Positions 1 through 57,619 of a stretch of 57,619 nucleotides of DNA are shown here, one piece after another. Below the pieces are notes generated by a model. The model was given only the letters and a program-made list of their open reading frames with translations. It did no database searches and was not told the origin of the DNA. Source of the stretch: an uncultured Bacilli bacterium (GTDB lineage Bacteria > Bacillota_I > Bacilli_A > RF39 > UBA660); the NCBI GenBank assembly GCA_947623935.1, contig CANQIE010000004.1, forward strand, positions 1 to 57,619, read 5' to 3'. The translations under genes were made by a program, and so were the position numbers. Positions within the stretch are counted from its first letter, which is position 1. Each line of letters opens with the position of its first letter.

Positions 1-55
1 CTATCATATTTTTTTAACTAGTTTTTTTATTGATGTCTACTCTAAGGGGTGCAGT

Positions 56-1153
56 TCATACATCAGAAGGCTTTTTCATACTTTCTTGAATTAATTCTCT
101 GTTCTTTAATAAACGTTTATCGTCTTTATTTAATAAAATAGCCTGTTCCACATTTTGGAGGGCTTTTTCTTTATCGCCTAAAGTAAAGTAACAAATGGAA
201 AGCAAATCATAAGGAGTACTATCCCAACTAAAAGGCTCATTCATGTAAATTTTTTCATGGTGTTTTATAGTTAAAGCCTTTTCAATATAGGAAATGACTT
301 GAGGATAATTTTTTAATTCATACTGTAAAAAGGCCATTTCCATGTAAGGATCTCTTAAATGAGGTGCTTCTTGAATGGCTTTCTCTAACCACATAATAGC
401 TTCATCATATCTTTTTAAAGCCATGTAACTTCTAGCAATAAAACGCATAGAGGCACATCTTTCTTCTTTCCAAGTAGCCTTTTTACAATGTAAGTGACGA
501 ATTAGTGTATCAATACAATCATTATAACGTTGATGGTACATGTATTCTCTTCCTAAATAGTGAAGATTCCGGTCATCACTAGGATCTTCTTTGACGGATA
601 ATTCAAGTAGAGGAAGATAACTACTACGCGATTTGGAAACATCAGGATAATGGTTTACGGTAATTAAATCCGTCTTTATTTTTTCTTCATGAGGTAGAGA
701 ACAGGTAAGTACTTCGTGTACTGGATGGGTCCATTTATATCCTTTTCGTGCATGTATCTTTTCAATATAGAAATTAACTCTAGGCTTTCCATAATCATCG
801 AAACTCCAATTATAATTATAAAGAAGTCTCGTTGTATTGTTTTTCCAAATCGATTCGAGATTTTTTCTCCATCCCTTTTCTAAGACTTCATCTAAGTCGA
901 TACAGACACATATGTCGGTATCCATGGGGACCATATCAAGCGATAAATTTCTTGCTACATCAAAACGAAAGGGCTCTATTTTCTTCTTTTTGACAATGGC
1001 TCCCCTTTTTCGTAATCGTTTTACGGTATTATCTGTAGAACCAGTATCTAAGACATAGACTTTGTCTGCTTCAAGTACACTATCCATGAAACGGTCTACA
1101 AACTTTTCTTCGTTTTTACTGATCGCATAAACACATATTTTCCTTTTCTTCAT
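56..1153 (-). CDS. Glycosyltransferase family 2 with C-terminal TPR repeats (probable spore collagen-like protein glycosyltransferase)
   Basis: N-terminal GT2 signature (CVYAISKNEE, VLDTGSTD, DxD motif DLDE, PVHE) followed by helical TPR-like repeats; SD GAGGAGG upstream. Confidence 0.85.
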   Translation of the reverse strand: MKKRKICVYAISKNEEKFVDRFMDSVLEADKVYVLDTGSTDNTVKRLRKRGAIVKKKKIEPFRFDVARNLSLDMVPMDTDICVCIDLDEVLEKGWRKNLESIWKNNTTRLLYNYNWSFDDYGKPRVNFYIEKIHARKGYKWTHPVHEVLTCSLPHEEKIKTDLITVNHYPDVSKSRSSYLPLLELSVKEDPSDDRNLHYLGREYMYHQRYNDCIDTLIRHLHCKKATWKEERCASMRFIARSYMALKRYDEAIMWLEKAIQEAPHLRDPYMEMAFLQYELKNYPQVISYIEKALTIKHHEKIYMNEPFSWDSTPYDLLSICYFTLGDKEKALQNVEQAILLNKDDKRLLKNRELIQESMKKPSDV

Positions 1154-1254
1154 GCTGTTTCCTCCTCGTATTATAATTTATGAAAGAAAAAAAGGAACGC
1201 TTATAGAAAATGTCCCTTATTTGGTTCCATGCATAAAATAAAAAAGGTGAAACT

Positions 1255-1767
1255 ATGATTTATACAGTTGTAGAAAAAGATTCTTTATATACGATTGCTA
1301 GAAAATTTAATGTAAGTGTAGACGAAATCAAAAAGGTAAATGGCCTTGATAACAATTTGTTACATATTGGTCAAAAGTTAAAGATTCCAAGCCCTGGTGA
1401 AACTCATGTGGGGCTCGATATTTGTGATACTGTTCATCCTTTAGATGATCCTTTATCGAGTGCTAAAAAATACCAAAATTACATCGTTCAGAAAAACGAT
1501 TCACTCTATCAGATTGCAAAAAAGTTTAATACGGATGTTGCTACGCTTATTCATTTAAACGACTTAGAAAATACACTTCTTCATGTGGGACAACTTTTAA
1601 AAATACCCAAAGAAAAAGAAGAAAGTTCTATTATTTATACCGTACAAAAAGGAGATAGTCTCTACGCTATTGCCAAAAAATACCATACCACGGTAGAGCA
1701 TTTACTTTCCTTAAATAAACTTTCTACTACGCTTTTAGAGCCCGGACAAAAACTACAAATATTTTAA
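1255..1767 (+). CDS. LysM-repeat protein (3 LysM domains)
   Basis: Three Y-x-V-x-K-x-D-SLY-x-IA-x-K...GQ-x-L-x-I repeats; no signal peptide. Confidence 0.9.
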   Translation: MIYTVVEKDSLYTIARKFNVSVDEIKKVNGLDNNLLHIGQKLKIPSPGETHVGLDICDTVHPLDDPLSSAKKYQNYIVQKNDSLYQIAKKFNTDVATLIHLNDLENTLLHVGQLLKIPKEKEESSIIYTVQKGDSLYAIAKKYHTTVEHLLSLNKLSTTLLEPGQKLQIF

Positions 1768-3119
1768 TCTACTTCTTTAATCTGATTCACGATGTAACGC
1801 CACTCTAAAGGACCTGTTACCCCATTCATTTCAATTTTTAGTCGTCTTTGTACTTCTTTAATCACTGTTTCTGTCTTACTATCATAACAGCCACTGGATT
1901 CTGTGCTAGGAAAAGTAGGATCTTGTTTATGTAGCTTTTGTATCATTTTTTGAAGCGCTTCAACATCACTTCCTTGCATCCCCAAAGAAAGAAATCGTCC
2001 GGGATAAATGTAGTCTTTATAAACTAAAACTTCTTCCGGTAAATGATTTAAAATGTTGAGATAAACTTCTTCCATTTTATTCCAGGTTATGGTATCGACT
2101 ATTCCTGTTTTAGGAAGCCTATAAGTATCTTGAAAAGCCATTACCATTGTTTTAGTGTTTTTATCAAAAACAGAGTTTACTTCCAAAAGTGGAATATCTG
2201 GATTGAAATAAGCAATCACTTTCAAATAATAATGAAGGCCACTTACTTCTGGACCAGTAGATCCTTCCTGTTGTTCTAATTCGTATTTGAGTTGTAACTC
2301 TTCTTCTTTAATTCCTTCTGAATAGAGGTCTGAAAGTTTTTTGACACTATTGTAGAGATACTTTATTTTATACCAAGTAGATTTATCGATAATGCCTGTA
2401 ACTTCTAAATTAAAAATATCTTGAAAAGTGCGAATGGCATTCTCCGTCACAATATCGAAAAACTCATGTACCTCCGTAAAAAAAGGAAGCGCTGGATAGT
2501 TATTTCGAATGCGATTTAATTGCCTTTTAATAATACGGATATGCTCACTCATATCGCCTAGTTTTAAAGGTTCTCCTGGATAAGAAGCAATCGAAGGGGC
2601 TACTTTAGCATCTTCAATAATCGTAATGTCACTCCCATAATAATACTTTAAAATCTCTAAAGAGGTCTTTCCTTGTTCTGCTAATTCTTCACTTTGCCAT
2701 TGTAAAAGGCCTTTGCAAGTGGAGGTTTTGCCATCACAGTATTCGGCAAAAAAAGGTTGTATTTGATGATTCTTCACTAAATAGTTATTGAAAAGATGAT
2801 CGACCATTTTACTAACATTTTCATAGATAGAACGGTTTTCAATATATTGCTGGTCAACAGAAGACTGATTGGTAATATCAAAATCATAACCTTTAGAAGG
2901 ATACCATTCTAGATAAATACGATTTAAGGTAAAAGAAATAATTGCTAAAATGTTTGCTTCCAAAGCATTTTCATGCCAAGAAGGATAAAGTTCACTACAA
3001 GCTACATTTTTAATATAACTGATAAAGGGAATCCGTTTGTTCTTGGCTTCTTCATCAGGGAGTCCTAAATGAACCGTAATATCATTAGGAATGACAGGGG
3101 TGGTCACTTGTCTATTCAT
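1764..3119 (-). CDS. SleC-like spore cortex-lytic enzyme (SpoIID-type catalytic domain plus peptidoglycan-binding domains)
   Basis: ITVHLG...YIKNVACSELYPSW...FTLNRIYLEWY...YDFDIT...YCDG...LEILKYYYG as in clostridial SleC, followed by three PG_binding_1-like repeats (e.g. AIRTFQDIFNLEVTGIID). Confidence 0.8.
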   Translation of the reverse strand: MNRQVTTPVIPNDITVHLGLPDEEAKNKRIPFISYIKNVACSELYPSWHENALEANILAIISFTLNRIYLEWYPSKGYDFDITNQSSVDQQYIENRSIYENVSKMVDHLFNNYLVKNHQIQPFFAEYCDGKTSTCKGLLQWQSEELAEQGKTSLEILKYYYGSDITIIEDAKVAPSIASYPGEPLKLGDMSEHIRIIKRQLNRIRNNYPALPFFTEVHEFFDIVTENAIRTFQDIFNLEVTGIIDKSTWYKIKYLYNSVKKLSDLYSEGIKEEELQLKYELEQQEGSTGPEVSGLHYYLKVIAYFNPDIPLLEVNSVFDKNTKTMVMAFQDTYRLPKTGIVDTITWNKMEEVYLNILNHLPEEVLVYKDYIYPGRFLSLGMQGSDVEALQKMIQKLHKQDPTFPSTESSGCYDSKTETVIKEVQRRLKIEMNGVTGPLEWRYIVNQIKEVD

Positions 3120-3663
3120 AAGGTGCCTCCCTAGGAATCATATCCATTTCTAAAAAGGTCGTAACTTGGTCGTACATCTTAGCATAATAGGTTCCTAAAG
3201 AGCGATATTTCTCACTAACTGCCTCTACTAGATAATCTGTACTAGTAGGGTCTTCCTTACTTCTTACTAAAGTGGGTAAAGCGATTGGATTCACTAATCC
3301 ACTTTCGTTAGTTTCACCTTCAAAAAAGATAAATTTTTTCTGATTGATTTCTTTTGAAACAACGATTTTTATTTTATTCAAAGGAATCATTCCTTGAGCA
3401 AGAGTCGTCTTTACTCGTAAAAAGCCATTTCCTTTATGTTCTTCAATAAAATGTTCATACGACTGATAATTAGAAGTTAGATTTTCTTCTTTTAAAGGGA
3501 GTCTAATCGTTAACTCTTGTCCTACTATAAGAAGAGAGGTGGATAAGTGATTTAAATACATGATCTGATCGACAGAGGTTTGATATTTTTGCGCAATGGA
3601 ATAAAGGGTATCTCCTTTTTGCACCGTATAAGTTATCTTTTTAAAAAAATCATTTTCGTTCAT
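3112..3663 (-). CDS. LysM domain fused to a beta-sandwich resembling the SleC N-terminal pre-pro region
   Basis: N-terminal LysM (YTVQKGDTLYSIAQKY); C-terminal GFLRVKTTLAQGMIPL...GETNESGLVNPIALP; 8-bp overlap with the start of the SleC-like gene. Confidence 0.65.
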   Translation of the reverse strand: MNENDFFKKITYTVQKGDTLYSIAQKYQTSVDQIMYLNHLSTSLLIVGQELTIRLPLKEENLTSNYQSYEHFIEEHKGNGFLRVKTTLAQGMIPLNKIKIVVSKEINQKKFIFFEGETNESGLVNPIALPTLVRSKEDPTSTDYLVEAVSEKYRSLGTYYAKMYDQVTTFLEMDMIPREAPYE

Positions 3664-3734
3664 TTTTTCATCCTCAATAAAAGTGTATGTTTAAAAAAAG
3701 AAAACTTCTACCTTTTTAGATAGAAGCTTTAGAA

Positions 3735-4610
3735 TCAATCTAAGTATTCGAAAATGACCGAAACTAAAGGATTGGCTACATAGGAACGGGTGTTAATATT
3801 ATCAATGCTAGGACTTTTCAAATAAATAGTCCCTTTCGATAAGTTCACTAATTCGACTTGTTGACTCACATCACTAATGACAAAGAGGCCTTGACCTACT
3901 AATTGGGTAATTTGACTATCGTAAATAAACCTACTAGATCCAGCATAGATCGTTTCTTCTCCTACTCTTCGTAAACCAATAGACACAATATCCGTTTGTT
4001 CATCAAAAGAGCTACTAGAATTGACATAGGCATTGACGATAAAAGTGACTTTATAAACACCTTCTTTGGAAAATTGAATTAGGCCGGAAGTACTTGTCAA
4101 GTTGTATTGGTTGGTGTTATCAAGTTCTTCTCTCGTGATAGGAATTCTTCCATTAGCATTTACTTCGTATCCTTCAGGAGAGACATTGTTGTTGTAGGTT
4201 GTGAAATAAGCCATACTGATGACTTGTGGACCTGTTGGCCCTGTGGGTCCCATAGGTCCTTCCGGTCCTCTTAAACCAGGATCCCCTTTTTCACCTTGCT
4301 GTCCCATAGGTCCCTCTGGCCCTATAAGTCCTTGCTCACCCTGTTCTCCTTTTTCTCCAGTATCTCCCTTTTCTCCCTTAGGTCCCTGAATCTTTCCTAC
4401 ATTCTGCCAATGGTCCGTATTCCATACATACAAATCACCATTTACTAAATAAGATTCTCCTGTAACGCCTTCTGGATGTGCATCTTCTAAATCCGATACA
4501 TCATCGTATGAACCTTGAATACTTACCGCACTTCCTTCTGGTCCTCTAGGCCCTGTTGGGCCTTGTGGAATCGTAAGATTTAAAAGATAATTTCTAACAT
4601 TTTGATCCAT
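3735..4610 (-). CDS. Collagen-like (Gly-X-Y) protein with C-terminal beta-rich BclA-like domain
   Basis: About 18 consecutive GXY triplets ([16 protein letters not shown]...GPTGPTGPQ) followed by a ~160-aa globular domain. Confidence 0.8.
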
Positions 4611-4634
4611 GGTAGAACAACCTCTTAAAGACGA

Positions 4635-5075
4635 TTACGCATTATCTCCGGTAGGTCCTGTAGGTCCTTGAGGCAACGTTAAATTAAGTAAGTAATCCGT
4701 TCCTTGCAAAACGATTTCAGCCGAAGCATCTTCTCCTGGACCAGTCGTGGTAACTGTTCCAATTCGTAAAGTCGGCATAGCTCCTTCCGGAATCGTAAAG
4801 TTTAAAACAGCCGCATTTTCAGTCCCTACATTTTCCACTGCTGCAGGTGTTCCAGCCGTGGCAGTCGTAACTGTTCCAACCGAGATTGTAGCGGCATCTC
4901 CGGTTGGTCCTGTAGGCCCCGTTGGTCCAGTTGGTCCAACAAAACCCATTCCAGGAAGGCCTTGCGGTCCTGTTGGTCCCGTTGCCCCTGTTGGTCCTGC
5001 TATAAAGCAGAAAGGTGGAAATGGACGTTGATTTGATTCATTATTATTACAATTCATATTCATAACTCCTTTCAC
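4635..5075 (-). CDS. Short collagen-like protein (GPT repeats), probably spore surface
   Basis: GPTGATGPTG and [10 protein letters not shown] runs plus two TISVGTVTT...LNFTIP-type spacer modules; true start probably at 5063 after SD AAGGAG. Confidence 0.75.
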   Translation of the reverse strand: MKGVMNMNCNNNESNQRPFPPFCFIAGPTGATGPTGPQGLPGMGFVGPTGPTGPTGPTGDAATISVGTVTTATAGTPAAVENVGTENAAVLNFTIPEGAMPTLRIGTVTTTGPGEDASAEIVLQGTDYLLNLTLPQGPTGPTGDNA

Positions 5076-5117
5076 CCGTAATATATGAGGGACGAAAGTT
5101 TTTTCTTATTACATCAG

Positions 5118-5594
5118 TCACTGTTTCACTAAATTATTTTCTATTTCTTTCACATTACTCCTACCAATGAGCCAATCCATAGAATAACCATACTTCTCTG
5201 CTAATTTCTTTAACATTAATGTTTGCATATAATTTTTACGACGAGGATTTTTATATTCCGAATACGTTGTATTTTGAATACCTAATACTTTAGCGATTTT
5301 TCTTCCGTTAACGTGTTGTTCTTTTTCTAAAATATCTAAACGACTTGCCATAATGTTCTTATCGATGGTAGCCATCTTGATTAAGTGATCGCATCTATTG
5401 ATATCGGTAAGACGACATACATAATCCATACTTAAGTTTAATGCTTCACAATAATAGAAAAGTTTGAGTAGTTTAATATTCGCAATTTCCGCTTCAATAT
5501 TAGCATATCCACCTCTACTCACATGCATGTATCCTGCTACTTCTACTTGTTTTAAATCTCTATTATCTCTAATCTCCTTAAACCGGTATTCCAT
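5118..5594 (-). CDS. Tandem XRE-family helix-turn-helix regulator (two HTH domains)
   Basis: RFKEIRDNRDLKQVEVA...SMDYV and KIAKVLGIQNTTYSEY...YSMDWLIGR repeats. Confidence 0.75.
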   Translation of the reverse strand: MEYRFKEIRDNRDLKQVEVAGYMHVSRGGYANIEAEIANIKLLKLFYYCEALNLSMDYVCRLTDINRCDHLIKMATIDKNIMASRLDILEKEQHVNGRKIAKVLGIQNTTYSEYKNPRRKNYMQTLMLKKLAEKYGYSMDWLIGRSNVKEIENNLVKQ

Positions 5595-5735
5595 CGTACA
5601 TCACCTATTATCATTTTTACATGAAAACTTGGTAAATTTTTCCTTTGCAAATTAATATGAAACAGCACTTTTTTAATTTTTTTCTATATAAAAATATCCT
5701 TTTCTTTTCAAAGAGCTTTATTTTCTTAATAAAAT

Positions 5736-5784
5736 AAAAAGAAAGCACAAGTTAACTATTTGTAAACCTATGCTTTCTTTTTTT
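5736..5784. terminator. Probable intrinsic terminator hairpin (bidirectional)
   Basis: AAAAAGAAAGCA...TGCTTTCTTTTT inverted repeat with A/T tails, downstream of 5865..6752. Confidence 0.5.
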
Positions 5785-5864
5785 AAATAGTATAAATTAA
5801 TTTTTTTAAATTTGATTCTTTTCTTTTCATGTTCGTCCTCTAGAAACATTTAATCTTAAGACTT

Positions 5865-6752
5865 TTACTTCTTTTTCCTTTTCATATAGACATAATTTTG
5901 TAATTCGGGATGACTTCTAAAAAAGGAATCTTTTTCTTTCTCTTTCTCCATTCCTTCAAATAAGTCTTTTACCAAATACTGATTTAAGAACTGATTCATA
6001 GTGCTTCCTTCAAAAAAAGGGGACTTCATCACTTCGATATTATGCATCATAATTCCAGATAAAAGAGCTTTTTTAGAGAGCAAAAGATTTGCTTCTTGAT
6101 CGTATAGCCACGTAACAGGTTCTACTTTTAGATAATAGATTTGCCCTTTAGCAATAACACGACCTAATGTAAGATGAACAGGAAAAGATCGAGGGGCACA
6201 AAAACGAATATATTTTTCGTCTTTCCTCTGATCCAATTTGGTATATTCCTCCATTTGAATTAATTCAAGATAAGTATCCGATCCTATATTCTTATTTATC
6301 GTATAAGTTTTTCCCGTAGGAACTAACGATCCTTCTTGATACCTTTTTTCTAGTTCATCGTTTTCGTTCTCTGATACTGCATATTGAGGATAACTTCCAT
6401 AATTTACATTTAGAACTCCTAAATCATCCCTATATCCTTTTTTTAAAACTTCTTCCATTCCTACAAAAGGTAAAAGAAGAGGTCTTATGGCAGGAATTTT
6501 ATTTTGAGGAAATTCGTTAAATGCATAAGCCCAAGTATCGGAAATATAGATAGGCTCGCAAACGGAGGAAGAAAAACGATAAATGGTACTGGTCCAATAC
6601 TTGGTTGTTCTATCATTGTAATTACCCACAGATCCCCCTGTCAAAGCAACTAAATCGGTTCCAGAACAAAAGGCTCCATGTTTCTCTATAATCGATAATT
6701 TATTGAGCATAATTTGGTCATCACTAGGTAAAGTAAGATGATAACAATTCAT
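5865..6752 (-). CDS. Hypothetical protein, DUF6273-like
   Basis: Motifs YWTST, AIRPLL, YGSYPQ, KVEPVTW, LLLSKKAL, STMNQFLN; SD AGGGGG. Confidence 0.5.
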   Translation of the reverse strand: MNCYHLTLPSDDQIMLNKLSIIEKHGAFCSGTDLVALTGGSVGNYNDRTTKYWTSTIYRFSSSVCEPIYISDTWAYAFNEFPQNKIPAIRPLLLPFVGMEEVLKKGYRDDLGVLNVNYGSYPQYAVSENENDELEKRYQEGSLVPTGKTYTINKNIGSDTYLELIQMEEYTKLDQRKDEKYIRFCAPRSFPVHLTLGRVIAKGQIYYLKVEPVTWLYDQEANLLLSKKALLSGIMMHNIEVMKSPFFEGSTMNQFLNQYLVKDLFEGMEKEKEKDSFFRSHPELQNYVYMKRKKK

Positions 6753-6825
6753 TTTAGATTCCCCCTAAAACTTCCTTTATTCTAACATAAGCCTTCTTTT
6801 TGCGCAAGAAAAAAGGACTCATCAT

Positions 6826-7632
6826 TTAGTCCTCTTCTCTTACATTAAAGGCCATACCTAATACAAAAATATAGGCTAATAGGTAAACCCAAAACATAAG
6901 AATCAAAATATTAGCAATACTTCCATAAAAGACATCGTAATTCATAAACATATCCACATAGATGGAGTAAATTTCTGTTGCAATCAACCATCCAAAAGAG
7001 GCCACTAAAGCACCCGGTGTCATCTCTTTTGCTTTTACCTTTCCATCAGGCGCTAGGAAATAAAGGGCTTTGATTAAAAGATAAATCAAGAAGAGCGATA
7101 AAGGGTATTTTAAAAAATGATAAACCGTTAGAACAAAGGAATTAATTTTGGCATTGGATATAAAGAGTAAAATGGAGTTTACGATTTGATCTCCAAAAGC
7201 GGGTACCAATAAGACAAAAACCAACAAGAGTACTAAGATAATGGTCATAAGCAAGGCTTTAGCTCTTGAAAGTAAGTAATTTTTATCTTCGAAATGGTAG
7301 ATACTATTCGAAGCAATAATCATGGAATGAGTCCCATTGGAAGCAAGAAGTAAAGCAGACGCATAGAAAATTATCATGTTCACTCCTACTTCTTTAGCGG
7401 TTAGAATAGGTAAAATCATATCGACCACTTGGGAAGGAATGACTTTCGACAGAGTCACTTCTAACTCTGCTAGAGGAATCTGAAACTGTCCTGCAATAGA
7501 ACCAATAATAGCAACTAATGGAATTATCGATAAGACAAAGAAAAAGGCGAGTTGTCCTGGAAGAATGCGCATCTCAGGTCTTAAAATCGTCTTTACTACT
7601 TTCTCTATAAAACGCTGGATACGCTTCTTCAA
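6826..7632 (-). CDS. YihY/virulence factor BrkB family membrane protein
   Basis: QLAFFFVLSIIP, PGALVA, YGSIANILILMFWVYL motifs; about 6 TM segments. Confidence 0.9.
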   Translation of the reverse strand: MKKRIQRFIEKVVKTILRPEMRILPGQLAFFFVLSIIPLVAIIGSIAGQFQIPLAELEVTLSKVIPSQVVDMILPILTAKEVGVNMIIFYASALLLASNGTHSMIIASNSIYHFEDKNYLLSRAKALLMTIILVLLLVFVLLVPAFGDQIVNSILLFISNAKINSFVLTVYHFLKYPLSLFLIYLLIKALYFLAPDGKVKAKEMTPGALVASFGWLIATEIYSIYVDMFMNYDVFYGSIANILILMFWVYLLAYIFVLGMAFNVREED

Positions 7633-7648
7633 GGTCTCATCCTTCTTT

Positions 7649-9685
7649 CTATTTTTCTTCTTTGTGCTCTCTCATAGCAAGGGTTGCTTCGTTAATCGCA
7701 TCATCAATTAATTTGATATCATCGGTAATCATACTATAACCAATCGCAGCCCCAAATCCATGTGGTAATTCTTTTAATTCTTTGGTTAGCTTTTTCGTAT
7801 AAGTAATTACTTGTTGTTCACTATAACCTACTAAATAAATTAAGAACTCATTTCCATCGGTTCTAATGATCTCACTATTTTCAAGTTGGGTATTTACTAA
7901 GATACCAGCAGCCTTGATAATGAGTTCATCTCCTGCTTCATGTCCATAATTATCGTTTACGTATTTAACGTTATTCAAATCAATAATCACAATCGATTGA
8001 GGATATACCTGGTTTTCATCCCAAGAAGCAATATTTAAGTTCAAATAATTACGGTTCTTAAGAGAGGTCAACATATCGGTATATTTTCTACGATCTTCTT
8101 TACGTACTTCTTTAACTTTCTTTTTCTTCTTTAAGAATAAGTATAAAGCAAGGAGTACTAGTAAAGGTAATAGAATTGCTCCTAAGACAATGAAGTATAA
8201 CTGTTCAAACGTCGTACGTTCTAACAAGGTCTTATTTAAGTTATTAAGTCCCGTATTACGGTAGTTATAGTAAGAATTCGTATTAATGATGTGGTTAAAC
8301 AATTGATAGAAGGTATCGTCTTCGGTCTTTACCATAAACTTGTAATCGTTTGTCATATAGTTTTCATATAACACTTCGTAATCTTTGAAAATCGTATTGC
8401 GGTTATACAAATAAATTTCACGATCTACCACGATTAAATTGTCGTTTGATGTTAATTCATTGATGGATGTAAATTCTTGGATATTTGCTCTACTATTGTC
8501 TTTAAAGTAATTAAACAATGCATCGTTTTTGATCATGTTGATTTTACTTCCTTTAAGACTTTCAAAAGAAGTAACGGTTTTTTCAAATGCTGTCTTTCCT
8601 AATACTACGTATTTTTCAATAAATGGTGATATGGTCTCGGTATAATGATCATTCGATGAATTATCATAATTGAAGTAGATATCTACTTCTCCTTGACTAA
8701 TGGCATTCTTTAGCTTTTCCATAGAATCATACTTACGATATGTAAATTCAATTCCAGTAAGTCTTGCCATACGTTCGATGTATTCACCAGCAATTCCTTC
8801 TACTTTGTTATCAATGGATACTTCGTATGGAGCATTTTCTACATATCCATAAATATAGTTTTTAGAAATTAGATCGGCTCTTGTTTTATCGTTGATGTTG
8901 TTTTGCTCAATATAGTAATTTAAATACGCTTTGTTGTAGGCACTTACATAATAATTCTTTTTCCAGCGATCAAAGTATTTCGATAAAATTTCGTTTAATC
9001 TTGCATCTTCTTCTTTATCGCTTAAAGAAAGTACAATCTTTTTACTTAATTCAGTAAAAGAATAATTAATCTTATAACCGGTCGTTTTGATGGTTTCTTC
9101 TAAGTAGGTGATCTTTGGCATAATCATCATGTCAATGGTTCCATTTTCAAGAGATGCACGCATCGCATCCATGGTATCATACGATTCAAGGGTAAGATTA
9201 CTGGCTGTTTTTAAGTAGTAACTAACTTCGGCATAATCACTTGTTAAAACACCAATGGTCTTGCTCTTGATATCGGAAATTGTATTGATTTTAGTATTGG
9301 TTTTAGAAACCAGAACATAATAATCTTCCGCAATTAAAATATCCTTATTTGTTAGAGTATCTTCATTGTTTAAAAGACGAATCCGATAACCATTACTTTG
9401 GGTAGAACTAGTGCTAAGATAAGGAAGTTTATTAAACTCTAAGCCTGTTGCACTTTCAAAATCGGCTAGGAATTGGAAAAGCACTCCACTTCCATTTATT
9501 CCAAATAAAGGTAAGTCATTGATAATTTCAAAATCGACCTTGGTACTCGAATGTTCTTCTAACCATCTTTTTTCGGTAACATTTAAACTCGTTTCACTAT
9601 CTTCGTAGTTAAAATAGTAAAAGACCCCTACAAAAGTAGCTAAGGCAATTAGAATCGGGATGATAATAAATAATTTCTTTTTCAT
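7649..9685 (-). CDS. Membrane sensor with tandem solute-binding (SBP_bac_3-like) domains and a degenerate GGDEF domain
   Basis: N-terminal TM, two SBP-like repeats, second TM, then DMLTSLKNR, DLNNVKYVNDNYGHEAGD and RTDGNEF in place of R-x-GGDEF. Confidence 0.8.
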   Translation of the reverse strand: MKKKLFIIIPILIALATFVGVFYYFNYEDSETSLNVTEKRWLEEHSSTKVDFEIINDLPLFGINGSGVLFQFLADFESATGLEFNKLPYLSTSSTQSNGYRIRLLNNEDTLTNKDILIAEDYYVLVSKTNTKINTISDIKSKTIGVLTSDYAEVSYYLKTASNLTLESYDTMDAMRASLENGTIDMMIMPKITYLEETIKTTGYKINYSFTELSKKIVLSLSDKEEDARLNEILSKYFDRWKKNYYVSAYNKAYLNYYIEQNNINDKTRADLISKNYIYGYVENAPYEVSIDNKVEGIAGEYIERMARLTGIEFTYRKYDSMEKLKNAISQGEVDIYFNYDNSSNDHYTETISPFIEKYVVLGKTAFEKTVTSFESLKGSKINMIKNDALFNYFKDNSRANIQEFTSINELTSNDNLIVVDREIYLYNRNTIFKDYEVLYENYMTNDYKFMVKTEDDTFYQLFNHIINTNSYYNYRNTGLNNLNKTLLERTTFEQLYFIVLGAILLPLLVLLALYLFLKKKKKVKEVRKEDRRKYTDMLTSLKNRNYLNLNIASWDENQVYPQSIVIIDLNNVKYVNDNYGHEAGDELIIKAAGILVNTQLENSEIIRTDGNEFLIYLVGYSEQQVITYTKKLTKELKELPHGFGAAIGYSMITDDIKLIDDAINEATLAMREHKEEK

Positions 9686-10149
9686 TATTCAGTCACCCTA
9701 TCTTTAGTCCATACGAACTCACTACTGGTTTTATGTTTAGAAGCAATCACAGGAAAGTCTGTTTTTTCTTTATCTTCTTTACTGACAATGAGTTGAAAAT
9801 CATAGAAAGATTTTTGATCATCCGTAAATTCATCTAAAACTAATTTCCCTAACGATTTTGCTTGATCGGTCGTGGCATCATTTGAAACAGTTACTGAAAC
9901 TTTGACTAAAAGACATTTCTCATCGGTTGAAACACTACTAACAAATTTTTGATTTTCTAGACTTTCTTTTACTTTTTGATACGTTTCACTAGCAATGGGA
10001 TGAAGATCCTTACCCTCATCTCTTCCATAGCAAATATCACTTTCATTATTGGTTACTAATAAGGAATAGGCAAAATGACCTGCCACCACTAAAATAATAA
10101 AAACAAGGATAGCAGCAAGCGTCATTTTATATTGTTTAATAAATTTCAT
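9685..10149 (-). CDS. Hypothetical membrane-anchored protein
   Basis: N-terminal TM, SD GAGGTGG, TAATG coupling to the next gene. Confidence 0.6.
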   Translation of the reverse strand: MKFIKQYKMTLAAILVFIILVVAGHFAYSLLVTNNESDICYGRDEGKDLHPIASETYQKVKESLENQKFVSSVSTDEKCLLVKVSVTVSNDATTDQAKSLGKLVLDEFTDDQKSFYDFQLIVSKEDKEKTDFPVIASKHKTSSEFVWTKDRVTE

Positions 10150-10206
10150 TCTTCCACCTCTTTATTGTAGTTCTATTATACAATAAGTTTCAGGGTTATG
10201 CAATTC

Positions 10207-11619
10207 TTACTTGGTTAACTCTTCGATCAAGAGTTTATTCACTAAGACGGGATTGGCTCCCCCTTTTGTTTCTTTCATAATTTGTCCCATCAAGTATTTT
10301 AGAGCACGTTCTTTTCCAGCATGGTAATCATCAACACTAGCCTGGTTTTCAAGAAGTACTTTCTTAACGACTTGGTTAAGACTATCAGTATCGTTTACTT
10401 GAGTAATACCATGATTTTTAATAACTTCATCAATGGATAAATCCGTTTCAAGTAAATCGTTAAAAATCTCTTTTAAGATTTTGCTTGTGAGACTTCCTTC
10501 TTCAAGACGTTTAACGACATCCGTTAATTTTTTCATCGATAACTTGGTATTCGTAATCTTTTTTCTATTCTTATTCAAATATGCAAGGGTATCTCCTAAT
10601 AGAATATTACTCGCAAGGACTAAATTTAATTCCTCGGGAGCCGTTAATAAAAAGTCACTTAGATCTCTATTTTGAATTAACTTGTTACTATTGATTTCAC
10701 TAACACCTTTTTCATGGTATTTTTTCCTTCGTTCATTGGGTAGAACGGGAATTTCTTTTTTAACGCTTTCGATTTCTTCATTGGTAAGAACCAGCATTGG
10801 AATATCTGGTTCAGGAAAGTAACGGTAATCGTTTCCTGTCTCCTTGACACGCATAAGAATGGTCTTTTGTGCTTTTTCATCGAATCTTCTGGTTTCTTCT
10901 TGAATCGTTCCACCCTGTTCATACACAACAATTTGATGTTCTACTTCTTTTTCGATGGCAAGACCGATCGCCGAAATAGAACCAATATTTTTTATCTCCG
11001 TACGTGTTCCTAATTTTTCCGTTTTACTTACCGATACGTTAACATCACACCGCATACTTCCTTCTTCCATTTTACAATCGGAAATATCGGCATAAAGAAG
11101 AAGTTCTCTCAATTTTTCTACATAAGCCATGGCTTCATAAGGACTATTCATATCGGGTTCAGTTACAATTTCAATTAGTGGAACACCGGCCCTATTAAAG
11201 TCTAAAAGTGATGAAGTAGCACTATGTGCACTCTTAGCGGTATCTTCCTCAATATGAATATCGTGGATTCCTATTTTCTTAGGTTTTCCATCCACTTCAA
11301 TTTCCACATAACCATGAATGCCTATTGGCGTTCTTGCCTGTGTAATTTGGTAACCTTTTGGTAAATCGGGATAAAAATAGTTCTTACGATCAAAATACAT
11401 CTGTTGATTGATCTCGCAATTTAAGACTAAGGCAGCGCGTAAAGCTAAAAGAATTGCTCCTCTATTTAAAATAGGAAGGGTACCAGGGTATCCTAAATCG
11501 ATAGCGGTAATATTACTGTTTGCCGTATTTCCATAGCCGTTTGTACCATGAGAAAACATTTTAGTATTCGTCTTTAATTCGCAGTGAATTTCGATTCCTA
11601 CCGTTGTTTTATAGTCCAT
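10207..11619 (-). CDS. gatB: Asp/Glu-tRNA amidotransferase subunit B
   Basis: GIEIHCEL, FDRKNYFYPDLPKGYQITQ, DFNRAGVPLIEIVTEPD, YRYFPEPD. Confidence 0.98.
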   Translation of the reverse strand: MDYKTTVGIEIHCELKTNTKMFSHGTNGYGNTANSNITAIDLGYPGTLPILNRGAILLALRAALVLNCEINQQMYFDRKNYFYPDLPKGYQITQARTPIGIHGYVEIEVDGKPKKIGIHDIHIEEDTAKSAHSATSSLLDFNRAGVPLIEIVTEPDMNSPYEAMAYVEKLRELLLYADISDCKMEEGSMRCDVNVSVSKTEKLGTRTEIKNIGSISAIGLAIEKEVEHQIVVYEQGGTIQEETRRFDEKAQKTILMRVKETGNDYRYFPEPDIPMLVLTNEEIESVKKEIPVLPNERRKKYHEKGVSEINSNKLIQNRDLSDFLLTAPEELNLVLASNILLGDTLAYLNKNRKKITNTKLSMKKLTDVVKRLEEGSLTSKILKEIFNDLLETDLSIDEVIKNHGITQVNDTDSLNQVVKKVLLENQASVDDYHAGKERALKYLMGQIMKETKGGANPVLVNKLLIEELTK

Positions 11620-11620
11620 A

Positions 11621-13072
11621 CTACTCTTCTCCTTTCGGATCTAGCTTTAAGTTTAACTCTTTCTCTAAGAAAGACGCAAACTGATACATTCTTGCTTCAT
11701 CAAAGGCTTTTCCAATGATGTGAAGACCTATAGGCATATGCTCCCTACTAAAACCAATCGGAAGATTGAGTCCAGGAAGTCCTGCCATATTGACGGGAAT
11801 AACTAAAACATCATCCAAGAAAGAGCGCATAGGGTCATCGGTATCTTGTGCTAAATCATAGGCGGTAGTACACGTGGTAGGACCAATAATAAAGTCGTAC
11901 TTTTCAAAACATTTTTCAAAACTTTTCTTCATGTCGTCTCTAATTTGCATCGCTTTATCATAATAAACTTTAGCATTTTCTCCACTTAAAAGATAACTTC
12001 CTACCATGATTCTTCGTTTAACTTCGTCGCCAAAGCCTTCTTCACGGGTTCTTAAATACAATTCTTCGACTTCTTTGGCGTCATCTACACTATGGCCGTA
12101 ACGAACCCCATCGAAACGCGCTAAGTTACTGCTTGCTTCGCCCATGGCAATAATCTGATACAAAGTAACTGCATTCTCGATATAGTCGATATCAACTCTT
12201 TCTACGGTAACACCTAATTTTTGTAATAATGAAACAGTCTCTTCGATTTTTTCTTTGATACTAGGCGACACTACATCACTCATAAAATAATTGGGAAGAG
12301 CTACTTTCATACCTTTGATATCTTGTCCAATAAACCTAGTGTAATCTTCTATTTCATGATAAGAAGAAGTTAAATCATGGTCATCTTGTCCCTCGATTAC
12401 ATTTAATAATAAGGCATTCTCATATACATTTCTACTCATTGGACCAATGGCATCTAGACTTGATCCAAAAGCAACTAGTCCATAACGTGATACTCTTCCA
12501 TAGGTTGGCTTCATTCCAACAAGTCCACAGTAAGAAGCGGGTTGTCTAATACTTCCTCCTGTATCGGTTCCAAGAGCAAGTGGCACCATTCTTGAAGCAA
12601 CAGAAGCTGCACTTCCCCCTGAAGAACCTCCAGTAATTTTAGTTTTATTCCAAGGATTTTTAGGGGCACCAAAATAACTGGTTCTAGAAGTAGACCCCAT
12701 GGCAAACTCATCCATGTTGGTCTTTCCGATAATAATTAAATGTTTTTCTTTTAATTTAGAAACTACGGTCGCATCATAAATAGGAATAAAGTTATCTAAG
12801 ATGTGAGAGGCACAAGTAGTTCTTAAATCCTTAGTTAAAATATTATCTTTAACGGCAACTGGAATTCCAAAAAGAACATTATCTACTTCCATTCCTTCCA
12901 AAGCTTTTGCTTCTTTAATGGCTTCTTCTTTATTTAAGGTAATAAACGCATTGATTTCAGGATCTTTTTCAATTCTTCTAAAAGCTTCTTCTACTAGCAT
13001 CAAAGGAGTTACTTTACCTTCTTTTAAAAGCGTATTAAGTTCTAAAATACTTAAATCTAAATAATTACTCAT
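11621..13072 (-). CDS. gatA: Asp/Glu-tRNA amidotransferase subunit A
   Basis: Amidase signature GGSSGGSAA, GTDTGGSIRQPA, SSNLARFDG. Confidence 0.98.
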   Translation of the reverse strand: MSNYLDLSILELNTLLKEGKVTPLMLVEEAFRRIEKDPEINAFITLNKEEAIKEAKALEGMEVDNVLFGIPVAVKDNILTKDLRTTCASHILDNFIPIYDATVVSKLKEKHLIIIGKTNMDEFAMGSTSRTSYFGAPKNPWNKTKITGGSSGGSAASVASRMVPLALGTDTGGSIRQPASYCGLVGMKPTYGRVSRYGLVAFGSSLDAIGPMSRNVYENALLLNVIEGQDDHDLTSSYHEIEDYTRFIGQDIKGMKVALPNYFMSDVVSPSIKEKIEETVSLLQKLGVTVERVDIDYIENAVTLYQIIAMGEASSNLARFDGVRYGHSVDDAKEVEELYLRTREEGFGDEVKRRIMVGSYLLSGENAKVYYDKAMQIRDDMKKSFEKCFEKYDFIIGPTTCTTAYDLAQDTDDPMRSFLDDVLVIPVNMAGLPGLNLPIGFSREHMPIGLHIIGKAFDEARMYQFASFLEKELNLKLDPKGEE

Positions 13073-13364
13073 GAATCATCACCGGCACTTCTATAAAATT
13101 CCCCTTGGTATGAGGTGCATTCTTTTTAACGTCTTGGAATGTAATTTCTTCTTGTGTTTCATCTTTCGTAGGTTTTGCTTCATGATCTACTGGTGCAATT
13201 AAAAAATCTTCATCGTAATTTTTAACCTCTTTAATTTTATCAATTTCATCTAATAATTTTTTTAATTGGTATTGGTACTTTTCTAAAGTCTTTTCATCTG
13301 ATATTTGAATACGTGCTAAACGTGCTACGTGTAATACTTCTTCACGACTTAATTTATTCTCCAT
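13065..13364 (-). CDS. gatC: Asp/Glu-tRNA amidotransferase subunit C
   Basis: EEVLHVARLARI...NAP...FIEVP; first gene of gatCAB. Confidence 0.95.
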   Translation of the reverse strand: MENKLSREEVLHVARLARIQISDEKTLEKYQYQLKKLLDEIDKIKEVKNYDEDFLIAPVDHEAKPTKDETQEEITFQDVKKNAPHTKGNFIEVPVMIHE

Positions 13365-13482
13365 TTTATCCCTTCTTTCAAGACGTATTTACTATTATAA
13401 CATAACTTCTTCTACATTATAACAAATTTTATGTTCTTTTGAAACTGCTTTTAAAAAGAAAGAAAAAAAGGCCTAAAAGGTC

Positions 13483-13512
13483 TTGCACTATAAAACATAA
13501 GTTTGATATAAT
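13483..13512 (+). promoter_or_regulatory. Sigma-A promoter of toxin-like peptide 1 mRNA
   Basis: TTGCAC-N18-TATAAT with extended TG; conserved in the second module. Confidence 0.7.
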
Positions 13513-13661
13513 TGTATTAGGGAATATCAGTAGTTGAGTGTCTACCTCCAATCTTTATAGAAAGACTAGAGAAAAATAGGATAAAAATCAAAAATTGAAA
13601 ATAATTTATAAGGTTTTGTATATAAAATACTTGACTTTATTATGGGAGGAGGTTTGATATA

Positions 13662-13754
13662 GTGAAAACTAAGACTTTTATTTTAAAAGTTCTCAAGTTC
13701 ATTACTATCATTTTATTTCTCCTTATCATGATGATAGTAGTTATAAAAAAATGA
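13662..13754 (+). CDS. Unannotated 30-aa hydrophobic peptide MKTKTFILKVLKFITIILFLLIMMIVVIKK (putative type I toxin)
   Basis: SD GGAGGAGG at 13645-13652, GTG start, single TM with basic ends. Confidence 0.7.
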   Translation: MKTKTFILKVLKFITIILFLLIMMIVVIKK

Positions 13755-13858
13755 CACTCATTCGCTAGAATAAGTGCCTAAACAAATTTATTTTGGGTAG
13801 ACATTCAACATGACGAAACTGAATGTTCCCCTTTTTATTTTATGCAAGTTTTCTTGCT
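13745..13858 (-). ncRNA. Putative antisense antitoxin RNA 1 (~110 nt)
   Basis: Minus-strand promoter TTGCTA(13893-13888)-N17-TAAGAT(13870-13865) with TG; ends in hairpin GGCACTTATTC-TAGC-GAATGAGTGTC plus T7. Confidence 0.65.
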
Positions 13859-13958
13859 AAATACATCTTATCATAAAAGGTACTAAATAGCAAGCAAATA
13901 CTCTTCTTTAACTAATCAGTATTTCAAAAAAATAACATAAATTTTATAACAAATAGGC

Positions 13959-13988
13959 TTGTAAATCAAAACAACAGTTTGGTATAAT
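13959..13988 (+). promoter_or_regulatory. Sigma-A promoter of toxin-like peptide 2 mRNA
   Basis: TTGTAA-N18-TATAAT with extended TG; followed by TGTATTAGGGAA exactly as in module 1. Confidence 0.7.
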
Positions 13989-14053
13989 TGTATTAGGGAA
14001 ACTTAACAGTTGGGTGCTTGCCTACTTCTTACATAGGAAGGAGGCTGATAGTT

Positions 14054-14137
14054 ATGTATAAGAAAGATTTTTTAATTTTTTCTTTAATTACTATTATTTT
14101 TTTACTTATTGGTCTACTTTTCACGATTGTAAAATAG
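14054..14137 (+). CDS. Unannotated 27-aa hydrophobic peptide MYKKDFLIFSLITIIFLLIGLLFTIVK (putative type I toxin)
   Basis: SD AAGGAGG at 14038-14044 inside a hairpin; single TM with C-terminal Lys. Confidence 0.72.
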   Translation: MYKKDFLIFSLITIIFLLIGLLFTIVK

Positions 14138-14148
14138 CGATATATAGC

Positions 14149-14263
14149 AAAAGAAAAGCACTCAATTTACTTTCGTAGATCGAGTGCCAACCAAATTAAT
14201 GGCGAGTACTCAACATCGCAAAGTTAAGTATTCCCTTTTTTATTTTATGCAAGATTCCTTGCT
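14149..14263 (-). ncRNA. Putative antisense antitoxin RNA 2 (~115 nt)
   Basis: Minus-strand promoter TTGCTA(14298-14293)-N17-TAGAAT(14275-14270) with TG; terminator GCACTCGATCTAC-GAAA-GTAAATTGAGTGC plus TTTTCTTTT. Confidence 0.65.
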
Positions 14264-14307
14264 AAATACATTCTATCATAAAAGATATGAAATAGCAAGA
14301 AAATCCC

Positions 14308-14484
14308 TTACTTTTGATAGATTACCATAGCTGAAAAACAATAGATTTGATCTTCTCCAAACATAGAACAAGAAACATCAAACTTAATATCTACCACCTC
14401 AATCGTGTTGTTCTCACTCAAAAAATCATTAATTGCTTTCTCTAAATCTTTTTCATGGGCTTCATCAAACAACTTCACTTTCAT
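14308..14484 (-). CDS. Sporulation protein Cse60 (DUF2758) family
   Basis: MKVKLFDEAHEKDLEKAINDFL...VVDIKF...CFSAMVIY. Confidence 0.8.
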   Translation of the reverse strand: MKVKLFDEAHEKDLEKAINDFLSENNTIEVVDIKFDVSCSMFGEDQIYCFSAMVIYQK

Positions 14485-14550
14485 ATTTATCACCAAGATT
14501 AAGATAGCAAATAAAATATAAAAAATTTGTCAAAAAAAGAGGATATCCTT

Positions 14551-14973
14551 TTATTCACAAGAATATCCCATTTCTTCAAAGGCTTTTCTTACTTCTGCCT
14601 CGTTTTCATCTTTTAAAACACCTATTTTTTGACCATCTTCTTTACTTAATAAAGAGAAATCAATATGAAGAAAAAAAGAAGTCTTTTCATTAGTCGTTTC
14701 AATTTCTACAAAAGATCCTTTTTCTATTCCTAAATCATAAGGTTTTAAAAGCGTAGTTAACTCATCAACAGTATCTCTGTCGTTTGTATTTAGCGAAGTA
14801 GAAAGATCTATATTTTTAATCTTATTATCTAGAAAAGATAAAACAGCATCTTGCTCCACTACTGGGTTTTCATCATTCAATAGATATTTACAAGTGAGTA
14901 GTTTCTCTTCTTGTTTTCCACATCCTGTTAAAAGGATAAGTAAAAGAAACAAAAGCAGGCTACATTTTTTCAA
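14551..14973 (-). CDS. Lipoprotein of unknown function
   Basis: TTG start after SD GAGGTG; signal peptide with lipobox LTGC; ends GYSCE. Confidence 0.7.
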   Translation of the reverse strand: MKKCSLLLFLLLILLTGCGKQEEKLLTCKYLLNDENPVVEQDAVLSFLDNKIKNIDLSTSLNTNDRDTVDELTTLLKPYDLGIEKGSFVEIETTNEKTSFFLHIDFSLLSKEDGQKIGVLKDENEAEVRKAFEEMGYSCE

Positions 14974-14992
14974 ATAAGACACCTCTATTCTT

Positions 14993-17386
14993 TTATTTAA
15001 CAACAATATTGACAATACGTCCTTTGATGACGATCATTTTAACAATTTCTTTTCCTTCGGTATGACGTTTTACATTTTCTTCACTCATAGCTTTTTCTTT
15101 GATGACATCCTCACTATCATCGACATGAACTTTAATCGTGGCTCTTACTTTTCCGTTGACTTGAACTGCAATTTCTTTTTCATCTTCAACCAATTTAGAT
15201 GCATCATAAGTTGGCCAGGTGCTATAAGTAATGGTATCTTCATGATTTAAGAAAGTTGCCCATATTTCTTCGGTAATATGCGGTGCTACTGGGTTAAGTA
15301 ATTGAACAAAGCCATCCGCATAGCACCTAGGGAATTTGTTCTCTTTATAAATCGCATTAACAAAGACCATTAATTGACTGATCGCCGTATTGAAACTTAA
15401 CTGTTCGTAGTCTTCCGTTACTTTCTTTACGGTCTCATGATAAACTTTTTCGATGGACGGAATATTTTCATCTACAAACGGAATCGTTTCAAACATACGC
15501 CATACACGGTCGATAAAACGTTTACTTCCTTCAATTCCAAATGGATCCCATGGTTTGCTTGCAGAAAGAGGTCCCATGAACATTTCGTACATACGAAGCG
15601 CATCAGCTCCATAGTTTTGAACCATTTCATCCGGATTAACAACGTTACCGCGAGACTTACTCATCTTTTCTCCATTCGAACCTAGAATCATTCCTTGATG
15701 GAACAATTTTTGGAAAGGTTCTTTGGTAGGAACGACACCACAATCGTACAACACTTTATGCCAGAATCTTGCATATAACAAGTGAAGTACGGCATGCTCT
15801 GCTCCTCCTACATACAAGTCTACTGGTAACCAGTGTTCAAGTAATTTAGGATCGGCAATCATATCGTCATTATGGGGATCAATATATCTTAAGTAATACC
15901 AACAAGAGCCTGCCCATTGAGGCATAGTGTTGGTTTCTCTTGTTCCTTTAACACCATCGATTTCAACATTTAAGAAGTCAGGGCAATGTGAAAGTGGACT
16001 TTCTCCTGTAGCACTTGGTTGATAGTTGTCGGTGGCAGGAAGTTCAAGTGGAAGTTCTTCTACATCTACGGTGCGCATCGTGCCATCTTCCATGTGAATA
16101 ATTGGAATGGGTTCTCCCCAATAACGTTGTCTTGAAAAAAGCCAGTCACGTAACTTATATTGAATTTTTGCTTCTCCTACTTTATGTTCTTCCAACCATT
16201 TAATCATCGTGTTGATAGCTTCTTCTTTTGACAAACCATCAAGGAAGGAAGAATTGATGTGCTTTCCGTCTCCTACATAGGCTTCTTTGGTGATATCTCC
16301 ACCATCAATGACTGGAATAATAGGTAAATCAAACTTTTTAGCAAATTCATAGTCTCTTTCATCGTGTGCCGGAACTGCCATGATGGCTCCTGTTCCATAA
16401 CTTGCTAAAACATAATCTGAAATCCAAATTGGAATTTTGTTTCCATTTACCGGATTAATGGCATAAGCTCCTGTAAAGACACCCGTCTTTTCTTTATTTA
16501 ATTCGGTACGTTCCAAATCACTCTTAGAAGCACATACCTTCTTATATTCTTCGACTTCTTTTTGATGATCTTTAGTCGTAATTGCATCGATAAATGGATG
16601 CTCTGGTGATAAAACGCAGTAGGTAGCACCAAACAAGGTATCACATCTTGTGGTAAACACGGTAAACTCTTTATCATAGCCATCGACTTTGAAGCGTACA
16701 TTGGCACCTGTACTCTTACCAATCCAGTTCTTTTGCATTTCTTTCGTTGAAGCTGGCCAATCAACAAGATCCAAATCCTCTAGTAATCGTTCGGCATAAT
16801 CAGTAATTTTAAGTACCCATTGGCGCATAGGTCGACGAATAACCGGATATCCTCCACGTTCGCTTTTTCCATTAATCACTTCTTCGTTTGCTAAAACAGT
16901 ACCAAGTTCAGGACACCAGTTTACTGGAATCTCATCTACATAGGCAAGACCCTTTTCATAAAGTTTCAAGAAAATCCATTGAGTCCACTTATAATACTTT
17001 GGATCGGTCGTTGCTATTTCTCTATCCCAATCGTACGATAAACCAAGGGATTTAATCTGTTTTTTAAACGTCTCAATATTGCGTGCAGTAAACTCTTTAG
17101 GATGATTTCCGGTCGTAATGGCATATTGTTCTGCAGGTAGACCAAATGCATCCCAGCCCATTGGATGAAGTACATTGTATCCTTGCATTCTCTTCATACG
17201 CGATACAATATCGGTTGCGGTATATCCTTCGGGATGACCTACATGAAGTCCTTGTCCTGAAGGATAAGGAAACATATCCAAAATATAATATTTTGGACGT
17301 GAAAAATCCCAAATATCCGTCTTAAACGTTTTATTCTCTTCCCAATACTGCTGCCACTTTGTTTCTACTTTTTTAAAATTATACAT
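14993..17386 (-). CDS. leuS: Leucine-tRNA ligase
   Basis: [14 protein letters not shown] (HIGH motif), [20 protein letters not shown]. Confidence 0.98.
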
Positions 17387-17789
17387 CTTTCTTCTTTCCT
17401 TTCTCTACTTTTTTAAAATACGTTCCTACTAGATGGAATGAAATTAGTATGAGCACGATGGCTAAAACAAAACTTACTAACAATTGTAAAATGAATCCGT
17501 CGATAAAACTTACGATTGTTAACAACAATGCAATATCAAAACTCGATACCAATGCTATTACATATAAGAACTTCTTATAGGATATTTTGGTTAAATCGAT
17601 TTTATATCTTAAAACCAAATACTCTACTTCCACCGGTAAATCTCTACTAGTCTCTTTCTTTTTTCTTCTTTTTAAAACCTTTCTTGGCTTCTTTGGTTTA
17701 TCTTTATTGAGTTCCTTTCGAATCAGTCTAAAATAATACAGCAAGAATGCAATCAAGAATACGCCTATAAATAAGATTACTTCTTCCAT
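17379..17789 (-). CDS. Hypothetical membrane protein (3 TM) co-transcribed with leuS
   Basis: SD AAGGAGG; stop overlaps the leuS ATG by 8 bp. Confidence 0.7.
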
Positions 17790-17806
17790 AAATCCTCCTT
17801 ATAAAT

Positions 17807-18005
17807 AAAAAACGCCCTTATTAACATAAGGACGAAATTTTTCCGTGGTACCACCTTAATTCTTAGGTATCTAAGCGCTTTATCTCGTAACGTGAGCATA
17901 CGTTCCTATCTTTCTAAAAGACAAGTTCCAAGCTTCTTTTTATCTAGTTTCCACCTACCACTAGCTCTCTATTTAAAAATCCACTTGTACTACTTCTTTT
18001 GATAA
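17807..18005 (-). ncRNA. T-box riboswitch, Leu specifier (CUU)
   Basis: Stem I with AGAGAG and GGTGGAA boxes; specifier GAA-CTT-G (CTT at 17925-17923); T-box AATTAAGGTGGTACCACGG; terminator CGTCCTTAT...ATAAGGGCG-TTTTTT. Confidence 0.92.
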
Positions 18006-18027
18006 GAATTTCAAGATTTCATGTATT

Positions 18028-18056
18028 AGTATATTAAATTTCTCCAATATATTCAA
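18028..18056 (-). promoter_or_regulatory. Sigma-A promoter for the T-box/leuS leader, overlapping the end of the GH31 gene
   Basis: TTGAAT-N17-TATACT. Confidence 0.65.
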
Positions 18057-20460
18057 GTAATTTTAAAAATAATTGCATGTATTCTTTTGTAAGTTTCTGT
18101 CTTTTAAGTTTTCTAATTTCAATCCGTTTTTTCTTAATTGGTAACTCAGAAAACATAATCGAAGAGATTTTTTCCTTTAAATAGGTATTGATCTGTAAGT
18201 CCATCAAGATACTATCAATATCATCATTAATTACACGAACGGCATCGATTTCGATATCTTTTCCACGGCAGTTAATGGTAAGTTGTCCGACACTGGGAAC
18301 TTTACTTACCTCTACCACAAAGTCATTTTGTTCAATGTAACTTTTGGTAGGAATGCTCGTACTATTGAAGTAGGCCACAATGGAATCAGCTTCTTTGGTG
18401 TTACGGAAACGAATCTTGTAATCTCGATATTGAGGCACTAATCCGCTCTTTCCTTGAAGTGAACGAATAATCACAGTGTAGTTACTAGGTAAATAGTTAT
18501 AATCTATTTGCGTCGTTAAAAAGTAACCATCTTTATAAAGAGACGTTACTCCATCATCTTCATACAAGTTATAAGTATTGTTCTTTCCCGGGAATACATG
18601 AATTTCCATTTCAGTAGGATTTCCTGTATTATTTTGATTGCTCTTATTTGATAATGGAATAATACTTCCTCCACGAACAAACACCGGATAATCTTCATCA
18701 CGGAAGAAAGAAACTTGTTTCTTATTTCCAGGGAATTTTTTCCCTGTCTTAAAGTCATACCAAATACCTTCTGGAACATAGAAGCGATGAATGGTACGGT
18801 TCATAACCAAATCTTTTTTCGAAAGAATGGGCGCAATCATCATTTCGTCCCCAAAGTAGTATTGATTCCTGTAATCTTCATCATCATAGATCCATGGAAC
18901 CGAATAATATAAAGGTTCAATTAATGGTTTTCCGGTCATAGAATAGGCATAACTTGCCGTATATAAATAAGGAATTAGGCGGTGTCTTAAACGTAAGTAA
19001 TCATCCACGACCGTCATGGTTTTAATATCCCATCTCCAAGGCTCTCTTTTATAGTATTTTCCACGTGCGGAATGGAATCTTAAAATAGGACTAAATACCC
19101 CTAACTGGACATAACGAATATAAAGTTCAGGGTCCTCTATTCCACCATGGTTACCACCAATATCATGGCTCCACCATGAAACTCCTTGATTAGCAGCATT
19201 TTGATTTAAGATAGGAATTTTTCGTAAAGTATCCCAGGTTGCTTCTGTTTCTCCAGAATAAAGTACAGGATACCTATGAGGTGCAATTAAAGCAGGACGC
19301 CCTAAAAGCATTCCTCTTTTCGCATTGGTTCTTGCAAGATCTAAGAATTGATAATGGTTTAATAGCCATAAATCCGTCATACCTTTATCCACTTTATCAT
19401 AATCGTTCCAAAAGAAATCGACCTTCTTAGCTTCTAAAGAATGTAAAAATAATTTCATGTACACATCCATACAAACGGGATTCTCTGGATCAAATGGAAT
19501 AATCGTATCTTCCCCTGGCTTTAAATATTTAACCGCCTCGTTATATAAACTTTCAAACGGATAAATACCTTCGCTTGGATCCACTTGTAGGCCTACTCTT
19601 ATATTATGTTCATGTAACATTTTAATCGTTTCTTCTGGATTCGGGAACAAAGTAGGATTAAAGGTAAATCCTGTTTTCACTTTTGTTCTATTTCCTTTTT
19701 TATCTTGTATTTCTCTTAAGTGCCAATCTTTATCTAAAAGCACCACCGATATAGGAATATCGTGATATTCAAAATTACGTACTAATTCTTCTAAAGAATC
19801 GTTGCTATATTCTGTATTTCTACTCCACCAGTTACCCAAGGCATATCTTGGAATAAAAGAAGGATTTCCCGTCAATTTAAAATAATCTTGTAACGCTAAT
19901 TTAAAATCGTCTTTATATACAAATAAATAAATATCGATACCTGGATTATCTCTTTTCTTGAATGTTCCATCAGATTCAAACAATAGACTATTACTATCAT
20001 CAAAAGAAGCAAAACCATCCAGTGAATAAAGTCCTCTATAAGGAACTCTATTTTTCTTAGATCCATCAAAAGAAGTAAATACGCCCTTTAAATTCCTTGC
20101 TTCGGGATGTCTATAGTACCAAGTCTTATCGGTATCTCGAATATTTACTTTCAAATTATTCATTGGGACTACTTTCCCAGCATCAAAACTCATCTCTTTT
20201 TGATATTCTAATTCCAAGTATTTGGTACGAATTACTAAAAACTTATTATCTTCTTTTACTTCGAAAGCAAAAGGAGGAAAATTACGAAAAAGAGCAAACT
20301 GACTAGGAGCATCATAAAAAATTCCCTTCGGATTATATTCCATACGAATAAGTCTTTCGGTTAAAATGGTAAAACGATATGTTTGTCCAGATATAACAGA
20401 TTGTCCATTCGGATACGCATTCTTCATATCAAATTGAAATTGTTTACCTATATCGTACAC
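18034..20460 (-). CDS. Glycoside hydrolase family 31 protein (with DUF5110-type C-terminal domain)
   Basis: PRYALGNWWSR, LDKDWH, FFWND (nucleophile), HRYP, WWSHDIGG, QLGVFSPILRFH, LYEDDG. Confidence 0.88.
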   Translation of the reverse strand: MYDIGKQFQFDMKNAYPNGQSVISGQTYRFTILTERLIRMEYNPKGIFYDAPSQFALFRNFPPFAFEVKEDNKFLVIRTKYLELEYQKEMSFDAGKVVPMNNLKVNIRDTDKTWYYRHPEARNLKGVFTSFDGSKKNRVPYRGLYSLDGFASFDDSNSLLFESDGTFKKRDNPGIDIYLFVYKDDFKLALQDYFKLTGNPSFIPRYALGNWWSRNTEYSNDSLEELVRNFEYHDIPISVVLLDKDWHLREIQDKKGNRTKVKTGFTFNPTLFPNPEETIKMLHEHNIRVGLQVDPSEGIYPFESLYNEAVKYLKPGEDTIIPFDPENPVCMDVYMKLFLHSLEAKKVDFFWNDYDKVDKGMTDLWLLNHYQFLDLARTNAKRGMLLGRPALIAPHRYPVLYSGETEATWDTLRKIPILNQNAANQGVSWWSHDIGGNHGGIEDPELYIRYVQLGVFSPILRFHSARGKYYKREPWRWDIKTMTVVDDYLRLRHRLIPYLYTASYAYSMTGKPLIEPLYYSVPWIYDDEDYRNQYYFGDEMMIAPILSKKDLVMNRTIHRFYVPEGIWYDFKTGKKFPGNKKQVSFFRDEDYPVFVRGGSIIPLSNKSNQNNTGNPTEMEIHVFPGKNNTYNLYEDDGVTSLYKDGYFLTTQIDYNYLPSNYTVIIRSLQGKSGLVPQYRDYKIRFRNTKEADSIVAYFNSTSIPTKSYIEQNDFVVEVSKVPSVGQLTINCRGKDIEIDAVRVINDDIDSILMDLQINTYLKEKISSIMFSELPIKKKRIEIRKLKRQKLTKEYMQLFLKLLEYIGEI

Positions 20461-20574
20461 AATATCACCCCATCTATTCTTACTCTATATTATCATATCA
20501 TAAAAAGAAGAAGGTTACAATTATTCCAAAGAAATTTTCTCTTTTTGATTTTATTATATTTAAAATATGAAATC

Positions 20575-20602
20575 AAAAAAATACCTACAATAAAGTAGGT
20601 AT
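20575..20602 (-). terminator. Intrinsic terminator after the CLec-domain gene
   Basis: ATACCTAC-N6-GTAGGTAT followed by a T-run on the minus strand. Confidence 0.7.
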
Positions 20603-20644
20603 CATTCAAGAATAAAATTTAATTATTTTTTTAAGAAAAGGATG

Positions 20645-22414
20645 CTACGCTCCTATAGGAGCAAGCACAAGGCGAAACGAGCGGTCGACGTTCGCATTGC
20701 CATGGGTGCCATAAAACCAGAACACTCCTGCAGTCGAGCTATAAGTACAGTTGCCGCCGCGTTGGAGCCACGGGGTCGAAGAGATTACAAATCCTTGTTC
20801 ATCTCCATACCAGCCTGGAGTCTCTGATAAAGCATGTCCATAACATACTCCTTTATCGCATGCTGTTGCAGCTGCATCTCCGCTATATAAATCATAATAT
20901 TTTTCGTCTGGAAATGCTCGTCCATTTTCTACTGAACCACTATTTAATACTCCATTGAATCCTGAATTATATTGAGTAGTTCCACCACTTCTTGGTTTAC
21001 CAGTTCCATCATCTAATGCACCCATTACATACTCAATGGTTCCACCACTCATATCATATACTCCTGTTATATTTCCTGTCGTGGATGTTTTTAATCCGTT
21101 TGTTGAAGTATAATCTTCACTACATCTTGCAGCTCCTGTCCGAAATTGACTACAACTATTTATTAATACTTCCGTTTGATCTTTACCATATTTTCCATAT
21201 TTGCTTTGAGATAAGTATACTACTGCTCCCCATTCACTATTCTTACTCATATGTGTATCATAACTGGTTTGACTATTAGAAAATCCGTAAACATTATTAT
21301 TTGTTGTTTGCATCCTTCTACTTACTTCAAAAGCAGTTGATACTCGGATTCCTCTCCATGAAGTTACACTTGGTCTTATTTCTGGAGTATACGTTTCTAT
21401 ATCACATTCAGTATCTACCGAAAAATTTATTGCAGTACATTCTTCTTTACTGCTTGTTTCAAACTTTCCATACCAGAATCCAGTTAATTCATCACTTCCA
21501 AAAGTAAAAGCTGGATGCACTATATAATCATCGGTACTTACTGTATTACTAGTTCCATTGATAAAGTTGACTTTAATTTCCCCTGGATTTAGGTAGCATT
21601 CATAATTACCACTTACAATACTACTTGTGCAATTGCTTTTATATCCTCCAGCATTTTTTATACTTACATAATTGTATTCATATCTTGGAATCCATACCCA
21701 CATCGTGTTGATGTCATCCATAAGTATGGGTGTCCCTGCTTCTGCTGTTTGATAACTCTCTCTTTTCTTAGTACTTACTCCATCATCATCTAATTTTACA
21801 GTTACCGCATTCGCCCATTCTTGATTATAGTAATTGTACCATTGTTTAGTGGTATTTGCTTTTACCCATGACTTTTGACTTTCATCATAAACAACCGGTA
21901 TTAATCCTTCTACTAATTTAGGAGTATTGGGTTCTATCCTTTCATAAGTTTCCGTAATTTTACTTTCATTTTCCGCAACTACTAAAGTTTTATTGCTTAA
22001 TCCACATCTTCCATAAAAAGTTATAGTCTCATCACTAGTTCCATTATTCTTTAATCTTAAAATGTATGTCTTTGTATTTCCTATTGCTAAACTTTCTACT
22101 TCTATTGCACTTTCATTACTACTTGCTGCTGAAACTTCTATATTGTTTCCACTATAAGTGATTGTAGAGTGAATATTCGTTAAACTTTGATTGGTTAAAG
22201 TGATTTCTATCTCTCTTTCTGCACCAGCTTTTAAAGTTATTTGATTGTTTGTTAAATCTTTGCTTTCAATAGGACAAGAAACGTTTCCTACCGCAATGTT
22301 AAGGGCACCTTTCTTTTCAATTTTTATGGTGAAAAGTGCATAACTAAAACTAATAATCCCTACAATCATTAAAGTTATTACTATGCTAAATAGAATTTTA
22401 ACTTTATCTTTCAA
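20645..22414 (-). CDS. Membrane-anchored surface protein with C-terminal CLec/FGE-sulfatase-like fold; probable DGR target
   Basis: N-terminal signal/TM (ISFSYA), WVWIPRY, GFWYGKFE, EWGAVVYLS, GVYDMSGG-x-x-E, RGG...AGVF...SFRLVL C-terminus. Confidence 0.75.
   Translation of the reverse strand: MKDKVKILFSIVITLMIVGIISFSYALFTIKIEKKGALNIAVGNVSCPIESKDLTNNQITLKAGAEREIEITLTNQSLTNIHSTITYSGNNIEVSAASSNESAIEVESLAIGNTKTYILRLKNNGTSDETITFYGRCGLSNKTLVVAENESKITETYERIEPNTPKLVEGLIPVVYDESQKSWVKANTTKQWYNYYNQEWANAVTVKLDDDGVSTKKRESYQTAEAGTPILMDDINTMWVWIPRYEYNYVSIKNAGGYKSNCTSSIVSGNYECYLNPGEIKVNFINGTSNTVSTDDYIVHPAFTFGSDELTGFWYGKFETSSKEECTAINFSVDTECDIETYTPEIRPSVTSWRGIRVSTAFEVSRRMQTTNNNVYGFSNSQTSYDTHMSKNSEWGAVVYLSQSKYGKYGKDQTEVLINSCSQFRTGAARCSEDYTSTNGLKTSTTGNITGVYDMSGGTIEYVMGALDDGTGKPRSGGTTQYNSGFNGVLNSGSVENGRAFPDEKYYDLYSGDAAATACDKGVCYGHALSETPGWYGDEQGFVISSTPWLQRGGNCTYSSTAGVFWFYGTHGNANVDRSFRLVLAPIGA
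20649..20794 (-). other. Putative DGR variable region (VR) with 3' invariant end and terminal palindrome
   Basis: 77 of 136 nt are G+C over 20645-20780 (hand count) in an AT-rich gene; conserved residues use A-free codons, variable positions are NNC/NNT; palindrome GCTCCTATAGGAGC at 20649-20662. Confidence 0.7.
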
Positions 22415-22467
22415 ATTAAAACACCTCTTTCTATAGTATTTACTTTCCTATTTTTACTTATAACATA

Positions 22468-22496
22468 AGTATAAAATTAGATATTCTATTCGTCAA
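22468..22496 (-). promoter_or_regulatory. Sigma-A promoter of the CLec-domain gene
   Basis: TTGACG-N17-TATACT. Confidence 0.65.
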
Positions 22497-22517
22497 GAGA
22501 GTTCTTTAAAGAGAAGA

Positions 22518-23528
22518 TTAAAACGTGACAAATTGTTTCCACTTTTCTTCTAATGCTTTTCTTTCATTTTCCGATAAGGAATCTATTTCCTTGATTTCAA
22601 CTTCTTCTCTATCAAATACTTTATAATCTGTTAATACTATGGCAATGTTACTTTCTAAAGATAAAGTATCTTTCAAAAAAGAGATTTTAATATTAAGATT
22701 ACTGTTATTTAAATCATCTTTTTCCTTATCGATGATGAAGTCTACACTATAAGGCAAATCGTACCATGAAGAATCTAGATGAATTAATATTTCTTTATCT
22801 TGAACTTGAATAGTTCCAGATATATTTTGCCCATCGCTTTTATAACTACTAAAAGTATATTCGGTTTCTTTTACTAATTCATAACGGGTGTTATCTTGGT
22901 TATTTGTAAGTGAAAAAAGTTCTTTATTTTCTAGACTTTGATAACTAAACGTATAATTGTTTTTTTCTAACTCCATCAAAAGAATATGGTTCATGCCTTT
23001 AATATAAAGATTGATTTCTTCATCTTCTGATAGTCTTAATGTATATTTACGTACTCTTTCCTCTTTCCCATTTAATGAAAGCGTTATATCTTTTGTTGTA
23101 CTCGATTCAAACTGTTTTCCTTCTTTTAAAGATTTTATGAGATTTGATATTTGTTCTTTATTCATGAAGAAATCTTGATTTATAGTTGTATGATAATATT
23201 CTTGATCGAGTTCAAAATAAAGATCTTTCTCTTGTTTCCATACATTAAAAGAAACAGGTTCTGCTTCAAAAAGATTTTCTAAAGATTTTGAAATGGTGGT
23301 GCTTATTTCCATCGTGGAATTTTCGTTTAAAAGAGCAAAATAAGGGCTATTTAAGTCTTCTACGATTTGGTTTATACTTTTGTTCATTTTAGAAAGATTG
23401 GTTATTAATAATTTACTAGGATCAGATAGAGCATAAATGACATAAAAGATCCCCATGCAGCCTATGATAGTGACTAAAACAATGATAACACCTAATAAGG
23501 GATTAGGTTTTACTTTGGTATTGTTCAT
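22518..23528 (-). CDS. Hypothetical membrane-anchored protein
   Basis: N-terminal TM and beta-rich ectodomain; SD AGGAG. Confidence 0.55.
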   Translation of the reverse strand: MNNTKVKPNPLLGVIIVLVTIIGCMGIFYVIYALSDPSKLLITNLSKMNKSINQIVEDLNSPYFALLNENSTMEISTTISKSLENLFEAEPVSFNVWKQEKDLYFELDQEYYHTTINQDFFMNKEQISNLIKSLKEGKQFESSTTKDITLSLNGKEERVRKYTLRLSEDEEINLYIKGMNHILLMELEKNNYTFSYQSLENKELFSLTNNQDNTRYELVKETEYTFSSYKSDGQNISGTIQVQDKEILIHLDSSWYDLPYSVDFIIDKEKDDLNNSNLNIKISFLKDTLSLESNIAIVLTDYKVFDREEVEIKEIDSLSENERKALEEKWKQFVTF

Positions 23529-23536
23529 AGCGTCTC

Positions 23537-24664
23537 CTATTTATCGATAAACATAACGTAGTATTCATCGAAGGTTAGATTATTTTCTTTCATGTAAGTG
23601 GCAATTTCTACTCCGACATAACGGAAGTGCCATGCTTCATAACTGTAACCCGTAATCTTTTCTTTTCCTTTAGGGTAACGTAATATAAAGCCATATTCGT
23701 GCGCATGTTCTGTTAACCATTTATATTCTTTGGTATTCGCAAACACACTGGTTTCACTTTGGGCAATATCGATAACAAGTCCTGTTTGATGTTCTGAAAA
23801 ACCAGGGCGAGCTGCTATTTCATCGGCTCTTTTACTACCATATAATTTGACATAGTCGTTGTAGAGACTTTCTTGTTGTTGATACGTTCTATAGGAACTT
23901 CTTGCTCTCATCGTAAGTCCTTCTTTGGAAGCATCATCGACCATTTTAATAAAAGCTTCTTCAGCTACTCTAGACATATACTGATTTCCATTGATACAAT
24001 AACTACTTGGAATTTCCACTAAGTCATCCGGTACATAGTTTTCACTTAATTTACGATATTTATTGGCTAATACATCGATAGAGAAATCATGAATCTCAAT
24101 GGCATCTTCATAAAAATCACGGTCTAATCCAATATTGACCTGTACGACCGCATCTTGATCCATGGCTACGGTTTTTGCTTGGTATTCTTTATAACGATCT
24201 AGATAAGCTAATTTGGCATAGTCGTATTTTAAATACCGAAGCGTATTGGGTTGATAATCTTTTTCAAGAAAACTTGTTATATCTTCATCGTTTCCCGTTT
24301 TTAAAATAGCATCAATTTCTTCAACACTATAACCTTTGGCAAAGAGTTCATTAATATGTTTGGTAAATTGTTCTTGATCTTGATATGAAACTTGAGCATA
24401 GATATCGATGTTCTCTTTCTTAAAGTCTTTACTTGAAAGCGCTTTATCTAGTGCTTTATTGTCTTTATGTTTAGAGGCATAATCCTTTAGTCCTTGACTA
24501 AATATGACGTCTACTGCTTCTTTTGAATAACCATAGGACGCAATCTCATTTTTTTGGATTTGAACATAAGTAAAAGGCACCACAATTAAAAGAAGAAGAA
24601 CACCTACTATTCCTAATAATTTCATTCCTTTTTTAGATAATTTTAATTTCTTTTTAACGGCCAT
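23537..24664 (-). CDS. M15B family D-Ala-D-Ala/LD-carboxypeptidase (VanY/LdcB-like)
   Basis: SSYR, PGFSEHQTGLVID, YEAWHFRYVG; start at MAVKKK after SD GAGGTGG. Confidence 0.88.
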   Translation of the reverse strand: MAVKKKLKLSKKGMKLLGIVGVLLLLIVVPFTYVQIQKNEIASYGYSKEAVDVIFSQGLKDYASKHKDNKALDKALSSKDFKKENIDIYAQVSYQDQEQFTKHINELFAKGYSVEEIDAILKTGNDEDITSFLEKDYQPNTLRYLKYDYAKLAYLDRYKEYQAKTVAMDQDAVVQVNIGLDRDFYEDAIEIHDFSIDVLANKYRKLSENYVPDDLVEIPSSYCINGNQYMSRVAEEAFIKMVDDASKEGLTMRARSSYRTYQQQESLYNDYVKLYGSKRADEIAARPGFSEHQTGLVIDIAQSETSVFANTKEYKWLTEHAHEYGFILRYPKGKEKITGYSYEAWHFRYVGVEIATYMKENNLTFDEYYVMFIDK

Positions 24665-24741
24665 AGCCCCACCTCTATTCTCTATTCGATTATAGCATAG
24701 ATAAGAAATCTTTTTCAACAATAGGATCATTATTTGTTATA

Positions 24742-25689
24742 ATGAAAGAGGTGAGATGTATGAATACTTTTCCTTATAGTGATAGCAATAAACGTTACCA
24801 CACACTCGACTATTTTCATAAAAAGAAGTTTGCATCGAAAGTTTTTAAAGTCAGTTTGAATTTAGGTTTAACGTGTCCTAATCGGGATGGAACCAAAGGC
24901 GTTGGAGGATGTATCTATTGTTCTAATTTAAGTGGCGACTTTGCGGGGAACAAAGAAGAAGATTTAAAGACCCAATTTGAAAGTGTAAAAGAGGTACTTT
25001 TAAAGAAATGGCCTAATAGTCTTTATATTGCTTATTTTCAAGCAGGAACGAATACCTATGCACCACTTTCCTTTTTAAAAGAAAAGTTTGAGGAAGTTTT
25101 AACTTACGATAAAGTAGTAGGTCTTCATATTGCAACAAGACCTGATGCCATTAGTGAAGAGTGTATTTCCTATTTAAAAGAACTAAGTAAAAAAACCTAT
25201 TTAGTCGTTGAACTAGGATTACAATCCATGCATGAAAAAACGGCTAAGTTTATTAACCGTGGACATGATCTTGCCTGTTTTGATTCCATGGTAAAACGCT
25301 TACGAAAAGAAAACATCAATGTCATTGTTCATATCATTAATGGACTTCCTTATGAGACTAAAGAAGATATGCTTGAGACGGTTAAGTACTTAAATACTTT
25401 GGATATTCAAGGCATTAAAATTCACATGCTCCATGTTTTAAAAAATACCCCTTTAGGGTTACTTTATCAGACCAAACCATTTCCCATTTTAACAAGAGAA
25501 GAATATGTTGATATTGTGGTAGATGAGTTACGACTACTCCGCCCTGAAATCGTCATTCACCGGATTACAGGAGATCCCAAAGAAGAAGATTTAATCGAAC
25601 CGAAATGGCTTATTAAAAAGTTCGGTGTCTTAAATGAAATCGATAAAGAAATGGTCAAAAGAGATTGCTATCAAGGTGATAGGTTATAA
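24742..25689 (+). CDS. TIGR01212-type radical SAM protein (YhcC/YtqA family)
   Basis: TCPNRDGTKGVGGCIYC, YFQAGTNTY, ELGLQS, INRGH, GIKIHMLHV. Confidence 0.9.
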   Translation: MKEVRCMNTFPYSDSNKRYHTLDYFHKKKFASKVFKVSLNLGLTCPNRDGTKGVGGCIYCSNLSGDFAGNKEEDLKTQFESVKEVLLKKWPNSLYIAYFQAGTNTYAPLSFLKEKFEEVLTYDKVVGLHIATRPDAISEECISYLKELSKKTYLVVELGLQSMHEKTAKFINRGHDLACFDSMVKRLRKENINVIVHIINGLPYETKEDMLETVKYLNTLDIQGIKIHMLHVLKNTPLGLLYQTKPFPILTREEYVDIVVDELRLLRPEIVIHRITGDPKEEDLIEPKWLIKKFGVLNEIDKEMVKRDCYQGDRL

Positions 25690-25733
25690 ATTAAAAGAAA
25701 TCGGTCATACTATCCTGTAGGAGGATCCTATTT

Positions 25734-26255
25734 ATGCCGATTTATTTATTATGTTTAGAAATCTTTTTTGCCAGAATCATCGATGTTTCTTTAGGTACTT
25801 TTCGTACGATTATTACGGTCAAAGGAAAATCTTTTTATGCTGCCATGATCGGTTTTTTTGAAGTCTTAGTTTGGTTTTTAGTTGTAAAAGAGGCCCTTAA
25901 TACTACCGAGACGGGTATTTGGATTGGAATTAGTTATGCTTTAGGGTTTGCCGCTGGAACTTATATTGGAAGTGTGTTATCACAAAAACTCATTAAGGGA
26001 AAACTCTCCGTTCAGGTTATTACCAGTAGTCATAACGAAAAATTAATTGATGAAATACGCAACCAAGGTTATGCTGTATCCGTTATGGACATCGATGGAA
26101 AAAATAAAGAAGAAGATAAATATATGTTATTTATCGAAATCGACGATTATCGACTCGAAGAATTACAAAAAATCATTCGTAAAAATGATAAAAAAGCCTT
26201 TTTAGTCGTAAATGAGACCAAACTGGTACAAAATGGATATTTTGTAAAAAAATAA
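25734..26255 (+). CDS. DUF2179/DUF5698 (YebE-like) membrane protein
   Basis: IFFARIIDVSLGTFR, GFFEVLVW, YALGFAAGTYIG. Confidence 0.8.
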   Translation: MPIYLLCLEIFFARIIDVSLGTFRTIITVKGKSFYAAMIGFFEVLVWFLVVKEALNTTETGIWIGISYALGFAAGTYIGSVLSQKLIKGKLSVQVITSSHNEKLIDEIRNQGYAVSVMDIDGKNKEEDKYMLFIEIDDYRLEELQKIIRKNDKKAFLVVNETKLVQNGYFVKK

Positions 26256-26280
26256 AAATCCTAGACGAAGCTAGGATTTC
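26256..26280 (+). terminator. Terminator hairpin between convergent genes
   Basis: AAATCCTAG-ACGAAG-CTAGGATTT; a second inverted repeat GTCACTAG-AA-CTAGTGAC follows at about 26289-26306. Confidence 0.55.
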
Positions 26281-26351
26281 AAAACAACGTCACTAGAACT
26301 AGTGACATTATTATTTTATGTGGAAGAATAAAAATTATACCTTTCATTTTA

Positions 26352-27065
26352 TTATTCTACTATTCTTTTTATAGAACTAATTTTAAAATCTACATTTTTT
26401 ATAATACTTCTACAAAACTCACATCGATTTCCTACCACATTTGCTCCACAATTAGGACATTTTACCACATTTTCTTTTTCAAAATCTTTTCTAAAAGTGA
26501 CCTCAAATTTCTCCGTCATTGGTTTTTCCCTATCTCCACTAATAAGATGTCCGTTGTGATCAAGAACATAGTTAATATAGGAAACTTCAATCATTAAAGA
26601 AGCCGTTTGTTTATATGAAGTACTATCTACTTCATATAAAGTGACCTTCTTTCTCTGAATATCGTTGATAATCCTTTTCCTTCCTACTTTTAAATCAAGA
26701 CTAATACCCGTATAGTATTGATAAAAAAGCTGTTTAGTGCTAATCATCTTCATCATGTTATAATCTAAATTGTTATAAGCTTCTTCAAACTTAACAAAAA
26801 GATCATAAAAGAAATCTTTCAGAGGATCTATATCCTCCGTATTAAAAATTGCTAACTTATTTTTGGATACATCTCTATAAACTTTTTTCTCTTTAGTATT
26901 ATCACTCGCTCTATAATCTACGATATTGTTTTTAAAATATTTTCTACTATTTATTCTTCTAATTGTATTAGCAATAGCTCGACCGATGAACACCCAAAAT
27001 AGTAAAGGGACTGTATCAAATACAATAAAAAAGATAAAACTCAAAAATACTTGTGTAAAATCCAT
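26352..27065 (-). CDS. Tim44-like domain protein with N-terminal TM and C-terminal zinc ribbon
   Basis: FVKFEEAY...INYVLD...ISGD pattern; CPNCGA...CEFC. Confidence 0.65.
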   Translation of the reverse strand: MDFTQVFLSFIFFIVFDTVPLLFWVFIGRAIANTIRRINSRKYFKNNIVDYRASDNTKEKKVYRDVSKNKLAIFNTEDIDPLKDFFYDLFVKFEEAYNNLDYNMMKMISTKQLFYQYYTGISLDLKVGRKRIINDIQRKKVTLYEVDSTSYKQTASLMIEVSYINYVLDHNGHLISGDREKPMTEKFEVTFRKDFEKENVVKCPNCGANVVGNRCEFCRSIIKNVDFKISSIKRIVE

Positions 27066-27094
27066 TTTCTATTCACCCTCTTTCCTATTAAAAT

Positions 27095-27685
27095 TTATCC
27101 TTTGTAATGGGGATTCACTAACGTTCTACGACAATAAGAACATTTTCCTGTTTTTTTAGATAAAATATTATCTGCTCCACAATAAGGGCAATGCACATAA
27201 TTTGTATTTTTAGCTTTTTCTCTTTTGATTTTCATTTCCATATCATTTGCTTTTGATATTTCTGCATTTCTACTTTCAGTTTTATTTATATAATTTCTAA
27301 TTTCACTATTAATTTTGTTACTTACTTTATTAAAGATTTTTCTAAAAATAAATGATAGTATTAAAAATATGATGCCAATAGAGATTAATAATTTACTAAA
27401 CTTTATAAAATTTATATTATATAAGTCAGAAGTTAATATATTACTTAAATATGGAATTGTATCTGTTTTTATTTTTACAAGATCTAAGATGCTTGATAAA
27501 AATTTGGGAACAAGAAGAAGAATTCCTACTGAGAGAATAATTATGGGTGTAGAAATTTTTTTCCTATTACTATATACAAAATATCTTAAAATTAATAAAC
27601 AAATACCTAAAAATGGAATGAAATAAAGAGTTACCAATATAATTGGAATACTGGCTAAAAGTTTTATAAAAAAATTTTCTTTCAT
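27095..27685 (-). CDS. Membrane protein with C-terminal zinc ribbon
   Basis: 3-4 TM segments; CPYCGA...CSYC. Confidence 0.65.
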   Translation of the reverse strand: MKENFFIKLLASIPIILVTLYFIPFLGICLLILRYFVYSNRKKISTPIIILSVGILLLVPKFLSSILDLVKIKTDTIPYLSNILTSDLYNINFIKFSKLLISIGIIFLILSFIFRKIFNKVSNKINSEIRNYINKTESRNAEISKANDMEMKIKREKAKNTNYVHCPYCGADNILSKKTGKCSYCRRTLVNPHYKG

Positions 27686-27699
27686 TTTCCATTCCCCTA

Positions 27700-30537
27700 T
27701 TATTTATTGAAATAGGCCAAATCATATTCTAATGATGGTGTTATTCTGATAGGTTGATTTGATTCTGTATAATATGAATTTGCCTTTGTAACACATTTAT
27801 CTTTTTTACATTCAACATCTACATATCTTTTTTCACCAGGATAATTATTATCGTATACACCTATATAATAATAATTTGGATTTTCAATATCCTGTACTAA
27901 ACTAATTGCATTAATAGCATGTAATCCACCACTATAACTTGATGAAATTACTAGAGGATCATGATCATCTAACCTTGCCTTTATTATGTTTATAAAACCT
28001 GATGCTCCAGTATATCCTGTTGTTTCTGTGCCTATAACATTTCTTAACCATAAAGTAAAATCAGTTGATGAAGAATAGGAAGCTGTTGAGTTTTGTTTTA
28101 TAAAACTTGCATATATAGCATTAAACATTTGCTTATCATCATTGCTAAGAAAACTACTTTTTTGCATTTTATCTTCATTTAACAATAAATTTTCTGTTGT
28201 TTTATAATTTACTCCCCATTTTTCTATTTGTTCTTCTTTAGACAATCCAGACTTTTCTTCTTTTATATCATAAATTCCAGAATTTTCTATTTCTTTCTTA
28301 TACTTATCATTAATAATAAATACATCATCTTTTAACACTCTAAAATCTGCTGGAACTTCTTCACCAAATATATCATATCCAAAAGTATATTTTAAAGCAT
28401 TAGTTTTTAATTTATAATCATACAAATTACTATAATTTTTAAAATATGTATTAGATAAATCATATTCATAAGATCTACTACCACCAGATGTTAGAGAACC
28501 AACATTTAATGGCAATGCTTTTTTATAGTATAATTCTGCAAAGGTAGCCATTCCAAAACAATGTCCTTCAGCAGATAAGTTTGTTCCATAATTTCCAAAT
28601 GAGAATCCATCACGATTTACTACGAAGCCACTATCGGCTACTAATATACCATCTACCTCACCATCATTATCAAGATCTACTAAATCATCATCTAATTCCG
28701 CTCCAATATTTTCAAATAATTCAGTTAAACCATTAACATTACTTGAAGAAAAAAACTTGCATCCTGTACTATTTGAAATATTTGATAATTCAGTATTATA
28801 TGAACCTCCACCAAAACCTATTGAACATATTTTTACATCGCTAGAATTTGCTTTTTCAATTATTTTTTCAGTTTTACTATTCAATGATGAATCTTGCCCA
28901 TCAGTTAATATAACGATAAACTTATTATCACTATCTTTAGAAAATTCTCCAATACCACTTGTTAATGCGTTCCCGATATTAGTACCTTCTGATTCAGTTA
29001 TAAAATTACCATTCATTCCACTTAAAGTAGATTTAATTGAATCTGCATCTGTTCCTATTTTAGAAGCATTTGCATAGTCACTTCTAAACTCTGATAATCC
29101 CATTTGATAATTTTTTTGAGATAATCTTGATACTAGATCACTTGTTAATGTAAATCTTACTCCCGCTTCATCAAAGCCATCTAACTTAGATTCTCCAAAT
29201 AATCCTCCTGAATACTCTTTTCCAGTTATTTCTTTATATTGAGCATTACTATACATACTCCAAGAATTATCAAGAATAAACAATATTTGAGTGGTCTCTT
29301 CTTCTTTTAATAATGACTCATCACCTACTACATAATTGGAAAAATGTTTTAATTTAGCTGTTAAAGTATTATTATCTTTATCAATAGTTGTTTCAACCTT
29401 CTCATATTTTGATTCTTTTTCATTGTAATAAAAGATAGATAAATTATCCTCATTTAGTCCATATTTTGATAATTCTTCATCTGTATATGAAATTGTAACT
29501 ACTGCTTCATCAATACTTCCATCAGTATAGAATGTATATAAATTATCAATCATACCTTTTTTATTACTAATTTTAGTATTTGAATTTATCTCAGCTATTG
29601 TACTTGCAATATTTCCTTTACCAGAAACAGAAAGTTTTAAGCCATCTGTTGAATAATCATAAGCGAGTTCCCTCTCTCCATCTTTTTTTCCATCACCTTT
29701 GGAATCTGACTTTAACGGATCTAAACCTAATTCTATTTCATCATAATCATTTAATCCATCTCCATCTGTATCCTTTTTATTTGGATCAGTTTTGCTTGTA
29801 TTAATTTCATAATCATCATCTAAACCATCCATATCACTATCAGATAATAATGGATTCGTTTTGTATTCTTTTTCTTGTTTATTTGTTAAATTATCTAAAT
29901 CTAGATCTTGATCAGAATCTAAATCTATTTTATAGTCTAATGTAAGTTCTTTTTCTTTCATATCAAATGGTATAATTTGATATTCTTTACTTATTTTCTT
30001 TAACTTATAGGCAGCTGTTATTTTACATTTTCCAGTTGCTTCAGTTAAATCCCATTTTACTTCTAAACCATTGCTTTCAACATCACCACAAGTAGCAGCA
30101 TATTTTATTTCATCAATTTTTGTATCATCGGAAAAATTTACACCTAATTTTATATTTGACTGTGTTACATAAGTTAATTTAGAATCAGAATAATTATCAT
30201 TCCAACTTAACTTTTCAAATCCTATAAAATGACTATATAAAAATGCTCCAACACCAATTACTAAAACACAACAACATACAATTGTAATATGTTTTTTATG
30301 ATTAGCAACAAAGTTTTTCATTTTATTAACTTTTGGCTTTATAAAATCTGAACTGTTTTTTGAAAATTTTTCTGTCATAGTAACATTTGTATTTAAACTT
30401 GTTTGTTGAATTGGTTGAACGTTATCTTGATTTTTCTCTTCTTGGTTAGGAACTGATAATTCTTTAGTATTTCTTCCACAAGAAGGGCAAAATTCTTCAT
30501 TACCATTCAGTTTATTTCCACAATTTGGGCAAAACAT
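27700..30537 (-). CDS. Zinc ribbon-TM-Ca-binding repeats-HFS domain-VWA-papain-like domain protein
   Basis: MFCPNCG...FCPSCG; DxDxDG repeats; LKHFSNY; MIDAS DNSWS...T...LTDG; GHCFGM...HAI...YDNNYP; start after SD AAAGGAG. Confidence 0.75.
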   Translation of the reverse strand: MFCPNCGNKLNGNEEFCPSCGRNTKELSVPNQEEKNQDNVQPIQQTSLNTNVTMTEKFSKNSSDFIKPKVNKMKNFVANHKKHITIVCCCVLVIGVGAFLYSHFIGFEKLSWNDNYSDSKLTYVTQSNIKLGVNFSDDTKIDEIKYAATCGDVESNGLEVKWDLTEATGKCKITAAYKLKKISKEYQIIPFDMKEKELTLDYKIDLDSDQDLDLDNLTNKQEKEYKTNPLLSDSDMDGLDDDYEINTSKTDPNKKDTDGDGLNDYDEIELGLDPLKSDSKGDGKKDGERELAYDYSTDGLKLSVSGKGNIASTIAEINSNTKISNKKGMIDNLYTFYTDGSIDEAVVTISYTDEELSKYGLNEDNLSIFYYNEKESKYEKVETTIDKDNNTLTAKLKHFSNYVVGDESLLKEEETTQILFILDNSWSMYSNAQYKEITGKEYSGGLFGESKLDGFDEAGVRFTLTSDLVSRLSQKNYQMGLSEFRSDYANASKIGTDADSIKSTLSGMNGNFITESEGTNIGNALTSGIGEFSKDSDNKFIVILTDGQDSSLNSKTEKIIEKANSSDVKICSIGFGGGSYNTELSNISNSTGCKFFSSSNVNGLTELFENIGAELDDDLVDLDNDGEVDGILVADSGFVVNRDGFSFGNYGTNLSAEGHCFGMATFAELYYKKALPLNVGSLTSGGSRSYEYDLSNTYFKNYSNLYDYKLKTNALKYTFGYDIFGEEVPADFRVLKDDVFIINDKYKKEIENSGIYDIKEEKSGLSKEEQIEKWGVNYKTTENLLLNEDKMQKSSFLSNDDKQMFNAIYASFIKQNSTASYSSSTDFTLWLRNVIGTETTGYTGASGFINIIKARLDDHDPLVISSSYSGGLHAINAISLVQDIENPNYYYIGVYDNNYPGEKRYVDVECKKDKCVTKANSYYTESNQPIRITPSLEYDLAYFNK

Positions 30538-30553
30538 AAATACACTCCTTTCC

Positions 30554-30585
30554 AAAAAAGGATAACTAAAGCAATAGTTATCCTC
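30554..30585 (-). terminator. Intra-operon intrinsic terminator
   Basis: GGATAACTA-TTGCTT-TAGTTATCC-TTTTTT on the minus strand, just before the SD of the VWA gene. Confidence 0.65.
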
Positions 30586-30600
30586 ATTTAATATCTAGTT

Positions 30601-31287
30601 TTACTTTGCTTCAGCTGGAATTGTTATTGAACCAGAATTATTATAATTACTATAATTAATTTCAACTACTTCAGCAATTCCCATTATTTCCATTTCAAAA
30701 TTCATTTTTTCTATATAATTAGAAGAATTAACAAGAATACTTATATTTATATCATTGTTTACAATTTTACTTGTATCAATACTAGAATCTGCTTGAGCCA
30801 TTGCTGCTGCAAGTTTCTCACTTGATATTGTACCAGTATATAATGTATTACTTCCTTGTGATTCTTCTTTAATATCAAAAATATAATTATTTAAATTTAA
30901 CCATGAATTCGTATTCGAACTTTTCACAGAAGTAGAAGTCCATTTACCATTTGAAGCATCATTACTATATGGAGAATATACCTTCGAATATGATTTTCCA
31001 TTGCCATAGTCATAATATTCTTCTGTATTAACTCCATAAGTAGATGTTGAACAATACCCTATTTTATTCTTACGATCTTCCTTACAACTCATTGTTGTTG
31101 TTACATCCATAATTCCTGTTTTCGTAGTAATTTTTGCAGTATAACTAAAGTTATTTAAATTATTTAACATTACATCCTTTACTTTAGCTAGTTGACTATC
31201 ATTATTAACTTTGTCTTTTGTAAAACTACACCCAGCAACTCCAATCAAAACTACCATTAAAATAAATAAATTAAATATGTGTTTCAT
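30601..31287 (-). CDS. Lipoprotein (LppX/DUF6612-like beta fold)
   Basis: MKHIFNL...lipobox VAGC; ends YSNYN...ITIPAEA. Confidence 0.65.
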   Translation of the reverse strand: MKHIFNLFILMVVLIGVAGCSFTKDKVNNDSQLAKVKDVMLNNLNNFSYTAKITTKTGIMDVTTTMSCKEDRKNKIGYCSTSTYGVNTEEYYDYGNGKSYSKVYSPYSNDASNGKWTSTSVKSSNTNSWLNLNNYIFDIKEESQGSNTLYTGTISSEKLAAAMAQADSSIDTSKIVNNDINISILVNSSNYIEKMNFEMEIMGIAEVVEINYSNYNNSGSITIPAEAK

Positions 31288-31288
31288 A

Positions 31289-31909
31289 TTAAATCTTATT
31301 TCCACACATGAAACATTGAATTGCTGTTTCATCTACTTGATTACCACAGTTTGGACAGAATTTTTTATTTACTGCACCATTTTGAACTGGTTGTTGCATT
31401 TGTGGTTGTGCTGGTTGTTGGCAGTTTTGTTGAGGATTAACATTTTGACTATTATATTCTTGATTAATATTAACTTGTGATTCAGTTGGTTTTTTATATA
31501 TAATTGCATGAGCAACTAAACATATAATTCCTAACCATAATAAATAAAAGCCTAGTCCATTTTTTAAATATTCGCTATTAAAATCAAGTTTTATATTTAA
31601 GTAAATAACGAATCCCACTACTAATATTGTTGGTATTAAAGACATTTTAGGATTGGTTACATTTGCTATTCTTCTTCCAAGATTTGTTGTAAATAATTGT
31701 GGGATATATTTTTCAATAAAATCCTTAAATATAAATAATGCATTTGCTAGTGTTAAAACTACAATTACTTTACCTTCCCAATATCCCCATAAAGATATTG
31801 ATTGGGAATGCCCTAGAAGAGAAAAAGTAAAATATGGTAACAGTGTTCCTAAAATGAGTGTAGTTATTCCTATTAATGCCAATAATCTTTTATGTCTTAT
31901 AAATTCCAT
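31289..31909 (-). CDS. 4-TM membrane protein with Q/P-rich linker and C-terminal zinc ribbon
   Basis: GTLLPY...GLGFYL; QQPAQPQMQQP; FCPNCG...CFMCG. Confidence 0.7.
   Translation of the reverse strand: MEFIRHKRLLALIGITTLILGTLLPYFTFSLLGHSQSISLWGYWEGKVIVVLTLANALFIFKDFIEKYIPQLFTTNLGRRIANVTNPKMSLIPTILVVGFVIYLNIKLDFNSEYLKNGLGFYLLWLGIICLVAHAIIYKKPTESQVNINQEYNSQNVNPQQNCQQPAQPQMQQPVQNGAVNKKFCPNCGNQVDETAIQCFMCGNKI
31388..31447. repeat. 60-bp direct repeat, copy 1 (encodes Q/P-rich linker)
   Basis: 57/60 identical to 34169..34228. Confidence 0.9.
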
Positions 31910-31910
31910 A

Positions 31911-33464
31911 TTATTCCTCCTCTGAATATATTAATTTTAAATTCGTATTATAATAATTTTTCTTATTGTTTTCCTTAATTGTTATATAATTTGAATAAAC
32001 ATTTAAACTATTATCATCACTAGTCTTTAGTGTTCTTCCAGTAATAAGATTGTAAATAATTTTTTCATTTGTAGAAGAATCTTTGTAATAAATGAATGTG
32101 CTTGTTTCATCATCATAAATATATGAAGAATCAAATTCTGCAACAGTTTTTCCATTCTTTAAATCAACTATATAAGTTTTGTCATCTTTTCTTGCCATGA
32201 CATAATTTTTTCCTTTAGATGTTAAATACTGATATAATAAACTTCCAAAATAATCAATACTATACCATTCACACGGTAAAATTTCTTCTTCACCTTTTAC
32301 TAAACCATAACCATTGCCACAACTTTTTTTAGTCATTCCAGTTAAAGTTTCCCATTCATTTAAATTGATATTTACATCACTATTATTATTTGAAGGTTGA
32401 GATGATAAAATGTTACCTGTCTTAACATCTAAATAAGAATATCTATTACTATAATCTTTATCTTCATCACGAATTAGTACATATCCCGAAGAATAATAAT
32501 TTAAATCTACATTTTTACTATTAGTTTGATAAGCTATTTCATTATTTTGAACGTACATTAAAGTTACGAATTCCCAAGGATCACGTTTAGAAACTTGAAA
32601 TATATTATCATCTTCATCTAAAATATAATTTTCTGTATAATCATAAACTAATTTACCTGTATCACAATTAACAATTGCATATTTTTCGTTATCAACATTT
32701 GTAATACAATATCTTTCAGTTAATGTAGAATTTGTATCTGATGGAGTTATTGAAAAATAATCTTCCCCGGTTTGATACTTATAAGTATAAGTAACTTTAC
32801 CAGATGTATCCATTATTCCTGCTGATTTTCGATCCACATCTTCCCAACTTAAATATCCGTATTTTTCATATTTAACTTTAACTTTGTCTGAAGATATTTT
32901 CTTTAACGAACTATTATATAATTGATCATTGATTATCCAAATATTATATTCAGAAACATATTTAATATCGGTAGAATATTCTGCTTGAGCTTTAGCATTT
33001 CCTTTTTTATCAATTAACTGATATATTTCACGATTTGTTCCTTCTATATTAACCGTAGTTTTTACCATAGCATAATTCCCTTGGAAATCTGTTGCTACTT
33101 CGTAAACTGGTTCTAAAACAAATTTACCATTTGAGTTAATATATCCATATTTATCATCTTTTTTTACTTTAATTAAGGCATCATCAAATATCACATTTAT
33201 ATCTGAATTTTTATTTTCAAAAAATTTATACCCCACAAATAAAACTATCGCTATTAATAATAAACCTCCAATAATAAACAATAATAATTTCTTTTTTGAT
33301 TTGGTATTATTTATATTATTAGGTGTTGAATTATTTGGAAAATTATTATTTAACTGATTAACATTTTGATTGTTATAATTAACATTTGAACTATTGCTAT
33401 AGTTCAAATTCATATTATTTTGTACATTCCCATTGTTTTGATTTAAGCTATCGCTATTATTCAT
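31911..33464 (-). CDS. WG-repeat membrane-anchored protein with N-rich cytoplasmic tail
   Basis: Asn-rich N-terminus, TM, KYGYINSNGKFVLEPVYEVATDF repeat. Confidence 0.7.
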   Translation of the reverse strand: MNNSDSLNQNNGNVQNNMNLNYSNSSNVNYNNQNVNQLNNNFPNNSTPNNINNTKSKKKLLLFIIGGLLLIAIVLFVGYKFFENKNSDINVIFDDALIKVKKDDKYGYINSNGKFVLEPVYEVATDFQGNYAMVKTTVNIEGTNREIYQLIDKKGNAKAQAEYSTDIKYVSEYNIWIINDQLYNSSLKKISSDKVKVKYEKYGYLSWEDVDRKSAGIMDTSGKVTYTYKYQTGEDYFSITPSDTNSTLTERYCITNVDNEKYAIVNCDTGKLVYDYTENYILDEDDNIFQVSKRDPWEFVTLMYVQNNEIAYQTNSKNVDLNYYSSGYVLIRDEDKDYSNRYSYLDVKTGNILSSQPSNNNSDVNINLNEWETLTGMTKKSCGNGYGLVKGEEEILPCEWYSIDYFGSLLYQYLTSKGKNYVMARKDDKTYIVDLKNGKTVAEFDSSYIYDDETSTFIYYKDSSTNEKIIYNLITGRTLKTSDDNSLNVYSNYITIKENNKKNYYNTNLKLIYSEEE

Positions 33465-33466
33465 AA

Positions 33467-34336
33467 CTATTTAAATAAATCTAATATATTGTCTAATCCA
33501 CCAGTTACAGAACTCATAAGTAATTTCATGTAAGCATAATATCCAGCAATAATAAGAATTCCGAAACATACTAAATTGAAATATATCTTTTTATCCTTTT
33601 CTAAGCTTAATTCATTATTCATAAATTCATACATAATTATTAGGGAATATACAAGACCAATAATTGTAAATACCATACTTAATGGACTCCAAATCATACC
33701 AAGAATTGGAGATAAAATCATTGCTCCACATACTGCTGGAATTACAGAAGTAGCTGATATGGATAATGATTTAATAAAACTTAATTGTTTTTTTACTACT
33801 AAACTTCCTAAGTAGAAGACAATAGTTATTGCTAGAATTATACCAGCATAGATTAAGAAGTTTTTACCAATAACTTCTAACCATTTTATATTTTTTAAAT
33901 TATCCCATTGCCATGAATAAGTATATCCATCAGTCCAGCTATAACTTGCGACTCTTACAGTAGATAAAATTGTTTGAATTAAATTTGATAGTGTCATTAC
34001 TACTGTAACAATCAAGGTTAATATGATAGAAGTCTTACCATTATTTAATTTGCCTTCCTCTTCTTTAAAGCATTGAAATGGTTTTATTAATATTGCAATT
34101 AAATACATAAGATAATTTAATGGTGATGTATTAATATTAACTGCTTGTGTTGTTTGAACATTATTTATTGGTTGTTGCATTTGTGGTTGTGCTGGTTGTT
34201 GGTAGTTTTGTTGTGAATTAACATTTTGGTTTAATTCATGCGCCTGATTTAAATTATCAGTATTTAAAGTATTACCACATTTAATACAAAATTTTGATTG
34301 TGGGTTATTATATGTACCACAGTTTGAACAATTCAT
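33467..34336 (-). CDS. Zinc ribbon plus Yip1-like membrane domain
   Basis: CSNCG...FCIKCG, Q-rich linker, LIKPFQCF followed by 5 TM. Confidence 0.7.
   Translation of the reverse strand: MNCSNCGTYNNPQSKFCIKCGNTLNTDNLNQAHELNQNVNSQQNYQQPAQPQMQQPINNVQTTQAVNINTSPLNYLMYLIAILIKPFQCFKEEEGKLNNGKTSIILTLIVTVVMTLSNLIQTILSTVRVASYSWTDGYTYSWQWDNLKNIKWLEVIGKNFLIYAGIILAITIVFYLGSLVVKKQLSFIKSLSISATSVIPAVCGAMILSPILGMIWSPLSMVFTIIGLVYSLIIMYEFMNNELSLEKDKKIYFNLVCFGILIIAGYYAYMKLLMSSVTGGLDNILDLFK
34169..34228. repeat. 60-bp direct repeat, copy 2
   Basis: 57/60 identical to 31388..31447. Confidence 0.9.
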
Positions 34337-34341
34337 TTTTT

Positions 34342-35832
34342 TTACTCCTTTCTCTGATTCGTACTATCCTTAATAACACTGGCTAAAGGATTTTGTTCCA
34401 TTAAAGTATTCAACAACTGATTTCCTAAACTTTCTCCTTCAACATGAGTGTTATTTACACCGCTTATTTTAGGATTTGTAAGACCTTTTTCTGATTTTAT
34501 AAATTGATCTACTTTTCTTAAATTAGAAATATTGGTTTTAGTTTCTGTCTCATAGGTATGGCGCGCATTTGTATTACGATAACGGGTAAACATGATGAAA
34601 AAGTAAATAAAACCAGCCAATAAAAACAACCAATTATACTTAAAATCGATAAAAATCATAGCTAAAACACCCAATAATTCTACAAGAATAGAAAGTCCTA
34701 TCAAGAGTGGCATATGAATAGGGACACTTCCCATAGCCTCTTTAGTTCTCGCATTTACGGCTACATAATGTAATATTTTATTGTTACCATTGACTTGCAA
34801 ATAACTGTATAACCAAACTGGTAAATAGGCTGCTTTCCATTGTTGCCCTTTTACATCTACTTGTTGATTACTCCAGGCAACACCTCTATCGTAAGTTTCT
34901 ATAGTTTGATTGGCCGAAAATCGAGCTACATCTTTTGACTGTGTATCGACAATAGGTTTTAGCGCATCGACATTGACATCTCTTCGCTCAGAAGTATATC
35001 CTTTTAAATAATTAGAATTAAATCGAACACAATTTTCTAAATCAAAAGGCATAATCGCATTGATAACGTTGTTCGTTTTATTCGATGAAGTATTATTTAG
35101 TTTATCCGAACTAGATTCCACTGTTAATCCTTCAATAACTAAATCAAATTCTCGTTCTACATGATATAAATCTGCATCATAATAAACTCGAGTATTCTCT
35201 CCACTTCCCTGATAATAAGTTCTTGTTTGATGCTCTCCTGATCCTGATAAATTTACATGTGAATTTATATCGACCAACATGTAGGGCAAATAAACACCCA
35301 TGATGTTTTCGGTAGTGAATTCTTTCTTAAATTTAGGATGAGCGAAAAACTTTCTTTTTCCGACAAATTTCGCAATTTCTTTCTTAGCATCCTCTTTAGA
35401 AATAGCAAAAGGAAGTACCACATCTGGAATTGCTCCATTTGGAATCTGCTGATTAATAGACAACGTATTTCTACACCAGTGACATCTAGCTTGTGTAGCC
35501 GAAGCAGTATCAATCACTACTTCAGCCCCACAACTTTCACACTTTAAAGTTATAATATTCGAAGTATCCTGAACAATATTTTGAGTTCCAGAAGCTAAAA
35601 CAGTCCCTTGTAATTTATTTAAATCCGTTACCAAGCCTTCTACTTTTTGAGGTTCAAATTCATGGCGACAAAAATTACAACGTAGTTTACCAGTTTTAAC
35701 GTTTAATGATATATCTGTAGCACCACATTTAGGGCATTTATCTTGTCCATTTTTGGCGCTTTCATCCGTTTGCAAAACAACGGTATCTTGTACCGTTGTA
35801 ATGTTTTCATTTGTATTTTCATTATTTTGCAT
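34342..35832 (-). CDS. YdjG-like double zinc-ribbon membrane protein
   Basis: CPKCGA...CNFC, CESCGA...CHWC, PDVVLPF, GVYLPY, YLPVW, C-terminal TMs. Confidence 0.75.
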   Translation of the reverse strand: MQNNENTNENITTVQDTVVLQTDESAKNGQDKCPKCGATDISLNVKTGKLRCNFCRHEFEPQKVEGLVTDLNKLQGTVLASGTQNIVQDTSNIITLKCESCGAEVVIDTASATQARCHWCRNTLSINQQIPNGAIPDVVLPFAISKEDAKKEIAKFVGKRKFFAHPKFKKEFTTENIMGVYLPYMLVDINSHVNLSGSGEHQTRTYYQGSGENTRVYYDADLYHVEREFDLVIEGLTVESSSDKLNNTSSNKTNNVINAIMPFDLENCVRFNSNYLKGYTSERRDVNVDALKPIVDTQSKDVARFSANQTIETYDRGVAWSNQQVDVKGQQWKAAYLPVWLYSYLQVNGNNKILHYVAVNARTKEAMGSVPIHMPLLIGLSILVELLGVLAMIFIDFKYNWLFLLAGFIYFFIMFTRYRNTNARHTYETETKTNISNLRKVDQFIKSEKGLTNPKISGVNNTHVEGESLGNQLLNTLMEQNPLASVIKDSTNQRKE

Positions 35833-35835
35833 AAG

Positions 35836-37116
35836 CTATATTCCTAATAATTTATTTTTTACTTTATCATAATCTTCTTGAGAAATCGCTCCAGCATCAA
35901 GTAATTTTTTCATTTCCAACAATTTAGCAGTAGCATCTTCTCCACTAGGAGCGGCTGGACTAGCCTCATTTAATACTTCTGGCGCAGGTTGTGCTTGTGC
36001 TGCTGGAGTGGAAGCAACTTGAGGTTGAACTGGAGCAGCTGGAGCAGGTTGAGGTTGATTAAAGGCTTGATAACTAGAAGGGGTTACAGGTTGTTGAAGA
36101 GATGACATCATACCACCACTAGCATTCATTCCCATACCCATAAATGCCATAGCACTTCCACCACCATTATTACCAGCAGCTTCAATACCACGAGCAACTG
36201 ATTGTTGCATGAAAGCGTTTCCTCTAGCACCAGATAAGGCATCGGCTTTTTGAACATCTTTCATCAAAGCCTTCGTATCTTCATCGTATTCAATTGATAA
36301 AATCGCTGTTTTGACAATTTCAAGTCCACGACCATTTTTCCAACCATATGCTTCTTCAACAGCTTGAGACATTGCTTGAGCAAGGCCTAATTGATCACTT
36401 TGAATTTTAGACATACGATTTCCCTTATCGGGATCGTTTGTATATTTTGCAAAAGCAGCAGATAAAGTACTTACTACTTCTGTATATAACTGATTTCCAG
36501 CATCGCTATCCATATCTGCAAAATCAAAATCAGGTCCTTCTGATTGTAAATAAGTCATAGGAACAAAATTCTTTACAAATAATAATGGGTCAACGATTTT
36601 TAAAGTATAGGTTCCACGCATAATAGCACCTACTTGTGTACCAAAGTAAGCGTCATCCCAATAAACTATATTTGAAGTCCCAAACTTATTATTTGGAATT
36701 TCTTTTAAATTAACATAGAATGCAGTCTGTTGGCTTCCAGGCATTCCTCCAAATTTGAAACGTTCCCAAGATTGTCCTATCGTAGATGCTAAAATGCCAT
36801 CTCCTGAAAACATCGATTTTGAGTTAGGATCATCGGATGAGAAAATAAAACCGCCTGGTTCAGCAATAAAACCAGTTACAGCACCATCTTGTAAAGTGAT
36901 AAGAGCCATACCTTCTGGAACCATAATCTTACTTCCATTGGTAATAATATTTTCAGATCCCTTTGTATTTTCTCCTCGATTTGCATTTGTACCATAAGGA
37001 ACTGCTTTAGTAAGTGCAACCGTTTCTGAAACTCCTTGTTTTGGTCCATAGTAATCTTTCCATTGATCTGCAAAAGTACCTCCTAAGGCACCTGCAAAAG
37101 CTTTTATAAAGCCCAT
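35836..37116 (-). CDS. SPFH/band-7 domain protein (YdjI/'virion core protein'-like) with C-terminal SHOCT
   Basis: MGFIKA...ADQWKDY, IITNGS, WERFKFGG, FYVNLKEI..NKFGT; LLEMKKLLDAGAISQEDYDKVK (SHOCT). Confidence 0.85.
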   Translation of the reverse strand: MGFIKAFAGALGGTFADQWKDYYGPKQGVSETVALTKAVPYGTNANRGENTKGSENIITNGSKIMVPEGMALITLQDGAVTGFIAEPGGFIFSSDDPNSKSMFSGDGILASTIGQSWERFKFGGMPGSQQTAFYVNLKEIPNNKFGTSNIVYWDDAYFGTQVGAIMRGTYTLKIVDPLLFVKNFVPMTYLQSEGPDFDFADMDSDAGNQLYTEVVSTLSAAFAKYTNDPDKGNRMSKIQSDQLGLAQAMSQAVEEAYGWKNGRGLEIVKTAILSIEYDEDTKALMKDVQKADALSGARGNAFMQQSVARGIEAAGNNGGGSAMAFMGMGMNASGGMMSSLQQPVTPSSYQAFNQPQPAPAAPVQPQVASTPAAQAQPAPEVLNEASPAAPSGEDATAKLLEMKKLLDAGAISQEDYDKVKNKLLGI

Positions 37117-37172
37117 TAAAAAACACCTCTTTCTTTAGAATAGTTATCGCTACTCTTTATTTTTATAATATT

Positions 37173-37200
37173 ATTATAAAACTACCCCCCCCCACGTCAA
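37173..37200 (-). promoter_or_regulatory. Sigma-A promoter with G9 homopolymer in the spacer (candidate phase-variable)
   Basis: TTGACG-TGGGGGGGGGTAGTTT-TATAAT, 16-nt spacer. Confidence 0.75.
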
Positions 37201-37312
37201 CCCTTTGTTAATTTTTCACAAGAAAGATTTACGTAAAATTTTTATTTATGCAGTGGTAAACTTAAAGTAGACAACATGAGAGGGTATGTAGACAATTATT
37301 TACTTCATAAGT

Positions 37313-37345
37313 AAAAGACTGTTGAAAACAATTGATCAACAGTCT
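37313..37345 (-). terminator. Intrinsic terminator separating the upstream operon from the SPFH operon
   Basis: AGACTGTTGA-N10-TCAACAGTCT-TTT on the minus strand. Confidence 0.65.
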
Positions 37346-37366
37346 AAAACCCATTTTTACATCATT

Positions 37367-38692
37367 TTATTGATTGTTAACAAAATTATAAACTTTTAAT
37401 AGACCATCTAAATTGTAGTCTACTACTTCCTGTTCTTTACCTTCTCTATATAGATGTAATTTATTTTGATTGTCCAAATAAACAAACTTCCCTATTTGTT
37501 TGTTACTTTCATCACCAAAATTAGGTCCAAAATAATAGAATAGTATTTCTTTAATGTCTTTAGCTTCTACGAAATTTAGATAATACGTATTATAATCTTC
37601 TCTAGTAAGGTATTTACTTTTATCTAGTTCTGCTATTGAAATGGAAGCATCTGATAGATAATAAACTTTATTTTCTTTTTCATAAAAGGCGCCAGATTTT
37701 GAATTTGAGTCAATAAATCTATCCACCTTTTCACTTATTTTAGTATTAACTTTAATATCCCCTGCTAATCCATTTAAAATGTCATTAATACCAAATAAGC
37801 CATAAAGTATATGATCAGAAGTTAATATATAAGGAAAATAAGAAACCTCTTTTACGTCATCCATAATTTTTATATAGGTATCTTGTTTTTCCGTTTTACC
37901 ATAAAAAGTATTATTTTCATCTACATAGCCATTAAAATCATCTATAGAAATTACATATTTTGCCTTTATATTCATTTTTTCAAAATTCAGTTTGCGATTA
38001 AAACCACATGATGTTTCCTTTTTTGCAATCATATTATATGCATATACATTATTGTCCACATCTAAAAATAGGCCGCATCCATAACCACTAGTACTCATTT
38101 GTTTTATACTAGAAGCTAATTGAACATAATCTTTGTCCGTGGTTGTATAAATGGAAGTGTTAAAATCTTTAGGATATAAATAGACTTCATTATTATCCAT
38201 TAAATAGAATCCATTTTGAACGACAACAGGAGTAAATGGAAGGTCATCTCGTTTATTAAAATTTTTTTGACCTATACCACATGAAAAATACCCTTGGTCC
38301 GTTGTGACAGAAACACGTTCAATCGTTCTTCCAAAATAAGTATCTACTTTGCAGAATAAGATATTGTTATCTATATCGGAGGGCTTGCCTTCCTCTTTTT
38401 TAGTGTTTGATTTTAATAATAATACTAATCCCAAAATCAACAACATAACAGATAAACTTATTAAAATAATTATTGTTTTATTTTTATTGTTCATTACCAT
38501 AGAATTATCGGTTACTGGTTGAGTTGGTAATTCATAATTATTTATTTGATTATTCGGTTGATTTATAACTTGTGTCGTGACAGGTTGACTGTTCACATTA
38601 CCAGCAGATGATATTGAGCTTAAAGGATATCCACATCCTGCACAAATAGTTGAATCTAGATTGTTTTCAAATCCACACTTTGGACATTTCAT
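37367..38692 (-). CDS. Zinc ribbon-TM-beta-propeller (RCC1-like) protein
   Basis: MKCPKCG...CAGCG, N/Q/P linker, TM, repeated FYLMDNNEVY/FLDVDNNVY blades. Confidence 0.6.
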   Translation of the reverse strand: MKCPKCGFENNLDSTICAGCGYPLSSISSAGNVNSQPVTTQVINQPNNQINNYELPTQPVTDNSMVMNNKNKTIIILISLSVMLLILGLVLLLKSNTKKEEGKPSDIDNNILFCKVDTYFGRTIERVSVTTDQGYFSCGIGQKNFNKRDDLPFTPVVVQNGFYLMDNNEVYLYPKDFNTSIYTTTDKDYVQLASSIKQMSTSGYGCGLFLDVDNNVYAYNMIAKKETSCGFNRKLNFEKMNIKAKYVISIDDFNGYVDENNTFYGKTEKQDTYIKIMDDVKEVSYFPYILTSDHILYGLFGINDILNGLAGDIKVNTKISEKVDRFIDSNSKSGAFYEKENKVYYLSDASISIAELDKSKYLTREDYNTYYLNFVEAKDIKEILFYYFGPNFGDESNKQIGKFVYLDNQNKLHLYREGKEQEVVDYNLDGLLKVYNFVNNQ

Positions 38693-38721
38693 TTACTTTC
38701 CTACTTTCTATTTCTATTTTT

Positions 38722-39510
38722 TTATTGACCAACACTTACTGTTTCTGGTAAAGTGCTTCCACCATCGATTACAAATTCACTTCCGGTGATGTAACTAGAT
38801 TCTTCACTCGCTAAAAAAGCAGCAAGTTCACCTAGTTCATTAATTTTTCCAAGGCGTCCTAAAGGAATCGCATCACTTATAGCATCGATGACACTACTAG
38901 GATCTTCTTTGTTGGTCATTTCAGCAATATTTTGAACCATAGGTGTTTTAATATAACCCGGAAGAATTGCATTAACATTGATGTGATAAGGTGCATATTC
39001 ACGAGCTAAAGATTTTGTAAAACCAATTAAAGCCGCTTTTGAAGTAGCATATGCTACTTCTCCTGGATCTGCAACCATTGGTCCAGTTACAGACGATAAG
39101 TTGATAATCTTTCCATAATTATTTTCAACCATATAAGGAAGGATGGCTTTAGTTACATTCCAAGTACCAATAATATTGATATCAAAGTGATAGTCTCGTA
39201 CTTCATCACTCATCGTAAGAAAAGGCTCTAATTTAGCAACACCTGCATTGTTTACTAAAATATCAATTCTTCCATAATTTTTAATGACATCATTTACGGA
39301 TTCCTCTACTTTAGCTTTGTCGCGAATATCCACTAGATATCCTTTAATAGGATATCCTTTTTCTTTTAAGACTTCCTCGACTTCAAAAACACGTTCATTG
39401 TAATCTGCCACAATCACAGTTGCTCCATACTTCAAAAACATTTTAACAACACCTAAGCCATTTCCCATGGCTCCTCCGGTTACATAAGCAATTTTTCCAT
39501 CTAATTTCAT
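38722..39510 (-). CDS. ucpA: SDR family oxidoreductase UcpA
   Basis: TGGAMGNG, NNAG, SSVTGPMVADPGEVAYATSK, DGGSTLPET. Confidence 0.85.
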   Translation of the reverse strand: MKLDGKIAYVTGGAMGNGLGVVKMFLKYGATVIVADYNERVFEVEEVLKEKGYPIKGYLVDIRDKAKVEESVNDVIKNYGRIDILVNNAGVAKLEPFLTMSDEVRDYHFDINIIGTWNVTKAILPYMVENNYGKIINLSSVTGPMVADPGEVAYATSKAALIGFTKSLAREYAPYHINVNAILPGYIKTPMVQNIAEMTNKEDPSSVIDAISDAIPLGRLGKINELGELAAFLASEESSYITGSEFVIDGGSTLPETVSVGQ

Positions 39511-39519
39511 ATTCTTCTC

Positions 39520-40464
39520 CTATAACATATTTTTCTTTCTTAAGATAAAGGTAATAACTACGGCTATCAGAATTGATATTAAGGTTAAATAGATTGCCGA
39601 TAAAGGATTGGTTCCTAATGAACCAAAAGGTACATTCATTCCAAAGAACGAAAAAATCATGGTTGGAATCGATATCACAATAGTAATCGATGTTAAGAAC
39701 TTCATCACATTATTTAAATTGTTCGAAATAACCGTCGCGAAAGCATCGGTCATACTGCTTAAAATCTCTCGGTACAAAGAAGCCATTTCAATTCCTTGTC
39801 TATTTTCAATAATCGCATCTTCTAACAAATCTATATCCTTTTCAAACAAAGGAATCATATTCCCTTTCGATAATTTTTCTAAAACCGCTTCGTTTTCTCT
39901 TAACGAAGTAGAAAAATAAACTAAACTTTTTTCAAGAGATAACATTTTGACTAAATCATGATTGGAAGTAGAAGAGAACATCATATCTTCGGCTTCTTCC
40001 ATTGTCTTGTTAATCTCTTTTAAACAATTGATGTAATACGTTGAAACTTGATATAAAAGTTGAATGACAAAACGGCTTTTATGATCGGTATAAAATCCCT
40101 TTATTTTATCTTCTTGGAAATCTTTTATAAAAGTAAAATCTTGTTTCGATAGGGTTAAAACATATTGATTTCTAACTAAAAGAATTCCAATAGGATTTGT
40201 CTTTACTTGAGATGACCCATGTTTCATATAGTGCCTTGGTACATCGATAATCACTAACTGAGCATCTTCTTCTTCATCTAGACGTGGTTGTTCTTCTTCG
40301 TCTAGAATGGACGTTAGTAGTTGAGCATCAATCGTAAGTTTTTTTGAAATGGTCGTAATTTCTTCTAGAGTTGGATCGGTTAAATGAATCCAGGATCCTT
40401 CTTCGATTTTCTTTAATTCTTTTATTTTTTTATCGTTTTCTAACTTTTTATAAATCTGTATCAT
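39520..40464 (-). CDS. corA: CorA family Mg2+ transporter
   Basis: FFGMNV (GMN) motif between two C-terminal TMs; start at MIQIYK after SD GAGGTG. Confidence 0.9.
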   Translation of the reverse strand: MIQIYKKLENDKKIKELKKIEEGSWIHLTDPTLEEITTISKKLTIDAQLLTSILDEEEQPRLDEEEDAQLVIIDVPRHYMKHGSSQVKTNPIGILLVRNQYVLTLSKQDFTFIKDFQEDKIKGFYTDHKSRFVIQLLYQVSTYYINCLKEINKTMEEAEDMMFSSTSNHDLVKMLSLEKSLVYFSTSLRENEAVLEKLSKGNMIPLFEKDIDLLEDAIIENRQGIEMASLYREILSSMTDAFATVISNNLNNVMKFLTSITIVISIPTMIFSFFGMNVPFGSLGTNPLSAIYLTLISILIAVVITFILRKKNML

Positions 40465-40561
40465 ACCAAACACCTCGCATTCTAAAATTAGTATAAATCC
40501 AAAAAAAGATAAAAGCAATGCTTTTACCGGGTTATTATTTCTTTAAACATGTAAATTAAAT

Positions 40562-41233
40562 TTATTTAGTTCGCCCCTTTTTACGTGTTAAATAATTTTT
40601 AGAAACGACAAACATATCCGCAACAGACAAAAGGTCTGCTAAGATAGCCATGACAATAAAAAGCATATTTTGCGAAAGAACAAATGTATAACGAAGTCCA
40701 CTAATAATGGCAATTGACATAGGCCACATTTTAAGTTTTCCTAAAATGGTAGGACACATGGCATCTCCTTCTAAAAAGGCACTTTTAATTCCCTTTTTCC
40801 TTTTTTGTTTAAATTTTCCATCTTCTATTTTATCGATAATTGTAATACTTGCTACAAAAAGATCTCTTATTAAGGTAGGAGCAAGTAAAAGAATACTTTT
40901 TATTGGAAAAAGTCCTGTTAAAAATAAGGTTAAAGCAAGCCCCCAGTTAAAGATTTTATCGGCCACCGCATCGAGTGTTCCACCAAGTTCTGAAGAACAA
41001 TTAAATTTTCTTGCAATAAAGCCATCAAGCGTATCGGTTAAGACAATTAAGGCTGCAAGCAAAGGAAGATGCCAAGGTGAAGTTATTCCACCAATCGATA
41101 AAGGTGTTAATCTTCTAGTTACCAAATAGAAAATAAGATAGATCGTTCCTAAAATGCGTCCTAACGTAATAATATTAGGAACCGTTAAAATATCTTTTTT
41201 AAAATCTTTCGTCGTTAATATTTCTCTTTTCAT
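40562..41233 (-). CDS. CDP-alcohol phosphatidyltransferase (PgsA-like)
   Basis: PNIITLGR; DTLDGFIARKFNCSSELGGTLDAVADK signature. Confidence 0.88.
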   Translation of the reverse strand: MKREILTTKDFKKDILTVPNIITLGRILGTIYLIFYLVTRRLTPLSIGGITSPWHLPLLAALIVLTDTLDGFIARKFNCSSELGGTLDAVADKIFNWGLALTLFLTGLFPIKSILLLAPTLIRDLFVASITIIDKIEDGKFKQKRKKGIKSAFLEGDAMCPTILGKLKMWPMSIAIISGLRYTFVLSQNMLFIVMAILADLLSVADMFVVSKNYLTRKKGRTK

Positions 41234-41322
41234 AAGGCTCCTTTCTTCTATTTTTTATCGTACGACTAGAATAAACTCATGTCAAGAAAAAAAGCCCTTT
41301 AGAAAGGCTGTTTACAAAAAAG

Positions 41323-42033
41323 TTACTCCAATATTTGAAGGGATTCTTTATCTTTATTCTTCTTAAAGACAGTAAGTTTTTCATTGCTATCCATAATAAC
41401 CAAAAGAAGACTAGATAAATCATCGTACCCTTCGTTTTTTAAACGTGTGCGTAACCACTTTTCATCTTTCTCTAAAGCTTTCAAGTTCTTTTTCATCACA
41501 TTTCCATCTATGACTAGATTCGCACATAAACCTTGATAGTTTGCTTTTATTTTGAGATCTTTTAAAGTCGCAGGTTGATATTTGCTTTTGAGTAAGAAAC
41601 TAATTTTTCCATTTCCTTCCATTAAGGCATACTCCACTTGCGATAAATCAAAATAACCATTCACTCTAGCCTCTTGTAATAAATCATTAATATCGAGTTT
41701 AGCTACTTTCATATTCTTCATAATGATTTCCCCGTTTTGAATTAAAATCAAAGGACTTCCTATAAAGAAACGTCTAGCTTTGATACTTTTCATGGTGAGA
41801 ATCGAAATCAAAAGGGCAATAACGGCATAAATAATGAGTGCAAAGACTCCTTCAAAAAAATTGATTTCTTCGTTTAACGTCATTTCAGCTGCAATAGAAC
41901 CAATGGTAATACCTATGACGTAATCGAATAAGTTCATTTGTCCTACTTGTTTTCTTCCCATCATCTTGGTAAGAAGAAACAAAACAATGACCGAAACAAT
42001 TCCTTTTCCTAAAATAAAAAGATAACCTTCCAT
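41323..42033 (-). CDS. DUF421 (YetF-like) membrane protein
   Basis: MGRKQVGQMNLFDYVIGITIGSIAA, ALMEGNGKIS. Confidence 0.88.
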   Translation of the reverse strand: MEGYLFILGKGIVSVIVLFLLTKMMGRKQVGQMNLFDYVIGITIGSIAAEMTLNEEINFFEGVFALIIYAVIALLISILTMKSIKARRFFIGSPLILIQNGEIIMKNMKVAKLDINDLLQEARVNGYFDLSQVEYALMEGNGKISFLLKSKYQPATLKDLKIKANYQGLCANLVIDGNVMKKNLKALEKDEKWLRTRLKNEGYDDLSSLLLVIMDSNEKLTVFKKNKDKESLQILE

Positions 42034-42076
42034 ACCATCACCTAAGGTTATCTTTCCCAAAATTCGTTTTTCTATA

Positions 42077-43735
42077 CTAAAAGAGTCCTGTTATTTTGTC
42101 ATTAACACAATCGATTTTTTCATAGTTAGGTACCTTTGGAAGACCAGGCATAGCTAAGATATCGCCTAATAAGAAAGTAATAAAACCTGCTCCTAAATAA
42201 GGAACAATATCAGTTACATGTAGAGTATAATCAGTGGGGTTACCTAACTTTTTAGGATCATCCGATAGAGAGTATTGCGTTTTAGAAACACATATTGGAA
42301 GTGTATTTTTATGAATGGAATTTAATAGAGCAATCTTTTGCTTGGCTTCTTCGCTATAGACAATCTCTTTAGCATGGAAAATTTCTTTGGCAAGTATTTC
42401 TAATTTCTTTGTAATATCAATATTATCTTCATAGAGATAAGTAAAGTTGGATTCTTCTTCTAAGGCATCTAGTACTTTAGTAGCTAGATCAAGAGATCCC
42501 TTTCCACCTTCTTTAAAACTATTGTTAATAGCAAAAGGAATATTTTTTTGAGCACAATAATTCTTTACTAATTCTATTTCTTCTAACGTATCTGTTTCAT
42601 ATTTATTGAGGGTTACTACTAAAGGTACTTTAAATTTTAACAAATTTTTTATATGGGCTTCTAGATTGCAAAGTCCTTTTTCGAGTGTATTTAAGTCTTC
42701 CTTCATCAAGTTTTCATCCAGACATCCACCATGAAGTTTAAGTGCTTTAATAGTAGCAATCAGCACCATAGCATCTGGTTTTAAGTTTCCTATACGACAC
42801 TTGATATCACAAAACTTAGTAGCTCCCAAATCTGATCCAAAGCCTGCTTCTGTTACTACATAATCGGCAAGCTGAAGTCCCATGTTGGTTGCAATTAAGC
42901 TGTTGCAGCCATGAGCAATGTTCGCAAAAGGTCCTCCATGAATTAGAACCGGATTCCCTTCTAATGTTTGCACTAAATTGGGGTGAATCGCCTCTTTTAA
43001 TAACGTAACCATTGCTCCACTAATGTGAAAATCTTTGGCATAGACCGGTTTTTTATCATAAGTATATCCTACTAAAATGGAATCAATTCTTCCTCTTAAA
43101 TCTTCTAAGTCTTTAGCAAGGCAAAAAATCGTCATGATTTCACTGGCCGCGGTAATCGTAAAGTGTTCTTTTCTTTTTATTTCTTTGGCACTTGATAATC
43201 CAATTTCAATACTTCTTAAGGCACGATCGTTCATATCAAGGCACCGTGCAAATGTAATAGAATCAGGATCTAGATTCAAAGGATTTCCAAAATAAAGCGA
43301 ATTATCAATTGCTGCACACAACAAGTTATTAGCTGACGTAATCGCATGAAAGTCTCCATTAAAATGAAGATTGATGTCTTCCATCGGTAGTACTTGACTA
43401 TATCCTCCACCAGTTGCTCCTCCTTTAAGACCAAAGACAGGTCCTAGGGATGGTTCACGTAACACCGCCAAAGATTTTTTCCCAAGACGACATAAGGCAT
43501 CATCTAAGCCAATGGTAACGGTTGTCTTTCCTTCTCCATATTTTGTAGGCGTTATCGCGGTTACCAAGATAAGTTTTCCCTTTTGGGTTTTCTCTATCTT
43601 ATCTTTTACGACTTTTGCTTTGTACTTTCCATAAAGTGAAAGGTCATCTATCGTTAAGTCTATCTTTTTAGCAACTTCTACAATCTCTTCCATCTTACTA
43701 TTTTGAGCAATTTCAATATCAGTCAAAAGTATCAT
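42077..43735 (-). CDS. fhs: Formate-tetrahydrofolate ligase
   Basis: TPTKYGEGKTT, REPSLGPVFGLKGGATGGG, HGGPFANIAHG, MPGLP. Confidence 0.97.
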   Translation of the reverse strand: MILLTDIEIAQNSKMEEIVEVAKKIDLTIDDLSLYGKYKAKVVKDKIEKTQKGKLILVTAITPTKYGEGKTTVTIGLDDALCRLGKKSLAVLREPSLGPVFGLKGGATGGGYSQVLPMEDINLHFNGDFHAITSANNLLCAAIDNSLYFGNPLNLDPDSITFARCLDMNDRALRSIEIGLSSAKEIKRKEHFTITAASEIMTIFCLAKDLEDLRGRIDSILVGYTYDKKPVYAKDFHISGAMVTLLKEAIHPNLVQTLEGNPVLIHGGPFANIAHGCNSLIATNMGLQLADYVVTEAGFGSDLGATKFCDIKCRIGNLKPDAMVLIATIKALKLHGGCLDENLMKEDLNTLEKGLCNLEAHIKNLLKFKVPLVVTLNKYETDTLEEIELVKNYCAQKNIPFAINNSFKEGGKGSLDLATKVLDALEEESNFTYLYEDNIDITKKLEILAKEIFHAKEIVYSEEAKQKIALLNSIHKNTLPICVSKTQYSLSDDPKKLGNPTDYTLHVTDIVPYLGAGFITFLLGDILAMPGLPKVPNYEKIDCVNDKITGLF

Positions 43736-43908
43736 CTCCTTTCTCTATTATACAATAGATGACTCTATTTTAAAAAAAATTTAAAAAATTTAAAATACTT
43801 AACTTTTTCATATTTCCTTTAAAAGCCGTTTCGAATTTTAAATTTTCTCCTTAAACGAAATCTTAAAAACCTTTTAAAATAAGGGTTTAAAATCTTAAAA
43901 AGGGCGAT

Positions 43909-43937
43909 TTGCAATTAAAAAAAGAAGGCTTTATAGT
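43909..43937 (+). promoter_or_regulatory. Sigma-A promoter of the adhesin-sortase operon
   Basis: TTGCAA-N17-TATAGT. Confidence 0.55.
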
Positions 43938-43978
43938 AGGCGTTGTCCAAGCGCAAAATGGACAGAAAAGGAGAATTT

Positions 43979-46900
43979 ATGAAAAAGAAATTAGTAGTAA
44001 TATTGATTCTGTTTTTATCTTTTTTATTCCCAGAGATGGTAAATGCCACCACACATTTTCATAATGGTGAATATATTGATAAACTTTATGTTAAAAAAAT
44101 AAAAGCAGATGGAACAGGCAGATTTCAACAAGCACTCTTTTTGCGAAGAGATGATGGACAATTTGCCTATTGTATTGAACCATGGGAAGAAATTGATGCT
44201 GGAACTTCCTATAATGAGGGAGTAGATGTTCACTCCCTGGACGATGCTACCTTAGAACAAATATCACTCATTGCCTATTATGGTTATCAATACAAAGATA
44301 GCAAGTATGACCACCGGGATGATAAGTGGTACTATTTTACACAAATACTCATTTGGAGAGAAATTGATAAAAGTTCTGAGTTCTATTTTACGGACACTTT
44401 GAATGGAAACAAAATTACCACCTACGACGATCAACTGAACGAAATATTAACTTTAGTGAAGAAGAATAAAAAGACTCCAGACTTCCAAGTTACGACCGTG
44501 AACTTAGGATATGGAGATGGATCTGATTTAATCGATATCAACTATGTATTATCCTATTATGAGATTACCCATTCTCCCACTAATGCCACGGCCACCATCG
44601 ATGGCAATATGCTTCGTATTCGAAATACGCAAATAGGAAAAAGTACGATTACTATGCAAAGAAAGGATACCAAATACAGTACCGCCCCTTTGCTCTATCG
44701 GCACGATGTAAAACAAGACTTTTTAGTCGTAGGAAGTTTTAAACCTCAAGAAATTACAATCAACCTCAATGTGGTGGGAGGAGAAATCATCTTAAAGAAA
44801 GTGGATCAAGATACCCACCAAGGGACACCTCAAGGGGATGCTAGCCTTTTAGGAAGTATTTTTGAAATCTACGATAGTAAAAACCAACTCGTCCATCAAG
44901 TCACTTTAACCGACTCTACAGAAGTTTCCATTACCGGACTAAAGATGGGAAAATATAAAATCAAAGAAATCGAAGTTGGAACCGGTTATTTAAAAAATGA
45001 ACAAGAAATCACCGTTGATCTTAACAAGCTCAATACCCAAAAAGAAGTTATTTTTGAAAACAAAGTAATTGAAAACGAGATTACCATTCAAAAATATTAT
45101 GGTGCCACGCACAAAGGATTTAGGGAAGAAGAAGGAATTACTTTCGAAATCTATAATCAAAAAGGAGAAAAAGTCAAAGAAGTTACTACCAATCAAGAAG
45201 GAAAAGCCACCTTTTCTCTTCCATATGGAACTTATAATGTTAAACAAAAGAATAGTAAATACAACTATGAGAAAGTGGAAGACTTTACCATTACCGTAAG
45301 TGAGAATGGAAAAACACAGACCTTTACCAAGTACAATTACGAAAAGTTTGGAAAAATAATCATTAACAAAGTAGATCAAGATACCAAAGCGCGTATTCAA
45401 AATAATAAAGCTGTCTTTCGCTTAATCAACAAAGATACAAAAGAGACTATTGGAACTTATGAAACCTATAATGATGGAAGTATCACCATCGATCAACTTT
45501 CTTATGGCACTTATGAATTACAAGAAATAGAAGCTCCTACCGGGTATGTCTTAAATACCAAAAGTTACACCTTTGAAATAGGAAATGAAAATCGCACCAT
45601 TACTTATGACTTTGAAAACAAAATTATCGAAAACAAGATTACGCTCATCAAATACTATGGAACACCCCATAAAGGTTTCAAGAAAGAAGAAGGAATTACT
45701 TTCGAAATCTACAATCAAAAAGGAGAGAAAGTCAAAGAAGTTACCACCAATCAAAATGGAGAAGTCACTTTTACTCTTGCTTATGGAACCTATACCGTAA
45801 AACAAAAGAATGGAAAATATAACTACGAGAAAGTAGAAGACTTTACGATTACGGTAAGCGAAGATGGGAAAATACAAAATTTTACCAAGTACAATTATGA
45901 AAAATTAGGAAAAATCACGATTTATAAAGTAGATTTAGATACCAAAAATATAATTCAAAATAACAAAGCCAGGTTTTATTTAATTAACAAAGATACCATG
46001 GAAGAACTGGGTATTTATGAAACCGATGAAAGTGGACATCTTATCATTGATAAACTTTCCTATGGAACTTATGAATTAAAAGAAGTAGAGGCTCCTACCG
46101 GCTATGTTTTAAATACTACTCCTTATGTTTTTGAAATCAACGACGACAACCGTGATATTACATATCACTTTGAAAATAAGATCATCGAAAATGTCATTAC
46201 TATTACTAAATACTATGGTGCTAGTCATAAAGGTTTTTATAAAGAAGCAGGAATTACTTTTCAAATTTTTAATGTGAATGGAAAATTGGTGAAAGAAGTC
46301 ACTACAGATTATAACGGAGAAGCCACTTTTATTCTTCCTTATGGAACTTATACAGTAAAGCAAAAAAATAGTAAATACAACTATTATAAAGTAGAGGATT
46401 TTACGATTGTAGTGGAAGAAAATGGAAAACAACAATTTTTTACCAAATACAATTATGAAAAACTAGGTAGACTTACGCTTGAAAAAATCGATTCGGATAC
46501 CAAAGAAAAAATTAAAAACAATAAAACTACTTTTGTATTAATAAATCATGTAACTAAAAAAGAACTAGGCATTTATGAAACAGATAACGATGGAAATCTT
46601 GTCATTGATAAGCTTTCCTATGGAACTTACGAACTATATGAAATGACTGCTCCTACAGGATACGTATTACAAAAAGAACCGTTACTTTTCACGATTCAAG
46701 ATGGAAGTCAAAATCTTTCATTTACTTTTGAAAATAAAAAAATTGAAAACAAAATTACCATACATAAATATTATGGAAATGCTATTAAAGGCTACTTAGA
46801 TGAAGTAGGAATTACTTTCGAGATTTACGATTCGAATGGAAGTCTTGTCATAGAAGTAACGACTGATCAACAAGGAATAGCTACTTTCTATTTGAAATAT

Positions 46901-47443
46901 GGAACGTATCTTGTAAAGCAAAAAACTACTAAACCAAACTATGAAAAGGTAGAGGACTTCCTCATTAAAGTAGAAAAAGATAAAGAAGAACAAGTCTTTG
47001 AAAAATATAATCAAGAGAAATTAGGAAGTCTTATTCTTTATAAGATCGATAAAGAGACAAAAAATCTCATTAAAGCAAATCCTGCTACTTTTCTTCTTAT
47101 TAATTTAGATACCAAAGAAGAAATTGGAACTTATCAAACGGATAAAGAAGGTCTTTTAAAAATTGAATCACTTTCTTACGGACATTATAAACTAATTGAA
47201 ATAGAAGCACCTTATGGTTATATTTTAAATACCAAAGAAATAACTTTTACCATTGATGATGAACATAGAATAGTAGAATTTTCTGTTGAAAATGAAAAAC
47301 AAATTGAAGTAGTAGTAGAAGTCCCTAATACCGGAATTATAGAGGAGGAACATGTTCAAAAAAGGAATACTACTTTTGATTCTAGGAGTTTTAATTATGA
47401 ATATGAATTTTACGATCGAAAGAAAAGAAAACAGTGTTACTAA
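43979..47443 (+). CDS. Thioester-domain (TED) adhesin with SpaA/CnaB-type repeats and a VPNTG sorting motif
   Basis: Signal peptide; TED motifs AYCIEP and TQILIW; repeated LSYGTYELxExEAPTGY and FEN-K domains; VPNTG near the C-terminus; start after SD AAGGAG. Confidence 0.85.
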   Translation: MKKKLVVILILFLSFLFPEMVNATTHFHNGEYIDKLYVKKIKADGTGRFQQALFLRRDDGQFAYCIEPWEEIDAGTSYNEGVDVHSLDDATLEQISLIAYYGYQYKDSKYDHRDDKWYYFTQILIWREIDKSSEFYFTDTLNGNKITTYDDQLNEILTLVKKNKKTPDFQVTTVNLGYGDGSDLIDINYVLSYYEITHSPTNATATIDGNMLRIRNTQIGKSTITMQRKDTKYSTAPLLYRHDVKQDFLVVGSFKPQEITINLNVVGGEIILKKVDQDTHQGTPQGDASLLGSIFEIYDSKNQLVHQVTLTDSTEVSITGLKMGKYKIKEIEVGTGYLKNEQEITVDLNKLNTQKEVIFENKVIENEITIQKYYGATHKGFREEEGITFEIYNQKGEKVKEVTTNQEGKATFSLPYGTYNVKQKNSKYNYEKVEDFTITVSENGKTQTFTKYNYEKFGKIIINKVDQDTKARIQNNKAVFRLINKDTKETIGTYETYNDGSITIDQLSYGTYELQEIEAPTGYVLNTKSYTFEIGNENRTITYDFENKIIENKITLIKYYGTPHKGFKKEEGITFEIYNQKGEKVKEVTTNQNGEVTFTLAYGTYTVKQKNGKYNYEKVEDFTITVSEDGKIQNFTKYNYEKLGKITIYKVDLDTKNIIQNNKARFYLINKDTMEELGIYETDESGHLIIDKLSYGTYELKEVEAPTGYVLNTTPYVFEINDDNRDITYHFENKIIENVITITKYYGASHKGFYKEAGITFQIFNVNGKLVKEVTTDYNGEATFILPYGTYTVKQKNSKYNYYKVEDFTIVVEENGKQQFFTKYNYEKLGRLTLEKIDSDTKEKIKNNKTTFVLINHVTKKELGIYETDNDGNLVIDKLSYGTYELYEMTAPTGYVLQKEPLLFTIQDGSQNLSFTFENKKIENKITIHKYYGNAIKGYLDEVGITFEIYDSNGSLVIEVTTDQQGIATFYLKYGTYLVKQKTTKPNYEKVEDFLIKVEKDKEEQVFEKYNQEKLGSLILYKIDKETKNLIKANPATFLLINLDTKEEIGTYQTDKEGLLKIESLSYGHYKLIEIEAPYGYILNTKEITFTIDDEHRIVEFSVENEKQIEVVVEVPNTGIIEEEHVQKRNTTFDSRSFNYEYEFYDRKKRKQCY
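45053..47284 (+). repeat. Four tandem 558-bp (186-aa, two-domain) coding repeats
   Basis: TTTGAAAA(C/T)AA boundaries at 45053, 45611, 46169 and 46727, and GTTGAAAAT at 47285. Confidence 0.85.
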
Positions 47444-47885
47444 TGTAAAATGGAATGGCATTGTTCCTTTCAAAGAAGAAAATAAAATCCCTCCTATTGC
47501 CACTTTAACCATCAATTCAATTGGTTTTCAAAGAAATCTTTATCCCAAAGAAAGCCAAGAAAACGACTTAGAAAAAAATATTATCTTTTTAAAAGAATCG
47601 GATATGCCTAATCGAGATAAAGGAATCGTGCTTATTGCAGGGCACTCTGGAACAGGTCCAACAGCCTTTTTCCAAACCCTCGATAAAGTTAAAATTGATG
47701 ATGAGATTGAACTCACTTATTTAAATCAAAATTATGTTTACCGGTTAGTCAATCGAATTGTTGAACAAAAAATAGGTTTGATTCGTTTCTTTCGAAATCC
47801 TGATAAGTCTTATCTTGTACTTACTACCTGTATGCCGAATGAAAAAGATAAACAACTTGTTTTAGTAGCCGAAAAAAAGAACTAA
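47352..47885 (+). CDS. Sortase
   Basis: N-terminal TM, LIAGHSG (His), LVLTTC (Cys); the usual Arg position reads KQ. Confidence 0.85.
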
Positions 47886-49999
47886 TTTTCGTTAGTTCTT
47901 TTGGTCTTTATAATGAATTCATTTCCTTGATAATCAATTAAAACGGTATCATCTGGAATAATTTCATTTTGAATTAATTTCTTGGATAGTAAGGTTTCAA
48001 TCGTACGCGATACTAATCTTTTTAATGGTCGTGCTCCATACGATTGGTCATAACCTTCTTCAAGTAAAACTTTTTTAGCAGTAGACGAAAGTTCCAAATG
48101 AATATTTTGATCCGCCAAACGACTTTCCATATCCTTCATAATTTTATCTAGAATAAGAGATAAGTTTTCTTCCGTTAGGTAATTAAAGACTACGACTTCA
48201 TCAATACGGTTAATAAACTCTGGACGGAAATGATGTTGTACTTCTTCTAGTACTTTTTCTTTATGTCCTTCTAGGATGTGTTCACTTCCTAAGTTACTGG
48301 TCATAATGATAATCGTATTTTTAAAGTCAACACGTCTTCCTTGTGAATCGGTAACATGCCCATCGTCTAAGATTTGAAGTAATAAGTTTAGAACTTCAGG
48401 ATGTGCTTTTTCAACTTCATCGAATAGGACAATGCTGTATGGATTCCTACGCACCGCTTCGGTAAGTTGCCCTCCTTCATCGTATCCGACATAGCCTGGA
48501 GGAGAACCTATTAAACGAGATACACTAAACTTCTCCATGTATTCGCTCATATCAATTCGAATCATGTGTTTTTCATCATCAAACAACTCATAAGCAAGAC
48601 TTCTTGCTACTTCGGTTTTACCGACACCAGTAGGTCCTAAGAATAAGAATGAACCAATAGGACGGTTTGGATCTTTAATTCCACTTCTACTTCGTAATAT
48701 CGCATCACTTACTAGTTTTAAAGCTTCATCTTGTCCCATGACCCTTTTTCTTAAGTTTTCTTCTAGGTGAAGTAATTTTTCTTTTTCACCACTCATCAAT
48801 TTGGTAACTGGAATATGAGTCCATCTAGAAATAATACCCGCGATGGATTCTTCAGTTACGGTATCACTTAAGATTTGATTCTTCTCTTGACTATTTAACG
48901 TCTCTAATTCTTTTTCGATTTCAGGAATAACTCCATGACGAAGTCTAGCGGCTTTTTCTAAGTCGTAATCATTTTCTGCTTTATCTAGTTCAAACTGAGC
49001 ATTCTCCAGTTCACTTTTCTTTTTCTTAATTTGCTCGTAAATTTCTTTTTCATTTTCCCAAGCGCGTTTTAATTCTTCTTCTTTGCCTTTTTTAGCATTG
49101 AGTTCAAATTCAATTTCATCGAGTCGTTTTTTAGAAATCGCATCTTTTTCTTTTTTCAAAGCTTCTCTTTCTACTTCAAGGCGCATAATATCTCTTGTTA
49201 AAGTATCTAGAGATGTGGGAACGGAATCCATTTGTACTCGAATGGTAGCACAGGCTTCATCGACTAAATCGATGGCTTTATCGGGTAGGAAACGATCTGT
49301 AATATAACGATTCGATAAAGTGGCCGCGGCGACCAAAGCACGGTCTAGAATACTTACTCCATGATGGATTTCAAAACGTTGTTTTAGTCCACGCAAAATG
49401 GTAATGGTATCCAGTACTGTAGGCTCTTCTACTTTGACTTTTTGGAAACGTCTTTCAAGTGCCCCATCTTTTTCAATATATTTACGATACTCATTTAAAG
49501 TCGTGGCACCAATCACATGGATTTCACCACGTGCAAGTAAAGGTTTTAAAATGTTCGAAGTATCCATAGCTCCTTCCATGTTGTTAGATCCTACAATCAT
49601 GTGAATTTCATCGATGAAAAGAATAATTCCGCCGTCACTTTTCTTTACTTCATCTAATACTTTCTTTAAACGTTCCTCAAATTCACCACGATATTTTGCT
49701 CCCGCAATGAGAGACGCCATATCGAGTTCAAAAACCATTCTATTTTTTAGGCTAGAAGGTACATCGCCTTTTACAATACGAAGGGCAAGTCCTTCCACAA
49801 TCGCTGTTTTACCCACTCCAGGTTCACCGATTAAAACCGGATTGTTCTTGGTTTTTCTAGATAAAACACGGGTAATGGAACGAATTTCTTCATCACGACC
49901 AATCACTGGATCAATTTTACCCATTCGTGCTTGTTCTGTAATGTCACGTCCGTACTTTGTTAATACAAATTCTTCTTGTTCTTCTTGATTAAACATCAT
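47882..49999 (-). CDS. clpB: ClpB chaperone lacking the N-terminal Clp domain
   Basis: Starts directly at LTKYGRDIT...[11 protein letters not shown]; two Walker A motifs ([16 protein letters not shown]); coiled-coil M domain. Confidence 0.92.
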
Positions 50000-50034
50000 A
50001 TCACCCTCTTTTCATTCTATATTATACGCTTATT

Positions 50035-50061
50035 TTAGCACTTGTCAACATAGAGTGCTAA
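50035..50061 (-). promoter_or_regulatory. CIRCE element (HrcA operator) overlapping the clpB -35 box
   Basis: TTAGCACTC-TATGTTGAC-AAGTGCTAA (one mismatch to consensus); TTGACA lies inside, TATAAT 16 nt downstream. Confidence 0.92.
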
Positions 50062-50100
50062 TTTTATTCAAAAAAAGAGCTAACGCCTATCAAACGTTAA

Positions 50101-52770
50101 CTATTTTATCTTTTTTATTTCTTCATAAACTCGTTTGCAATTATTTCGATCATTGTACTGATAAAAAGATTCAATTCTTGTTAAATACTTCTTTTCTAAT
50201 TTGCAATCGTTTTTAATAGAACTGATAATTTCATCGACCGCACTATCGTAATCATATTTTACAGGTCCAAAGCCATTGTCTTCATAACTGAAATAGCCTT
50301 CTTTGTATAAATGTTTTTCAAAAAAAGATTCTCTATCAAATTGAGTATAGATAACCGGTTTCCTTAGATAAGCAAAATCAAATGGTACACTCGAATAATC
50401 ACTTATTAATAAACTGGCCTTATTAAATATATCTTGATAATCCGCAAAGCCATGAACCACCTTAATTAAATCATTTTCTTCAAAATCACGATAATTCTCC
50501 ATATGAGAAGGGTGAATGACGAAAATTCCGGTATAGCCTTTTTCTTTCATTACTTTAAGTAATTCTTTATCATTAATGAGCTTATTATAAAACTGAAAAT
50601 ATGTACTCTTATTAAACATTGGATTATATAATCTTTTTCCTTTTGCCGAATCTGATTTACCAGATAAATAATGTCGCCAAGTAGGCATGAAAGCAATCAA
50701 TTTTTGGCTTTCATCATATAGATTATCATATCTAGGAAGACCTGTGAGTTTTACTTCGTTTGAAGTATAACCATATTGGTCATTAAGAATAGAATCATAT
50801 TCTTTTTTCGCTGAAGTTACAAATAGACGAATATTTTTATTATATATATTGAGCCATCCAGAGATGTCATCCTTTGTAATTCCATGTTGTAAGAACACAA
50901 ACTTGTAATTATATAAATCATGGTAGTATCGTCCACTTCGATTAAAGGCATTTATCACCCAAGCATCGGCTTGGCTTGAAATAATTTTATCACTTAGTAA
51001 AAAATAAAGTTTATATTTGATTGAATTATAAGCTAATACGTTACCTATTTGTTTCATCTTTGAATAATCTTTTGAATTTTTATCAATTACAAAATAAGGT
51101 TTTATCTTTTTATCCTTTTGCTTCACAATATATTGAAACATGTGCATACCATTGTCATTAGCAACCGTAGTTCGATCCGATACTAACCATATCTCTTTTC
51201 TTTTAAATAGTTTTAAGAAACTATAGGCTAAGCGAAAAATCATTACTTTAAATTTTCTTTTTGCAAGTAAATCTATATACATTCTTAAAGAAAAACGTAT
51301 CCGATTTAAAAAATGATTCTTTATTACTTTTATCTTGTTATCGTGATAATAGTATAGTTGATTTCTATAAATATAGTAGGATTTAAATTTACTGTCGATT
51401 TTAGCATTATTTCCTGTGTTAAAATTTAATATTCCCGTATGTTTATTCTTATATATAAATTCAAAATAAATACTTTCTAAATTTTTAATCGGAACCGTAA
51501 TATGAAATCCTTGATTGGTCATAAAAGGTTGACCAAAGAATTTTTTTTCACCGCTATTGGTGTCTATTGTTTTTAACTCAATACGTTTTTTATTATTAAT
51601 CACTACATTAATTTTATAATCTTTTTTAGGTAAATAACAATTAACGAATCCGATCAAATCTAAATTATCTTCCTGAAAATTCATAGCATTTAGTTTAAGT
51701 AGATTTCTACTACTGAATGAAATTAAAGGTAATTGATGATACAAAAGAGCTTGCTCATCAAAAGTGAGACTATCAAAAACATTACATTGCTTAAGCAGTA
51801 AAGTTTGTATCATATATTCTGGAGCCATTCCACGTTGACTAAAAATAATTTTTTCATCAATATCTTTAAATATTTCCTTAGTAATAGAGAGATATTTATC
51901 GATTACTTCTTGAGAAATGTTGCTTGGAAAATCTGTTTTCATACGATATTTATAATCGTACATAATAAAATACATAATATAAGGAATCGCATAACCATAT
52001 TTTTCTTTAGATAAACGAATTAAATACTGATAACATAATGTAGGTGTTTTTAAATACCAATCTTCACTGCTATTTTTCGTCTGAATCGCAGAATTTTCAG
52101 ACCATCTTTTACGATATAAATAATGGGTCGATGCCATAAGGCCTATTTTTTCTTTGTTTAAAGCAAGTTCTAACATAAAACAAGCATCTTCACTGTATTT
52201 TACTTTTTCATTAAATTTTAATTTACTTTCTAACAAAGCAGAAGTTTTAATAATTGAACTAGTTCCTTGTAGTTGAATACAATCGAAATCTGTAAAAATA
52301 TCAATCACTTTATCCCGATCAAATTTATAATTTAAAGGATGCCCTGCCGTAGAAGCTTCAAACAATTTTATTTTAACTCCTACCAAATCAATTTCATCGT
52401 AATGTGCTTCAAAAAATTTATAGATTTTTTTGTAAGCTTTTCTCTCCCATTTATCATCACTATCTAAAAAATTAACATATTTTCCTTCAATATATTGCAT
52501 TCCTAAATTTCTGGCGCTGGATACTCCGCCATTTTCCTTTTTAATATACCTAATATTATCAGGATACATTTCTTTATATTTTAAACAAATCGCTTCAGAG
52601 TTATCAGGAGAACCGTCGTTTACTAAAATGATTTGAATATTTTTAATGCCAATCGTTTGATGAACCACCGATAGGATCGTTTCTTCTAAATAATCTTCTA
52701 CATTATAGATTGGAATAATAACTGAAAATTTATATTTATAATCCTTTTGTGATTTTGTTTTTACTTCCAT
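50101..52770 (-). CDS. Bifunctional GT2 / CDP-glycerol glycerophosphotransferase (TagF-like)
   Basis: SVIIPIYNVE...FLDSDD; FLQHG, TGLPRYD, MPTWR, HP, SDYSSVPFDF. Confidence 0.88.
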   Translation of the reverse strand: MEVKTKSQKDYKYKFSVIIPIYNVEDYLEETILSVVHQTIGIKNIQIILVNDGSPDNSEAICLKYKEMYPDNIRYIKKENGGVSSARNLGMQYIEGKYVNFLDSDDKWERKAYKKIYKFFEAHYDEIDLVGVKIKLFEASTAGHPLNYKFDRDKVIDIFTDFDCIQLQGTSSIIKTSALLESKLKFNEKVKYSEDACFMLELALNKEKIGLMASTHYLYRKRWSENSAIQTKNSSEDWYLKTPTLCYQYLIRLSKEKYGYAIPYIMYFIMYDYKYRMKTDFPSNISQEVIDKYLSITKEIFKDIDEKIIFSQRGMAPEYMIQTLLLKQCNVFDSLTFDEQALLYHQLPLISFSSRNLLKLNAMNFQEDNLDLIGFVNCYLPKKDYKINVVINNKKRIELKTIDTNSGEKKFFGQPFMTNQGFHITVPIKNLESIYFEFIYKNKHTGILNFNTGNNAKIDSKFKSYYIYRNQLYYYHDNKIKVIKNHFLNRIRFSLRMYIDLLAKRKFKVMIFRLAYSFLKLFKRKEIWLVSDRTTVANDNGMHMFQYIVKQKDKKIKPYFVIDKNSKDYSKMKQIGNVLAYNSIKYKLYFLLSDKIISSQADAWVINAFNRSGRYYHDLYNYKFVFLQHGITKDDISGWLNIYNKNIRLFVTSAKKEYDSILNDQYGYTSNEVKLTGLPRYDNLYDESQKLIAFMPTWRHYLSGKSDSAKGKRLYNPMFNKSTYFQFYNKLINDKELLKVMKEKGYTGIFVIHPSHMENYRDFEENDLIKVVHGFADYQDIFNKASLLISDYSSVPFDFAYLRKPVIYTQFDRESFFEKHLYKEGYFSYEDNGFGPVKYDYDSAVDEIISSIKNDCKLEKKYLTRIESFYQYNDRNNCKRVYEEIKKIK

Positions 52771-52859
52771 GCTAACCTCTCTTACATCTACTAGAATGTT
52801 ACTTTCTTTATTTCTATCTTAACATAGAAATAAATAAGGGTCAAATAAAGAAAAAGCAC

Positions 52860-54200
52860 TTACTTCGTTGTAAGTACTTCTATAGCTTTAGTAAGAACGG
52901 GATCATTGTTTTCTGGATCGAGTTCAAATTGATTATCTGTATCAACTTCAATATCTGGTTTTACACCGACTTCATTTACCCAATTTCCAAGAGGAGTTAA
53001 CCATTTTTGAATCGTATATTTAATTTGTGATCCACTTGATAATGAACGCGTTGTTTGTACCGTTCCTTTTCCAAACGTTGTCTTTCCTATTAAAGTTGCT
53101 CCATAAGATTCCTTTAGGCTAGAAGCAAGAATTTCAGAAGCAGATGCACTTTCACCATTGATTAGAACAACAATCGGTAAGTTGAAATTACTACTTCGTG
53201 TAGAGTAAATTGGTTGTTTAATGCCTTTGGTCTCTAATTGATAAATAATCTTTCCTTTAGGAATAAATAAAGAAGCAATACTTTCAACCGATGATAAATG
53301 TCCACCTAAATTATCTCGTACATCGATAATTAAACTATCGATTTCTTTGGTTTGTAAGCGCAATAATTCTTGTTCAAATTGATTAAACGTATTTTCAGCA
53401 AAGATATCAATTTTAATCATACCGATTTTTTGATCTTCTTTTTCAATTACTTCGCCATGAACGGATGTAATCTCTACTTTGCGACGAACCAAGGAGAAAG
53501 TTAATTTTTCTTCTTTCCGTAACACGGTTAAAGTAACAGAACTTCCTTCTTCACCTTTGAGTAATTCCGATATTTCATCTAATGTTTTTTCTCCAATTTC
53601 TTCATCATTCACTGCAATGATTTGATCTCCTACTTGAAGACCTGCATTCATTCCTGAACTATTATCGAATAAAGAATTTATAAATACACTTCCATCTGTA
53701 TATTTAATAACTTCTGCACCAATACCAACATAAGAGCCTGTAACTTGTTGATTAAAATCATCGGTTTCTTCTTTTTCCATATAAGAAGTAAATGGATCTC
53801 CTAAATATTCGATCATTCCTTCAATACCTGCTTCAGCCATGGCTTCTTCATCGATATCTTCGTAGTAGTTTGCTTTTAATTCATCGTATACATTCATAAA
53901 TTCTGCTAACTCTTCTGAAATAGGACTAGAAGAATTAATAAGCGGTCCTATATTGTTGGTATTATTGGCAATCACCACAAAAGCACCTAAGAAACTTCCA
54001 AATACCAGTGTAATAATCATAATAATGACCACTTCTAAAAAGTTGAAGCCTGCTTTCTTTTCTACAACAATCTCTTTTACTTCTTCTTTCGGCTCTTTTT
54101 CTTCTATCTTTTTAACCGGCACTTTTCCTTTTGCCGTTACTTTTTTAGTTTCCTTTTTTATCTCTTTTTTTGTATCTTTCTTTTCTTCCTTCTTATCCAT
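52860..54200 (-). CDS. S41 carboxyl-terminal protease (CtpA-like) with PDZ domain
   Basis: GIGA (PDZ), DVRDNLGG, SASASEI, TFGKGTVQ. Confidence 0.92.
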   Translation of the reverse strand: MDKKEEKKDTKKEIKKETKKVTAKGKVPVKKIEEKEPKEEVKEIVVEKKAGFNFLEVVIIMIITLVFGSFLGAFVVIANNTNNIGPLINSSSPISEELAEFMNVYDELKANYYEDIDEEAMAEAGIEGMIEYLGDPFTSYMEKEETDDFNQQVTGSYVGIGAEVIKYTDGSVFINSLFDNSSGMNAGLQVGDQIIAVNDEEIGEKTLDEISELLKGEEGSSVTLTVLRKEEKLTFSLVRRKVEITSVHGEVIEKEDQKIGMIKIDIFAENTFNQFEQELLRLQTKEIDSLIIDVRDNLGGHLSSVESIASLFIPKGKIIYQLETKGIKQPIYSTRSSNFNLPIVVLINGESASASEILASSLKESYGATLIGKTTFGKGTVQTTRSLSSGSQIKYTIQKWLTPLGNWVNEVGVKPDIEVDTDNQFELDPENNDPVLTKAIEVLTTK

Positions 54201-54249
54201 GTTACCACCTCTATATTGTCCATTAACATCATATCATATTTTTGTATGA

Positions 54250-54275
54250 AAAAAAAGAATGTTTCCATTCTTTTT
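54250..54275 (-). terminator. Terminator after tRNA-Asn
   Basis: AAAAAGAATG-GAAA-CATTCTTTTTTT on the minus strand. Confidence 0.6.
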
Positions 54276-54285
54276 AAATTCCTAA

Positions 54286-54362
54286 TGGCGCCCCAACTAG
54301 GACTTGAACCTAGGACCCCTTGATTAACAGTCAAGTGCTCTAACCAACTGAGCTATTGAGGC
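54286..54362 (-). tRNA. tRNA-Asn(GTT), 77 nt, CCA encoded
   Basis: GCCTCAA/TTGGGGC acceptor stem, GCTC/GAGC D arm, CTTGA-CTGTTAA-TCAAG anticodon arm, GGTTCAAGTCC T arm, GCCA end. Confidence 0.97.
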
Positions 54363-54417
54363 AAAATTTAAAAAAGACTATTTATACTATGAGAAAAAAT
54401 AATCTTTTTTATACTTT

Positions 54418-54984
54418 TTAATCGGTATCAACTAATCCATAAAGGTATTTTTCAATTTCGTCTTTTCCTTCTAGGTATTTTGTAATCTTTCCTTTTTCAA
54501 TATGAAGTAAGGTTGGACTTTTTACTTGTAATTCCGAAAGTTTAGTTGCTTTTTTATTGGACTTTTCTTCATTATGGTATGCTTTATTGAATCCTTTATC
54601 TAAGTCGACATAGTAGATATTCTCTGATCCTGTTGAATTCGTATAATTATCACTTGCTTGCATTAACAACGTAGTAACATCGTTTGTATAGTCCATCAAC
54701 ATAACATAATATTTTTCATCTTGTTGATTAAAGATTTCTCCTGCAATTATTTCTTGGTATTGAATTTCAGCAGGAGTACTTTCTCTTGGTGTATCCCATA
54801 ATTTAATTTCTCCTTTTAGAATCGCACTTGTCAAATAAACCCCAAAGAATATGACGATAATAACAACTAGTAAGATAATGGCTTTTTTAGGTTCCATTTC
54901 TGAACTGGTTGCTTCTTCAAGCATTCTTTTTTCTTCTCTTTTTGCTTTTCTTGCACTTTTTGTTTTTGTTGTTGTTTTTTTCAT
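54418..54984 (-). CDS. Hypothetical membrane-anchored protein (thioredoxin-like ectodomain without CxxC)
   Basis: Basic N-terminus, TM, YYVML...IYYVDL...PTLLHIEKGKI; start after SD AGGTGAGG. Confidence 0.6.
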   Translation of the reverse strand: MKKTTTKTKSARKAKREEKRMLEEATSSEMEPKKAIILLVVIIVIFFGVYLTSAILKGEIKLWDTPRESTPAEIQYQEIIAGEIFNQQDEKYYVMLMDYTNDVTTLLMQASDNYTNSTGSENIYYVDLDKGFNKAYHNEEKSNKKATKLSELQVKSPTLLHIEKGKITKYLEGKDEIEKYLYGLVDTD

Positions 54985-55044
54985 TTTTTCCTCACCTATT
55001 TCCAATTGTATCATGATTTTTCAAAAAAATAAACATTTTCATGC

Positions 55045-55896
55045 TTATTTCGTCTCAAGTTCTTTTTCAGCAATATATTCATAACTTAGTGCGTTATTGC
55101 TTGTAATAACACTTTTTCCAATTTCATCTTCTAGAGCTCTTCTTGTATTACCTGCAATTTTGCCACCCCGTTTTGCTACTTCTATATTCTCTTTTAATCC
55201 TTTTGGATTTTTCTCTCTAGCTATTTCTCTTGTTGCTATTTCTCCTAAATCTGCAAGTATAACTTCAACATCGGTCATATTATCTCTTAATGATTCTTTT
55301 CTAAGACCTTTAAAGAATTTGTACTGTTGGGCAGTCATACCAGACCATTCTTTATAAATTTCATTTGTTAGAATAGCATATTCATCTGGCTCTGTGATAC
55401 CACCATCTTTCCAAACATCAGTAAGTTGCTTCCTATCTTGAATACTTTTTACTCTTTTGGCAATCCACTTTTCATCATAGCCCTTAGTTCTATACAAATC
55501 TACTGCTCTTTGTACGGCAATCGAAGGATCGAACGTTTCATTAATTCTTTCACTACCAAGTTTTGCTAACCATTGTTTAATGGGTTCTGCATTCTTACTA
55601 GGAATAGATTCAATAATTCGAAACATTCCTTCAATATCAACGACATCAGTCATACGATATTTACCATCTTTGGCTTTAAGTTTCAAAGCGTTACAATTTG
55701 TAACGGTTTCATTTCCCTCATCTTTAAGTCTTTTTTTAAGTACTCTCCAATATGTTTGAGGATTTTCACTTTCTGAAACAATACCTACTATATCCACCAC
55801 ACTGATATAATATTTTTCTTGTTCTTTATCCCATACAGTTCTTATGGTTTCGTTATTAAATATTTTGTTTACTAAATGCATTTTATCTTGATCCAT
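55045..55896 (-). CDS. BRO-N domain (antirepressor-like) protein
   Basis: IRTVWD...YISVVDIV...YWRVLKKRL...VTNCNALK...DGKYRMTD...IPSKNAEPIKQWLA; KESLRDNMT. Confidence 0.85.
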   Translation of the reverse strand: MDQDKMHLVNKIFNNETIRTVWDKEQEKYYISVVDIVGIVSESENPQTYWRVLKKRLKDEGNETVTNCNALKLKAKDGKYRMTDVVDIEGMFRIIESIPSKNAEPIKQWLAKLGSERINETFDPSIAVQRAVDLYRTKGYDEKWIAKRVKSIQDRKQLTDVWKDGGITEPDEYAILTNEIYKEWSGMTAQQYKFFKGLRKESLRDNMTDVEVILADLGEIATREIAREKNPKGLKENIEVAKRGGKIAGNTRRALEDEIGKSVITSNNALSYEYIAEKELETK

Positions 55897-55947
55897 ATGC
55901 CACCTCCTATATTCAATGTATCAAACATTTGGTCTGATACCAGTTTT

Positions 55948-56502
55948 TTATGAATTTTTAATATCTTCTATTTTTGTTTTTTCATCGATATATTTATAAT
56001 TTAAAGCGTTATTGCTTGATATTACTGAATCTCCCAATTTTCTCTCAAGATCTTCCCTAGCAATTTTTGCAGTATTACCACCCATTTTTGCTATTTTTTT
56101 ATTTTGCTCTAAACCATAAGGTTTATGCTTTTTCGCAAGTTCTCTTGTTGCAGTTTCTCCTAAATCCGTTAAAAGAACTTCGATATCCGTCATATTATCT
56201 CTTAAAGATTCTTTACGAATTCCTTTAAATGCTTTATACTCATTTGCTTTCATTCCGGACCATTCTTTATAAATTTCATTCGTTAAAATAGCATATTCCT
56301 TATTTTCCGTTATCCCTCCGTCTTGCCAAACATCCGTTAATTGTTTTCTTCTCACAATTCCATCTAATCTGTCTTTAATCCACTTATCACTATATCCTCG
56401 CCTTCTGTAATAATCCACTGCCCGATTAATAGCAATTTCTGGATCAAACACTTCATCAACTCTCTCACCACCTAAATGAGCAAGCCATAATTTAAAAGGT
56501 TC
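55948..56502 (-). pseudogene. 5'-truncated paralog of the BRO-N protein (C-terminal half only)
   Basis: Similarity to the neighbour begins at EPFKLWLAHLGGERVDEVFDPE (56502), upstream of the called GTG; the BRO-N domain and a proper start/SD are missing. Confidence 0.7.
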
Positions 56503-56523
56503 TCTCTTTAGATCAAAATGACA

Positions 56524-57543
56524 CTATTCATTTTCTAAATCGATATGTAGATTTAATTCTTCTTCAGTTGGTAATTCTTTTAAAATTTCAGGTGGTAAAT
56601 ATTCTGATAATTCATATGAACTAACTCCAATAGGTTTATGTATATCTTTTAAAGCATATTCAACCGAAAATTTATCTTTATCTCGACAAAGTATTAATCC
56701 TATACTTGGATTATCTTGTTTATCTTTGACTAAATCATCTATTACTGATAGGTAAAAATTAACTTTTCCTATATATTCGGGTTTAAATTCAGTATTTTTT
56801 AGTTCAACTACAACATAACAATGAAGTTTAGTATGATAAAATAATAAATCAATAAAATATTCTTTGTTTCCAACTTCTAATTTATATTGGTTTCCAACAA
56901 AACTAAATCCATTTCCTAATTCTAATAATACAGTTTTTATTTTTTCAACCATAGCTTGTTCCAATTCAGTTTCAATGTAGTTTTGTTTTAATCCGGTTAA
57001 ATTGAGAATAAAAGGATCTTTCATCATATCTTTTGCCAAGTCACTTTGAGGTTTAGGTAGAGTATCATAAAAATTATTTGGCTTGTCTCCAAGAACTTGT
57101 CTTTCATACAATTTGCTTTTTATTTGAAATGCTAATACATCATAACTCCAACCATTAATTAATGTTTGTTCCATATACCAAACTCTTTGAATATTATCTT
57201 CAATCTTGTCTAAAATAAGCATATTATGTGACCAAGGAATTTGTGCAGACGATGTCTGCACTTTTTCACTTTTTGAGCATTCAATATAATATTTTTTCAT
57301 ATTTTTTAAATTTCGTACAGAGAAACCTTTAATATTTGGAAATGTCAATTTAAGTTCTATTGCTAATTCATCAATAAATTTATTACCCCAACTAGAATTT
57401 TCATTAATTGTTTTTCCAATATTATAATATAATTTTAATAAATTCATATTAGCATTTTTAAAAATTTCATACTTCGTTTTATTTATCTCTTGCTTTATCT
57501 GTTCTACGATATTTTTAAAATCTTTCACTTCAGTTGCTAACAT
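56524..57543 (-). CDS. DUF1016/YhcG-family PD-(D/E)XK nuclease-domain protein
   Basis: YYNIGK...WG...GFSVRNL..M; IPWSH; KDPFIL; IDLLFYH...VVELK; SD AAGGAGG. Confidence 0.92.
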   Translation of the reverse strand: MLATEVKDFKNIVEQIKQEINKTKYEIFKNANMNLLKLYYNIGKTINENSSWGNKFIDELAIELKLTFPNIKGFSVRNLKNMKKYYIECSKSEKVQTSSAQIPWSHNMLILDKIEDNIQRVWYMEQTLINGWSYDVLAFQIKSKLYERQVLGDKPNNFYDTLPKPQSDLAKDMMKDPFILNLTGLKQNYIETELEQAMVEKIKTVLLELGNGFSFVGNQYKLEVGNKEYFIDLLFYHTKLHCYVVVELKNTEFKPEYIGKVNFYLSVIDDLVKDKQDNPSIGLILCRDKDKFSVEYALKDIHKPIGVSSYELSEYLPPEILKELPTEEELNLHIDLENE

Positions 57544-57619
57544 TTTAATTCCTCCTTTTTTAATTTTGCGGACGCGTCTGCAAAATTTATTAAACTCTTT
57601 TTATCAATTCTGATATTGG

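What the first reader, a model, noticed from the sequence alone, without database searches (positions are those of the whole stretch)
13483..14298. Two tandem, unannotated type I toxin-antitoxin-like modules between gatC and cse60
Seen: the ~940-bp 'intergenic' region is a diverged duplication. Each unit has a sigma-A promoter, a leader starting TGTATTAGGGAA, a strong SD and a 27-30-aa single-TM peptide with basic ends. Each also has a convergent TTGCTA-N17-TA(A/G)AT-type promoter producing a ~110-nt antisense RNA with a 5' GCAAG-N4-CTTGC hairpin and an intrinsic terminator, overlapping the peptide's 3' UTR. Established: this matches the layout of Firmicute type I TA systems (TxpA/RatA, BsrG/SR4, Fst/RNAII). 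Inference: this is a family I do not recognise, lying among housekeeping genes with no visible mobile element.
Basis: partly seen in the sequence, partly recalled or inferred. Interest (0 to 1): 0.75.

Follow-up and report, generated by a model that had tools for sequence, protein, structure and literature searches.

The report
New multi-copy type I toxin-antitoxin family
The gap between gatC and cse60 holds two side-by-side copies of an undescribed gene pair, a tiny membrane peptide and an RNA read from the opposite strand, that looks like a toxin-antitoxin module and is scattered through the genomes of one family of small-genome bacteria.

Summary
Each unit has a sigma-A-type promoter, a structured leader, a strong SD and a 30- or 27-aa single-helix peptide ORF. 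Each also has a convergent promoter for a ~115-nt antisense RNA covering the 3' UTR.

The two units are not isolated. The 1.15-Mb genome holds 12 copies. A model of the antisense RNA's 5' part hits 60 of 101 genomes of the same family and 0 of 137 genomes of 25 other families of the class.

Both strands behave as functional:
- The peptide frame shows coding-type substitution.
- The antisense promoter keeps a fixed register in 73 modules.
- 71 of 72 modules have an antisense terminator.
- The hairpins covary.

New here: the first ~30 nt of the toxin mRNA pair with both arms of its own terminator (cognate -35 kcal/mol, shuffled -16). This target is the one the antisense RNA binds.

Unit 1 also carries an 82-nt portable promoter/5'UTR cassette in its leader.

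No Rfam, Pfam or NCBIfam family matches. Toxicity and transcription remain untested. Verdict: a new type I TA-like family, confidence about 0.7.

The parts
13483..13512 (+). Unit 1 toxin promoter: TTGCAC, 18-nt spacer, TG-n-TATAAT
   Evidence: Read. A promoter stands in this register in front of the leader in most of the 52 modules aligned. It is below the threshold of the scan (by my count the -35 matches 3 of 6).
13519..13841 (+). Unit 1 predicted toxin mRNA (~323 nt, lengthened by the 82-nt insertion). The ends are inferred from the promoter and terminator.
   Evidence: In the RNAfold minimum-energy structure the 5' end closes onto the 3' terminator. No transcript data are available.
13519..13548 (+). 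Unit 1 leader segment complementary to both arms of the mRNA's own terminator (the 5' partner of the 5'-3' long-distance pairing). The anti-SD CCTCC follows at 13546-13550.
13565..13646 (+). 82-nt insertion in the unit-1 leader. It is a copy of a portable promoter/5'UTR cassette that ends at the SD.
   Evidence: It is absent from the 96%-identical locus of G005 and from G006. Copies 100% identical stand at G000:C41 in front of an AP_endonuc_2 gene and at the start of G000:C38. Similar cassettes stand before unrelated genes in G002 and G003.
13662..13754 (+). Unit 1 peptide ORF, GTG start, 30 aa (VKTKTFILKVLKFITIILFLLIMMIVVIKK as translated), TGA stop. SD GGGAGGAGG at 13644-13652.
   Evidence: Relatives in other genera are aligned.
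13745..13858 (-). Unit 1 predicted antisense RNA (~114 nt). It has a 5' hairpin (13844-13857), an A-rich spacer, a hairpin complementary to the toxin terminator, and a terminator hairpin (13753-13778) with a U-run reaching the toxin stop codon.
   Evidence: Folds (z -4.63). Model R1 scores 82.6 bits. The terminator is listed.
13865..13893 (-). Unit 1 antisense promoter: TTGCTA, 17-nt spacer, TG-a-TAAGAT. The transcription start is predicted about 7 nt downstream, at about 13858.
   Evidence: Read. A promoter keeps this register in the 73 modules aligned.
13795..13841 (+). Unit 1 toxin terminator: stem arms at 13800-13809 and 13819-13827, then CCCC and a T-run.
   Evidence: It is helix 2 of alignment A4, read on the other strand.
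13959..13988 (+). Unit 2 toxin promoter: TTGTAA, 18-nt spacer, TATAAT, with TG upstream of the -10.
   Evidence: 10 of 12 matches.
13995..14247 (+). Unit 2 predicted toxin mRNA (~253 nt). The leader 13995-14024 pairs with the terminator arms at 14202-14235. The SD (14036-14044) lies in a local hairpin with the anti-SD (14020-14029).
   Evidence: minimum free energy -70.6 kcal/mol, z -5.45, and both the minimum-energy and the centroid structure show the 5'-3' closure and the SD hairpin.
14054..14137 (+). Unit 2 peptide ORF, ATG start, 27 aa (MYKKDFLIFSLITIIFLLIGLLFTIVK), TAG stop.
14149..14263 (-). Unit 2 predicted antisense RNA (~115 nt). It has a 5' hairpin (14249-14262), a hairpin complementary to the toxin terminator, and a terminator hairpin (14158-14188) with a U-run (14149-14157).
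   Evidence: z -6.00. Model R1 scores 80.2 bits.
14270..14298 (-). Unit 2 antisense promoter: TTGCTA, 17-nt spacer, TAGAAT, with TG upstream of the -10.
   Evidence: 9 of 12 matches.

Best explanation
The region holds two tandem members of an undescribed, multi-copy family of type I toxin-antitoxin-like modules. The family was found only in one family of uncultured, small-genome (about 1 Mb) Bacilli, whose LeuS is 74-77% identical to Erysipelotrichaceae-type genomes.

Proposed mechanism, with each step marked:

1. A sigma-A promoter with an extended -10 gives a ~250-nt mRNA for a 25-30-aa peptide. The peptide has a basic N-terminus, a hydrophobic helix of about 20 residues, and often a basic C-terminus. 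The signals are shown in sequence; the transcript is inferred.

2. The SD sits in a local hairpin with an upstream anti-SD (shown in silico).

3. After release, the first ~30 nt of the mRNA pair with both arms of its own terminator. The 5' and 3' ends close into a duplex of about 27 bp with the terminator loop bulged out. The complementarity and its covariation are shown; that it forms in the cell is inferred. I expect this to stabilise the mRNA and to mask part of the antisense target.

4. A convergent sigma-A promoter gives a ~110-nt antisense RNA with a protective 5' hairpin and its own terminator. This RNA is perfectly complementary to the whole 3' UTR, from the stop codon to the terminator U-run. 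The signals are shown; the transcript is inferred.

5. Pairing probably starts at the free hairpin loops next to the stop codon. It makes a duplex of about 100 bp that RNase III cuts, so the toxin mRNA is degraded. This is how RatA, SR4, SR5 and SR6 work in Bacillus subtilis. It is inferred by analogy; the genome does encode RNase III and RNase Y.

6. If the peptide is made, it inserts into the membrane and harms the cell (inferred from size and composition only).
For: Copy number and range:
- G000 holds 12 matches of model R1 at E <= 1e-8; the next match is at E 0.03.
- 60 of 101 genomes of the family (one per genus) match, with 1-15 copies each.
- In the order-wide sample 74 of 121 genomes match, counting G000.
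- In the class-wide sample 0 of 137 genomes of 25 other families match at E <= 1e-4.

The peptide is coding:
- 52 of 74 distinct modules have an SD plus a hydrophobic ORF ending at a fixed distance from the antisense start.
- The peptides of all subfamilies align to MxKKDFxIxxLIxIILLL..IK.
- Differences at codon positions 1, 2 and 3 number 638, 347 and 815. Single-base codon changes are 494 synonymous to 487 nonsynonymous in frame, against 268:660 and 107:836 in the two shifted frames (116 non-independent pairs).

The antisense strand looks functional:
- In 73 modules a -35 TTGnnA, a 17-nt spacer and TGnTATnAT stand at a fixed register before the 5' hairpin.
- 71 of 72 modules have an antisense hairpin plus T-run. 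The predicted RNA length has a median of 110 nt and ranges from 99 to 126 nt.
- All 13 pairs of the two modelled helices show changes on both sides. 87.3% of cells are paired, against 12.6-45.6% when the partner is slid and 79.6% in shuffles. None of 500 shuffles reaches the observed value on 4 of the 5 measures.
- There are 84 G-U cells on the antisense strand, against 34 that would be G-U only on the toxin strand.

The mRNA structure:
- In 9 of 9 intact G000 copies the minimum-energy fold closes the 5' end onto the 3' end.
- The cognate leader/3'-end duplex averages -35.4 +/- 4.7 kcal/mol. Non-cognate pairs average -23.5 +/- 7.2 and shuffled leaders -16.0 +/- 3.5 (52 modules).
- The duplexes hold 143 G-U pairs against 7 A-C single mismatches. 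This argues for selection at RNA level on the toxin strand rather than for a DNA inverted repeat.
- All 27 duplex positions show more than one Watson-Crick pair type.
- The pairing begins at the predicted +1, 6-7 nt after the -10.
- The probability that SD bases are paired is 0.76, against 0.49 for 300 ordinary genes of the same genome.

TA-like genomics:
- Tandem arrays are common. By my count, about 13 loci hold two or more modules, up to 4.
- Decayed toxin ORFs keep a conserved antisense part (C8 and C12b).
- The position is variable. There is no module next to gatC in 5 other species of the genus.
- Neighbours of the other copies are ordinary chromosomal genes.

RNase III and RNase Y genes are present.
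Against: - There is no expression evidence for either strand. No RNA run could be listed, which is no evidence either way.
- There is no test of toxicity or of rescue by the RNA.
- The consensus scan recognises only 2 of the 4 promoters and 1 of the 4 terminators in the window.
- RNAalifold on a plain MAFFT alignment of the 12 full antisense RNAs found only 7 pairs. The good pair statistics come from an alignment fitted to my own model, which favours that structure.
- Related copies are not independent, so the p-values and ranks overstate. The cognate leader is the single best partner for only 12 of 52 3' ends.
- The in-silico SD pairing probability stays at 0.78-0.81 whether the 3' UTR is free, blocked or trimmed. 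The long-distance pairing therefore does not visibly gate translation, and the proposed roles of that pairing are guesses.
- 22 of 74 modules lack a convincing ORF. Ten have none in the expected place, three of them cut by contig ends. Twelve fail the SD, hydrophobicity or flank criteria.
- Unit 1 uses a GTG start, and its anti-SD is moved about 95 nt from the SD by the insertion, so it may work differently or not at all.
Confidence: 0.7

Rival explanations
1. The module is a conserved small membrane-protein gene with a cis-antisense regulator, but it is not a toxin-antitoxin pair. The peptide has a physiological role, for example modulating a transporter or sensor, and is not harmful. The antisense RNA only tunes its level.
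For: Everything shown is about gene structure, not toxicity. Purifying selection on the peptide fits a useful protein as well as a toxin. Neighbours are housekeeping genes and there are no phage or plasmid matches.
Against: - A useful single-function micro-protein would not be expected in 12 diverged copies in a 1.15-Mb genome.
- It would not be expected in tandem arrays, nor at non-syntenic places among species of one genus.
- It would not be expected to be missing from 41 of 101 family genomes.
- Copies exist whose ORF has decayed while the antisense part is kept.
- Double locking of the mRNA, by SD hairpin and end-to-end closure, is typical of toxin mRNAs. Passages of PMC6733600 describe this for hok and aapA.
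Confidence: 0.17
2. The units are non-coding dispersed repeats (MITE- or REP-like elements with terminal inverted repeats). The small ORFs, promoters and hairpins are by-products.
For: The leader and the terminator region are inverted repeats of each other. The element is multi-copy, often lies at contig ends, and its position varies.
Against: - Codon-position and synonymous-change patterns are specific to the peptide frame.
- The peptide consensus is conserved across genera.
- The inverted-repeat mismatches are 143 G-U against 7 A-C, an RNA-level signature on one strand.
- The repeat arms differ between subfamilies while staying complementary, unlike transposase-recognised ends.
- The conserved promoters lie outside the repeats.
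- The flanking ORFs that were scanned include no transposase.
Confidence: 0.05
3. The peptides are exported effectors, such as leaderless bacteriocins or phenol-soluble-modulin-like peptides, and the antisense RNA regulates their production.
For: They are short, cationic, strongly hydrophobic peptides present in several variants per genome.
Against: No immunity, transporter or processing genes stand next to the 5 other G000 copies whose neighbours I scanned, nor in the window. The uninterrupted run of about 20 hydrophobic residues with charges at both ends fits a membrane-retained helix better than a soluble amphipathic peptide. Tight translational locking fits self-toxicity.
Confidence: 0.05

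Closest known systems
Bacillus subtilis 3'-overlap type I systems: txpA/RatA, bsrG/SR4, bsrE/SR5, yonT/SR6
   Same: - The toxin mRNA and the antisense RNA are transcribed convergently and pair at their 3' ends over about 100-140 bp. Here the stretch is about 100-115 nt.
- The small hydrophobic toxin's SD is partly sequestered.
- Degradation is led by RNase III (PMC6562991, section 2.2 read). The window's genome has RNase III and RNase Y.
- SR4 makes first contact through its terminator loop (PMC3834814, abstract read). The free loops here would allow the same.
   Different: - There is no sequence relation. Nothing was found in Rfam, Pfam or NCBIfam.
- The antisense RNA stops at the stop codon and covers only the 3' UTR. 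T1TAdb says that in the TxpA, YonT, SprG and BsrE/G/H families it overlaps the ORF (PMC8594479, passage read).
- The peptides are shorter, at 25-30 aa.
- The loci are chromosomal among housekeeping genes, not in prophage-type elements. That the Bacillus loci lie in prophages I take from the abstract of PMC5848175 (SPbeta) and otherwise recall.
- The mRNA closes end to end, which I have not seen described for these families (recalled, not searched exhaustively).
hok/Sok (plasmid R1, enterobacteria) and aapA/IsoA (Helicobacter)
   Same: The full-length toxin mRNA is locked by a long-distance pairing between its 5' and 3' ends in addition to local SD-masking hairpins. The family is multi-copy on the chromosome (aapA/IsoA), and control is module-specific (PMC6733600, passages read).
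   Different: - In those families the antisense RNA overlaps the 5' part or the ORF, and the long-distance pairing itself masks the SD or a translational activator.
- Here the antisense RNA covers the 3' UTR. The long-distance pairing uses the terminator arms, which are the antisense RNA's own target, and predicted SD masking does not depend on it.
- The host lineage is different (Gram-negative).
- There is no sequence relation.
Fst/RNAII (par of pAD1) and relatives (Lpt, SprA1/SprA1as)
   Same: It is a Firmicute family with a ~30-aa single-helix toxin, convergent transcription and a 5' structure that limits translation. The antisense RNA does not overlap the ORF (PMC8594479, passage read).
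   Different: - In that family the interaction lies outside the overlap region (PMC8594479, passage read). That the two RNAs share one bidirectional terminator and pair through 5' direct repeats is recalled, not read. Here each RNA has its own terminator, and the pairing region is the overlap itself.
- No scan returned a known type I toxin or antitoxin family.
- The peptides lack the long charged C-terminal tail (recalled feature of Fst).

Membership tests
Type I toxin-antitoxin systems (the class) | Small (under 60 aa) hydrophobic protein encoded by a short mRNA | tested here: met
   The ORFs are 30 and 27 aa. In 52 of 74 modules an ORF with SD is present and strongly hydrophobic (mean Kyte-Doolittle value above 1.0 was the selection criterion). 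The substitution pattern is of coding type.
Type I toxin-antitoxin systems (the class) | Antisense RNA with its own promoter and terminator, complementary to the toxin mRNA | tested here: met
   This is met at the level of sequence signals only. The promoter register is conserved in 73 modules, 71 of 72 modules have a terminator, and the helices covary. No transcript data are available.
Type I toxin-antitoxin systems (the class) | The protein is toxic when expressed without the RNA | not testable with these tools
   This needs expression in a laboratory strain.
Type I toxin-antitoxin systems (the class) | The RNA neutralises the toxin by base-pairing with its mRNA | not testable with these tools
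   The complementarity is perfect because the RNA is cis-encoded. The effect itself is untested.
TxpA/RatA and BsrG/SR4-type families | Toxin belongs to the family's protein models, or the antitoxin to its Rfam family | tested here: not met
   No family reaches its cut-off in Pfam, NCBIfam or Rfam at E <= 10.
TxpA/RatA and BsrG/SR4-type families | 3'-end overlap of about 100-140 bp between convergent RNAs | tested here: met
   The predicted overlap runs from the stop codon to the mRNA terminator U-run, about 95-100 nt in the window.
TxpA/RatA and BsrG/SR4-type families | The antisense RNA overlaps the toxin ORF | tested here: not met
   The antisense T-run most often starts 2 nt before the stop codon, so only the tail touches the ORF.
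Fst/RNAII | One bidirectional terminator shared by both RNAs, and pairing through repeats outside the overlap | tested here: not met
   Two separate terminators, about 45 nt apart, stand in every copy aligned. The defining feature itself is partly recalled.
hok/Sok and aapA/IsoA | 5'-3' long-distance pairing in the full-length toxin mRNA | tested here: met
   This is met in silico only: 9 of 9 minimum-energy folds, duplex energies in 52 modules, and pair-type variation at all 27 duplex positions.
hok/Sok and aapA/IsoA | The antisense RNA overlaps the 5' region or the ORF, and the long-distance pairing masks the translation signals | tested here: not met
   The antisense RNA lies over the 3' UTR. 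Predicted SD pairing stays at 0.78-0.81 with or without the long-distance pairing.

The most novel reading that the evidence does not exclude
The toxin mRNA carries a built-in mimic of its own antitoxin. Its first ~30 nt have the same sense as the central hairpin of the antisense RNA and occupy the same target, both arms of the terminator.

The mRNA would then exist in three states: self-closed, which is stable and hidden from the antitoxin; antitoxin-bound, which is degraded; and opened, which is translated. The balance among them would set when the toxin fires.

In unit 1 and its paralogue, a portable promoter/5'UTR cassette has been captured just upstream of the SD. It would produce a short mRNA lacking both the mimic and the anti-SD, a natural rewiring of a toxin gene to another promoter.
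Probability: 0.3. Interest if true: 0.7.

Novelty: new variant of a known kind. Interest (0 to 1): 0.55.

Why it matters
Type I toxin-antitoxin systems are hard to find because both the peptides and the RNAs escape annotation. Their known range is narrow: Proteobacteria, Firmicutes and Tenericutes, according to PMC12390103 (passages read).

This family has about 300 matches in a sample of 101 genomes from one uncultured, genome-reduced lineage, and up to about 1% of a 1.15-Mb genome is given over to it. That raises the question of why such small genomes keep a dozen copies.

It also joins two control principles so far described in separate groups, as far as I know: the 3'-UTR antisense overlap of the Bacillus systems, and the end-to-end mRNA closure of hok and aapA. 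The many natural sequence variants amount to a ready-made covariation data set. The short orthogonal RNA pairs could serve as regulatory parts (compare PMC12721322, of which I saw only the abstract in the search listing).

The peptides are absent from a 15-billion-protein collection as exact sequences. They appear there only as 19 mis-called, unnamed cluster representatives.

Tried and rejected
- RNA evidence: the look-up of sequencing runs listed no RNA holder for the region. None was listed, and this is no evidence on expression.
- Known RNA families: no Rfam match near any gathering score. The best was a chance lncRNA hit at E 0.096.
- Known protein families: none for either peptide nor for any of the 41 aligned family members.
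- The protein atlas gave no usable hit.
- Seven peptides were not found as exact sequences.
- A profile search of 1.84 billion representatives gave 19 hits (best E 1e-6). All are visibly the same peptides with spurious N- or C-terminal extensions, and none has a functional name.
- Plasmid and phage collections: no DNA match.
- Earlier findings of this scan: nothing for this genome or sequence, and eight unrelated notes by words.
- RNAalifold on a plain MAFFT alignment of the full antisense RNAs recovered only one helix. I therefore modelled only the well-aligned 70-nt 5' part.
- Synteny: gatC is not followed by cse60 or by a module in 5 other species of the genus, so orthologous-locus comparison was possible only with G005.
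- A switch in SD accessibility caused by antisense binding or 3' trimming was tested in silico and not found.
- Literature: 'type I toxin-antitoxin' with 'Erysipelotrichaceae' gave 0 papers. Searches gave the general literature only. T1TAdb itself and the supplementary tables of Fozo et al. 2010 could not be consulted, so an earlier listing of such candidates cannot be excluded.
I then worked from coordinates and alignments only.
Full report
**What is there**

The 943 bp between gatC (13065-13364, minus strand) and cse60 (14308-14496, minus strand) contain two units that align with each other at 74% mean column identity. gatC matches Pfam GatC at 1.1e-5 and cse60 matches Pfam Spore_Cse60 at 6.3e-23.

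Each unit reads, on the plus strand, as follows: a promoter with a TG-extended -10; a leader beginning 6 nt later (the shared word TGTATTAGGGAA spans the predicted start); a strong SD; a short ORF; a hairpin right after the stop codon; a second hairpin followed by a T-run.

On the minus strand each unit has a TTGCTA-17-TA(A/G)(G/A)AT promoter. The predicted start lies at a GCAAG-N4-CTTGC hairpin. The RNA would run back through the complement of the plus-strand terminator to the hairpin next to the stop codon. On this strand that hairpin is followed by a T-run.

The peptides are VKTKTFILKVLKFITIILFLLIMMIVVIKK (GTG start, 30 aa) and MYKKDFLIFSLITIIFLLIGLLFTIVK (27 aa).

The simple consensus scan recognises only two of the four promoters and one of the four terminators. 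The window alone therefore gives a suggestive pattern, not a proof.

**It is a family**

DNA searches found further copies in the same genome. I aligned the 5' 70 nt of the predicted antisense RNA from 12 copies and built model R1 from the alignment.

- R1 finds exactly 12 places in the 1.15-Mb genome at E <= 1e-8, and then nothing better than E 0.03.
- In a sample of one genome per genus of the same family, 60 of 101 genomes have matches at E <= 0.01, with 1 to 15 each.
- In a sample of the order, which is almost entirely this family, 74 of 121 genomes match, counting G000.
- In a sample of the class, 5 of 13 genomes of the family match and 0 of 137 genomes of 25 other families do, at E <= 1e-4.

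These are samples. The element was not found outside the family in the genomes searched.

The organism is a small-genome member of the Bacilli. Its LeuS is 74-77% identical to uncultured Bacilli and Erysipelotrichaceae-type assemblies.

**The peptide gene is real**

I took 74 distinct modules from the window, the genome and about 50 loci of relatives.

- 52 have an ORF with a purine-rich SD and a strongly hydrophobic product, ending at a fixed distance from the antisense start.
- 10 have no ORF in the expected place, three of them because a contig ends there.
- 12 have an ORF that fails my SD, hydrophobicity or flank criteria, and some of these are visibly decayed.

The 41 distinct peptides fall into four or five subfamilies of 25-30 aa. 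All of them align to one consensus, MxKKDFxIxxLIxIILLLxxLLxxxIK.

Among 116 pairs of ORFs of equal length at 70-99% identity, differences fall 638, 347 and 815 times on codon positions 1, 2 and 3. Single-base codon changes are 494 synonymous to 487 nonsynonymous in frame, against 268:660 and 107:836 in the two other frames. The pairs are not independent, but the frame-specific pattern is that of a translated gene.

**The antisense strand is real as a set of signals**

Seventy-three modules were aligned without gaps on the start of R1.

- The -35 (T 89%, T 81%, G 77%, then A 88% at the sixth place) stands at a fixed register.
- A 17-nt spacer follows, then TG (84% and 78%) and the -10 (T 88%, A 90%, ..., A 82%, T 84%).
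- A purine stands at the predicted start.

71 of 72 modules with enough sequence have, on this strand, a hairpin of at least 7 pairs and -7 kcal/mol followed by a T-run. The predicted RNA length has a median of 110 nt and ranges from 99 to 126 nt. The T-run most often begins 2 nt before the toxin's stop codon.

On the 80 matches aligned to R1 (74 distinct), all 13 modelled pairs show changes on both sides. 87.3% of cells are paired, against 79.6% in column shuffles and 12.6-45.6% when the partners are slid. None of 500 shuffles reaches the observed value on 4 of the 5 measures. For 'further pair types', 80 of 500 do. That alignment was fitted to my model, which favours the structure.

G-U cells number 84 on the antisense strand, against 34 that would be G-U only on the toxin strand. 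Of those 34, 28 lie at the outermost pair. This is compatible with both strands being folded RNAs.

The two window antisense RNAs fold with z -4.63 and -6.00.

In all 9 intact copies of the genome, the minimum-energy fold of the predicted full-length mRNA pairs its first nucleotides with the 3' arm of its terminator. The next leader segment pairs with the 5' arm, and the terminator loop is bulged out. For unit 2 the minimum-energy and centroid structures agree, and z is -5.45.

Over 52 modules:

- The duplex between the cognate leader and 3' end averages -35.4 +/- 4.7 kcal/mol. Non-cognate pairs average -23.5 +/- 7.2 and shuffled leaders -16.0 +/- 3.5.
- The cognate leader is the best of 52 for 12 of the 3' ends and among the best five for 32. 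Subfamilies share sequence, so lower ranks are expected.
- The duplexes hold 1370 Watson-Crick and 143 G-U pairs, but only 7 A-C single mismatches. A drifting DNA inverted repeat should make the two kinds equally often, so selection acts on the plus-strand RNA.
- All 27 duplex positions carry several pair types. Register slips may inflate that count.
- The pairing starts at the predicted +1 of the transcript.

Because both the leader and the antisense RNA are complementary to the terminator region, the leader has the same sense as the central hairpin of the antisense RNA. The two must compete for that region.

**SD masking**

Just downstream of that leader segment, an anti-SD pairs with the SD in a local hairpin. 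The probability that SD bases are paired is 0.76 for the modules, against 0.49 for 300 ordinary genes of the same genome.

This masking does not depend on the state of the 3' end. The mean values lie between 0.78 and 0.81 for the full-length mRNA, for the mRNA with its 3' UTR blocked, for the mRNA trimmed by 32 nt, and for the nascent leader.

I therefore see no in-silico support for an SR4-like or hok-like translational switch. I favour degradation of the duplexed mRNA as the antitoxin's action. The genome encodes RNase III and RNase Y. In B. subtilis the 3'-overlap antitoxins act through RNase III-led decay (PMC6562991, section 2.2 read).

**Behaviour in genomes**

- Modules often stand in tandem. 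The window has two, G000:C12 has two, and one locus of G085 has four within 1.4 kb. By my count, about 13 of some 52 distinct loci hold two or more.
- Two G000 copies (C8 and the second one on C12) have lost the ORF, SD or promoter but keep the antisense part at E 5.5e-12 and 9.7e-9.
- The pair at gatC-cse60 is shared only with G005, at 96% identity. Five other species of the genus have neither cse60 nor a module next to gatC.
- Genes next to five other G000 copies are ordinary: GNAT, SMC_N-domain ATPase, polysaccharide deacetylase, DivIVA, M23 peptidase and DHH.
- Nothing similar is in the plasmid or phage collections.

Multi-copy, tandem, patchy, position-variable and partly decayed toxin genes are what type I loci typically look like. 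Tandem repeats were one of the search criteria of Fozo et al. 2010, according to PMC8594479 (passage read).

**Unit 1 is altered**

Window 13565-13646 is missing from the otherwise 96%-identical G005 locus and from G006. It lies between the anti-SD and the SD.

The same sequence, 100% identical over 73 and 64 nt, ends contig C41 in front of an AP_endonuc_2 (endonuclease IV-like) gene. It also begins contig C38 in front of the unit-1 paralogue.

In G002 (four contig ends) and G003 (one), a 77-88% similar cassette ends at the SD and is followed by unrelated coding sequences. It is therefore a portable, multi-copy upstream cassette.

Whether it contributes a promoter to the unit-1 toxin gene cannot be decided from sequence. 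A TTGAAA-18-TATATA arrangement is present, but the scan did not list it.

**Comparison with known systems**

No Rfam family, Pfam family or NCBIfam family matches.

- In function and layout, the closest are the B. subtilis 3'-overlap systems. The differences are that the antisense RNA here stops at the stop codon, the loci are not in prophage-type regions, and the mRNA closes end to end.
- End-to-end closure is the hallmark of hok and aapA mRNAs (PMC6733600, passages read). There the antisense RNA lies at the 5' side, and the closure masks the translation signals.
- The Fst/RNAII layout differs. Every copy aligned here has two separate terminators. In that family the interaction lies outside the overlap region (PMC8594479, passage read); the shared bidirectional terminator and the 5' repeats are recalled.

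I therefore file this as a type I TA-like family of its own. It works most like RatA, SR4 or SR5, with a hok/aapA-like mRNA lock of a different design.

**Limits**

- Nothing here shows transcription, translation, toxicity or rescue.
- The statistics rest on related copies.
- The range is known only for the genomes sampled.
- T1TAdb and the supplementary tables of earlier surveys could not be consulted, so the novelty claim rests.

Noticed in passing
window 13565-13646; G000:C41:8971-9043; G000:C38:1-64; L168-L172: An upstream cassette of about 70-82 nt, ending at the SD, is shared at 100% identity by the unit-1 toxin, its paralogue and an endonuclease IV-like gene. It precedes unrelated genes at contig ends in two sibling species. 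It holds a repeated GTATAnAAAATAC word. It may be a portable promoter/operator or a miniature mobile element.
   Followed up: partly
P0001, P0007, P0009, P0011, P0016: Some database ORF calls of these peptides read through the TGA stop as W and run on into the 3' UTR. Gene callers seem to have applied genetic code 4 to some relatives of this lineage. In the window, long genes are intact under code 11.
   Followed up: no
rows, e.g. L125, L153, L133, L137: In many relatives a short GC-containing hairpin followed by a T-run overlaps the -35 of the antisense promoter, on the antisense strand. It is possibly an insulating terminator against read-through. It is absent from the two window units.
   Followed up: no
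window 13460-13483: A small hairpin (13469-13483, a perfect 6-bp stem in G005) is preceded by an A-run, which is a T-run on the minus strand. It lies between unit 1 and the gatC promoter (13443-13416). It looks like a minus-strand terminator shielding gatCAB. Seen by eye only.
   Followed up: no
G000:C28:15323-15792 (L114) and G000:C18:9508-9977 (L119): One copy has lost its stop codon through a one-base difference, giving a 41-aa product that runs into the 3' UTR. Another looks frameshifted within the ORF. These are intermediate stages of toxin decay with the antisense part kept.
   Followed up: partly
window 14551-15015, minus strand: A 154-aa ORF between cse60 and leuS has a lipoprotein-type signal (weak LPAM_1 and SA0632-family N-terminal matches) and no family assignment.
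   Followed up: no

What the first reader, a model, noticed from the sequence alone, without database searches (positions are those of the whole stretch)
20645..20794. Orphan DGR variable region at the 3' end of a surface-protein gene (remote retroelement target)
Seen: the last ~45 codons rise to ~57% GC (77/136 nt, hand count) in an AT-rich gene. Most structurally fixed residues use adenine-free codons, several of them rare for this genome (TCG, CCG, TGG, CGC GGC GGC, GTG TTC, GCG, TCG TTT CGC CTT GTG CTT). The intervening positions are almost all NNC/NNT (ACC, AAC, TGT, ACT, TAT, AGC, ACT, TAT, GGC, ACC, CAT, AAT, AAC, GTC, GAC, CGC), as expected from AAC/AAT template codons after A-to-N mutagenesis. 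The protein ends in the CLec-type RGG...AGVF...SFR motif. Established: DGRs such as Bordetella phage BPP-1 mtd and Treponema TvpA diversify such CLec C-termini, and some act on distant targets. Inference: a chromosomal, membrane-anchored protein with its own sigma-A promoter and terminator is hypermutated in trans by a DGR elsewhere. I found no RT, Avd or template repeat in these 57 kb.
Basis: partly seen in the sequence, partly recalled or inferred. Interest (0 to 1): 0.82.

Follow-up and report, generated by a model that had tools for sequence, protein, structure and literature searches.

The report
Frozen DGR variable region, enzymes lost
The GC-rich tail of this surface-protein gene was written by a diversity-generating retroelement and is one of 42 such gene tails in a tiny gut-bacterium genome, but the reverse transcriptase that writes them is missing here and the tail looks frozen rather than still mutating.

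Summary

- **Gene.** It lies at 20645..22414 (-) and encodes 589 aa. The last 300 aa fold like DGR variable proteins (pLDDT 91.7; best PDB match TaqVP, E 9e-8).
- **Template repeat.** The 1.15-Mb genome holds a non-coding, AAC-rich template repeat on contig C2, and 42 paralogous genes with this tail.
- **Relatives.** Same-genus relatives carry TR-MSL-Avd-RT cassettes.
- **This genome.** No RT or Avd was found in this 93%-complete assembly. Two cassette remnants lack those genes.
- **Mismatches.** The window VR differs from the TR at 18 of 34 adenine sites, but also at 10 of 74 other sites. Live pairs in relatives show 15/15 and 8/8 adenine-only mismatches.
- **Population.** Contigs of the one sample found show a single VR sequence.

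Verdict: a real DGR-type target, most likely a frozen relic. Ongoing diversification in trans is not excluded.

The parts
20645..22414 (-). Gene for a 589-aa membrane-anchored or secreted variable protein, one of 42 paralogs in the genome
   Evidence: ORF. Paralog table: 42 genes, 73,317 bp, 6.4% of the assembly.
20648..21547 (-). C-terminal 300-aa FGE/CLec-type domain that carries the VR
   Evidence: AlphaFold2 on a 70-sequence alignment gave pLDDT 91.7 and pTM 0.92. Foldseek top match is TaqVP 5vf4 (E 9e-8, prob 1.00), followed by Mtd and FGE. The Pfam FGE-sulfatase match is sub-threshold (E 0.024, 14.7 bits against a cut-off of 23.3).
20656..20783 (-). Variable region proper. It aligns without gaps to the template repeat at G000:C2:59000..58873.
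   Evidence: 75.8% identity over 128 nt. Mismatches fall at 18 of 35 TR adenines and 13 of 93 other bases. Without the last six codons the counts are 18/34 and 10/74, Fisher p = 3.3e-5.
20643..20667 (-). Hairpin (core GCTCC-TATA-GGAGC) spanning the last codons and the stop codon. It is the candidate cis element for target recognition and is absent from the TR.
   Evidence: DNA fold: -6.7 kcal/mol, z = -2.73, 6 of 200 shuffles fold as well. The TR tail folds at -1.4 kcal/mol, z = +0.48. Comparable hairpins occur in a subset of paralogs.
20580..20603 (-). Intrinsic-terminator-like stem-loop with a T run, 42 nt after the stop codon
   Evidence: 1 site found; shuffles give 0.6 +/- 0.7.
22331..22393 (-). 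N-terminal hydrophobic segment (about residues 8-28), read as a signal anchor or signal peptide
   Evidence: Read from the translation (ILFSIVITLMIVGIISFSYALF). All complete paralogs begin in the same way. No topology program was run.
22139..22327 (-). Ig-like (ASH) domain, residues 30-92
   Evidence: Pfam PF15780, E 8.8e-7, 29.5 bits against a cut-off of 27.
22468..22496 (-). Promoter-like site TTGACG-17-TATACT upstream of the start codon
   Evidence: 10 of 12 matches. The number of such sites in the region does not exceed that in shuffles.

Best explanation
The region is the variable region (VR) of a target gene of a diversity-generating retroelement (DGR). In the past, a reverse transcriptase copied an AAC/AAT-rich template repeat (TR) RNA into cDNA, misread its adenines, and the cDNA replaced the 3' end of this gene. 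That left GC-rich scaffold codons and randomised NNC/NNT codons in a C-type-lectin/FGE-fold binding surface.

The gene is one of 42 paralogs spread over a 1.15-Mb genome of an uncultured gut member of the Bacilli. This genome keeps one TR unit, on contig C2. The genes for the MutS-like accessory protein (MSL), Avd and the RT, which follow the TR in same-genus relatives, are deleted at both remnant loci and were found nowhere in the assembly.

Since the last rewriting, the VR has changed by ordinary mutation: 10 of 74 non-adenine sites differ from the TR.

**Most likely state (inferred):** a frozen, inherited member of a stored repertoire of variant surface receptors, not a region still being hypermutated.

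**Shown:** the VR-TR homology, the adenine bias, the fold, the family size, the cassettes in relatives, the truncation of the cassettes here, and the lack of variants in the contigs.

**Inferred:** that the RT is truly absent from the cell, that rewriting has stopped, and that the protein binds a ligand at the cell surface.
For: 1. **TR.** C2:59000..58874 (-) is non-coding. It lies 130 nt after a paralog's stop codon and reads STNPWFKRGGNYNDGTNAGVFNFNNNNGNANSNNSFRLVLAP.
2. **Adenine bias.** Window VR against TR: 18/34 adenine sites and 10/74 other sites differ, p = 3.3e-5. The bias is significant (p < 0.05) in 35 of 42 paralogs. Over 861 paralog pairs, identity is 0.294 at TR-adenine sites, 0.571 at other VR sites and 0.678 upstream.
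3. **Fold.** pLDDT 91.7; best PDB match is the DGR variable protein TaqVP, E 9e-8.
4. **Cassettes in relatives.** G005:C130 and G003:C92/C79 hold TR-MSL-Avd-RT. Scores: MutS_I 4.7e-8; DivGenRetAVD 80.3 bits against a cut-off of 80; RVT_1 1.1e-17.
5. **Live controls in the same family.** G019:C3 has a TR/VR pair in the same type of protein with 15 of 15 mismatches at adenines. G008:C8 has 8 of 8. The visible 44 nt of G005's cis VR show 7 adenine mismatches and 0 of 34 others.
6. **Loss here.** RVT_1 gave 0 hits at E <= 10. bAvd gave 0. The G005 RT protein gave 0. tblastn with six cassette proteins found only a 38-aa MSL stub. C2 matches G005's cassette only up to a hairpin just before the MSL start, then runs into sporulation-type genes. 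C18 holds a VR fused to a TR-type end, followed by an MSL stub and post-RT sequence.
7. **Decay.** The orthologous cis VR on C2 shows 6 of 34 non-adenine mismatches where G005 shows 0. All 42 VRs have at least 10/74.
8. **No variants.** One contig of depth about 15 spans 20300-20848 with 0 differences in each of 4 runs of one sample.
Against: - The assembly is 93% complete, in 50 contigs, with a shortest contig of 3,002 nt. In G005 the whole cassette sits on a 3,139-nt contig between repeats, so a cassette could have been lost in assembly or binning.
- Of the six genomes surveyed with 14 or more family matches, the other five have an RT. G000 is the odd one out, which would also fit a missed RT.
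- The TR keeps all its AAC/AAT codons. The hairpin after its spacer kept its pairing through base changes on both arms relative to G005, which could mean that the TR is still used.
- The window VR keeps 57% GC and the best hairpin of the family.
- Part of its non-adenine mismatches could come from a different, lost TR. Three positions match G005's TR better than the C2 TR. The orthologue of the window's GH neighbour is directly preceded by a DGR cassette in G003.
- Contigs drop rare variants, the depth was about 15, and only one sample was found. Low-level activity cannot be excluded.
Confidence: 0.6

Rival explanations
1. The VR is still an active remote DGR target. An intact cassette (RT, Avd, MSL, and probably a second TR variant) lies in the unassembled 7% of the genome, or on a mobile element of the same cell, and rewrites this and other paralogs in trans.
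For: - The genome is incomplete (93%), and the family itself breaks the assembly: 10 of 42 genes are cut by contig ends.
- G005's cassette contig is only 3,139 nt long.
- Five of the six genomes surveyed with 14 or more family matches have an RT.
- The TR and its downstream hairpin are kept intact.
- The VR hairpin is intact.
- One close paralog pair (C15/C37: 0.89 identity upstream, 0.35 at adenine sites) was rewritten after duplication.
- RT-less DGR loci served in trans are in print for Thiohalocapsa (passages of 10.1101/2023.09.22.558884).
Against: - No VR of the 42, not even the one beside the TR, matches the TR at non-adenine sites (minimum 10/74). Live pairs in relatives match perfectly.
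- Two cassette remnants have lost exactly the enzyme genes.
- Five searches found no RT or Avd.
- No VR variants appear in the contigs.
- Four of the closest paralog pairs keep 0.59-0.79 identity at adenine sites, so they were not rewritten since they duplicated.
Confidence: 0.3
2. The tail has nothing to do with a DGR in this gene's own history. It is a conserved GC-rich domain end kept alike among paralogs by gene conversion or codon constraints, and the variable positions differ because of ordinary diversifying selection on a binding site.
For: - Non-adenine mismatches to the TR are many (10-39 of 74).
- Some close paralog pairs differ mainly at the binding-site positions while sharing derived residues. 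C6_11447 and C18_426 are 0.95 identical at non-adenine sites and 0.59 at adenine sites. This fits point mutation with selection better than rewriting.
Against: - A non-coding, Asn-codon-rich TR with the same scaffold exists.
- Third positions of the variable codons are C/T while the rest of the gene prefers A/T. Arg is CGC/CGT and never AGA; Gly is GGC/GGT against GGA upstream.
- Identity at TR-adenine sites is near random (0.294).
- Relatives have complete cassettes with adenine-only pairs in the same protein type.
Confidence: 0.04
3. Assembly or binning artefact: the gene, or its GC-rich tail, comes from another organism or is a chimeric join.
For: The genome is a 50-contig assembly with a repeated family.
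Against: A single contig of depth about 15 runs from the neighbouring glycoside-hydrolase gene through the VR to 20848 without any difference, in each of the 4 runs laid, all from one sample. Contamination is given as 0.04%. The same tail occurs 42 times, on 29 contigs.
Confidence: 0.01

Closest known systems
Treponema denticola DGR with TvpA and remote targets
   Same: A cellular (non-phage) DGR whose TR serves several surface proteins with FGE/CLec-type C-termini far from the RT. Seven non-adjacent targets are stated in passages of PMC5758913.
   Different: Here there are 42 genes with the VR type in 1.15 Mb, none a clean adenine-only match. No RT was found in the genome. The accessory gene in relatives is MSL plus Avd, not HRDC.
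MSL-type DGRs (Architecture D of Wu et al. 2017, which includes the Legionella DGR)
   Same: Relatives' cassettes hold a small MutS-domain-I protein together with Avd and RT. This matches the MSL class as described in passages of PMC5758913.
   Different: I did not compare sequences with the published MSL set; its supplements are closed. In this genome the MSL, Avd and RT genes are deleted.
Dispersed variable-protein paralogs with remnant TR-VR homology in cyanobacteria (Nostoc all3226; Vallota-Eastman et al. 2020)
   Same: CLec paralogs that arose by duplication, and some keep only remnant homology to a TR with no RT nearby. The authors propose that the diversification components are removed once a variant is fixed (passages of PMC7517822).
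   Different: The scale and setting differ: 42 copies making up 6.4% of a reduced gut-bacterial genome, against a few copies in genomes several times larger. The proteins here are surface-anchored with no signalling domains.
Thiohalocapsa PB-PSB1 multi-DGR genome
   Same: Many DGR loci and targets in one genome (nine loci, 15 targets), some loci lacking an RT or TR and served in trans (passages of 10.1101/2023.09.22.558884).
   Different: There the trans targets match a TR perfectly at non-adenine sites and are diverse in nature. Here no VR matches, and no diversity was seen.
Thermus aquaticus TaqVP and Bordetella phage Mtd (solved DGR variable proteins)
   Same: Best structural matches of the modelled domain: 5vf4, E 9e-8; 1yu0/1yu1, E about 0.02.
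   Different: Sequence identity is 12-16%. A profile search of PDB sequences found nothing. TM-scores are moderate (0.31-0.49).

Membership tests
Diversity-generating retroelement (the target and its system) | A template repeat homologous to the variable region exists in the same genome | tested here: met
   C2:59000..58873 aligns to window 20783..20656 over 128 nt without gaps, at 75.8% identity. The repeat is non-coding and AAC/AAT-rich.
Diversity-generating retroelement (the target and its system) | TR-VR mismatches are confined, with minor exceptions, to TR adenines | tested here: not met
   18/34 adenine sites differ, but so do 10/74 other sites. The bias is strong (p = 3.3e-5) but not exclusive. 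Live pairs in relatives show 15/15 and 8/8 mismatches at adenines.
Diversity-generating retroelement (the target and its system) | A DGR-class reverse transcriptase is encoded in the genome | tested here: not met
   0 hits in the 93%-complete assembly with RVT_1 at E <= 10, with the G005 RT protein, and by tblastn with two relatives' RTs. An RT is present in 4 of 7 same-genus and 15 of 24 same-family genomes. Absence from the cell is not proven.
Diversity-generating retroelement (the target and its system) | An accessory gene (Avd, HRDC, MSL or CH1) lies beside the TR and RT | tested here: not met
   bAvd gave 0 hits. Only a 38-aa MSL stub survives at C18:280-167. Relatives have MSL plus Avd.
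Diversity-generating retroelement (the target and its system) | The VR lies at the 3' end of an ORF, in a C-type-lectin/FGE fold | tested here: met
   The VR covers the last 46 codons. The model matches TaqVP, Mtd and FGE.
Diversity-generating retroelement (the target and its system) | A cis element (IMH and hairpin/cruciform) follows the VR and is lacking after the TR | tested here: inconclusive
   A hairpin sits at 20643-20667 (z = -2.73), with none at the TR tail. Similar hairpins occur in only a subset of the 42 paralogs. An IMH cannot be defined without a live TR/VR pair. The role of such hairpins is recalled from the Bordetella phage literature, not read here.
Diversity-generating retroelement (the target and its system) | The VR is hypervariable within natural populations | tested here: not met
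   One contig of depth about 15 carries the reference VR with 0 differences in each of 4 runs of one sample. The test is weak: contigs drop rare variants, and only one sample was found.
FGE-sulfatase / CLec superfamily (Pfam PF03781) | A score over the Pfam gathering threshold | tested here: not met
   Window domain: E 0.024, 14.7 bits against a cut-off of 23.3. 23 of 70 family members match at E <= 0.01, best 1.8e-4. Fold-level membership is supported instead.

The most novel reading that the evidence does not exclude
In this clade of reduced-genome gut Bacilli the DGR acts as a write-once generator of a germline repertoire. It randomises the binding site of a cis target, and diversified copies are then duplicated and scattered. 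Dozens of different frozen receptors come to fill about 6% of a 1.15-Mb genome (43, 46, 33 and 33 profile matches in four genomes from three genera). The writing enzymes can then be lost, as here, without loss of the repertoire. The cell would get its surface variety from a stored library, perhaps with switching of expression as in mycoplasma surface-protein families (recalled), rather than from continuing hypermutation.
Probability: 0.3. Interest if true: 0.75.

Novelty: new member of a known kind. Interest (0 to 1): 0.5.

Why it matters
DGRs, remote targets and decayed paralogs of targets are all known. What stands out is the scale and the setting. This ~1.15-Mb genome spends at least 6.4% of its DNA on 42 genes with a DGR-type variable tail. 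In the passages I read, the largest counts were 15 targets in one genome and eight targets for one DGR.

Related genera show similar expansions. This genome seems to have lost the enzymes while a sister species keeps them. That gives a natural comparison of a live and a frozen repertoire, and a way to date how long a VR survives after rewriting stops.

Full-text searches found no paper that joins DGRs with RF39 (0 papers), Tenericutes (3 papers, none with either term in its title or abstract) or Mollicutes (1 paper, an RT survey of 2008). Paper supplements were closed, so large DGR catalogues may already list these loci.

Tried and rejected
- **First structure model.** A model built from the 21 paralogs alone was useless (pLDDT 41.4). 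It was replaced by a 70-sequence alignment.
- **PDB profile search.** A profile search of PDB sequences found nothing.
- **MSL-like hit on C10.** This proved to be the ordinary 850-aa MutS gene.
- **Syntenic orthologues of the window gene.**
  - G005's contig ends inside the neighbouring GH gene.
  - G004 has orf397 directly beside GH, with no VR gene.
  - G001, G002, G006 and G007 gave only the GH gene.
  - No orthologous VR could therefore be compared.
- **Is the window locus a former cassette site?** G003 has MSL-Avd-RT directly before the GH orthologue. The window's 140 nt between the stop codon and the GH promoter region show no similarity to cassette sequence. The idea stays open.
- **orf336 (22518-23528).** It is single-copy and not part of a repeated module.
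- **TR of G003:C92.** It is only about 50 nt long and fits the window VR worse than the C2 TR does.
- **Contigs that skip 20681/20682 to 20801.** I read these as paralogs that share the conserved flanks. The shorter side is only 34-35 nt, and depth rises only over the conserved ends. I do not read them as variants of this locus.
- **First set of relatives' RT loci.** They had flanks too short to hold TR/VR pairs. Larger stretches were fetched.
- **High-GC spot at window 4826-5025.** It holds no tRNA and was not followed further.
Full report
**1. What is in the window**

The finding lies at the 3' end of a minus-strand gene, 20645..22414, of 589 aa. They include TCG ACC CCG TGG, CGC GGC GGC, GTG TTC and TCG TTT CGC CTT GTG CTT, with NNC/NNT codons in between. 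The protein ends PWLQRGG...AGVF...SFRLVLAPIGA*.

GC content:
- 78/136 = 57.4% for 20648-20783.
- 54.7% for 20645-20794.
- 33.1% for the rest of the gene.
- 32.8 +/- 5.1% for 150-nt windows genome-wide.
- Only 22 of 45,805 such windows reach 54%.

A hairpin with core GCTCC-TATA-GGAGC spans the last codons and the stop codon. Its DNA fold is -6.7 kcal/mol, z = -2.73. A terminator-like stem with a T run follows at 20603..20580. A promoter-like site lies upstream, but such sites are no more frequent there than in shuffled sequence.

**2. The rest of the genome**

The window is contig C4 of a 1.15-Mb assembly. It has 50 contigs, 32% GC, 93.2% completeness and 0.04% contamination.

The 201 nt around the finding match many other places in the genome. 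tblastn with the last 74 aa finds 43 places at E <= 1e-5.

Forty-two of these are the 3' ends of paralogous genes:
- They are 103-786 aa long as assembled.
- Ten are cut by contig ends.
- The complete ones start with a hydrophobic N-terminal segment.
- Together they make 73,317 bp, or 6.4% of the assembly.

The forty-third place is different. C2:59000..58874 (-) is a non-coding copy of the tail only, 130 nt after the stop codon of a paralog. It reads STNPWFKRGGNYNDGTNAGVFNFNNNNGNANSNNSFRLVLAP and is full of AAC/AAT codons. This is what a DGR template repeat looks like.

**3. Is the pattern that of adenine mutagenesis?**

The window VR aligns to this TR over 128 nt without gaps, at 75.8% identity. 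That is the best match of all the VRs. Leaving out the last six codons, 18 of 34 TR-adenine sites differ, against 10 of 74 other sites (Fisher p = 3.3e-5). The bias is significant (p < 0.05) in 35 of 42 paralogs. Non-adenine divergence runs from 14% (the window gene, the lowest) to 53%.

Over all 861 paralog pairs, identity is:
- 0.294 at TR-adenine sites, which is near random.
- 0.571 at the other VR sites.
- 0.678 in the 50 codons upstream.

Codon usage tells the same story:
- In the VR, Arg is CGC/CGT and never AGA.
- Gly is GGC/GGT, where the upstream part uses GGA.
- Third positions of the variable codons are C or T, where the rest of the gene prefers A or T.

The tail therefore bears the mark of a GC-rich, AAC-rich template. 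It also bears many C-to-T and other changes that a fresh rewrite would not leave.

**4. The protein**

A model of the last 300 aa built on 70 diverse relatives is confident (pLDDT 91.7, pTM 0.92). Its best PDB matches are:
- The DGR variable protein TaqVP (5vf4; E 9e-8, probability 1.00).
- PorK.
- The Bordetella phage Mtd.
- Formylglycine-generating enzymes.

Pfam's FGE-sulfatase model stays under its threshold for the window protein (E 0.024). It matches 23 of 70 relatives weakly.

The domain family is large. 4,305 clusters at 50% identity match at E <= 0.001, and 1,569 at E <= 1e-30. In the species-representative genomes it is found mostly in uncultured gut Bacilli and 'Tenericutes' assemblies, often at many loci per assembly. 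549 of them were confirmed and the best 80 were listed.

An Ig-like ASH domain follows the N-terminal hydrophobic segment. I infer a surface-exposed binding protein. No ligand is known.

**5. The machinery in relatives**

RVT_1 matches occur in 4 of 7 same-genus genomes and 15 of 24 same-family genomes.

In G005 a 3,139-nt contig holds, in order:
- The end of a VR gene.
- A TR 94% identical to the C2 TR.
- A 210-nt spacer ending in a hairpin.
- A 156-aa MutS-domain-I protein.
- A 136-aa Avd.
- A 353-aa RT.

Family scores for these proteins:

| Protein | Family | Score |
|---|---|---|
| MSL | MutS_I | E 4.7e-8 |
| Avd | bAvd | E 3.6e-20 |
| Avd | NCBIfam DivGenRetAVD | 80.3 bits, cut-off 80 |
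| RT | RVT_1 | E 1.1e-17 |

The RT carries IGNYTSQ and YMDD. That these are DGR-typical motifs is recalled, not read here. The RT finds phage RTs, among them five Bordetella phage records, all under 60% identity; the eight best rows shown lie at 36-41%.

G003 has two such cassettes. MSL with Avd is the published Architecture D (passages of PMC5758913).

These elements behave canonically:
- In G019 (same family; RT 50% identical to G005's) a 121-nt TR/VR pair, in the same kind of protein tail, has 15 of 15 mismatches at adenines.
- In G008 the count is 8 of 8.
- A third pair, in G024, is less clean: 27 at adenines and 9 elsewhere.
- In G005 the visible 44 nt of the cis VR show 7 adenine mismatches and 0 of 34 others.

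**6. The machinery in this genome**

None was found:
- RVT_1: 0 hits at E <= 10.
- Pfam 23S_rRNA_IVP: best E 0.27.
- bAvd: 0 hits.
- G005 RT protein: 0 hits.
- tblastn with six cassette proteins of G005 and G003: only the first 38 aa of MSL at C18, and a shorter copy at C16.

Two remnants explain this.
- **C2.** It is colinear with G005's cassette contig from the VR end through the TR and spacer (92% over 506 nt). Similarity stops right after the spacer hairpin, a few bases before the MSL ribosome-binding site. Genes of the sporulation type (YabP/YqfD-like by my reading, not searched) follow.
- **C18.** A paralog ends with the TR-type tail ...FRLVLAPRL*. It is followed by the TR-downstream spacer, an MSL stub, and then sequence that in G005 lies after the RT. 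A 155-nt identical copy of that junction lies at the end of C16.

**7. Is the VR still being rewritten?**

Evidence against:
- No VR of the 42 matches the TR at non-adenine sites. The minimum is 10/74, and the VR beside the TR has 13/74.
- In the 44-nt stretch where G005's cis pair has 0 of 34 non-adenine mismatches, the orthologous pair on C2 has 6 and the window VR has 5.
- This divergence is of the order of, or above, the 8% that separates G000 and G005 in flanking DNA.
- Four of the closest paralog pairs (0.90 identity upstream) keep 0.59-0.79 identity at adenine sites. They were not rewritten since they duplicated. One pair (C15/C37) was.
- The only runs that hold the locus are four runs of one rabbit-gut sample. 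In each of them one contig of depth 14-15 spans 20300-20848 with no difference, and no variant is listed in 20645-20800.

Evidence for possible activity:
- The assembly is incomplete and is broken by this very family.
- G005's cassette sits on a contig barely longer than this assembly's shortest contig.
- Among the six genomes surveyed with 14 or more family matches, only this one lacks an RT.
- The TR keeps all its adenine codons, and the spacer hairpin keeps its pairing through changes on both arms.
- Three of the window VR's non-adenine mismatches fit G005's TR better, so a different, lost TR may have written it.
- In G003 the orthologue of the window's neighbouring glycoside-hydrolase gene is directly preceded by MSL-Avd-RT. 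In G004 that gene directly abuts the orthologue of orf397. The window locus may therefore once have held its own cassette.

I put 0.6 on a frozen relic, 0.3 on continuing activity from unassembled parts, and little on non-DGR or artefact readings.

**8. Comparison with what is known**

Remote targets are known for Treponema (seven). The largest number of targets for one DGR in the 2017 survey was eight (passages of PMC5758913). Thiohalocapsa PB-PSB1 has nine loci and 15 targets, some served in trans (passages of 10.1101/2023.09.22.558884).

Dispersed CLec paralogs with remnant TR-VR homology, and the idea that diversification components are removed once a variant is fixed, are in print for cyanobacteria (passages of PMC7517822).

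The present case is therefore a new member of a known kind. What is unusual:
- The number of copies per genome. Profile matches are 43 here, 46 in G018, and 33 each in G005 and G011, all in genomes of about 1.2 Mb.
- The share of the genome.
- The host group.
- The side-by-side presence of a species with the enzymes and one without.

Full-text searches for DGR together with RF39, Tenericutes or Mollicutes gave 0, 3 (none with either term in its title or abstract) and 1 (an RT survey of 2008) papers. For Roux et al. 2021 I saw passages only. Supplementary tables of the DGR catalogues were closed and may list these loci.

**9. Limits**

- Match counts from the genome search are not copy numbers.
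- Related genomes are not independent.
- The read evidence rests on contigs of a single sample.
- The listing of cluster members, the search of earlier findings and the pdb_via library were not available.

Noticed in passing
L020 (G005:C130) 478-948; L022 (G003:C79) 53-481: The DGR cassettes of this genus carry a small MutS-domain-I (MSL) gene before Avd and RT, in the order TR-spacer-MSL-Avd-RT with overlapping reading frames.
   Followed up: partly
G000:C18:1-230 and G000:C16:24866-25020: A 155-nt stretch, identical in both contigs, holds the junction of an MSL stub with post-RT sequence. The deleted-cassette scar is therefore itself duplicated, or it marks a contig overlap.
   Followed up: partly
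alignment A2 (relatives): 27 of 70 relatives of the domain carry an N-terminal prepilin-type methylation motif (Pfam N_methyl), so in other bacteria this variable domain sits on type-IV-pilin-like proteins. The window protein does not match that motif. Its N-terminus recalls SipW-type signal peptides (recalled, not tested).
   Followed up: no
L021 (G003:C92) about 5319-5388: One of G003's two cassettes has a TR of only about 50 nt, preceded by unrelated sequence with a terminator-like hairpin.
   Followed up: no
window 18034-20460 and 22518-24730; L042 (G004:C6): In G004 the orthologues of orf397 and the glycoside-hydrolase gene are adjacent. In this window the VR gene and the single-copy orf336 lie between them, and in G003 a DGR cassette precedes the hydrolase gene. 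This spot takes insertions.
   Followed up: partly
window 4826-5025: A second GC-rich spot (56-59% in 150-nt windows) holds no tRNA gene by ARAGORN. Its nature was not examined.
   Followed up: no
G000:C6:11447-13432 and G000:C18:426-2411: These two paralogs are 0.95 identical at non-adenine VR sites but only 0.59 at TR-adenine sites, while sharing derived residues. That looks like point mutation under diversifying selection at the binding positions rather than rewriting.
   Followed up: no

Follow-up and report, generated by a model that had tools for sequence, protein, structure and literature searches.

Homopolymeric switches in promoter spacers are a textbook property of pathogen surface antigens. 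In the genome of an uncultured gut commensal of the order RF39, an uninterrupted run of nine guanines (G9) lies in the spacer of a putative promoter immediately 5' of a nine-gene operon that begins with an SPFH-domain protein. This location raises the question of whether the tract acts as a phase-variation switch for the operon, as proposed in a preliminary description of the locus, and from where such an element might have come. The source genome (G000), of the genus Faecenecus/CAG-988, comprises 1.15 Mb in 50 contigs, with 32.7% G+C and an estimated completeness of 93%. The window analyzed here is its contig C4, a stretch of 57,619 nucleotides. A literature search for RF39 with phase variation returned nothing on topic by title, and a search for SPFH with phase-variable returned nothing on topic by title and the start of the abstract. 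Among the titles listed for Faecenecus, which in the available part of the source equals GTDB CAG-988 in the family CAG-611 of the order RF39 (PMC8035907), none dealt with promoters.

The SPFH operon and its putative promoter

The elements of the promoter and the operon are the following:

37316-37345, minus strand: terminator-like hairpin 3' of the upstream gene, whose stop is at 37367; -18.5 kcal/mol
37195-37200, minus strand: -35 hexamer TTGACG
37194, minus strand: single T between the -35 hexamer and the G run
37185-37193, minus strand: G9 run of the spacer (C9 on the plus strand)
37179-37184, minus strand: TAGTTT between G9 and the -10 hexamer
37173-37178, minus strand: -10 hexamer TATAAT, with a spacer to the -35 hexamer of 16 nt
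37117-37172, minus strand: native 5' leader with the RBS AGAGGTG (37130-37124)
35836-37116, minus strand: first gene, an SPFH/Band_7_1 + SHOCT protein of 426 aa (Pfam)
26352-35832, minus strand: eight more co-directional ORFs, with zinc-ribbon, Yip1, WG-repeat, VWA/TSP3 and Tim44-like matches (Pfam)
26255-26280, minus strand: terminator-like site 3' of the last gene

When we re-read the window sequence, the minus strand from 37200 to 37173 was TTGACG-T-G9-TAGTTT-TATAAT as first described, with a 16-nt spacer and with the -10 box 56 nt from the ATG (37116) of the 426-aa SPFH ORF. The two hexamers match the sigma-70 type at 11 of 12 positions and enclose G9, an arrangement like that of the porA and tp0126 type of promoter, in which a homopolymer of at least about 8 nt lies between recognizable -35 and -10 elements. 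This pair of hexamers is the top sigma-70-type match both within 35500-39000 and within 25500-37400. Since promoter-like matches are no more numerous than in shuffled sequences in either interval (18 versus 17.0 ± 3.6 in the first and 73 versus 79.5 ± 9.8 in the second), the promoter scan by itself proves nothing, and the activity of the promoter and its start site are predictions from the DNA. The tract was also said to be the one long G/C homopolymer of the window, and we confirmed that no other G/C run of at least 6 nt occurs in these 57.6 kb. It is not a chance run, as the base composition predicts 0.16 G/C runs of nine or more in the whole 1.15-Mb genome. A G-quadruplex was considered as a further reading of the tract and discarded, since a lone G run would not be able to fold one by itself.

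The nine-gene operon of the preliminary description was likewise recovered as nine tightly spaced ORFs of the same strand, the first starting at 37116 and the last ending at 26352, with neighboring ORFs 1-45 nt apart or slightly overlapping. The SPFH protein scored above the Pfam cut-offs for PF13421 (Band_7_1; 27.6 bits, cut-off 24), which was also matched on the genome, and for PF01145 (Band_7; 27.4 bits, cut-off 23.6); its C-terminal tail is SHOCT-like, with a score under the SHOCT cut-off. A crude Kyte-Doolittle scan marks one or more hydrophobic segments in each of the eight downstream ORFs. When the upstream ORF and the nine ORFs of the operon were searched for domains, no PspA-type family matched at E <= 0.001. 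An NCBIfam search with five proteins of the operon and two of the surface family introduced below gave no match above a family's cut-off. The G+C content falls to 25-27% in the operon's distal two thirds (positions 26000-34000), versus 32-37% in most of the window, and internal promoters are possible within the AT-rich operon. The upstream terminator that had been proposed at 37313-37345 to insulate the operon is a candidate. The hairpin at 37345-37316 is strong, with a 10-bp stem and a z score of -3.8 (0 of 200 shuffles as good), but it is followed by only four U (UUUU) and was absent from the consensus terminator scan.

Another promoter-like region with TTGACG is present on the minus strand at 22412-22500 of the window, where it precedes a small membrane-protein ORF. 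Its leader and RBS resemble the SPFH leader (AGAAAGAGGTGTTTT), and it gave a weak BLAST match.

Cassette copies across the genome and the origin of the upstream region

The length distribution of G/C runs in the genome is bimodal, with 11, 0, 6, 33 and 4 runs of length 6, 7, 8, 9 and 10, where 31, 5.1, 0.83, 0.14 and about 0.03 are expected. Runs of 8-10 nt thus number 43 versus about 1 expected, an excess of about 40-fold, and lengths 6 and 7 are depleted. A promoter cassette holds 42 of these 43 long runs, always with the G on the coding strand, and the tract of the SPFH locus is among the 33 runs of G9. The cassette is laid out as an A-rich block, ATTAACAAAAAG, TTGAC with G, C or A as the sixth base, T, G8-10, TAGTTT and TATAAT. 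It occurs as 36 copies of a major type, five of a minor type and one deletion variant at a contig end; the consensus AAAAAATTAACAAAAAG is conserved at 90% or more over the 36 major-type cassettes, in which this form of the -35 hexamer is kept. The copy at the SPFH locus equals the consensus save for 2 bases upstream of the -35 hexamer. TTTACA-N7-TGTAAA palindromes are found in many cassette copies.

The downstream ORF could be read for 37 of the 43 runs, the remaining six being five cassettes cut by contig ends and one intragenic run. In 36 of these 37 cases the ORF belongs to one BLAST-linked family of surface proteins that share a conserved membrane anchor at the N-terminus; the SPFH gene stands alone outside this family. 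Among four family representatives searched against Pfam, Bact_surface_Ig-like exceeded its cut-off in one protein alone, FGE-sulfatase matched below its cut-off in two, and two had no match. At the SPFH locus the cassette core is present, but the family leader and a paralogous surface gene are absent downstream. The preliminary description had rightly placed the tract within the spacer of a near-consensus promoter immediately 5' of the operon. Its picture of a feature peculiar to the SPFH operon gave way, with 42 cassette copies genome-wide, to that of a transplanted copy of the surface-protein family's promoter module. This shifts the story from a switch that evolved for the SPFH operon to an operon that would have acquired a family promoter, switch included.

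Several further observations concern these runs. The minor cassettes (C1:25011, C1:26007, C2:23045, C36:9548 and C39:127) have the form TTGACT, G8-9, TTAACTTTAT, TATAAT with a nominal spacer of 18-19 nt, and precede a sub-family of short paralogs (265-290 aa), two of the copies lying 1 kb apart in tandem. The sole long run outside a cassette, at C21:6426-6433, is a G8 at about residue 141 within a 1562-aa ORF and is a candidate frameshift-type switch. Dozens of positions with G8 or longer are present in other genomes of the bacterial family (G015, G018, G013, G003 and G002); overlapping matches number 121 in G015 and 108 in G018, and most lie outside the strict promoter pattern, which indicates other poly-G contexts in this bacterial family.

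Upstream of the SPFH gene, the roughly 120 nt 5' of and including the -10 box (37293-37173) form a mosaic whose short modules also precede surface-family genes:

37249-37293, minus strand: repeat module A (two GTCTAC words ... ACCACTGCA), common to family intergenic regions
37232-37247, minus strand: repeat module B, 16 nt, common to family intergenic regions
37201-37216, minus strand: A-rich block and ATTAACAAAGGG directly 5' of the -35 hexamer, cassette core (36-cassette consensus)

Queries of 46 and 22 nt for these modules gave almost no copies, and the counts given here rest on shorter cores. The 24-nt core of module A has 5 copies, 4 of them at 47-66 nt upstream of a G tract, and the window copy is identical to C15:4892 and C24:19925. 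Module B has 7 copies at 0-1 mismatch, 6 of which are 38-60 nt upstream of a G tract. The window is 100% identical to C15 across module A and to C24 across the A-B junction, and BLAST homology to the family loci extends over about 37308-37157. Where the preceding family gene ends, an inverted repeat (AACGTC ... GACGTT) often stands ahead of module B, for example at C1:193, C14:1531 and C40:9146.

The SPFH promoters of two congeners and of 160 more distant loci are ordinary predicted promoters without G runs. In the congener G006, the ortholog is preceded by TTGAAT, a 17-nt T-rich spacer and TATAAT in the same place relative to the leader; in the congener G001, the promoter is of the extended -10 type. 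No G/C run of at least 7 nt was found anywhere in the locus in 80 related species-genome loci (61-74% protein identity), nor near the SPFH start in 80 metagenome loci (57-71% identity), two of which carry a run of 7 far away. No same-species strain was found among these 160 loci, the best SPFH protein identity being 74% on genome contigs and 71% on metagenome contigs, and an SPFH protein query matched none of the five genomes G002-G005 and G007. Many of the relatives (L001-L080) have the SPFH gene behind an extended -10 type promoter (TGATATAAT), and in the leader that follows, 5' of the RBS, the conserved pairing ATAGGA ... CTATTC may mark a conserved hairpin. Two SPFH homologs with 66% identity (L040 and L043) lie in Candidatus Nanosyncoccus / Saccharibacteria records, far from Bacillota, a placement for which horizontal transfer or a binning error is possible.

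The family mosaic, taken together with the ordinary promoters of the orthologs, points to capture of the family's promoter by the operon. DNA homology to the G006 ortholog (79%) begins at about 37181, which places the join between the cassette and the native leader within or beside the -10 hexamer. On the 3' side of the -10 box, the sequence abandons the family leader consensus and aligns instead with the leader of the G006 SPFH ortholog. We infer that the native SPFH -35 hexamer and spacer were exchanged through recombination with an intergenic region of the family, the crossover probably lying in the shared T-rich -10 region. In all 82 related loci SPFH is followed by gene 2 of the operon, and in none of the 82 is the upstream gene of the window found, so that synteny breaks exactly at the promoter. 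The genome also contains a second, canonical Band_7 gene (C6:139-930), adjoining a convergent gene. In G006, the gene immediately 5' of the SPFH operon encodes a protein that by eye resembles stomatin/Band_7-type SPFH proteins. Its position next to the operon there and that of the canonical Band_7 gene on a separate contig in G000 fit a rearrangement at the promoter.

Seven sequencing runs hold part of the stretch, all as Logan contigs and none of them RNA, and four come from a single rabbit-gut sample, possibly the source. In two runs of one sample (X1 and X3), a 3028-nt Logan contig covers 34173-37200 with 0 differences and carries G9, contigs being a form of data that drops rare variants. 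As it extends from within the operon across the leader, the -10 hexamer and G9 up to the -35 hexamer, it ties the promoter core physically to the SPFH gene. The Logan contigs of both runs end at 37200 and resume at 37264, and linkage to the upstream gene, from 37264 on, is supported by the MAG assembly only. Another run (X5) holds the species at a depth of 2-3, with the promoter outside its coverage, and X7 holds diverged relatives only.

Tract length among homologous promoters

Within the genome, the spacer of the 36 major-type copies measures 15, 16 and 17 nt in 1, 32 and 3 cases, respectively. Three copies (C1:145, C12:1002 and C27:10071) hold 16 nt via base substitutions at the edge of the tract. 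This constancy suggests selection on spacing rather than free slippage. Among 40 relatives searched, the exact cassette was present in one further congener, G005, where the 18 cassettes retrieved carry G8, G9 and G10 in 4, 13 and 1 cases and where all 11 readable downstream ORFs resemble the N-termini of the family by eye. These 18 loci included 16 with a usable upstream flank, and 11 could be matched to a tract-bearing locus of G000. The run length differs in 3 of these 11 flank-matched pairs and is equal in 8, including one G8/G8 pair; some pairs may be paralogs.

A looser pattern (TTGA, G8 or longer, TATAAT) was found in 10 of 121 genomes of the bacterial family, with 0 for a reversed control. 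As counted from the listed strings, the run extends from G9 to G14 across 12 promoters with near-identical flanks in G015, which belongs to another genus, and from G9 to G11 across 9 such promoters in G048. In three other genomes the element is nearly constant: the total length is 28 nt in 7 of 7 promoters of G117, and G8 is carried by 8 of 8 promoters of G065 and by 12 of 13 among those listed for G067. The preliminary description had regarded invariant length among relatives as evidence against a switch. Tract length does vary among homologous promoters with identical flanks, and such differences fit the footprint of slipped-strand change, but the predominance of 16-nt spacers and of equal pairs leaves that proposal only partly upheld. 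The pure G run is kept across genera with differing flanks, which suggests that the run itself is selected, for mutability or for recognition. Since a promoter with an 11/12 match may stay active at 15-17 nt, the effect of slippage could be small.

Missing mismatch repair was considered as a cause of tract instability and was ruled out, because genes for MutS (855 aa) and MutL (607 aa) are present in the genome. In the contig data, a variant row with a C inserted behind 37184 had a depth of 34 of 604 in X1 and 10 of 633 in X3, from short contigs of the 42 paralogous cassettes. The summed depth of about 600 corresponds to about 40 copies at about 15x, and the genome has two true G10 copies, so that the row is not assignable to the SPFH locus.

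Interpretation and related systems

We propose that a cassette captured from the surface family drives the SPFH operon and that slippage in its G run tunes expression of the operon, and we give this reading a probability of about 0.55. The G9 tract would then form the spacer of a housekeeping-sigma promoter which did not originally belong to the operon. The cassette, consisting of the A-rich block, ATTAACAAAAAG, TTGACNT, G9, TAGTTT and TATAAT, would derive from the paralogous, membrane-anchored surface proteins, and recombination at the shared T-rich -10 region would have swapped the ancestral SPFH promoter for it, so that the nine-gene operon would now be transcribed from the cassette. Replication slippage by one unit could leave a minority of cells with a spacer of 15 or 17 nt in place of 16, and this shift could raise or lower transcription of the whole operon, acting as a dimmer more than as a strict on/off switch. 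G9, with its 16-nt spacer, would be the prevailing and probably the expressed state. The parts of this proposal differ in strength. It is very probable that the tract functions within a promoter which the operon took over from the surface-protein family; a slippage dimmer at the SPFH promoter is plausible.

It is also possible, though we consider it the less likely account, that the G run is a fixed element, a conserved structural or protein-recognized part of a lineage-specific promoter that defines a regulon which the SPFH operon joined and in which it is co-regulated, with length changes being rare and without a role in switching. The 32 of 36 spacers of 16 nt, the substitutions that preserve this distance, the 8 of 11 equal pairs, and the constancy in G065 (8/8 G8), G067 (12/13 listed G8) and G117 (7/7) would all be expected of such an element, as would the presence of mismatch-repair genes; ATTAACAAAAAG directly 5' of the -35 hexamer and the TTTACA-N7-TGTAAA palindromes could be its operator sites. 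However, a need for spacing or binding alone would not call for a pure homopolymer across genera with differing flanks, and G+C-rich spacers generally weaken sigma-70 promoters. The ranges of G9-G14 and G9-G11 on the same flanks in G015 and G048 and the true one-unit changes in G000 and G005 are likewise difficult to reconcile with a fixed element, and the depletion of G/C runs of 6 and 7 nt elsewhere (11 versus 31 and 0 versus 5) is expected if G runs are unstable.

The cassette might alternatively be a neutral by-product that came with the synteny-breaking recombination, expression of the operon depending mainly on read-through, internal promoters or a leftover native -10 element. Synteny is indeed broken at the promoter, alternatives exist in that promoter-like sites are as frequent as in shuffles, and only four U follow the upstream hairpin. 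We nevertheless regard this as unlikely, as the cassette promoter is the top match on the operon strand (11/12) and is placed relative to the leader as the promoter of the ortholog is, the native -35 hexamer and spacer are gone, and the hairpin that read-through would have to pass is strong (z -3.8). A technical origin, either a chimeric assembly join at a repeat or a poly-G read artifact, is suggested by the cassette being a 42-copy repeat, by the Logan contigs that stop at 37200 and restart at 37264, and by the many MAG contigs that end 100-180 nt from a cassette. This seems very improbable given that the 3028-nt contig joins the operon to G9 and the -35 hexamer with 0 differences in two runs, and given that the same cassette occurs in the MAG of another species and analogous ones in 8 further genomes of the family.

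Capture of a cassette with a slippage-prone spacer would place the SPFH locus close to several described systems. The porA gene is a single outer-membrane porin gene of a Gram-negative pathogen. In Neisseria meningitidis, the poly-G between its -35 and -10 hexamers sets their distance and a one-unit change alters transcription, according to the available part of PMC7864442. The likeness lies in a G homopolymer that sets the -35/-10 distance. The difference is that porA is a single gene, whereas here a multi-copy cassette of an RF39 gut commensal stands before a nine-gene SPFH operon and switching is only predicted. For Treponema pallidum, the same source in its available part describes a poly-G between the -35 and -10 hexamers of tp0126 with an optimum at 17 nt and a tprL tract in which G9 predominates within isolates and G8, G10 and G11 are minor forms, and likens these promoters to the meningococcal porA spacer (PMC7864442). 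That organism belongs to another phylum, most of its tpr tracts lie just upstream of the transcription start and not in the spacer, and the available part of the source does not describe capture by a non-surface operon (PMC7864442). In both T. pallidum (tp0126/tpr) and the genome studied here, poly-G promoters serve a paralogous family of surface proteins.

The vlp genes of Mycoplasma hyorhinis form a multigene family of surface lipoproteins with a poly-A in the promoter spacer of each paralog. A reduced-genome lineage of Mollicutes type also has an own spacer homopolymer for each surface paralog; its tracts are poly-A, its proteins are repeat lipoproteins and it has no known SPFH operon target, whereas the tracts here are poly-G and the proteins are TasA-like/FGE-type. 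Campylobacter jejuni, with its small AT-rich genome, carries some tens of G8-G11 tracts with a mode near G9. These are mostly coding and act by frameshift, and the organism is not known to encode MutS/MutL; here, in contrast, promoter spacers contain 42 of the 43 tracts, and genes for both MutS and MutL are present.

For the operon itself, the relevant comparison is pspA-ydjGHI of Bacillus subtilis, which is regulated by stress signals and is not known to be controlled by a homopolymer. This system (samGHI), the subject of PMC8581546 and PMC13713150, combines a Band_7_1-type SPFH protein with small membrane and zinc-ribbon partners. PF13421 was matched in B. subtilis in a control search. The operon described here differs in having no PspA-type domain in the ten ORFs scanned and in its greater length of nine genes, which include VWA, Yip1 and WG-repeat proteins.

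Taken as a whole, the locus presents a known kind of switch with a new target, and its interpretation as phase variation is partly supported. New here would be the scale, since a commensal from the uncultured order RF39 carries 42 promoter tracts on a genome of 1.15 Mb, as well as the evidence for a promoter module moving between loci by recombination and the conserved non-antigen membrane operon (SPFH and eight membrane-associated partners) found under the cassette. More tentatively, we speculate that a portable, slippage-prone cassette spreads by recombination from a hypervariable surface family to unrelated operons in RF39, and that the SPFH operon, a widely conserved membrane-scaffold system, has in this way been wired into a stochastic network of 42 promoter switches, spread over the 1.15 Mb of a genome with mismatch-repair genes retained. 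If this were true, clone-mates would differ randomly in their surface coat and in a core system of membrane organization and the envelope. If the tract is fixed, the locus would represent an ordinary promoter replacement. If switching is real, dimmed and full-expression cells would coexist, providing a natural experiment on the role of the SPFH operon, and the locus would show how contingency promoters can recruit new genes.
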